Assembly: GCA_964106915.2 (NCBI GenBank)
Contig: OZ066928.1
Strand: one strand, 5' to 3'
From: Podarcis gaigeae
Lineage: Eukaryota
DNA: 64,000 nt
Positions 1 through 64,000 of the stretch are shown here, piece by piece. Position 1 is the stretch's first letter; each line of letters starts with the position of its first letter. The translations under genes were made by a program, and so were the position numbers. The notes below the pieces were generated by a model. It was not told the origin of the DNA. It saw only the letters and a list, made by a program, of their open reading frames with translations, and ran no database searches.

Positions 1-11510: not shown

Positions 11511-14149
11511 TTCATAACATACCAATCCATTTAATAATAAAGTTTTTAAAATGCTGGAGTGTGTGAAATAAAATGACCAACACTAATCTGCCTATCTGTT
11601 TTGTGAGAATTTATTTCTACATATTATGAAGTGGAATTCTGCTTAGGTCCACTGAGTGTCAGTTGTTTGCTTTCCATAATGACTTGCAAGACAAAATGGG
11701 CAATGAGGAAAGAAGGGAGAGCAAAGTAAAAGCTTGGCCACTCCCTGGGATGACTGCAGTAGTGCCCCTGACCTACCCACCAGGGTTATTGTAAAAATGA
11801 TTCAGAAAAATGTCTCATTACATACCCTGAACACTCAAAAAGCATTTAAAAAGTTAAAACCACTACTATGCTAAACAGAGCAGCACAATATACTCTTAAT
11901 ACTATTCACAAACATAGTGAATAGTGAAAACTCCAGCATAGCTGCATGTACACCACCAGGTTATGCAAAACATACATGGAGAGTCATCTGAGGATTGAAT
12001 GTACCCAAATGATACCTGCAGTCCACTTGAGCCTGGGGCTTTACTTCTTATTTGTCAGAAAACAAACAAATATTTTTCTACTCATCTCCAAGAGAATATT
12101 TATAATTGACCATTTGCTTCAACACAAAAGAGAAACACAACTCAAATGCTGCTGGAACAAGAATTTCCAGGAATTTGGAATCTTCTGGAGGTCAGCTTAA
12201 GATCAAATGCTACTTGTTACAAAGACACATCTCTCACATGCAAATGTTCAATTGCAATGCCAGGTACTAATTAAAAGCTCTAATAAAGGCCAGCAGGGAT
12301 TTAAAAACAAACAAACAAAACACCTACAGTACTGAAAAGAAAAGGAAGCCTTCCTTGCATCAATGCTAACACCAACCATACTTCAATATACAAAAGAAAT
12401 AATTGTTATGTATCCCACCTTTCTACTCAGTGAAAAATATCTCCACAAAACTTACATTAGGAGAGAAACACTATCCTGGGAAACAGAATTTGAAGATAAG
12501 AAAGCAAGGGATACTTCTGAACCTAACCAGGCTCCACAGAAGTAATGATACAAGTCTTGTATAAACCTGTCCATACATATAGATCCACAGAGCCCCAATA
12601 TCAGGCACCATTGTTTGTCTTCAGAAGGCACTGGGTTTTCAACATACCTTCCCTAGATTTCCATGTCCTTCATACCAGGTAAAAAATGTTTCCCTGCACC
12701 GCCTGTCTTTTTACTCAGAGTGTCAATGTATATTGTGATTTACTGTTGCTGTTTTTAATCTAGTTTTTATTGCAGTTTTATCTGGATGCTTGTTTCTGCT
12801 GCTGGGCTATTCCAGTTTCATGAGAGTTATTTTAGTATGGATTCTGTGTTCTCCTTTTTTATTCTACAAGCCACTTTTAGGAGAGGTAGGGTATAGATTC
12901 ATTTAATACAGTAAATGCATTTTTAAAAAGTAGAAAAGCAGCATCTCTCACTGCATTATTACTCGCACTGTATATTCCAGTATATTCCATTGCCTTTGCA
13001 GTGTTATATAGCCATCATGCACAGTGCAGAGCATAGAAATCAAAGACAATCTTGAAAACACAAGAAACAAAAGTTTGCATAGACTTGGAAATGAGTTGCT
13101 GAGCAGACATGTGCCAGGATACTGCCAGTTAAGCAGACCTTTGAATGAATAAGTGGAAAGAGTCAGAGGAAATCTTCAACTGGGGAGAATTATCTGTTTA
13201 TGTCAAAGACTTCTCCATCTGTGAAAACATTTCTGTGGGACACTTGAAGCACCAGCTGCAGGGATGGGCTGCGTTCACGCATCACACATCTCCACTGTTC
13301 TGTGACTTTCCCATTTAACTAGGACAGCCACAGGACAGTTCCAGTGTGTGCCAGGGGAATTGTGGAACAGCCCCACAGCTGCTAGTCACATGTAAGGGGA
13401 GATGTTAGAAAGTGACAGCTTGGCAGACCAGGAGGACCCTGGCCTCCTACCAGGAGTGGCCTTTGAGGCTCACTAGAGGATTTAAAGGCCCCATTCAGGG
13501 CTGCTGTCTACCTAGCAGCTTTGTGGTTTTGCAGACCCTGCACTAACTACTCTATCCTGATTCAGGCACTAAAGAAACTAAAACAGAATGGATGCTCAAG
13601 TATACTGGCAAGGGCAATGTTGACCCTATATCAAAACTGTAAGCACCCTCAAAATGTTAAAAACTGCATCCAGTAGAAAACCATTTAGAAACCCTTACCT
13701 GCATGCTACCATCCCCAGAGGCCTCCAACTAAGGTGCATGGAAGGCTGGTAGCTACTAAGTATTCCAAATAACCCCCTCCTCCAGTACTAGCAGAAGACC
13801 TCCATCTCAGCTGCCACTTCATATCATTTATCTTCATACCACTTCATACCTCTCTTGTTGTCTTAGCTACACAACAGTGTCTGGTACTACCTGCTTGCTG
13901 CAGATGCTCTTGTAGACTGTTATCTATCCCTTCCAAATACCATTTGGCCTTACAAGAAACCTAGCCAGGAGGAGGGCTATTTCAGGCCCCTCACTCAATT
14001 TTTTACTCTTCACTTTTTAAAGGTAAATCTGTATCCCATTTATGTGCAGAGAAACAAGAGATAAGTGTGCAGGCAGTTTACAACCCAACTGCTAAATATG
14101 TAACAATGCAATTAATAATTTTTTTTATAAAAAAAACTTATAACAGGTA

Positions 14150-14400
14150 TTTCTGTTCTGTTCTGTAAGGATTCTCTCTCTCCACTCTCTTGAAACGAGC
14201 CTGTGTGCAACCCAGGCTCCTTACCCACAAACATGGGACTGATTTATAATGGGGAGGATCGTGTTGGATAATAACACTGATGTACTGGCCGATGCAGACT
14301 CATCTTGTTAAGACATCAAAACAGGGCAGCCAAGAACCAGCAACATAAAAAAGATGTAAGATGCAAATAGATTTTAAATAACTGAAGTTGGACAAATCAG
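14150..14400. promoter_or_regulatory. Candidate conserved non-coding element
   Basis: TGATTTAT at 14240-14247, an ACATCAAA (TCF-like) site, retained CpGs, and no repeat signature. Confidence 0.3.
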
Positions 14401-15492
14401 AAGCTATGTCTCAGACATAGCTTTCTTGAAGGATCCTGGCAGCTTGTCTTCCATGTCTGCAACTTCAGAGTTAGACAATCAAGTAAATTGCCCACAAAGA
14501 TCCAGAGAATCATCCAGCAATGAAATACTTTCACTTCAGAGCCTGGTGTGTGAACCAGTTTGGCATAGCTTTGCTATGAATGGCTGGTTTGCAATGCCTA
14601 ACATCAGTGCTATTTTTCTAAATTTGCTGGAACTCACCATGAACTCACCTTTGCTCTCTGGAAAAAACCCCAGCCTAATATGGGCAGCAAATTCCTATTA
14701 CTATTGTAGGTGGTTAAAAAAAGAAATTTTAAAAAATCAAGCTGAATGTCCCCTGTTCATCTCCCAATCAAGCGAGGAATTGTTTTAAGGCACATTTTTT
14801 TAAAAAAGAAAAGCTATTTACATGGTTTGGTTGGGTTGAGACTTAATTCATTCCAGGGAAACAAACTCCCTGCTCACCTGTATAAACACTTCTACCACCT
14901 CACTTGACAGTGCTTATTATTAATAGGTGTAAGCAGTGCTAATTGGAGCATACTGGCAAACACATGACCCCTTCCCCTTTATTTTTTACTGCAGGGTTTG
15001 TAATATTACCCAATTAGACCAACTCCCATGATTCAAGCTGCATCAAACTCCAACTTGCAAATCTGCAGATGTTACAACCCGGCTGTAAATCTTGAGATGG
15101 CTCTCCAAAAGCTAAATATATTTTCAAAGGCACAAAAGGGAATAAAATTATATGTCTTAAATAATTCAGTTAACCTCTTTCTCCCTCCTTCTTCCATGCT
15201 CCCATTTGCCTAAATCTAGTTAGGTCGCACCTTCTAAGTAATTCATACTATGGCTATACATACAAATGTCATATTAGAGCTCTTTATTAGCAGAATAAAT
15301 ATGCTCCACCTCTTTTAAGGTCATCAGGTGCAAATGCCCACATTTGCTATCTATTAAGAACATAAAATGAGTCATGCTGCATTATTTATTTTAAATAAAT
15401 ACATACATAAATAAATATAAACAGTCACAGAGCAGCGGTCATATGAACATAAGAGCAACAATGGTGAATCAGACCAAAAGGTCCATCTTGTC

Positions 15493-15632
15493 CAGGAATG
15501 GGGAACCAGTGACCCTTCAGATATTGTTGGACACCAATTCCCATTAGTCCCAGCCAGCACTGACAATGGTAATAAAGTATGTGGGAGTTGCCATCCAACA
15601 ACGTCTGGAGGGCAGATAGTTTTCCATCTCTG
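15493..15632. mobile_element. Short palindromic hAT MITE nested in a minus-strand CR1 tail (about 15445-15830)
   Basis: caggaatggggaacc...gttttccatctctg termini with imperfect TSD atcttgtc/gtctagtc; it splits the CR1 motif ggtccatctagtcc. Confidence 0.7.
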
Positions 15633-16009
15633 GTCTAGTCCAATATTCCTTTCCAACAGGGAGTGGCCATCCAGGCGCCCCTCTCACTGTCACCATTCCA
15701 TGTTTGTGGGATTCAGAAACACACTGCTCTTGAACATGCAGGTTCCATTTAACTATATGGTTAAAATCTGCCAACAAACCAAGCCTCCATGGATTTCTCT
15801 AATTTCCTGATAAAAGGCAAATAAACTCAGTGGTCATTATTACCATATATTGTGCCAGTGAATTCTATGCCCAGGATCTATTGCCAATCACTTTCACTAG
15901 ACGACTCAATTGTAGTATTGCGGACTAGTAAAGGGGAAAAAGTCCTCTGCTTCCTCAACAAAAGTTATTATCTACTTTCTCATTTCTCATGCCTTCATAT
16001 AAGCATAAC

Positions 16010-16760
16010 ATCATAGAATTGGAAGGAACCCTAAGGTACATCTAGTCCAACGCCCTGCAATCTCAACTACGACAGATGGTAATCCAACCTCTACTTAAAA
16101 ACCTCCAAGGAAGAAAAACCCACCACCTTTCGAGGGAGTCTGTTTCACTGTCAAACAGCTCTTACTGTCAGAAAGTTCTTTACAATGTTTAGTTGTAATC
16201 TGCTTTCATGTACCTCGAAGACATTGGTAGGGGTCCTATGGAAGAAAACAAGCTTGCTCCTTCTTCAATGTGACAACTCTTTAGATATTTGAAGATGGCT
16301 ATCATGTCTCCTCTCAGTCTCCTCTTATCCAGGCTATACATACCTAACTCCCTCAACCATTCCTCATAATGTTTGGTTTCCAGACCCTTGATCATTTTGG
16401 TTGCCCTCCTTTGCACACGTTCCTGCTTGTCAACATTCTTCTTAAATTGTGATGCACAGAACTGGACACAGTACTCCAGACAGAACAGAGTGGTACTATT
16501 ACTTCCCTTGACCGGGACTGTGCTTCTGTTGATGCAGTCTGGAATAGCACTAGCTATTTTGCTGCTATATCACACTGTTGACTCATGTTAAGCTTGTGGT
16601 CTACTAAGACCCCCTAGATCCTTTCCACAAATATTACTGGTATCCCCCATCTTATATTTGTGCATCTGGTTCTTCCTGCCTAAGTGTAGAATCTGACATT
16701 TTTCCCTACTGAATTTTATTTGGTTAGTTTGGGCCCTGTTCTCCAATCTCTTAAACCACT
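16010..16760 (-). mobile_element. CR1 LINE 3' fragment
   Basis: Translates to QRRATKMIKGLE...YEEWLRELGMYSLDKRRLRGDMIAIFKYLK and FSREKCQILHLGRKN (CR1 ORF2 C-terminus), followed by the tail. Confidence 0.93.
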
Positions 16761-17155
16761 GTGGCAATGGCTGCTCTTCCCAGTTCATTTTATTTTAAAA
16801 ATAAAATAAAATGAGGTAATATCCTCAGCATTTGTTACCAGAAATGATGTGAGCCCTTACACTCGATGAACCCCCCACTCCTTGTCGTATGGACTTTAGA
16901 ACTGTAACATGGTAATTTGTTGGGACTGTGATTCTTATCCACTTATGGCCTTGGATAGTGCTAGGTCCTCTTCAAGCAGTCTCCTGTATGTCCTGAGCCT
17001 AGGGTGCAACTGGAGGGATCACTGCTAGGTTTGCTTTGTTTATGGTTTGTACGTTCGCTGAGCAATGGGATTTTTTAAAAAAAGCAGTGGCAGTGGTCAG
17101 ACTGCCACCTCTGAGAATTCAGGTTACAGTGCATTTACAGCACCAATGAGCTGTT

Positions 17156-17158
<3 letters not shown>

Positions 17159-17209
<51 letters not shown>
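17159..17209. repeat. Compound (CT)n(CA)n microsatellite
   Basis: Seen directly. Confidence 0.95.
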
Positions 17210-17610
17210 TTAATTTTCAGCATGCTATAACAGTCTTACTTTCAAAACCAGTAATTTTCACACTCCAAAATCACAGTATTTACTAGCAGAGTTGTAAGAT
17301 ACAGCAACACGGCCAACGAACTGGGTATTTAACCAGCCAAAGAGGAATAATTTACAGGATATGTAGCAAAACAAAGTACAAAGGGAACACTTTTTTTAAA
17401 AATAGGTGCAGTTGTATAGCTCCAAAAAACCAGGTACAGTTAACTATAATTTCATTCCACCCCACCCCCCATTATAGGTAAAATGATACAAAGCAGAAGC
17501 TGACGATAAATTTTTCCTTTCAGTTTTAATCAGGCTTCCTGTTGTACAAGCGCAGCAGACAGTGACGCGAGACGCTGCCTCCCAACTTCGGTTCACCTTT
17601 GCAGTTCCAC

Positions 17611-17750
17611 NNNNNNNNNNNNNNNNNNNNNNNNNNNNNNNNNNNNNNNNNNNNNNNNNNNNNNNNNNNNNNNNNNNNNNNNNNNNNNNNNNNNNNNNNN
17701 NNNNNNNNNNNNNNNNNNNNNNNNNNNNNNNNNNNNNNNNNNNNNNNNNN
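17611..17750. other. N-run, 140 bp
   Basis: Seen directly; left flank is CpG-rich (gtgacgcgagacgc). Confidence 0.98.
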
Positions 17751-18319
17751 GCCAGGCACCTGGGGCCTGGCTGCTGAGGCGCCACAAGAGCACCAAGACA
17801 GTCTTCAACTCAATCACAAGGTTTTAACCCTCCAATTATAATCTTATTAACAAGCCACCATCACTCCAGCTTCTGATTTCCCTCTGTCACTATGACTGCA
17901 AAATGTATTTCTGTTGCTGCACCTTAATTTTACATTAAGGAGAAGGAAAAACTTTTAATATGAATCTGAGCAATAAAGCAAGTGGTTTGATTTCACAGTA
18001 ATGATGGCTGGGACCTAGAAAGAGTGGAGTTGGAGAACAAGAGAGAGAACTTATGAAATAACTCATAACAAGTTGCAACTACAATATCTGAATTCTATGA
18101 GACATATTCAAATTAGTTTAAAATCCTCTATCTGCAAAGTGAGGTGTTTGTTCTTTCCTTAAGTTTGGTTAATGTTGTTTCCAGAATTAGTTTTAGTAGA
18201 GTCTGGAGGCAGGCCAACAAGTAAGAGGGCAACTGATAAGAAGGTCTTCTGAATACATCCTTCCTCCTTGACCATTAGGTATCACAAAGAGTTTCTGAGT
18301 TAACCTGACATCAAGTGGA

Positions 18320-18525
18320 GCAAAGGAAGTTGCCTTATGCCTGACCAAACCAATGGTCCATCTAGCTCAGTATTGGCCATGCTTGCTGGGACTGCTTGCC
18401 TAGACTGACTGGCAGAGACTCTGCAGAATTTCAGACAAGACTCTCTCCCAGCCCTACCTGGAAAAGCAGAGGACTGAACCTGACACTTTCTGTATGTAAA
18501 GCACATGCCTCATCACTAAGCCGTT
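18320..18525 (-). mobile_element. Old tRNA-head SINE with CR1-like tail
   Basis: ggaagttgccttat..ggtccatctagctcagtatt tail and ggactgaacctgacactttctgtatgtaaagc head (reverse complement). Related pieces lie at about 35750-35885 (+) and 55230-55310 (+). Confidence 0.6.
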
Positions 18526-19079
18526 ATAGCTGTTCTCCTTAAGTCTCATTCACTGCCAGGAACGTGTATTCAATTTTAAAAACAAATGCTGATGTTTTGA
18601 AGGTTGCTGTTGATTCCACCAAATGTTGCAGGCTGACTCCGGGCCACACTGGCTAGCAACAATGTATCTGCTGGTTAAAATTAACCTTATATAAAAAGAT
18701 TTCACTCGCTTTTTCTCACGACAGAAAAGGTACATACAGGTATTGACACAGGCTAGAAGCACCTTGAGGAGAGATGGAGTAGAAAATGGTTTAAGAAATA
18801 ATAATAAAAAATACACTATCTAATTGCTAATGCAAATTTGAACTTTGAGCAATAAAGAGGGGTTGTCCCTTCAAAGAAATAGCCAACACCTTTTGATGCT
18901 ATAATGAGCTTAGTCTGCCAGGCTGCCGCAAGTAGAAACTTGGCAGTCTGGGGAAATTGGCAGTTCAGGTGACACTTCTTACACAGAATCCTAGTGTTGC
19001 CTAGTATCTTTCAAGCCCAGTTTCACCCATACATAAAAGTGGAGGAATATTGACCAGCTTTATAAAAGATGAGGGCAAA

Positions 19080-20795
19080 AACAATCAAGGATCAGGTACA
19101 CAGTCTGGGATTGCTTCTGGATCGAGCTATGTCACTGGAGACCCAGGCAGCTTCAGTCGCTAGAAGCACCATTTATCAGATGTGCATGGTACAACAGCTA
19201 GGACCATTCCTGGACAAGGGGAGCTTGAACACAGAAGTTCAGTTCAGGCGTTGGCGACTTAAAGACTGGATTATTGCAGTGTTTACCATGGGGGGATTGT
19301 CTTGGGCTTCATCTGGAAACTGCAGGTAGTGCAGAATTTTAAAGCCTGGTTGCTGAGAGGAGTGAGGTCCTGTCAGCACATAACACTTCTGCTCAGAGAT
19401 CTGCACTGGTTGCCGATTTGTTACGAAGCCAAGTTTTGAAGATGTTACTATTGGTATATAAAGCCCTTAACAGCATGGGACTAGCTTACTTGTAGAATCA
19501 TCTTACAGTATATGTGCCCACTTGACCACTTTAATCTGCAGAACTGGCATTGTACAGACACCACACAATACTTGTTCTACACTTGTAAGAAATCAATTTT
19601 TAGTATGAGAGCAACTACAGTTTGGAACTCCCTGCACAATCACCAACTCCTATGGGCCACAGTGTCTTTGGCCCCCTCTATATTGTTTAGCAGGAGCTCA
19701 GGCCCCCTCACCCAATATTGAAGGAGTGGAGGAGCCCAAGCATCTGGCCAGCACTGCCACTACCTCCTCCTCCCACCCCTGCTGCCACGAGGCTCTCAGC
19801 ATAAGCAGCTACAGAGATCACAACTTGGGTGGGTCCATAACTGGCAAGCCATCTTGCTGCTATGGAGCCCTGCTGCAGCACTCTGTTGCCATTCACATTT
19901 CTCCCATCACTGCCACTGACTGTAGCTGTTGTGGCCGATGTGGCAGCGTCTCCCACTCTGGCCACGCCAGCCTTAGTCATGCTGCAGCCCAGCTGGCAGG
20001 AGGCTTGCCTGGTCCACCGCCAGGCTCAGTGGGCTGGGCTAGGTCTTAGCCTTCTCCCAGCTTCATGTGCGTGATGTCATAGGTGGAGTATGACACTGAC
20101 CCCCATCAATGTTGGGCCCAAGGCCACACCTCTGTCAGGCAGGCACCTTCAATGTACAGGCATTCCCCGACTTACACTGGGGTTATGTTATGGGGCCCTG
20201 CGTGCATAAGCAAAACTTAGGTAACTGGGGAGCACCTGTTAATAAGCCTCTACATGCCTGGTTTTTTCCTGTTCTCCAGCTCTCTCTCCACATCACCCTC
20301 TCTTCTATTAGCTTTGAAGCTCTGGGGCCAGTTGGAGCCTAGAGGACATGTAGAAAAGCAGCAGTGTGCTACCTCACACGTCAGCTGTTAGACAGGGAGG
20401 ATGAGCAGTCTCTTTGGGGCTTTCCCAACCCTCAGTGAGGGTTTCCTTGCAAGCCATGAGGACTCTCCTGCTTTCTCCCACCATTTCCTCATTTGATTCT
20501 ATTTATTTATTTCACAGCACTGCACGTAAGTGGTTGTGTGTGGGTCAATCATGCGTAAGTTGGGGGGATGCCTGTATTCTTTTCGGCACTTGCTTAAAAC
20601 ATTCTTGTTTAGTGAAGCCTATCCAGACATGTAGATGTTGACTTGTTTTATTTTTATTTTTGGTTTATGGCTGGTCATTTTTTTAAAATGCTTTCAATTG
20701 CTTTTTGAACATTTTTCATTAATAATTAATATTTCTTGTAAACTGGTTAGAGGTTTCACTACAATCAAGTAGTATATAAATTTTGTTAAATAAAA
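19080..20795 (+). mobile_element. L2-clade LINE 3' fragment in two parts (about 19080-19635 and 20555-20795) with an internal insertion
   Basis: KDQVHSLGLLLD and ctgcactggttgcc (LHWLP), then tggaactccctgc. The 3' UTR resumes at about 20555 and ends in ataaattttgttaaataaa. Confidence 0.75.
19640..20341. mobile_element. GC-rich non-autonomous DNA transposon inserted in L2
   Basis: Termini ccaactcctatgggcc...ggggccagttggagcct; the same left-end motif occurs at about 24400 (gccaactcctaggggcc). Confidence 0.45.
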
Positions 20796-21610
20796 GCAAA
20801 AGGAGTACAATAATTATTATTATGAGTTTTTTGTTTTTTTTTTAAAAAGCAAGTATGTCCAAGTGAGAATTATGTTCATACCATGCCTCACAAGATTAAG
20901 CAAATCAATCTTTCTCCATGGTTAAATAAGAATGACATATAATGCACAGACACCCATTCTTCCAAGAGCCAGCAACTTTCATGTGGCTAGGAAATAAGCT
21001 CCAAACAATGCTTCCAACTACAGGAGAAAAGGGAGAAAGCAAAATCCAGTATTAAAAAAATAAATAAGAGCCTAATTAGTTTGATAGCAGTCATAGTCGC
21101 AGCACTATTAATGCTAATGAGCTGCGGGGAAGACAGAACCAAAGGAAACCATGTATAGGAAAGGCAGCGTTTAACCTAGAAACCTAATAAAGTTGCACCT
21201 CTAGCACAGGGAGTATTTGTAGCTCAGCTCCAACATCAGTGTTTGGTCTAGAGGGATTTCTTTTCCCTCAAACAACCTGTCTGTCTCCCTTCTCTTCTGA
21301 TACAAAACTCCCAGCTCCAATCAAAACATCTCTCAAGGGATTGCCCTACAGCTCCATGCAGCTCCATGTGGTTTTTGATATCAGGCATTATCTCATTGAT
21401 CAAGTGCAGCAAAAAGCAAAGCTGCTGCTTAGCCTAGAACAAAGAGGGAGACCCGGGTTGCTGGGTTTCCTCTATCACATCAAAAAGGGCTAAGAGTCTT
21501 TTAGCCTGAAAAGCAAGCAGGCTGCTGGCTAGAAATACACAATGCAACCATCACCTTTACCTTCAAACTTGGCACAAGTCAATAACCTTTTATTTACAGT
21601 TATTTACTTA

Positions 21611-21762
21611 CATGGGCATAGCCAGGATTGGGGGGGGGGGGGCAGAACTAAGCTATGTGAGCAATTGGTCAGTTAGTTAAGTATTTTTATTTATTTATTT
21701 ATTTATTTATTTACTTACTTACTTGATTGGGGGGGCAGCTGCCTCCCATAGGTCCGCTCATG
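21611..21762. mobile_element. hAT-like MITE, same family as 42892-43039
   Basis: catgggcatagccaggatt(G)n cagaac...attggtcag...aagtattt shared with the 42892 copy; contains an (ATTT)n tract. Confidence 0.7.
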
Positions 21763-24700
21763 ATTATATACCATTGCTTTGCATGGCTCTTTGCAAGCAA
21801 CATAAGAAACAACAGGCATGTCTCTGCCTCTAGGAGCTAAATTCCAGCTATTAGAAAGGCAATGGGACAAAGGGGAGAGAGAGGCAGAAATAACATGATT
21901 CATGAAGACATGGTTAACTGGCAAAGAGCTAAATGGGAGGGGAAGGGGAGGGAGCATCACATGGTTGTTCAGGGAGGAGGGTCCAGTTTTTTTCCATGGA
22001 ACTCTCTCTGCAGGGAGGCTCTCCTGAGTCCGGTTGCTAACCCTGCCATCTTTTCAACACAAGGCAAATACCATTTTTACATTATCCCAGCTCCCCCCTC
22101 CACTTCTTCTACTGATTTTAATTGCTATTTCATGACCTTTTGAAAATGTATGTCTGTGTGTTGCCATTTCAATCCTATAAACTGGAATCTTAAAAATATT
22201 GGCTAGTACAGAATCTAATAAATAATATTTATATTATTTTAACTGCTGTTTTAATATTGTTTCATTGAAATGGTATATTATATAGAAATAACATTTTCAT
22301 GTTGCATAAGCTGAGTGGGGAGGACTTTTTGCTGAATTCAAACAAAAAATATTAAATTATCAAAATCCTTCCTCCAAAGCATAAGCAGATGTGTTTGGGA
22401 CAAAATGTGACTCAGTACTGCCAGTTTTGGTGGCAGGGCACAGATGTAAGGATAAACTGGCCAGTTCCTGCTATTTCTTCCCTAAGTTTATATCTTAGTT
22501 TATACCCAATTTATATCTAGACTTGCATTTAAAAATAATACCTGTAAAATTTGATTGCTAGTACAGAATGCATTAATGAACATTGCCAGATAGCACATAA
22601 ATGATAAACCGCTAAGGTTTCTGCTATCTTTATTGGCCACTCGTGGCACAAGCTTCTGGCTAGCCCACATAAACCATTCTGGAAAGGCTGTGCTGCTCTC
22701 CTGTCATGTTTGTGTATCCATAAATAGGATAGGTAAAGGATTCTTCTGATTATTAGAGACTTTGGGTTTTGAAATCAGAAACTTTGTGGCCCAAGACTAG
22801 GACCTAACTTAGTGAGCTAAATGAAGGTGTGTGCAATCAGGCCTTACGGCCACAGAATTAACATGAAGGACTGCAAAGGTATCTTATTCAGGCTGGGGCC
22901 TTACCTGAGCAGTAAAGATATTTCTACCATTCACTCTTGCTTTATTCTAGTTCTAATTTACCTATGTTGTTCTTTCCCCCTGTCTTCAGCTCTGATCCAT
23001 AAGTCAAAAAGACACCCCATTTCTGACCCCTGGTTATCATTCAATGGCTGCCTATGGGGCAGCCGACACAAGTAAATAATATGCACAAGTCACTATAAGC
23101 TAGCTCCCACATTCTTATTATTTGGAAGTCAATATTCAGTTCTTTACTCACCTTTGCACTGGCTATGGTTAAATATCACTGGATAGGAGCATTGCTGGGA
23201 GTAGAGTTCCTTCAAACTCTCAGAACAAACTATTTAAGTAATTTTCTTCCTCCATACCAGTTCCCAATTGCTGACAACATTAAACAGATTGTGGAAAACT
23301 CTTCAAGTGTTTCACACAATGAGGGAGTGAGGGCTTAGAGAGATGAATCCCATACAAGGCCCACAAGGAGAGAGAACATAAACATGGAAGTAGGAAGCAT
23401 TTATTGACTAAGTTGGGAAGACAAGAGTCCTAAATGTAGAACAGCTTCATAGGTGAGCCAAGTGAGGCAGAAACATCAAGATCATTCAAGAAACTATTAG
23501 ATACCATCATGTGGGGAAACAAGAGTACTTAAAAAGGGAATGCACCCTGATGCTTCAATGGGCTTTTACTCAATGGAAAACTACATTTCTTACAGCCTCA
23601 TGCACATTTCCTAGACTCTTTTCCGGGGCTGGGCAGTGAGACGTGAAGAACCTTCACAGGTTACTAATATTCTAAAGAGCAAACAGCCCCACTGACAGCA
23701 GAACTGGGAGCTAGAAGGCTCCCATTTTAACCTCAACTGGAGAGCAAACAGCAGTCCTCTGCCTCTCCAGCTCTACCTTCTTCCACCCAACTGTGCCAAA
23801 GATAAGTGCTTAATGTGTTAGCCAGAAGGACTGAATTCTTTTTATCAGGTATTCTAATTACAGCTCTTAAGTAGACCTGCTGTGGTTGAAGAAAAATCAG
23901 CCTGAACATGTTCAGAGGTACTTCTCTTCAGCCAGCTTGCAGCAGTAAGGGATAAAAATAAAAGGTAAGGCTATCACAGCTAATGATATTAAAACAGACT
24001 CCAGATTCAGATTAAACCCTTTATTGCTATTTTCCTTTATAACACGTGAAAAGAAGAACCAGGTGAGAGCATGAGAGAGGCTGTGAATTCCACTAACAGG
24101 TTGAGCACATCCTTCCTAGCGCTTTGCCCATTAGTTAAATGGTCTGTTCCAGCAGCTATTCAAGACCAACTACAGGGTTTCAAAAATCACACACGAATCA
24201 CTGAAAAGTGTCCTGTCACAACTGGTAAGCTGCTTTCTCTGCAGCAGCAACTCTTAAAGGCACCAACTGCCAATAGGCTTTCCTTCCAAAAGCTGTAGAG
24301 TTCTTTCATTGCTGCCATTTATTCATATTATATTATTTCATGTTTATCATGCTTTTATTTAGTTTGTTTTCAGATGTCATGTGAATTCATGTCATTAGAA
24401 GCCAACTCCTAGGGGCCGAGGTCCCTTTGCCCCCCCCCAATAAAATATATGAGAAGGTGCCCCCCCCCCCAGGTTGCACTGCCATTCAAATGGTGTGTGG
24501 GCATCCTGTGATTGATTATACAGGGTGGGACTTACCTGGGCTCCCCTAAATTTTATTCAAGTTGTTGATCAAAATGTGGTCGGGATTATAAATAATTCCG
24601 AAAAGCCATGGTCTGATTCCTCTGCATCCGTTTTCCAGCAACAGTACTTGGCTTCTCTGCTGCACTAGATGGAAGAGTTCTGTTGGGACAGCTGAGCATA

Positions 24701-26796
24701 AAAGTTTCAGCATATGAATAGCACCACTGTTGCCACTAACCAGACTCTTGTGGGCATAGCTACAAAAGGGCTCTCACCCCCAAAGGTACTCTTCCATGGT
24801 CTCCTGAGACAGACGGATGCCAACAACAACAAAAATAGTTTGGGGTTGGTACATTTCTCCATGCACTTTTTTCTGCATTTTTAATTGTAGATATGGCCAC
24901 TGGCTCACTATGTATTGGTTCACACCCACTCTTTATGTAGTCCTGTGCTTGTGTGTATGTTCACATAGAGGAATTTTAACACTGAGTATGCGGTCAGACT
25001 TTTTATACACATTACTTGAAGTTCCACTGTCTTCTTCCTGCCCCCCCCAAAATCACACACTTCCTTATACCTACTCAAAGATGTGTTCAGTGAAGATCAG
25101 AAGATTCCCTACCAATATAGTTGAACTAATAAATAATTTCCTCAGAACCATTTTGGATCCTATGGCATGAATGTGGCAATTACTCTAGTAACAAATCAAA
25201 GCCTAAGTTAAAAGCAAGTCACAGCAGATGTGCTAAAGAAACTGTATTCCCAGGAACAGGAGTGTGCTACAAAGCCATGCTTGCTAGCTGCAAATGGATA
25301 TGAGAAATAATCACACGTTGCATCTCCAAGCACAGACATTAAAAGAAGGATGCTGCTTAAAATGTAATCTTCAGCACATGTGAGCACCTCCCATGCGCTA
25401 GAGTGAGTGGTTGCTATGGTAATGCTCTTTACTGAAGGGAGCCTAAAGTATGTAAAACCCATTTACTGATTAGCATGTAAAAAGTGCTTGAAAGCCACAC
25501 TGTGTGCTGGTTACAGGATCTCCTGGTCATAGATATCTGCAAGAGAGACATAGCCAGACTTACTTCTGGTCTGGCATATATGTTTATCTTACAGGTCTTT
25601 CAGACTTTGGAAGCAGGCTCCATTTTGATTTCTCCTAAGCAAGGCATCTAGATGTGGGACTTAGATGATATGGGTTAGAGCACTGGTAAGAAAATCTCAA
25701 GTGCAAGTGGTGCCACAAAGCAGGATTTTAAGAGCAAAAATCCTACTGAGTAGGAGGACCCATAAACACAGTAGGGCTGCCTTGCCAAATTGTTAAGCAA
25801 GTGAAATCATGCCCCGCTCCCCTAGTAACAGAGTTTAAAATTATTTAACAGCACAACAGCTATTGATCTTTTTTCTATGTATAACCATGCTACCACATTG
25901 TCACTGTTTCAGAACTTAAACTGCACTGCTTGCTGTAGAGTTGCCACAACTGTTCAACTCTTCTTCAACTGTGAAATTGCCAGAGACACTTCCCAACCTT
26001 TTCCCTCTGTCCGGGATTTCAAGTCACACCAGATTAGCACAAAGTGAACTAAGCTGCGGTATAGCTAGCACTGGAACATTCAAACCCTAGTTTGAATGTG
26101 TGACACTAGTCACATCTGTTTCATTCTAGAGTAGAAGCTGGAAGTTATTAATACTCCCCAGCTCAGCACAGAGTGGGGAGGGACTGTCCTTACCTATTCT
26201 TGCCTAAGAAAGGATTCTGGGATGAAAATGTAGGAACAGCTCTGAGTAAAACTACTTCAGAAGTGACAAAGAGAGTGATCTGCGAACAATGCAGGAACAA
26301 AGTGGCTAAGGCAATAGTGTAACTACAGCAACAAGTATTTCATCAATAGGAAATAAGAACCAGAAAAGCAGCAACATGGGTTACATTCCTCTGTAAATGG
26401 CTTTAGCAGCTAATAGATGATCTCATCCAAAAAGCAAAACCAACACTCAGATTCAAAGAGATCTAGTATATGAATTGTGAGGAAGCTCAAAGTGGAAGTC
26501 AAAGGGCTGGAAAGACTGGCAAAGTGATTGTCCTACAGCTACTCACACCTCACATCAGCCACATTGGTATTACCATCTGTTCCTGTGTTGTGAAGCTTTT
26601 CCCTTTCCTCCGTACCTAGGATTTTAAGTTACACCAGAGTAGCGCAAGTGAACTAAGTTTGCATTCTGCAATCATCTTATCAAATACCCATTTGCAAATA
26701 TTAAAATTCTGATTTCACTTTTTAAAGGGAAAATTAACACAATTTTTCACTACACAGTTTAAAAATAACTCTACTATTAATGCAGGGCCCTTATTT

Positions 26797-27040
26797 NNNN
26801 NNNNNNNNNNNNNNNNNNNNNNNNNNNNNNNNNNNNNNNNNNNNNNNNNNNNNNNNNNNNNNNNNNNNNNNNNNNNNNNNNNNNNNNNNNNNNNNNNNNN
26901 NNNNNNNNNNNNNNNNNNNNNNNNNNNNNNNNNNNNNNNNNNNNNNNNNNNNNNNNNNNNNNNNNNNNNNNNNNNNNNNNNNNNNNNNNNNNNNNNNNNN
27001 NNNNNNNNNNNNNNNNNNNNNNNNNNNNNNNNNNNNNNNN
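26797..27040. other. N-run, 244 bp
   Basis: Seen directly; flanks are AT-rich and unique. Confidence 0.98.
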
Positions 27041-27345
27041 ATAAAACAACAATACAGACGAGTATGAATGGTTTTTTTAATAAAAAAACAACAACCTTTC
27101 TTTCCTCAAAGCTCTTGAAGTGGACACTGACACTTTTGGAAGGTTTAGCAATTTCTCCACATCTTATATGATTTTTTAAAAATTTGACATTATAACCATA
27201 CATAAATCTAAGCCACATAACAAGAAGGGAGGCCTCTTTCTCCTTAAAAAAAATGAAGCTGGATCCTCTGGACAAGATGAGTAGCTACTGAAAAACAACT
27301 ATGGAGACAGAAGGCTACATTTCAAGTAGGAAGAATAGGCCAAAT

Positions 27346-27478
27346 AGGCTATTTTTTTAGAAAAAGAGGTGCTGCAACTCACCATGAACATCTCCTTCAC
27401 TCTCTTAGAATGGCAATGACACCCACCTGAGAGGTGCCAGAACTGAGCTCCTGTGAGTTCCCCTCGATAAAATCCCTG
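27346..27478. mobile_element. Short hAT-like MITE (related copy at about 14605-14673)
   Basis: gctattttt...aactcaccatgaac is shared between the two loci; this copy ends aaaatccctg. Confidence 0.55.
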
Positions 27479-28469
27479 CTAACCCAAGACTGTTTACCCT
27501 GTGCTGTGTTGTGCAGCTGTGTTGAAATAGCAATCGTTAAGTCACTAGAATCACTTCCTAGAAAAACTGACCACATTACAGGCCTAACATACTCTTAAAA
27601 CATTCAAACCTTAAGCCTGATTACTCAGAAGTAAGTCCCACGATATTCTGGTCAATGCATTTGACCAGGTAAGTGTTTGAAGTAAACTGTAAGCCCACCA
27701 GCAGCAAGATACAATAGTAGGGCTTGGCCGAAGCTAAAAAGACTTGCTGACTACAGTTTGAAAGCTTCCTGCTCAGGATTGAATGCTAAGACTTTAAAAG
27801 GGAACTGATGACTCCAATATCAAATTTACAAGCACTGTTGTTTTCCTCCACCTGCCAGAACCTGATGAAATATAGCACATTTATTATTTCAAGGAAGGGC
27901 TGAGACATACATGATAGTTCTAATAATTAAATACAGGAGTCAATCTATGTTTAACACATTTGTAAATGAGCTGTGGTATATGATGCTGTTGTAAAAAAAT
28001 TACCATTTATTGGTAATGAAAGGTAAAAATTAACAATCTATTCAGTCCTCACCCCCAGTCCTCCAATCCTAGAAGTTTAAGACTCTGAATGAACAGCAGA
28101 AATCATTGTGACCAAAAAATTTAAACCTCCTCTTCTCAATATTTTGGTGGTGGGTTATGAAATTAATACAACCGTGGCTATGATTACTTTTATGTCTGGT
28201 ATAAAATAAAAGGTGGGTGTGTATAACAAGGGAAAGAGCTGTTTCTTGAGCAGGACTTTTAAAAAAGACTCAAGCGTTCAGAATTTGTAGATCCATTTTG
28301 TTTTGTTTCCTTCATCTTTTTATTTATATTATTTCCCACATTTTATTTTGATGCAAACAAAAACATGGAGACTGAATCGCAAAACCAGACAAACCCCACA
28401 AGTCAAAAAGAGAAAATGGGGAGGTGGGTGAGGAAGAGAGAAAGAATCTAGTCTGCACCTTGGAAATTT

Positions 28470-28690
28470 TATGCAGATATATTGTCACCAACATTAACAT
28501 TATATCTCGGCGCCACGTATCAGGCAAATCAGATTTATATCACTGTCGTCTGCCGATCGCAGGTGCTCCACCACAGCTTGTCAAGACAGCCTGTCTGAGT
28601 CTTCACACGTCAGATAGAATCAGAACACTTGGTGTTTTGGTCTGTTGACAGCAATTTATTTTGATGCGTTGTCACAATATGGAATTCTTC
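28470..28690. promoter_or_regulatory. Candidate conserved non-coding element
   Basis: About 7 CpGs in about 170 bp of unique sequence, with TGACAG and several TGTCA (Meis/TALE) sites and agatttat. Confidence 0.45.
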
Positions 28691-29479
28691 TATGCTTGGC
28701 ACCAGGGTGCCAGGAAAGTCCTACTGTAGTTTTCTGGCTGCCAGATGCTACAGGTTTGAGAGTTAAGGGGTAAATCTGGATGCAGGAAGGGAAGAGGTAT
28801 TCTATTTTATTTTGAAATGCATTCTGAAGATTACATAGGAGAAGTCTGTATTCCTAACACAGTAAAAACTTAGTAGGGCCATGGAACTAAGGACTGTCTT
28901 CCCTCTGATGTTTCAGTAGTATCAAATACTGCAAGTTCACATGCTATTAGAACACTCCACATCCTTTTAAAGATCATGACATGTAATCTGGAGTTATAAC
29001 TTTAAAAAAGAAAAAAGAAAATATGGCTAAGTCCAGAGGGAGGGGCAATGTCTACAAGCTTTAGGTGTCAACTTCTGGAATTTTTCCATGACACCCTCCA
29101 TCTTGCCCCAGATCAACACCACACATACACTCAAAAATCACAATCAAGCTTGGTGTTTTAAAAATGTATTCATGGAAAGTTCCTACTACGATTTAAACAT
29201 ATATTCTTTGATATTCTAATTAAAGCTATGCAAAAAAATGTACTGCCAGTTTCAAGAATACCGTAGTAGTTACAGCTTAGATGACAGGATTCAAGTTTCC
29301 AGGATGACTAAAGATGGTTCAAAGAGAGCCAGTTTCTTATGCTTTGAACAGGCATCCTTGTGGAACTCAACACATCTAACAAAGTGTCAGAGGATATGCA
29401 GACTCATGTTTCGGAAAAAGTAGTTTTCTAATTGCTCCTGAATATAAAGCTGTACTCATACCATATCTTTAAAAAAATA

Positions 29480-30005
29480 TTTATGCTTTTCATTTTACAA
29501 CAAACACAAAACATAGATATAAATTGTTCCACACATCATATATTGACTCATCTCCGCTCCTTTCTGCGTTTTCTTATATTTATACTACTTTTTACTGCAT
29601 TTCCAAGTTAATCCTATGTATTATTTATCCCAGATGATCAATATATGTTTTCTGTTACTGCACGTTTTTACTTTAATCCTGCTGATGTTTTAATTTGTTT
29701 ACAATAATTTTGTAAATATTCAATAAATGGTTTCCAATCTACATTAAAACGTTTATCGTCTTGGTTTCTTATTGTTCCAGTAAGTTTCACCATTTCTGAG
29801 TATTCTAAAAGCTTCTGTTGAAATTCTTCTTTGGTCGGGACGTTTTCTTCTTTCCATCTTTAGACAAAAATCACTTGAGTGGCAGTGGTTGCATATATAA
29901 ATACTTTTTTATGTTGCTTGGGTAACTCTAGTCCCATAATTTCCAAAAGAAATTTGGTTTCTTAATAAAAGTTATCTTAAACATTTTTTTTCCAATTCAT
30001 TATAT
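29480..30005 (-). mobile_element. L1/Tx1 LINE 3' fragment
   Basis: The minus strand reads ATTATQVIF..RWKEENVPTKEEFQQKLLEYSEMVKLT, homologous to the 61816 ORF. Confidence 0.85.
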
Positions 30006-30505
30006 ATCTGCACTCATACTATATCTAGCATTGTCTGTTACACAAATGCCCACTTCTCTATAGACATATTATAATAGGTCTATGATAACCAATTTTTTAT
30101 CACTAAAAGTAAAGGCAACTCCCGTTTTGTGCAAGTTCAAAGAACACATGTGAACAGTTTTTGAATCTGGAAGAAGAGGGAACCGGGGGCACAGAGGGGG
30201 TGGAACAGGGCAGGTTTACTTACACACACACCGCTGAAGCATGCAATGACTCAGAATGCAAGCCCCGTGCAAATTGGGGGTTGCCTGTAGTTTGTTCAGA
30301 ACTGTTAGCTATGTTGTGGTTTCCCCAAAATTACCATTTTAAATGGGACCCCCACAAGGATTTCAAAAGGGCACACATCTCAAACACATTCTTCCTCCTT
30401 TGCTCAGAGAAGTGTTAAGAGTTAAGTATTAACTCTTAACCTTGAATTCAGAACAAAAAAAATTCCTTCCAGTAGCACCTTAAAGACCAACTAAGTTAGT
30501 TCTTG

Positions 30506-30543
30506 GTATGAGCTTTCGTGTGCATGCACACTTCTTCAGATAC
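30506..30543 (-). ncRNA. Identical minimal hammerhead ribozyme motif on the opposite strand
   Basis: Exact reverse complement of 30714-30751. Confidence 0.8.
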
Positions 30544-30713
30544 ACTGAAACAGAAGTTACCAGACCCTTCTATATAGTGAGAAGGTGGGGAGGGGTATTA
30601 CTATATAGGCTCATCACAGCTATCTGCCAATCACCCATTCCCACCACCCTTCTGAGTAATACCCCTCCCCACCTTCTCACTATATAGAAGGGTCTGGTAA
30701 CTTCTGTTTCAGT

Positions 30714-30751
30714 GTATCTGAAGAAGTGTGCATGCACACGAAAGCTCATAC
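30714..30751 (+). ncRNA. Minimal type I hammerhead ribozyme motif (PLE-associated)
   Basis: GUAU-CUGAAGA-A-GUGUGC(AU)GCACAC-GAAA-GC-UC/AUAC. The conserved CUGANGA and GAAA cores, stem II and stem I (GUAU:AUAC) are present; predicted cleavage is after C30747. Confidence 0.8.
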
Positions 30752-31469
30752 CAAGAACTAACTTAGTTGGTCTTTAAGGTGCTACTGGAAGGAATTTTTT
30801 CTGTTTTGACTATGGCAGACCAACACGGCTATCTATCTGTAACTTGAATTCAGAGTTCAGAATCCCAAGCTAGAGAGTAAGAGAGGACTGTTTTGGACTC
30901 AGGGAAGAGAACTGTATCATAAAGGAGACAGCAGCAAATACAGTATAAGGATAGCAATATGTACAGAAGCTTGGCATGCCTATCTAGATAATACAGCAAT
31001 CAGAATGTTGGTAGAGCACCTTGTGGGAAACGTCTTGTAGGACATTGCTAAGTGCACACAAGCACTGAAAGCTGAACAGCAGACCTCAAGATGCTAAGCC
31101 TCAAATGCAGCAGGCAAGACTAAACAGGATGATTCTTCAATGCCTGATTCAAACAAGGCTTTTAAAAGGAGAGAAGAAACTAGCTTAGACTGTCTGAAAG
31201 GAGGAACAAGTAATCACAGTCATCCCTATACCTTCCCAGGCATGGAGAAAAAGGGCTTGAGGTGCAAACAGCTCCCTTCAGATCTGACTCAGATGCCTAT
31301 GCAGCTCATTGACCCAGGGCTTGTTAAAAAGCCATGGAAGCTTATTTCAACACCAATGCTTGGCTTTAGAAAAGCATGAAGTAAAATGTTAATGTGCTTG
31401 CATTTGTATTTTACTGCCACCTTTCCCATAAAATTCAATTCCTATTTTACATGGACAGAAAAGAACATA

Positions 31470-31721
31470 CAGTGGTACCTCTAGATGCGAATGGGATTCA
31501 TTCCGGAGCCCCGTTCGCATCTAGAAGCAAACGTAACCTGTGTCCGCACATGGGCGGGCCACATTTTGGCATTTCTGCGAATGCGTGTGACGTCATTTTG
31601 AGCGTCTGCGAATGCACAAGCGGTGAAACCTGAAAGTAACGCGCTCTGTTACTTCCGGGTTGCCGCGGAGCGCAACTCAAACACGCTTATCCCAAAGCAC
31701 ATTCAACCCAAGGTATGACTG
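31470..31721. mobile_element. Tc1/mariner (Tigger-like) MITE
   Basis: TA-CAGTGGTACCTC...CAAGGTATGACTG-TA; CpG-rich. Confidence 0.85.
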
Positions 31722-32164
31722 TAATAGAAGTCATATCCTAATTCATTCTCCATCCATTCTCCATCCATGGGAAATTGACACATCTTCTACCAAGAGTTAC
31801 TTGGCAAGTCACCATCAATGGGCAAAGCAGCTTCAGTTCTCAGATGAATCACACTAGTAAAAATCAAACCCTTGGAATCTGGAACTGAGGATTTCCCTTC
31901 ACATGCACTAGCTTCTTCCTCTGCTTGGTGGGGATTTGACATGGTGATACTTCCTAGTGGCTAAAGAGTAATGGAACAGAATAATATCACACACTGCTCT
32001 GAAGACTAAGAATAAGAAACTAATTATGTAAAAACAGCAGTCTGCTGATTCTGGACTCTGGCTCTACCTAACTTTTTCTCTGATCCGTCTACAATTGGTT
32101 TTGACCCAATCTACCACCAGTGTATGGCCTCCCACAAAACTAAGTTTACCATTTGACCATGGAC

Positions 32165-32301
32165 AACTGGGTCAGTAAAGCATGGGCCTCTTAATCTCAG
32201 AGTCATAGGTTTAAGCCCCACATTGGGCAAAAGATTCCTGTATTACAGAGGTTGGACTGATTGATCCTTGAGGTCCCTTCCAACTCTACAATTCTGTGAT
32301 C
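32165..32301 (+). mobile_element. tRNA-Lys-derived SINE with CR1 3' tail
   Basis: ctcttaatctcagagtcataggtttaagccccacattgggc (tRNA-Lys-like) followed by ggtcccttccaactctacaattctgtgat (CR1 tail). Confidence 0.8.
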
Positions 32302-33347
32302 CCAGACTGTTTCGCTGTGCGTCATGCATTCTAGTTTTAAGCTCTGTTAAGGGAACTACTCTATTCGGTGTTGGGGTAGATTACTTCATACACTTTCCTA
32401 ACCAGCACTAACTAGGCTTATGGTGTAGGTGCTAACAAACTCTATCTCAGAAACATTACCCTTTAGGACGGTAAAAGAAGTAAATATGAGGCAATTCTTT
32501 TCAAGGGCTGACTGATTAAAAACAACCACATCACACACAAACCTTTCTAGAATCTATGGTAAGTTTCCTTTCCAAACAAGTTCTCTCTGTGGTTATTTGC
32601 TTCTTACTTTATGGGACTCCTGACATTTCTAATAAAGCTTCCAAAAAAAAAAAAAGCACAGTTGCACTGCCAGAAGATAACCTTTACATTTTACTCTTCA
32701 TTCATAATGAAAATTAAAGGGGCCTGGCCAGCATTCCAGAGAACTTTCAAGAGCACACACAAGCAAATGAAGCAACATAAGAAAGGAACAGCATTTACCA
32801 TAGACACAGCTTTGACTACAAGCAGGACAGTCCCTAGAATCACTTCACAACTTCTCAGGCATGCAAAGTGACACAAAAAGCACCTCCAAGCATACACCTC
32901 ATCATCTTTAATAGTTATTATTTCTACAGTACAGTAGAGTTTCCAAGATGCAGTGCATACATATCTTGTGATCCTTACAACAGAGGAATAAGAGAACTTG
33001 AGTGTTGTAGAAATCAAAGTTATGGACTAGCTAGGACTGTGGAGATCTGGGTTTAATTCAGTCATGAAATTCACTTGAAGTGCATGACTAAAGATCAGTG
33101 GCTTACTCCCGCAGACTAAGCAACCCTGTAAGAATAAAAATGGGTAATGGAAGAGAACTATGAATGTCTCTATGCAACTTCCCTAGAGCCACCTGGTAAT
33201 ATGACTGGGATAAAGTCTCCATCAGAGCCTTCCTGGTTTGGCACTAACCACTATGCTACACAACTGTAATGAGTGTCTTTATCTACACATTTCATATCAT
33301 CTTAAAATAAATTGGGCAAGGCCACAGATACCCAGGTTGATGAAGAG

Positions 33348-33943
33348 CAGGGTGGATTTGATTTAATTTAAATCACGATTTAAATCACTGGTCAGTAAGA
33401 CTTGATTTAAATCATTTTTTTTCTTTTTACAGAAAGGCATTCCTGCTGGTATAATCTTAATATTTACAACCAGATGAAGGTTTCATTTTTGGAATAATAA
33501 ATTTTCAGAGTAGTTTTTACAGTTATATAAAAAAATACTGATTTGGTTATACTATTAGAAATACATAGACAGATAATTATGAAATTATTGTGAGTTTGAA
33601 TAAGTTAACTGTTTATATTTGGGCAACTTTTCTGCTGTACTTTATTGAAAGAGAAAAATAATCATTTCCTTAATAACAATTTAAACAATTTATTTAACTA
33701 AAACAATAACACGATAGCATATGCATCCATGTTTGTAAACAACTGAGTTTCAGCACACATGAAAAACTTAAAACAAATCCTTATTTCCTGATGGCCTTTG
33801 GACTATAATATAACTTAAATAGAAAACTATATTTAGAAAGATTTTTTCCTCCAAAAGCATTTTATTTTAAAAATCCAATTTAAATTTAAAAAATGGTTTA
33901 AATTTTTTTAAAAAAATTAAATCAATGATTTTTATCCACCCTG
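33348..33943. mobile_element. AT-rich non-autonomous hAT element
   Basis: TIRs CAGGGTGGAT / ATCCACCCTG, imperfect 8-bp TSD ATGAAGAG/GTGAAGAA, and subterminal GATTTAAATC palindromes. Confidence 0.85.
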
Positions 33944-34460
33944 GTGAAGAAGGCTGTCTCCTTCTCTCTTCTTTCAATGCCTTGCTCAGATCTCCATCTC
34001 TCCCTTCATCTAAACTGCCTCATAGAAAATCTCAGTTTTTCCTAAAGAAACAATATACACGGGCAAAGCCATACTAACCACTGGAAACATCCAGGTGAAA
34101 CTTATTTATGAAGAAACAAGAATGCAATCATCTGACTGCAAAAAATGCAAACCCCTCAACATATGAAGACTTTGTAATTGCGGATTCTATAAAAAGAATG
34201 GAAACAAACCAAACAAAAACAAAATGTGAATAAGAGATGCAAATCAATACTGCATGGAGGCAAATCAACCGACATAAAAAGAAAGCTGTAATCTTGCATT
34301 CAAATCATAAGGAACATGTGATATGTTGAAGTGTGTCCCAGAAGCAGTGATTTCATACTTTCATACACAGGGCAAGAACGTAGGGTGCTAGAAAGAAAAA
34401 CGTCCCTATAAATGCCATTGTCTATGCTTAAGTAGAGCTAGACTAGGAAGTGTGCAGATT

Positions 34461-34602
34461 ATAGGGTTGCCATATTTTGAAGAGAGAGAAAAAAAGGACA
34501 CATTTGCAGACTTCTACTTTCAGCTATGGATTGCTATGATGACTCTCATTTTACATACCCATGAAAAGAGGACATGTCCTGGAAAAAGAGTACATATGGC
34601 AC
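34461..34602. mobile_element. Short hAT-like MITE
   Basis: tagggttgccatat...catatggcacc termini with internal aggaca repeats. Confidence 0.55.
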
Positions 34603-35956
34603 CAAGATACACAGAGACCCATTTGGCATTTATCCAGCTTCCAATCTGCTCTCATACACTATTGTGGGAGTTTAGGAAATGCACACCCACCCACCCTTTT
34701 TTGTCTGATGAAAGCTTATAATCCATAGGGTGTCATTTTACAAACCTGGAAGATCTGGCCAGCACTTAGGCTTATGTTGTCTTTCTGCTTCTCCAAGAGC
34801 ATCCCTCCAGATAAGGACTACAAAGGAAGGTAACTGCAGAGGAAATCCAGCAATTGCCTGTGACTTCTGCATTCCTGCCATCCCACTAAACTACTTGCTG
34901 CCTCAAAAAAAATAAGCTTACAAAAACTTTTACCCTACTATGGAGGTAGATTTATGGAAGATCTGTGTCTTATTTCTCATTTAAGGAGCCAAAGTGATAC
35001 CAGTGCCAGCCTGATGTACTTTATAAGGTCACAGTGACCTAAACACATAATAGCCCACAAGCGCTATGGAGCATTTCTCTCTCTGTAAAAATGGTTATAA
35101 CTGTTGTTGACTTGATTTACATCCTTTAATACAAAGGTAAGAAATGAAAAACTAATCTAGGCCAGTCCTGTCCTGTTATGGTAAAAGGGGCAGACACCAC
35201 TACTCAAGGAATTATTATCCATGGAATATATAGGAGCACAGAAGATTGCTAGAATGAAACAACCAACCAGCTAGCCACAGGGCCAGGGGCATGGGCACCA
35301 CACACCGGGGGGGGGGGGCAGGACAAGATGCCTGCAGGGGCAAGGTGAGGTACTGTGAGGTGGGGCGAGGTGCTAGCGGGAGGGATGGGGCAGGGCACAC
35401 CAGAATCCCAGCGCCTGAGCCGCATTCTGCTCCAGCGCCTTACAGGCCTGTGTTGCTTTTTTGAGGACCGTGGAGCCTTCAGGGGGTCCACCTGCTGCCT
35501 CCCCCTCAGCTGTAGGGTGGCTGAGGGGAAGGCAGCTGGCAGACAAAAGCCCCATGCTGCCCTTTCAGGCAATGCGGAGCCTGCAGACACCAGAGACACT
35601 GCATCACTCCCAGAAGAGATGCGTAGCTCAGGCGCAGTAAGTGCCGCCCCCCTGGTGTAGTGCTCAGTGTCCTCTGCCCCCACCCAGCTATGCCTCTAGC
35701 CAGCCAGCATAATCATAGTCTGAAAATGCTGAAGAACAACCCTTTTTGAGAATGGCCCTAGCTCTGCAGCAGAACATATGCTTTGTATGCAGAAAGTCCC
35801 AGGTTCAATCCCCAGCATCTGCAGTTGGAAAGATTTCCATCAGGGTAGACCATACATCAATAGTCCAATTCTAGTAAAGCAGCTTATGAATGCAAAAAGG
35901 TCCCAGGCTCAGTTCCTTACATCTTGAGTCAAAAGGATCAGTTATTAGGTGATAAT

Positions 35957-36173
35957 AGAAGAGAAGACTCCCTGGAAAAGACCCTGATACTGGGAAAGAT
36001 GGAGGGCACAAGGAGAAGGGGACGACAGAGGATGAGATGGTTGGACAGTGTTCTCGAAGCTACCAGCATGAGTTTGACCAAACTGTGGGAGGCAGTGGAA
36101 GACAGGAGTGCCTGGCGTGCTCTGGTCCATGGGGTCACGAAGAGTCGGACACGACTAAACGACTAAACAACAA
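35957..36173 (+). mobile_element. Bov-B (RTE clade) LINE 3' end
   Basis: RREDSLEKTLILGKMEGTRRRGRQRMRWLD...WRALVHGVTKSRTRLND* followed by an aacaacaa tail; this is the diagnostic Bov-B/ART2A end. Confidence 0.95.
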
Positions 36174-39100
36174 GAAGTAGGAAAAACTAGTTTTATCCTG
36201 TGTGCTATACTGAGTTCCTTTAAAATGCTGAACTATCAGGAGATGGCTCTTTCCTTCTCTCACTTATGAGTAAAGAAAGTCCATTGTTGGTGAAAGATTC
36301 AACAAAGCAGAACCCTGTCCATCCTGAGGAACAGTTCAGACAGGAGTGTACCTTCACAACAGGGAGAAACATCCATCATTTAGTCCAGCTGAGAAACCAG
36401 GAATCTATCCCTGGGTCTATTCTAGGTAGACAACAACAGGATAGCTATTATTAAATGTAATGAGAAACCCTTAAATTCTCAAATTTGCAGTGCCAGGAGC
36501 ATTGCAGCAGAATTTAAGCACCACCTGCTTCTCAGCACCATGAGCAAGTCCTATGTTCCTACAACCCAACTTCAAAACACCAACTGTATAGAAAGAAGCA
36601 ACTCAGAAAAAATCCCCATGTTGCACAAGGTAACTCTATGACGTTCATAACGAATGCAAGAGAGCTTCTGCTGAGGTTTTTCTCCTTTTCCCACAGGGTC
36701 AACCCAGTTCTTTCATCCATAGCTCCCTCCTCTTTGCACAGTCAGGAATTGTCCAGCCAGAACAGTTTGCAGTAAATGGCCCTGTGCACAAGACAATCTA
36801 CTCTCTTAATCCAAGGCACAAGGCAAAAACACAGAGCATTACAGTTTAACATTCTCAGGAGCTGCATGTGTTTATATATAAAAAAGGAAAGTGAGCACAC
36901 CACGAGGTGTTTGGAAGCTGACACACAATTTACTTGATAGTGCTACACACTGACAGGATGGCATCATTTACAGTACAAGCCACACAGAAGAAAATTCTGT
37001 AATAAGATGAGAGGTCCACAACTAAACATTTCTGGGAAAAGGAGATCTTTTAACAAGATCCTGCTCCTTGTTTCTTGAGGCTGTTTCTTCTGCCCTCTAC
37101 AACATTACGCCCTCCTGCCTGCCTGCATTGACCCTTTATGACATCAGGGCAACATAGCCAATCAAAACTCAAAAGCTTCACTACTACTACTACTACAAAA
37201 TCTCATACTGCAAGAATATAGTGCATTGCAATAAAGAGTTTTTCTGCTTTTCTCCAAGAGAAATGTATTTATTTGTTTGGTGGTTTCTTTGCTATACAAA
37301 TGAGGAGGGGATGAATGGGAGGAGTTAGGTTTGAGAAAGACATTCCCATTTCAAGTTATGAATAGGCACATAACAAGGTCAAGTTACATGGTGGTTTAAG
37401 ATTTGGACTGTGTGTCATTGGAACACTGCTACTATCATTATGTCTAATATATGGATTCCTGCAGACATTAACCTATCCAGGTAGGATATGCATACATTGG
37501 ATGAGGCAGCAGATTTACAACAGAAAACAATCCACCAATTTTGCATAAAAATTCATTAAAAGAGATAACAGAATAGCAGCAAGAGGCATTTTTTAGGCAG
37601 GCAAGTAAAAGTCCCAAGGCTAGACCCTTTACCTCTTCCACACCTGGGGATGTTACTGGTAATGGTTGAGCAGCTGAGGTACATCACCATTCTGCGAAAC
37701 TGGAAAATTATGAGATTAAGCTTTGGATGTAATGTATAATCTGAGATGAACAAGGTACATTGTCTTAGCATTCCCACATGCACAAAAGTCTAATGATCCA
37801 AAGTATCAAGTCCAACTACTGCTGTAACAGAGGTCCTTCTCAACTTTGACTTGCTCCAACTAGTACTGATCAAACTCCCTTCAGTTTTATTCGAAAGTGG
37901 ATCATATTAACAAGTCTACATTAAAAATGTTGTGCGAAGAAGACTTGCATCTTCCAGTTCTCTTCTAGTTCATAATGCTGGTATACACACTGAATGTGCA
38001 CACTACCATATTGACACCAGAAAGCAACTTGGAAGTTTAACCACAATATAATTTAGCTGTAATATAATCATATTTTCCTGCCTGTTAGATATGTTTAATA
38101 ATGTTGTGTCTATTTTTGTACACTGACTGATGTATACGTTTGTGATTTATTTATTTTTGCCTGGACCAATAAATTGGTTGATTGAAATCCCCCATAATGA
38201 GAGAAATTTAAATCTGTAGGGCATATCCACCACATACATCCAAATAGAAAAAAATACTTGACACAAAAGGTTGCTTGCTGATCAGACATAAAGAATACAA
38301 TAGTTTTAGATGCCTGGTTGCTGAACACCAAACATGCATGTACAGAATCTTGTTTAACTTTCCAGCATGAAGAGTAACTTTTTGTGGAGAAATAATAATG
38401 CTCTTCTTAATAGAAGTGAGCATCACAAGCCAACCTAATTGGTGTCTCTAATTAGGCAGTTATAAGCACCGATATGGACTCATATGGTTTTTAACTCCTC
38501 ACTTTGAACACTATCAGGAAAAGCACAGGAGGAACAATAGTTTCAAAAATATGTTGTTTAAGAAACTCCCAAAATTTGGCATCCTAAGCTGACCCCAGAG
38601 CTTCTGCCAAGCTCCAAGGTAAGCTTCTTTTTTGTTCGAGGGTATAAAAAAGGATAATGGCACATATCTTAACCTCAGAAGGGTAACATAAAGAGTACTA
38701 GTCACTTAATGTCACAACTCTGGGAACAGAATCCACTGCTTTAATGGATGAGCTCAAGTATTCCAAGTCAGACAAGTTCATGTGCCAGTGCATCTTCAGT
38801 GAGAGGATGTCACATTGCTGGGTCCCTTTAATTGGAAGGCACCTTTCAGTGAAGGGGGAGCTTGCAGCTGGGACAAAACTGCTGCTGCTGCTGCTATGTA
38901 GGGCTCAGTCCAAGGTTAGAGAGCTCTGCTCTCCTTAGTAGGCAGCCTAAGCTCAGCACAAGGCAGTTTAGCCTCACTGCTGTGGAAGTCTGTGCTTTGC
39001 ACAGAACACTTAAGTATTGTGAGAAATGGAGACTGCAGAAAAAATTACCAAGATGCTCCACAGGGAAAGGAAGGCATGGCTGTGGAAGAAAGGATTTACA

Positions 39101-40789
39101 TACTCAAGACAATCTTCTGACTTCCATACTCCCCCAACTCATACCGGGAGAACAGAGTCCAGAGAGAAAGCTTATCATGCATTACTGAGAGCAAAATGTT
39201 GCCTTCTTTGTAATCTCTATTAATATCCAAACCAGGCTCTGGAACGTGCTCTGAAATTTGTGGGTTGGGTTTTTTACTCTCCATTAACTTTAATCCTCAG
39301 CTAAAAAATTCAGAAGACTGTGCTGTGTTTCCCAAGGTGTTCTCCCTACACCCTTTTGAATTCAATCCTTTCATTTCTATTATATTTTAGGGTGGGGTGG
39401 GGGATATATAGTATTTTCATTATTATTTTTGCCTAATGACTGAGAGTTGGCATCTTTCACACTACAAGGAAACATTTAAAGTGAGCCAGTTAGGAGCTTT
39501 TGAGCCACTGTGAGACCCTTCAAAGAAAAAGAAAAGCTTACCATTCTCAGCTGTGAAGCAGGCAAACATCCAGGGAAGCACATTTTGATAGAAAGGCTCC
39601 AGAAGAAGGAGGAGAGTGGAAGATGGGAGAACCAAGGATGTATAAAAATGTACATCCTGTAGAACAAAGTAACGTTGGTAACATAAAGAAAGGAGAAACT
39701 ATATTTTTTTCTGTGGGCATCCTAAGTTAAAGGAAAGAATCAGCAAGCTATAGTTAAGCAGGAAATAGTGGTGCCTTATTTCCCCACTGCTAAGGCCCCA
39801 CAGAACTCTGCCTGTCCACAAGACTTGCTAGGTGGATGTTTTAGAAAAGAAACACAAGCTGCTCAAGAAATGGACTGAGGAAGAAAAGGGTCATAAAGAA
39901 GGAACAGGCAATAGTAGAAACTGAAGAAACACATGGATGCTTAAAAACTGGAAGATTGCTACTGGCAAGAGTTAAAAGGTATTTAATTTTGACTTGATTC
40001 TGGACCTCAAACTATAACATACAGTTATCTCAATTCCGGCTTCTGAAGCAAAAAACTCATCATTGGCAGGAATGCTGGAAATGTACTTCCTAATTAAAAA
40101 GCACTAAGAGTTATTTCATCTCCACCTCACAGGGTTGCTATCAGTACAGGTTATAATCCTAGATTTGAATGGCTTTTCTGACTGCAAGCTGTCTGGGTAA
40201 TTACTAGGCTGTCTGAGTCTTACTATTGAACTCTGTCCTTTTTCATCTCACTGGCTGACCACTGTTTGTTATGAGCCCAAGTACTAATAATATATTAACA
40301 CACACACATAATATACAGTAATATGTTTGCATTTAACTGCATTGCACTCTGCACTCTTAAGTGTAGGAAAGCACTGCGAACAGAGCCAAAAGTCACACCG
40401 GAAATAGGCTATTATGCTCATGGAGGCCAGAGAGAAGGACGGCGAGAGCTATTTAGTAACTCACAAATAAAATTAGTTCAGTTTTGAGTGGCAGCTGGGA
40501 AATGGAGGGTCTTCAAACACCCCAAAGCCAGTGACACCAAGTGAACAAAACTATACTTCAAAAGGAAGACAGACTAATGGAATGGTTGCTGGTGGCAACC
40601 TGCTCAGTCTCAACCTGCTCAGTCTATGCTGGCTGAAGTCAATAACTCTACGGAAAATGGGAGAAGTGCAAAAGACAAATGCTTTATATCCAAAATAAAA
40701 GATAATTCCTACTACTTAAGGAGTGTCCAAATGGCCAGTAAAGACCCCCAGGGAGATACCAAGTAGCTGTGAAGTTAAGTAGTTTACCT

Positions 40790-41060
40790 ATAACATAATA
40801 AGAGGAGCCCTGCAAAGCTAGATCAAAAGGTCCATCTACTCCAGCCTCCTGTTTTCCACAGTAGCCAACCAGCTGCTTCTTGGAAGTCACAAGCAAGGTG
40901 TAAAAGAAACAGTTTTCCTGATGTTCCCCAGCAGCTGGTGTTCTGGGAGATACCACTTCTGAACATGCAAATATTCTATAAGCCATGATTACTAATAGCC
41001 ATTGATAGACCACCATCCCTTCCTTCATGAGTTTATCTAATCTCCTTTGATTCCAACAGG
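40790..41060 (-). mobile_element. CR1 3' tail remnant
   Basis: aacataataagaggagccctgc...aaggtccatctactccagc...aatagccattgatagacc. Confidence 0.7.
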
Positions 41061-41525
41061 TACTATACATTATTTGAATAAACAATTTCTTATTTCTGAA
41101 CTGGTTTATAAAAGAAAACCACAAAAATATTTTTCAAAGTTTAAGAGATTTTTGAATGATTTGTAAGTTCCTGTTTTGGATTTTTTTTATGTATGCCTTA
41201 GCAGTGTCACAATGAATGTATTCCACACCTGTGAAACCTTCACTGCTAGATAACAAAAACTATTAGAGCTTAACTACTCATGAGCATCAGAGTTTTTATC
41301 AGGAAATGATAAAAAGAGGGCAGTAGAGACCAAATATAAATTATGTGATTAATGAAAGGGGGGGGGGAGTGTGCCTACATACTCAGAGAAACAATTTTCC
41401 TATGGAGAAAGCAGGATATACTGGGGAAGTTTACATCATTACACTGATGAAAAATTAAGTGGTAAGTTTAACAGTGGGTTAGTTTTGTGATTTGGGGCCT
41501 CAAAAGTGGATGCACATACTATTTT

Positions 41526-42497
41526 CATAGAATCATGGAATTGCAGAGTTGGAAGGGACCCCCAGGGTCACGTACTTTAACCCCAGCAACGTAGGAATTT
41601 CAAGTAAAGCATCCATGACAGATGGCCATCCAACCTCTGCTTAAAAACCTCCAAGGAAGGAGAGTCCGCCACCTCCTGAGTCAGTCTGTTCCACAGCTCT
41701 TACTGTCAGAAAGTTCTTCCTGATGTTTAGAGTCAGAATCTCCTTTCTTGTAACTTGGATCTATTGGCTCGGATCCTACCCTCCAGAGCAAGAGAAAACA
41801 AGCATGCTACATTTTCCATGGGACAGCCCTTTAGATATTTGAAGATAGCTATCATATCTCATCTCACTTTCCACTTCTTCAGGCTAAACATACCCAACTC
41901 CCTAAATCATTCCTCACAAGGCTTAGTTTACACACCCTTGATGTCAGTGGCAGATTTAGGGCAGCATGACCAATTCTGCCGCACTGGGCAATGAGCCTAG
42001 GGGGCTGCAACTATGACATAATAAATTGAACAGAACGGAAGATGAGAGACTGGGGTTGGGGTGGTGAATTTTGGCCTTGCACAGGTCGCTGTTGAAATAT
42101 GAAAGAACAAAGTCCACCCGTCATGATTATCTTGGTTGCCCTCCTCTGCAAACATTCCAGCTTGTCAGTATTCTTCTTAAATTGTGGTGCCCAGAACTGG
42201 ACACAGTACTCCAGGTGTGGTCTGATCAAGCTAGAATACAGTGGTACTATTACTCCCCTTGACTGGGACACTGTACTTCTGTTGTTGATGCAGCCTAGAA
42301 TAGTGTTAGCTTTTTTTCTTTTTCTTTCCTGCTGCATCACACTGTTGACTCAGATTAAGCTTGCGGTCTTCCAAGACCCCTAGATACTTTCACATGCGCT
42401 ACTAGCAAGCCAGGTGCTCCCCATCTTAGATTTGTGCAGCTGGTTATTCCTGCCCAAGTGCAGAACCTTACATTTTTCCCTATTGAAATTCATTTTA
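41526..42497 (-). mobile_element. CR1 LINE 3' fragment interrupted at about 41945-42122 by a short DNA-transposon-like insert
   Basis: KANTILGCI...[36 protein letters not shown]; the continuous motif cccttgatcatcttggttgccc is split by cagtggcagatttaggg.... Confidence 0.9.
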
Positions 42498-42891
42498 ATG
42501 GGTTAGTATTTAATATAGTTAATTTATTCAGGACCCATCACGAAGGTTTGAAGTGAGTGTTTTATCCTCTTCCTTTAAGGGATATATAATAGAAGTTTAA
42601 TACTGTCAGGAATTATTACTTACTTGTCTCTGAAATATGGTTATCTTCATTATAAGTGATGATATTTAAATGTTTTTATTATTTGCACAACAGTTTTGTG
42701 TTTAATAATATATTAAGAGCATACTGATGAAGTCTACATATTATAATACAGCTCATAATAATATAACATGTGTGTATTTGTGTGTGATATTTAATTGTAA
42801 TATAGATACTTTCTCCTTAACTCAGCTTTTTTGTTCTCCAGGTTTTTGTTAAGAACTATTTTTACATTGTTTGTACAATTGTGCCTTCTTC

Positions 42892-43039
42892 CATGGGTGA
42901 AGCCAGGATTTTTTTGGGGGGGGGCAGGACTTTGTTGCAGGGCAGGACTTTTGTTAGAGGGGCAGAACCAATGGGATTGGTCAGCTAAGTATTTCTACTG
43001 TTTTACTTGATGGGGGGTCCCTCCCAGGCTACGCCCCTG
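42892..43039. mobile_element. hAT-like MITE
   Basis: catgggtgaagcc / ggctacgcccctg termini with a perfect 8-bp TSD CCTTCTTC (42884-42891, 43040-43047). Confidence 0.85.
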
Positions 43040-43196
43040 CCTTCTTCTATACTATACACTTCTAGGAGTCAATTTCTTACAGAAATAAGCCAAAGAGTGT
43101 GGAAGGTTTGTGGGTGCTGACTGCCAAGTCAAAACGCCTTGTATAGCAACATTGGAAGCATTTGCTTCCATAATGCACTGAAGTTATCAACTGACA

Positions 43197-43577
43197 GGCA
43201 AAGTAAAAGTAAATGACCCTTGGATGTTTAAGTCCAGTCAAAGGCGATTATGTGGTTGTGGTGCTCATCTCACTTCAGGCCGAGGGAGCCAACGTTTGTC
43301 TCAGTCAGCTTTTTGGGTTATGTGGCCATCATGACTAAACCATTTCTGGCACAACAGAACACTGTGACGGAAACCAGAGCACACGGAAACGCCGTTCACT
43401 TCCCGCCGCAACAGTACCTATTTATCTACTTGCACTGGTATGCTTTCAAACTGCTAAACTGGCAGAAGCTGGGACAGAGCAACAGGAGTTCACCCCATCA
43501 CACGGATTTGAAGAGGCGACCTTCTGATCAGCGAGCCCAAGAGGCTCAGTGGTTTAGACCACAGCGCCACCCACATC
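43197..43577 (-). mobile_element. Sauria SINE (Squam1)
   Basis: The reverse complement reads gggtggcgctgtggtctaaaccactgagcctcttgggc...gtgcaagtagataaataggtac with an (ACCTTT)-like tail; TSD-like atcaactgaca/atcaactggca. Confidence 0.93.
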
Positions 43578-43643
43578 AACTGGCACACACCAGTAGTGCC
43601 ATCTCTATAAAGCTCCATTTCAGCTGATCAAAGGCAACCAATA

Positions 43644-43885
43644 CAGTGGTACCTCAGGTTAAGAACTTAATTCGTTCTGGAGGTCTGTTCTTAACCTGAA
43701 ACTGTTCTTAACCTGAAGCACCACTTTAGCTAATGGGGCCTCCTGCTGCCGCTGCGCTGCCGCTGCACGAGTTCTGTTCTCATCCTGAAGAAAAGTTCTT
43801 AACCTGAGGTAATATTTCTGCATTAGCGGAGTCTGTAACCTGAAGTGTATATAACCTGAAGCGTATGTAACCTGAGGTACTACTG
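43644..43885. mobile_element. Tc1/mariner MITE, inverted sister copy of 709-950
   Basis: The same TIR and internal sequence in opposite orientation (tttagctaatggggcctcctgctg). Confidence 0.92.
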
Positions 43886-44619
43886 TGCCCGGGAGTTTTA
43901 CTAACGCTCTGTTAGGAGGACTGTAACAGCAGAGAAGCCCTTAACAAATTGATTTGAAAAGCCTACAAAACATTACAGGCCATTCCAAATTCTTAGTGCT
44001 TGCCAATCCAACATTGCTTAGACTTAGACAGGCTCACCTGGATACTTTTGCAGTGATATCACCATATGGCTCAATTGTCAGATCAAACATACATTTCTCT
44101 AACTTGGTAAACAGATGATATTCCCAGAACTGGATAAAGACTTTCCTAAAATATTATATGAGTTGCTGGGGTGTTTCAGAATATATCAGCATATCATCTA
44201 AATTTTAGTGTATCATTGATTTTAGTATATCATTCATAAAATGTTCAAAGAAGGCTGAAGCATTGCAGAGTTCAAAGGGCATTACATTGTATTCTAAATT
44301 CCCATAATGTGTTTGAAGGACCATCTTCCATTCATCCTCCTCTTCAATGTGTACCACATCTAGCTTGATAAATCCACAAGTTCTCAACTAGCTCAGGGAT
44401 AAAAAGCAGTGGGTTGCAATTCCAGATGGTAACAGCATCCAGGGCTTCATAATCATTACACAGACGTAATTCATACTTCTTTTGACAAAGAGCATGGGTG
44501 TAGATGTTGGGGAGGTGGAGGGGTGGATAAAATCCCATCCAAGATGCTCACACACAAATTTCTGGAGGGCAACTACATAGTACAATCTGTGACAGGGAAG
44601 AGAAGCGACTCCCATGAGA

Positions 44620-44775
44620 GGTGGTGTACTCTCCTTCCTTGGAGGTTTTTAATCAGGGTTGGATGGTCATCTGTCATGTACAATCTAGTTGTGATTCCTG
44701 CACTGCAGGTGTTGAACTAGATGACATTCAAGGACCCTTTCCAGTTCTACAATTTATACAATTTTAGGATTCTAT
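44620..44775 (+). mobile_element. CR1 3' end nested in Gypsy
   Basis: actctccttccttggaggtttttaa...gattcctgcactgcagg...ttctacaatt...gattctatg. Confidence 0.8.
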
Positions 44776-44861
44776 GCATAGGGGCCTCAAGAGCCAGATG
44801 GATAACACAGTCATATGAACTGCACACACATGCATATGCACACCTCAGGGATTTGCACATA

Positions 44862-45110
44862 CAGTCATACCTTGAAAGTTGAACAAAATCCATTCCAGAA
44901 GTCTGTTTGACTTCCAAAACATTCGAAAACCAAAGTGCGGCTTCTGATTGGCTGCAGGAAGCTCCTGCAGCCAATCAGTAGCCACGGAAGCCCCGTCAGA
45001 CGTTCGGGTTCCAAAGAACATTCACAAACCAGAACACTCACTTCCAGATTTGTGGCATTCGGGAGCCAAAACTCCAAGTACCAAGGTGTTTGGGAATCAA
45101 GGTACAACTG
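44862..45110. mobile_element. Tc1/mariner (Tigger-like) MITE
   Basis: TA-CAGTCATACCTTG...CAAGGTACAACTG-TA with an internal hairpin ctgattggctgcagga-agc-tcctgcagccaatcag. Confidence 0.85.
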
Positions 45111-45745
45111 TATACCTATGAATGGCTCCAACAGAAGAGTCAATATTCTGTTTACTCCAGAGGTATATACTAATCTGGTCTGGAAGGATCTCAACTGGAT
45201 CATCTCATCGCTGTTCATCCAGGATCTAAAGCCCTCCAAATATTTGCCACCAAGCATGAGCTCATTCCAATGAGCTATTGTGTCCCAAAGCAGAAGGAGC
45301 TAGCATTTTCTACAACCTATTAGGGGTGAATGTGGCAGTTAGCCATTTCCATCTTCTGCAGCTCAAAGACTTGCCTTATTTGTGCTATACGTCCTTTCAG
45401 GAGGAAACTCAACTGTAGCAAGTTCCTTCAGAAGACTAATAAAGAGGCCTTTACCTAGTCGTTACGTAAGTCCTGAGGTCAGAGCAACATATGGATTTGA
45501 GATTTGGTCAAGAAGCTGGGAAATATGCATTGATCCCCAGAAAAACCCTCTGGAAGACTCACTGGATATTTTACCAAGCAGGGCATGGGGACTGTTATCA
45601 GAGGTCATCATTTTCAAACACCCGCACAGCCAACCAAGCTGAAACAACATCCATTCCACATTGGTGGGCCAGAGCAAGATGTCCAATGTGGGCATCTGAA
45701 AAGGTGCTATTATTTAATTTGTACTGCAAATTAAAAGAGCAGATA

Positions 45746-46004
45746 CAATCATACCTCATGTTGTGTCCGCTTCAGGTTACATCTTTTCAAGGTGCGTCCC
45801 GTGGCAACCAGGAAGTACCGGAATGGTTACTTCCAGGTTTTGCCACTCACATATGCACAGAAGTGCTAAATCTCACTTCCTGTGTGTGCAGAAGTGCTAA
45901 ATCGTGTCATGAGCGTGCATAGGCACAGCGCTTCTGGATGCGAACACTTCGAGTTGCAGACTTGCCTCTGGGATGGATTACGTCCACAACTCGAGGTTCC
46001 ACTG
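45746..46004. mobile_element. Tc1/mariner (Tigger-like) MITE
   Basis: TA-CAATCATACCTC...GAGGTTCCACTG-CA with an internal duplication tgc/gcagaagtgctaaatc. Confidence 0.75.
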
Positions 46005-46328
46005 CATTGCATTGAAAAGGAGCCAGCTGGATACATTAGGGTGATAGCATGGCCGATGGGGTGGCTTCAGCACTATGGATAGCTCCTAGTGAAACTTGAG
46101 CCAACAGAAGCCAAGAAGTCTTATGAGCTTGTGTCTCCTTGCTTCAATAATAGAAAGCTTAAAAGGACAGGCCTCTAACCTCTGGGGTCTGGCATTTCTC
46201 CCTTCAGACAAGTATCCATAGGTGTGTTGCCAAGATGACACATGAATGCAGGCTCCCTGGCATGGAAACCAGTTGCTTGAGATATGCAGACTCCTTGGGC
46301 ATGGGCACAAGGTCACAATTTGTGAGTA

Positions 46329-46697
46329 AAAAAAAAGGTAAATGGTAAAGGACCCCTGGATGGTTAAGTTCAGTCAATGGCAATGATGGGGGGTGTGGCG
46401 CTCAGCTCACTTTTCGGGCTGAGGGAGTCAGCTTTCTGGGTCATGTAGGCAGCATGACTAAACCGCTGCTGGTTTAGTGATGGAAACTGTGGTGGAAACC
46501 AGAGCGCACAGAAACACCGTTTACCTCCCCACCACAGTGGTACCTATTTATCTACTTGAACTGGTGTGCTTTCAAACTGCAGAAGCTGGGACAGAGCAAC
46601 AGGAGCTCACCACCATCACTCAGATTCCAAAAGCCAACCTTCCAATCAACAAGCCCAAGAGGCTCAGTAGTTTAGACCACAGCGGCACCCGTGTCCC
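46329..46697 (-). mobile_element. Sauria SINE (Squam1)
   Basis: aaaggtaaatggtaaaggacccctg tail and tttagaccacagcggcacccgtgtccc head (reverse complement); imperfect TSD cacaatttgtgagta/aataatttgtgggta. Confidence 0.93.
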
Positions 46698-46839
46698 AAT
46701 AATTTGTGGGTACCTGGCTGTGGCTCAGGGTTGGCCATGATGCTGGGGCCTGGATTGTTCTCTGGTTCTTAACTGATGGATTGAACTGGCTCCTCTGAAT
46801 TGGAACCTAGACTGCTGCTCCAGACAGGCATCAAGGTAA

Positions 46840-46912
46840 CAAAATAATCTGTTGATGCTACAATACTCCTTATGGTTTTTGCTGCATCAGACTAACAAAG
46901 CTCCCCTGGAAT
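46840..46912 (+). mobile_element. Old Penelope-like 3' terminus remnant
   Basis: aataatctgttgatgctacaatact...ttttgctgcatcagactaacaaagctcccctgg parallels the PLE end at 30760-30842. Confidence 0.5.
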
Positions 46913-47248
46913 GCTTTTATAACTTTCTGGTGTAGTTGGTGGGTTGTGTGTGTGTATGTGTGTGTTTTAAACATAATACCTAGGATAGTTCAGTTCAGAG
47001 CACTGGATGATCTCTTTCTGGATTGGCATCTGCCATTTTTTCCCCTCATCAAGAGAATGCAAGATGCATTAAAAAAAAAAAACCTAATGGGGGAAAGAGC
47101 AGGATTTAGGAACTTTTAAAGTTACTGAAGGTTGCCTTCTCATTACTCTTCCATCAAATTACTTCCTACAATAAGTTTCTGTGGCCAGACTTTTAGCAAA
47201 TTCTCTTAAAACAGGATGGAAAACTTGTAAACTCATTGTTACAAATTA

Positions 47249-47570
47249 CCATATTTTTCCATGTATAAGACAATGTTTTTTGCTAAAAAAAGCAGTCAAA
47301 AATTGGGGACCATCTTATACATGGATGGTGAATGCACAGGGGTTTGGGTTTGGGCTTGGGCTCTGGTGTGGGCAGCCTGGGCTTAGGCTCAGATGGCCCA
47401 GGCTCAGGTTTGGGCTCTGGCAGCATGGGCTCAGCCTCTGGTTTGGGCTCTGGCATGGGTGGTCTGGGCTCGGGTTTGGGCTCTGGCTCTATCCCAATTT
47501 CTTAATTTTGTCTTAAAAAAAATAGGGGTCATCATATACACGGGGGCATCTTATACATGGAAAAATACAG
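47249..47570. mobile_element. Tc1/mariner MITE with an internal G-rich minisatellite
   Basis: TA-CCATATTTTTCCATGTATAAGA...TCTTATACATGGAAAAATACAG-TA with internal ggtttgggctctgg repeats (47340-47490). Confidence 0.85.
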
Positions 47571-48423
47571 TAAGTTTTGTTGTTATGTAGGTTGGATTTA
47601 AAAAACAAGACCATCAATGATATGTCACTGAACTGACTTTATACAGCTCTCCCATCTGTATTTATTAAATACTTTTCATGCATATTTTGTTCAAATGGCT
47701 GTTTTGTACAAATACAAGGATATCAGATGGAGGGTAGTAGAAAATATATACTAGTCTTTGTCATACAACGTATTTCCTGCCTAAACTTTTTTTAAAAGTT
47801 TCTAGTCCTCATGAGTTATACGTTCTCTACCAACCAAGTAAGAGGTTTGTGTTGTCACTCAGAATTTCAGCCAACAATAAATTCTTGGAAGGGGACATCA
47901 CCACATAACTTGCTCCACCTTGCTTATTATGTATTGATTAAGTGGTTGTTTTTCCTATTAATAGCAAACCATGAAATTTGAATTTTTTTACCACAATCAA
48001 GCATTGAAATTTGCCAACCTTTTGTCCATGATTTACACTGGGTCATAGCTATGAGGACTGCTATGCTTTCTAACTAAATAACTGTTGAGAATGACTCTCC
48101 TCTCTTCTATCTCCCCACCCCCACATGAAGAATTTGCCTATAATTAAAGAACGAATTGTTAAGTGCTGGCAGTAAAAGTTTACAGCCTGGCTTGACAGTC
48201 AAAGATAAGCTAGTAAAAAAAAATCCCAGGATGCCTTGCCTCTTCCTGTGCTTTCCCATGTAGCCTAACAATAGGGTTGTATCTCTCGGCATCATGAAAT
48301 CAATCTCAGATTAGGTAATGAAATATGCACCAGCCTTTTCCCCCAGAACCCTTTTGACAAATCACACACAATCCTAAATCTTCATAAATCACGATTAAAG
48401 ACAAGTGTATCATCACCGACACA

Positions 48424-48603
48424 NNNNNNNNNNNNNNNNNNNNNNNNNNNNNNNNNNNNNNNNNNNNNNNNNNNNNNNNNNNNNNNNNNNNNNNNNNNNN
48501 NNNNNNNNNNNNNNNNNNNNNNNNNNNNNNNNNNNNNNNNNNNNNNNNNNNNNNNNNNNNNNNNNNNNNNNNNNNNNNNNNNNNNNNNNNNNNNNNNNNN
48601 NNN
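48424..48603. other. N-run, 180 bp
   Basis: Seen directly; the flank carries TGACA (48355-48359) and ATAAATCA (48384-48391). Confidence 0.98.

Positions 48604-64000: not shown

Follow-up and report, generated by a model that had tools for sequence, protein, structure and literature searches.

A head-to-head stub of a Penelope-like retrotransposon with a hammerhead ribozyme on each strand in Podarcis gaigeae, and the insertion scars of its family

EN+ Penelope-like elements (PLEs) are described as units in which an inverted, tail-less copy abuts a forward copy, with a one-sided tail of 30-40 bp that carries the first ORF codons, a TATA motif in the end repeat and a short duplication of the target (PMC8557442; PMC3846280). 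The inverted repeats reported for D. virilis Penelope (PMC2377424) have the same layout as the palindromes of the family described here. Metazoan PLEs carry minimal hammerhead ribozymes with an extra base before G10.1, a G10.1-C11.1 pair, a palindromic helix III and a 4-bp helix I, and hammerheads paired on opposite strands, 100-700 bp apart, have been described among them (PMC4209133). The protein of PAc (Poseidon_Ac), a PLE of the green anole, nicks and extends both DNA strands from two start sites that bound the tail, and insertion proceeds without need of ribozyme cleavage, the unprocessed RNA being the substrate (PMC11167929). Non-LTR retrozymes are non-coding, hammerhead-bearing and derived from end repeats, and are organised as head-to-tail arrays (bioRxiv 10.64898/2026.07.22.740005).

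The locus analysed here lies at 30441-30854 of a 64,000-nucleotide stretch of P. gaigeae DNA (contig OZ066928.1), which we call the window. It resembles the EN+ PLE unit in all of the respects named above and differs from it in that no ORF is left and in the length of the duplication, 12-13 bp in this family versus 8-10 bp in the rotifer examples; the pairing of one long with one short arm, counted below, is not quantified in the parts of PMC8557442 and PMC3846280 on which we draw. As far as its scars can be read, the family agrees with PAc in having two RT start sites that bound the tail, extension of both strands, a hammerhead dispensable for insertion and no RNA ends at the cleavage site (PMC11167929). 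It differs in possessing a CX4CX2C linker, which Poseidon elements such as PAc are described as lacking, and in the position of its start codon, 65 nt past the cut site; in PAc the ORF begins at stem II (PMC11167929). The hammerhead core is that of the metazoan minimal type, with a helix II of 5-6 bp, fully palindromic, compared to 7-8 bp in Schistosoma (PMC4209133). We rejected classification as a non-LTR retrozyme since the locus is one head-to-head pair and not a head-to-tail array, although short tandems exist elsewhere in the family. The layout, the opposite-strand hammerheads and the heavy editing of lizard Penelope RNA are all already published, and the locus itself is ordinary, a short remnant like thousands of others from an element of a known kind.

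The locus and its parent family

The insertion is 402 bp long, non-coding, and made of head-to-head copies inside a 12-bp target-site duplication (TSD), whose left copy (30441-30452) is repeated exactly on the right (30843-30854) and is single in the empty sites of two relatives (see below). The original prediction of 146-bp arms (30457-30602 and 30655-30800), 52 nt apart and enclosed by this TSD, was borne out: the arms are exact reverse complements in the window sequence and in fact extend to 150 bp with one mismatch (30456/30801), the inverted arm beginning at 30453. They form the longest close-set inverted repeat among 163 pairs in the window. What had been called a 52-nt spacer has that length, but 48 of its bases (30607-30654) belong to the forward copy of the element; family matches begin at 30607 and run on into the right arm, leaving four junction bases (30603-30606) that are not family sequence. 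These four occupy the middle of an 8-bp palindrome (30601-30608), the same 8-mer that the element has in its TATA region.

The inverted arm (30453-30602, minus strand) is a tail-less, 5'-truncated element end that spans -92 to +57 relative to the ribozyme cut site. It contains a minimal hammerhead (30506-30543) with a predicted cut after 30510 and a likely RNA start at 30543, and a TATA motif (30571-30576) found by motif scan, with a putative promoter function; the CCAAT motif is absent from this arm. The forward arm (30607-30842, plus strand) is also a 5'-truncated element end, spanning -140 to about +95, and is 98-99% identical to many loci. The motif scan marks a putative Pol II promoter in it (30627-30686), made of CCAAT (30627-31), GC-box-like (30662-70) and TATA (30681-86) motifs; we infer promoter function because the 5' ends of family copies pile up 31-33 nt downstream of the TATA motif, with the other two motifs further upstream. 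The minimal type I hammerhead of this arm follows at 30714-30751, with a predicted cut after C30747 and likely RNA 5' ends at G30714 and G30712. The locus is not symmetric: a tail of about 38-40 nt (30805-30842) is found on the right side only and is missing from the left arm. It holds a start codon (30812) and the first 11 or so codons of the ORF, identical to the opening codons of the 910-aa ORF in the full-length copies L192 and L194; nothing more of the ORF remains. Since family contigs mostly have T at 30801 and family RNA has C at 30832, the forward arm carries two private changes. Outside the element, a host hairpin with a 12-bp perfect stem and a 3-nt loop (30414-30440) directly abuts the TSD; such stems are rare in the window, where 3 of 1,368 45-mers have one of at least 10 bp. 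A target preference for cruciforms was considered and rejected, stem lengths being alike in 87 near and 87 far flanks of other insertions.

The presence of one hammerhead per strand was confirmed by hand: the catalytic boxes, the extra nucleotide at 9/10.1, the G10.1-C11.1 pair, the palindromic helix III and a helix I of 4-5 bp are all found, in line with the anticipated minimal type (PMC4209133). Stem II, the GAAA, the cleavage triplet with C30747 as its last base and a stem I of 4 bp (30714-17 paired to 30748-51) all lie where they had been placed and have their mirror images on the minus strand. Stem II had been drawn with 6 bp, but this needs a 2-nt loop, and the predicted fold has 5 bp and a 4-nt loop. 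The suggested Rfam check failed to return the motif, with no hammerhead at gathering score or among the 19 matches up to E=10, a miss that lowers Rfam membership only, because helix III is reduced. Matches to miRNA families in Rfam fall far below gathering scores and reflect the perfect hairpin.

A search of the 1.51-Gb genome to which the window belongs gave 1,757 candidate matches, 40 of which were scored, and the ribozyme 34-mer has 9,271 exact copies in it (0 for the reversed control). Longer copies continue upstream into an ORF with a GIY-YIG and an RT domain; in the natural copy L135, Pfam RVT_1 is matched with E 9.4e-11 and GIY-YIG with E 2.6e-5. A single ORF with RT and C-terminal GIY-YIG is present in the natural copies L018, L135, L192, L194 and L202, and three of the 15 long loci fetched have an open frame of 910-915 aa with its start codon inside the tail. 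L194 reads as end repeat, 910-aa ORF, end repeat, and pseudo-LTRs on both sides are also found in L196. The Penelope-like origin that had been proposed thus rests on the RT and GIY-YIG domains of the family ORF, and pseudo-LTRs, an inverted 5'-truncated copy, a one-sided tail and a short TSD, all features of EN+ PLEs, are found with it; inverted pseudo-LTR arrangements, as had been noted, are published for PLEs (PMC8557442; PMC3846280). By eye, the family ORF has a CX4CX2C linker upstream of GIY-YIG and a CxxC...H...H motif, and the DKG motif that PMC8557442 names can be recognised as well. In the account of PMC8557442, a CX2-5CxxC linker is a feature of Neptune and Nematis and not of Penelope or Poseidon, and Neptune and Poseidon are the PLE clades found in the vertebrates of one preprint (bioRxiv 10.64898/2026.07.22.740005). 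Judged by its sequence, the locus is a stub of an abundant EN+ PLE family with a Neptune-type endonuclease linker; the family label Neptune would follow by elimination, from the linker, the CCHH motif and the clade survey.

Four of the 20 sequencing runs that contain the stretch were compared: X1 (organism A), X3 (B), X4 (C) and X5 (D). X4 and X5 have the empty site, one contig in each joining 30440 to 30843 with the 12-mer single and the 402 bp absent; these contigs carry 456 and 649 flanking letters, respectively. Because the site is empty in two of the four runs, the insertion is supported as young; flank divergence from the window is 1.2-1.4% in X3, X4 and X5. Among the contigs listed, those of the X1 and X3 flanks end 22-28 letters inside the element, in the inverted arm on the left and in the tail on the right, below the 31-letter criterion for a filled site; organism B likely carries the insertion, and X1 is possibly the source sample. 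The original prediction had offered recent insertion or gene conversion as the reason for the likeness of the arms. Youth stands, and conversion is unneeded: the arms differ at one base, 11 of the 44 arm pairs sampled below have neither mismatch nor gap, and at the X3 flank divergence of 1.35% at most one mismatch in 150 bp is expected with probability 0.40. The perfect 146-bp symmetry, and the fact that no short-read contig of the runs compared spans the whole element, could point to a fold-back artefact of assembly or library. This is extremely improbable in view of the TSD, the one-sided tail, the arm mismatch and the empty sites in relatives, and in a second organism (X3) the flank contigs run into the inverted arm from the left side and into the tail from the right; the locus is real.

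The window holds other repeats. A short abundant one occurs at 708-966 and 43628-43886 in inverted orientation, 87% alike and with similar termini, and a related piece lies at 31467-31700; contig depth is very high at 31432-31767. This repeat resembles a Tc1/mariner-type MITE. Two copies of a longer repeat (16035-16721 and 41553-42495), 80-89% similar, are presumably CR1-type LINE 3' ends, and a 145-aa frame with a Cys/His-rich stretch and no Pfam match (61801-62235, plus strand) resembles, in our estimation, the C-terminus of a LINE-1-type ORF2. A minisatellite of four copies of about 33 nt is found at 47351-47487.

Layout of the insertions and a model for their origin

The first 100 matches to the exact ribozyme 34-mer, from the first 8.5 Mb of contig C1, were grouped into 88 insertions. 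Half of these (44/88) are outward-facing palindromes, and the other 44 have no inverted partner within 120 bp. All but one of the palindromes (43/44) pair one tailed with one short arm (p=2.6e-12 versus a coin toss), and the 3' ends fall into two clusters about 40 nt apart, at +54 to +65 and at +93 to +97 from the cut site. A flank repeat of at least 7 bp is shared in 38 of the 44, with a mode of 12-13 bp. In 21 of the 43 pairs the 5' reach of the short arm exceeds that of the tailed arm by more than 5 nt, in 10 the tailed arm is the one that extends further, and 12 are level; our locus belongs to the nested class, its short arm lying wholly within the long one.

Five further loci align over most of the 414-bp query at 86-96%, as might be expected if a non-autonomous hairpin element of a MITE-like or retrozyme-like kind transposed as a constant unit of 400 bp. 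Each of the five, however, has its own inner breakpoints, the total length of the 44 sampled palindromes ranges from 154 to 2,068 bp, and the locus has a one-sided tail and no tandem array, so that such an element is largely refuted and very improbable. A MITE or DNA transposon was rejected on similar grounds, the tail lying outside the right arm and breakpoints and lengths varying between copies.

Rather, the locus was probably made in one event, in which element RNA was copied from both ends of a staggered DNA cut, with the hairpin and a passenger ribozyme as the outcome. The endonuclease would cut the two strands 12 nt apart; one DNA end would then prime cDNA from the far start site (about +97), so that the tail is copied too, and the other from the near one (about +57 to +60). 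From there both cDNAs would extend toward the RNA 5' end, with stops here at -140 and -92, from which the template would be a 3' end repeat or a read-through RNA. Joining of the two cDNA ends head to head, with four extra bases, and fill-in would yield the duplication. The hairpin would thus be a by-product of double-ended copying, the templates would be uncleaved RNA, and the ribozyme at the locus would likely be a passenger.

That the two ends are made together is argued by the 43/44 rule of one tailed and one short arm. Fold-back self-priming, proposed for rotifer PLEs from junction palindromes (PMC3846280), would instead have a single cDNA or antisense RNA fold and be copied back into the inverted arm, and the 8-bp junction palindrome and nested short arm of our locus, which alone cannot decide, are also compatible with it. 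A fold-back copy should nest in its template, and this is where the family speaks for priming from both cut ends: in the 21 of 43 pairs whose short arm reaches further 5', each arm has sequence of its own and neither is a sub-copy of the other, although trimming during end joining could give some of these 21. The short arm moreover ends at a fixed place, matching the second start site described for PAc (PMC11167929), and no microhomology that could seat the 52-nt loop is seen at 30654/30655. We therefore regard fold-back as unlikely. Priming from both cut ends is a model read from insertion scars; PAc, the Poseidon-type element on which it leans, is of a different clade, and with 44 of 88 insertions partnerless the model does not cover all insertions.

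In L018 the inverted piece ends at the cut site, which suggested cleaved RNA as a template. This was rejected, since breaks are not in excess there: genome-wide, 16 fall at the cut site versus 17 and 9 at the neighbouring bases, 12 of the 16 stem from one repeated variant or cluster on contig C31, and most of the nine loci inspected turned out to be substitutions or small deletions. On C31, 12 near-identical short ribozyme-bearing stubs with common flanks lie near the contig start (L211-L222, about 21-100 kb); the stub has multiplied there as part of a larger repeat, which may be a subtelomeric satellite. Two further loci (L208 and L209) lack exactly the four bases of the 3' strand of stem I, just past the cut site.

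The 5' end of the element RNA and the role of the ribozyme

More than a quarter of the 9,271 copies (27%) break at the first base of the ribozyme. The templated T before G30714 is replaced by G in 1,659 copies and by A or C in 880, G making up 65% of the replaced bases versus 29% expected from window composition. In 188 anchored copies examined for their start, 30 of whose loci had been chosen for tandems, 33 start at -33, 22 of these with G, and 35 start at -35, with T upstream in 27 and G in 4; all other starts with a non-G template have G in 13 of 79. We infer that RT runs off the 5' end of the RNA, the added G coming from the cap or from terminal addition, and that the hammerhead likely occupies nucleotides 1-38 of the element RNA. 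With a start at the ribozyme's first base, nucleotide 1 of the RNA would be the first of stem I, and cleavage would take off 34 nt. At starts equivalent to 30712, the upstream T often stands in a short TG run, and may reflect RT slippage on a GU-GU RNA end. A 3' splice site was considered as the cause of the pile-up, since a pyrimidine tract and a CAG end at 30712 and an intron of D. virilis ends at helix I (PMC4209133); it is disfavoured because the upstream bases vary among copies and the loose ends of RNA agree only to 0.41-0.50. Among the titles and abstract openings listed by literature searches, none is on a PLE RNA start at hammerhead stem I or on an added G; either may be in print, for example in supplements.

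Of the 30 loci L142-L171 (30 of 101 matches), in which the tail runs into the ORF, 25 then return to the first bases of the ribozyme (-38 to -32), frequently with a G added, so that short head-to-tail units some 180-190 nt long or longer result; where the return falls is biased by the search pattern, which demanded 42 nt beyond the second ATG. The arrangement resembles template jumping at the 5' end of the RNA and could be how retrozyme-like arrays are seeded. We tentatively raise the possibility that the hammerhead forms the first 38 nt of a capped mRNA and that cleavage after nucleotide 34 decaps the ORF message, a self-decapping switch that removes the RNA from translation. If so, this would explain why cleaved RNA is not copied into the genome, and RT that copies to the cap and adds a G could jump to another RNA and seed short retrozyme-like tandems. 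Stubs that keep both TATA motifs would then be outward-facing promoter pairs scattered genome-wide.

At the locus, RNA folding predictions depend on where the transcript begins. For a self-started RNA from 30714, stem I has a pair probability of 0.70-0.81 and stem II of 0.96-0.98; for RNA that begins in the minus arm, the lowest-energy fold has stem II and lacks stem I; and in read-through RNA both stems have a probability of 0. The original prediction that a read-through hairpin would compete with the ribozyme is thus supported by the predicted fold. Its corollary, that the antisense arm always comes first, holds for read-through RNA only: both arms keep a TATA motif and a likely RNA start, and a transcript begun there would contain the ribozyme without the antisense arm. 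Nor is a silencing contest special to this locus, 19 of the 44 sampled palindromes having both full ribozymes. Because each strand has one ribozyme, a cis dimer is impossible here. Published PLE hammerhead monomers were inactive and dimers weak (PMC4209133), another monomer needed protein (PMC11167929) and one of nine Xenopus dimers cut (bioRxiv 10.64898/2026.07.22.740005); the lone monomer in self-started RNA would probably cut only with the help of the element's protein or of a second RNA. At this locus the ribozyme is likely a passenger, since copies appear to be made from uncleaved RNA, read-through RNA would bury it in a duplex and self-started RNA would hold a lone monomer. In organism C, family-wide RNA depth does not drop at the cut site, and no RNA ends are listed there, a weak test in fragmented libraries.

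The predicted loss of both ribozyme stems in read-through RNA, together with the editing of family RNA on both strands in organism C (see below), could be taken to mean that host transcripts crossing the locus are either cut or folded into dsRNA, regulating a host gene. We consider such a switch highly improbable: the insertion is absent from two relatives and has thousands of like copies, neither strand offers a cis dimer partner, and the unique right flank has almost no reads among the RNA runs of organism C (0 for X23 and X24, about 2-3 for X21), although the DNA run of that organism lacks the insertion. A Pfam scan of 68 of the 103 stop-to-stop frames of at least 90 aa in the window, which skipped frames touching N stretches and which short exons would escape, revealed no host exon, giving two weak matches below cut-off. 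No clear CpG island was found near the locus. No RNA datasets containing the locus are listed, which carries no weight on its expression.

Editing of family RNA and significance of the scars

RNA runs of organism C were mapped on 30603-31460, the reads being family-wide. In both paired runs, A>G changes at 30750, 30761, 30765, 30776 and 30777 are enriched in first-mate-minus reads, and T>C changes at 30749, 30759, 30763 and 30764 in first-mate-plus reads (p under 1e-3). At 30765, A>G reaches 25.5% and 40.0% versus 2.2% and 0.8% on the other strand, and genome copies have 38 G versus 14,332 A. None of the nine sites has a G upstream, two are UAG, and they sit in the shared core of the inverted arms, just downstream of the cut site; the T>C changes of the one-sided tail (30834 and 30836) have no strand bias. 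Against this, other variant types are strand-biased too (30667, 30803 and 30819, among the positions listed), T>C at 30774 is partly a subfamily allele and T>C at 30674 is skewed to the unexpected strand in one run. The strand-reciprocal A-to-G pattern supports ADAR editing of family RNA in organism C. The original suggestion of an ADAR substrate thus finds support for the family in a relative's RNA; the locus itself lies outside that support. Lizard Penelope has been described as a massively edited LINE-class repeat (PMC5625713), and the likeness extends to Penelope RNA as a major target and to the lack of G upstream, with G favoured downstream. PMC5625713, in the part drawn on here, gives a site count, whereas here the sites are located in the core of the inverted arms and none is assigned to the one-sided tail. 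The palindromic scars may explain in structural terms why lizard Penelope is edited as heavily as PMC5625713 describes.

On its own the locus matters little, beyond serving as a usable presence/absence marker among relatives. Part of the family counts may already be contained in the supplements of PMC11167929, PMC4209133 and PMC8557442. The integration of PLEs and the function of their hammerhead count among the open questions on these elements (PMC8557442; PMC11167929), and the scars of this family bear on both. Its thousands of young scars give testable numbers: two fixed start sites, the 43/44 pairing and a stagger of 12-13 bp for integration, and a sharply defined 5' end, at the first base of the ribozyme and with a G added, together with no excess of ends at the cleavage site, for the hammerhead.
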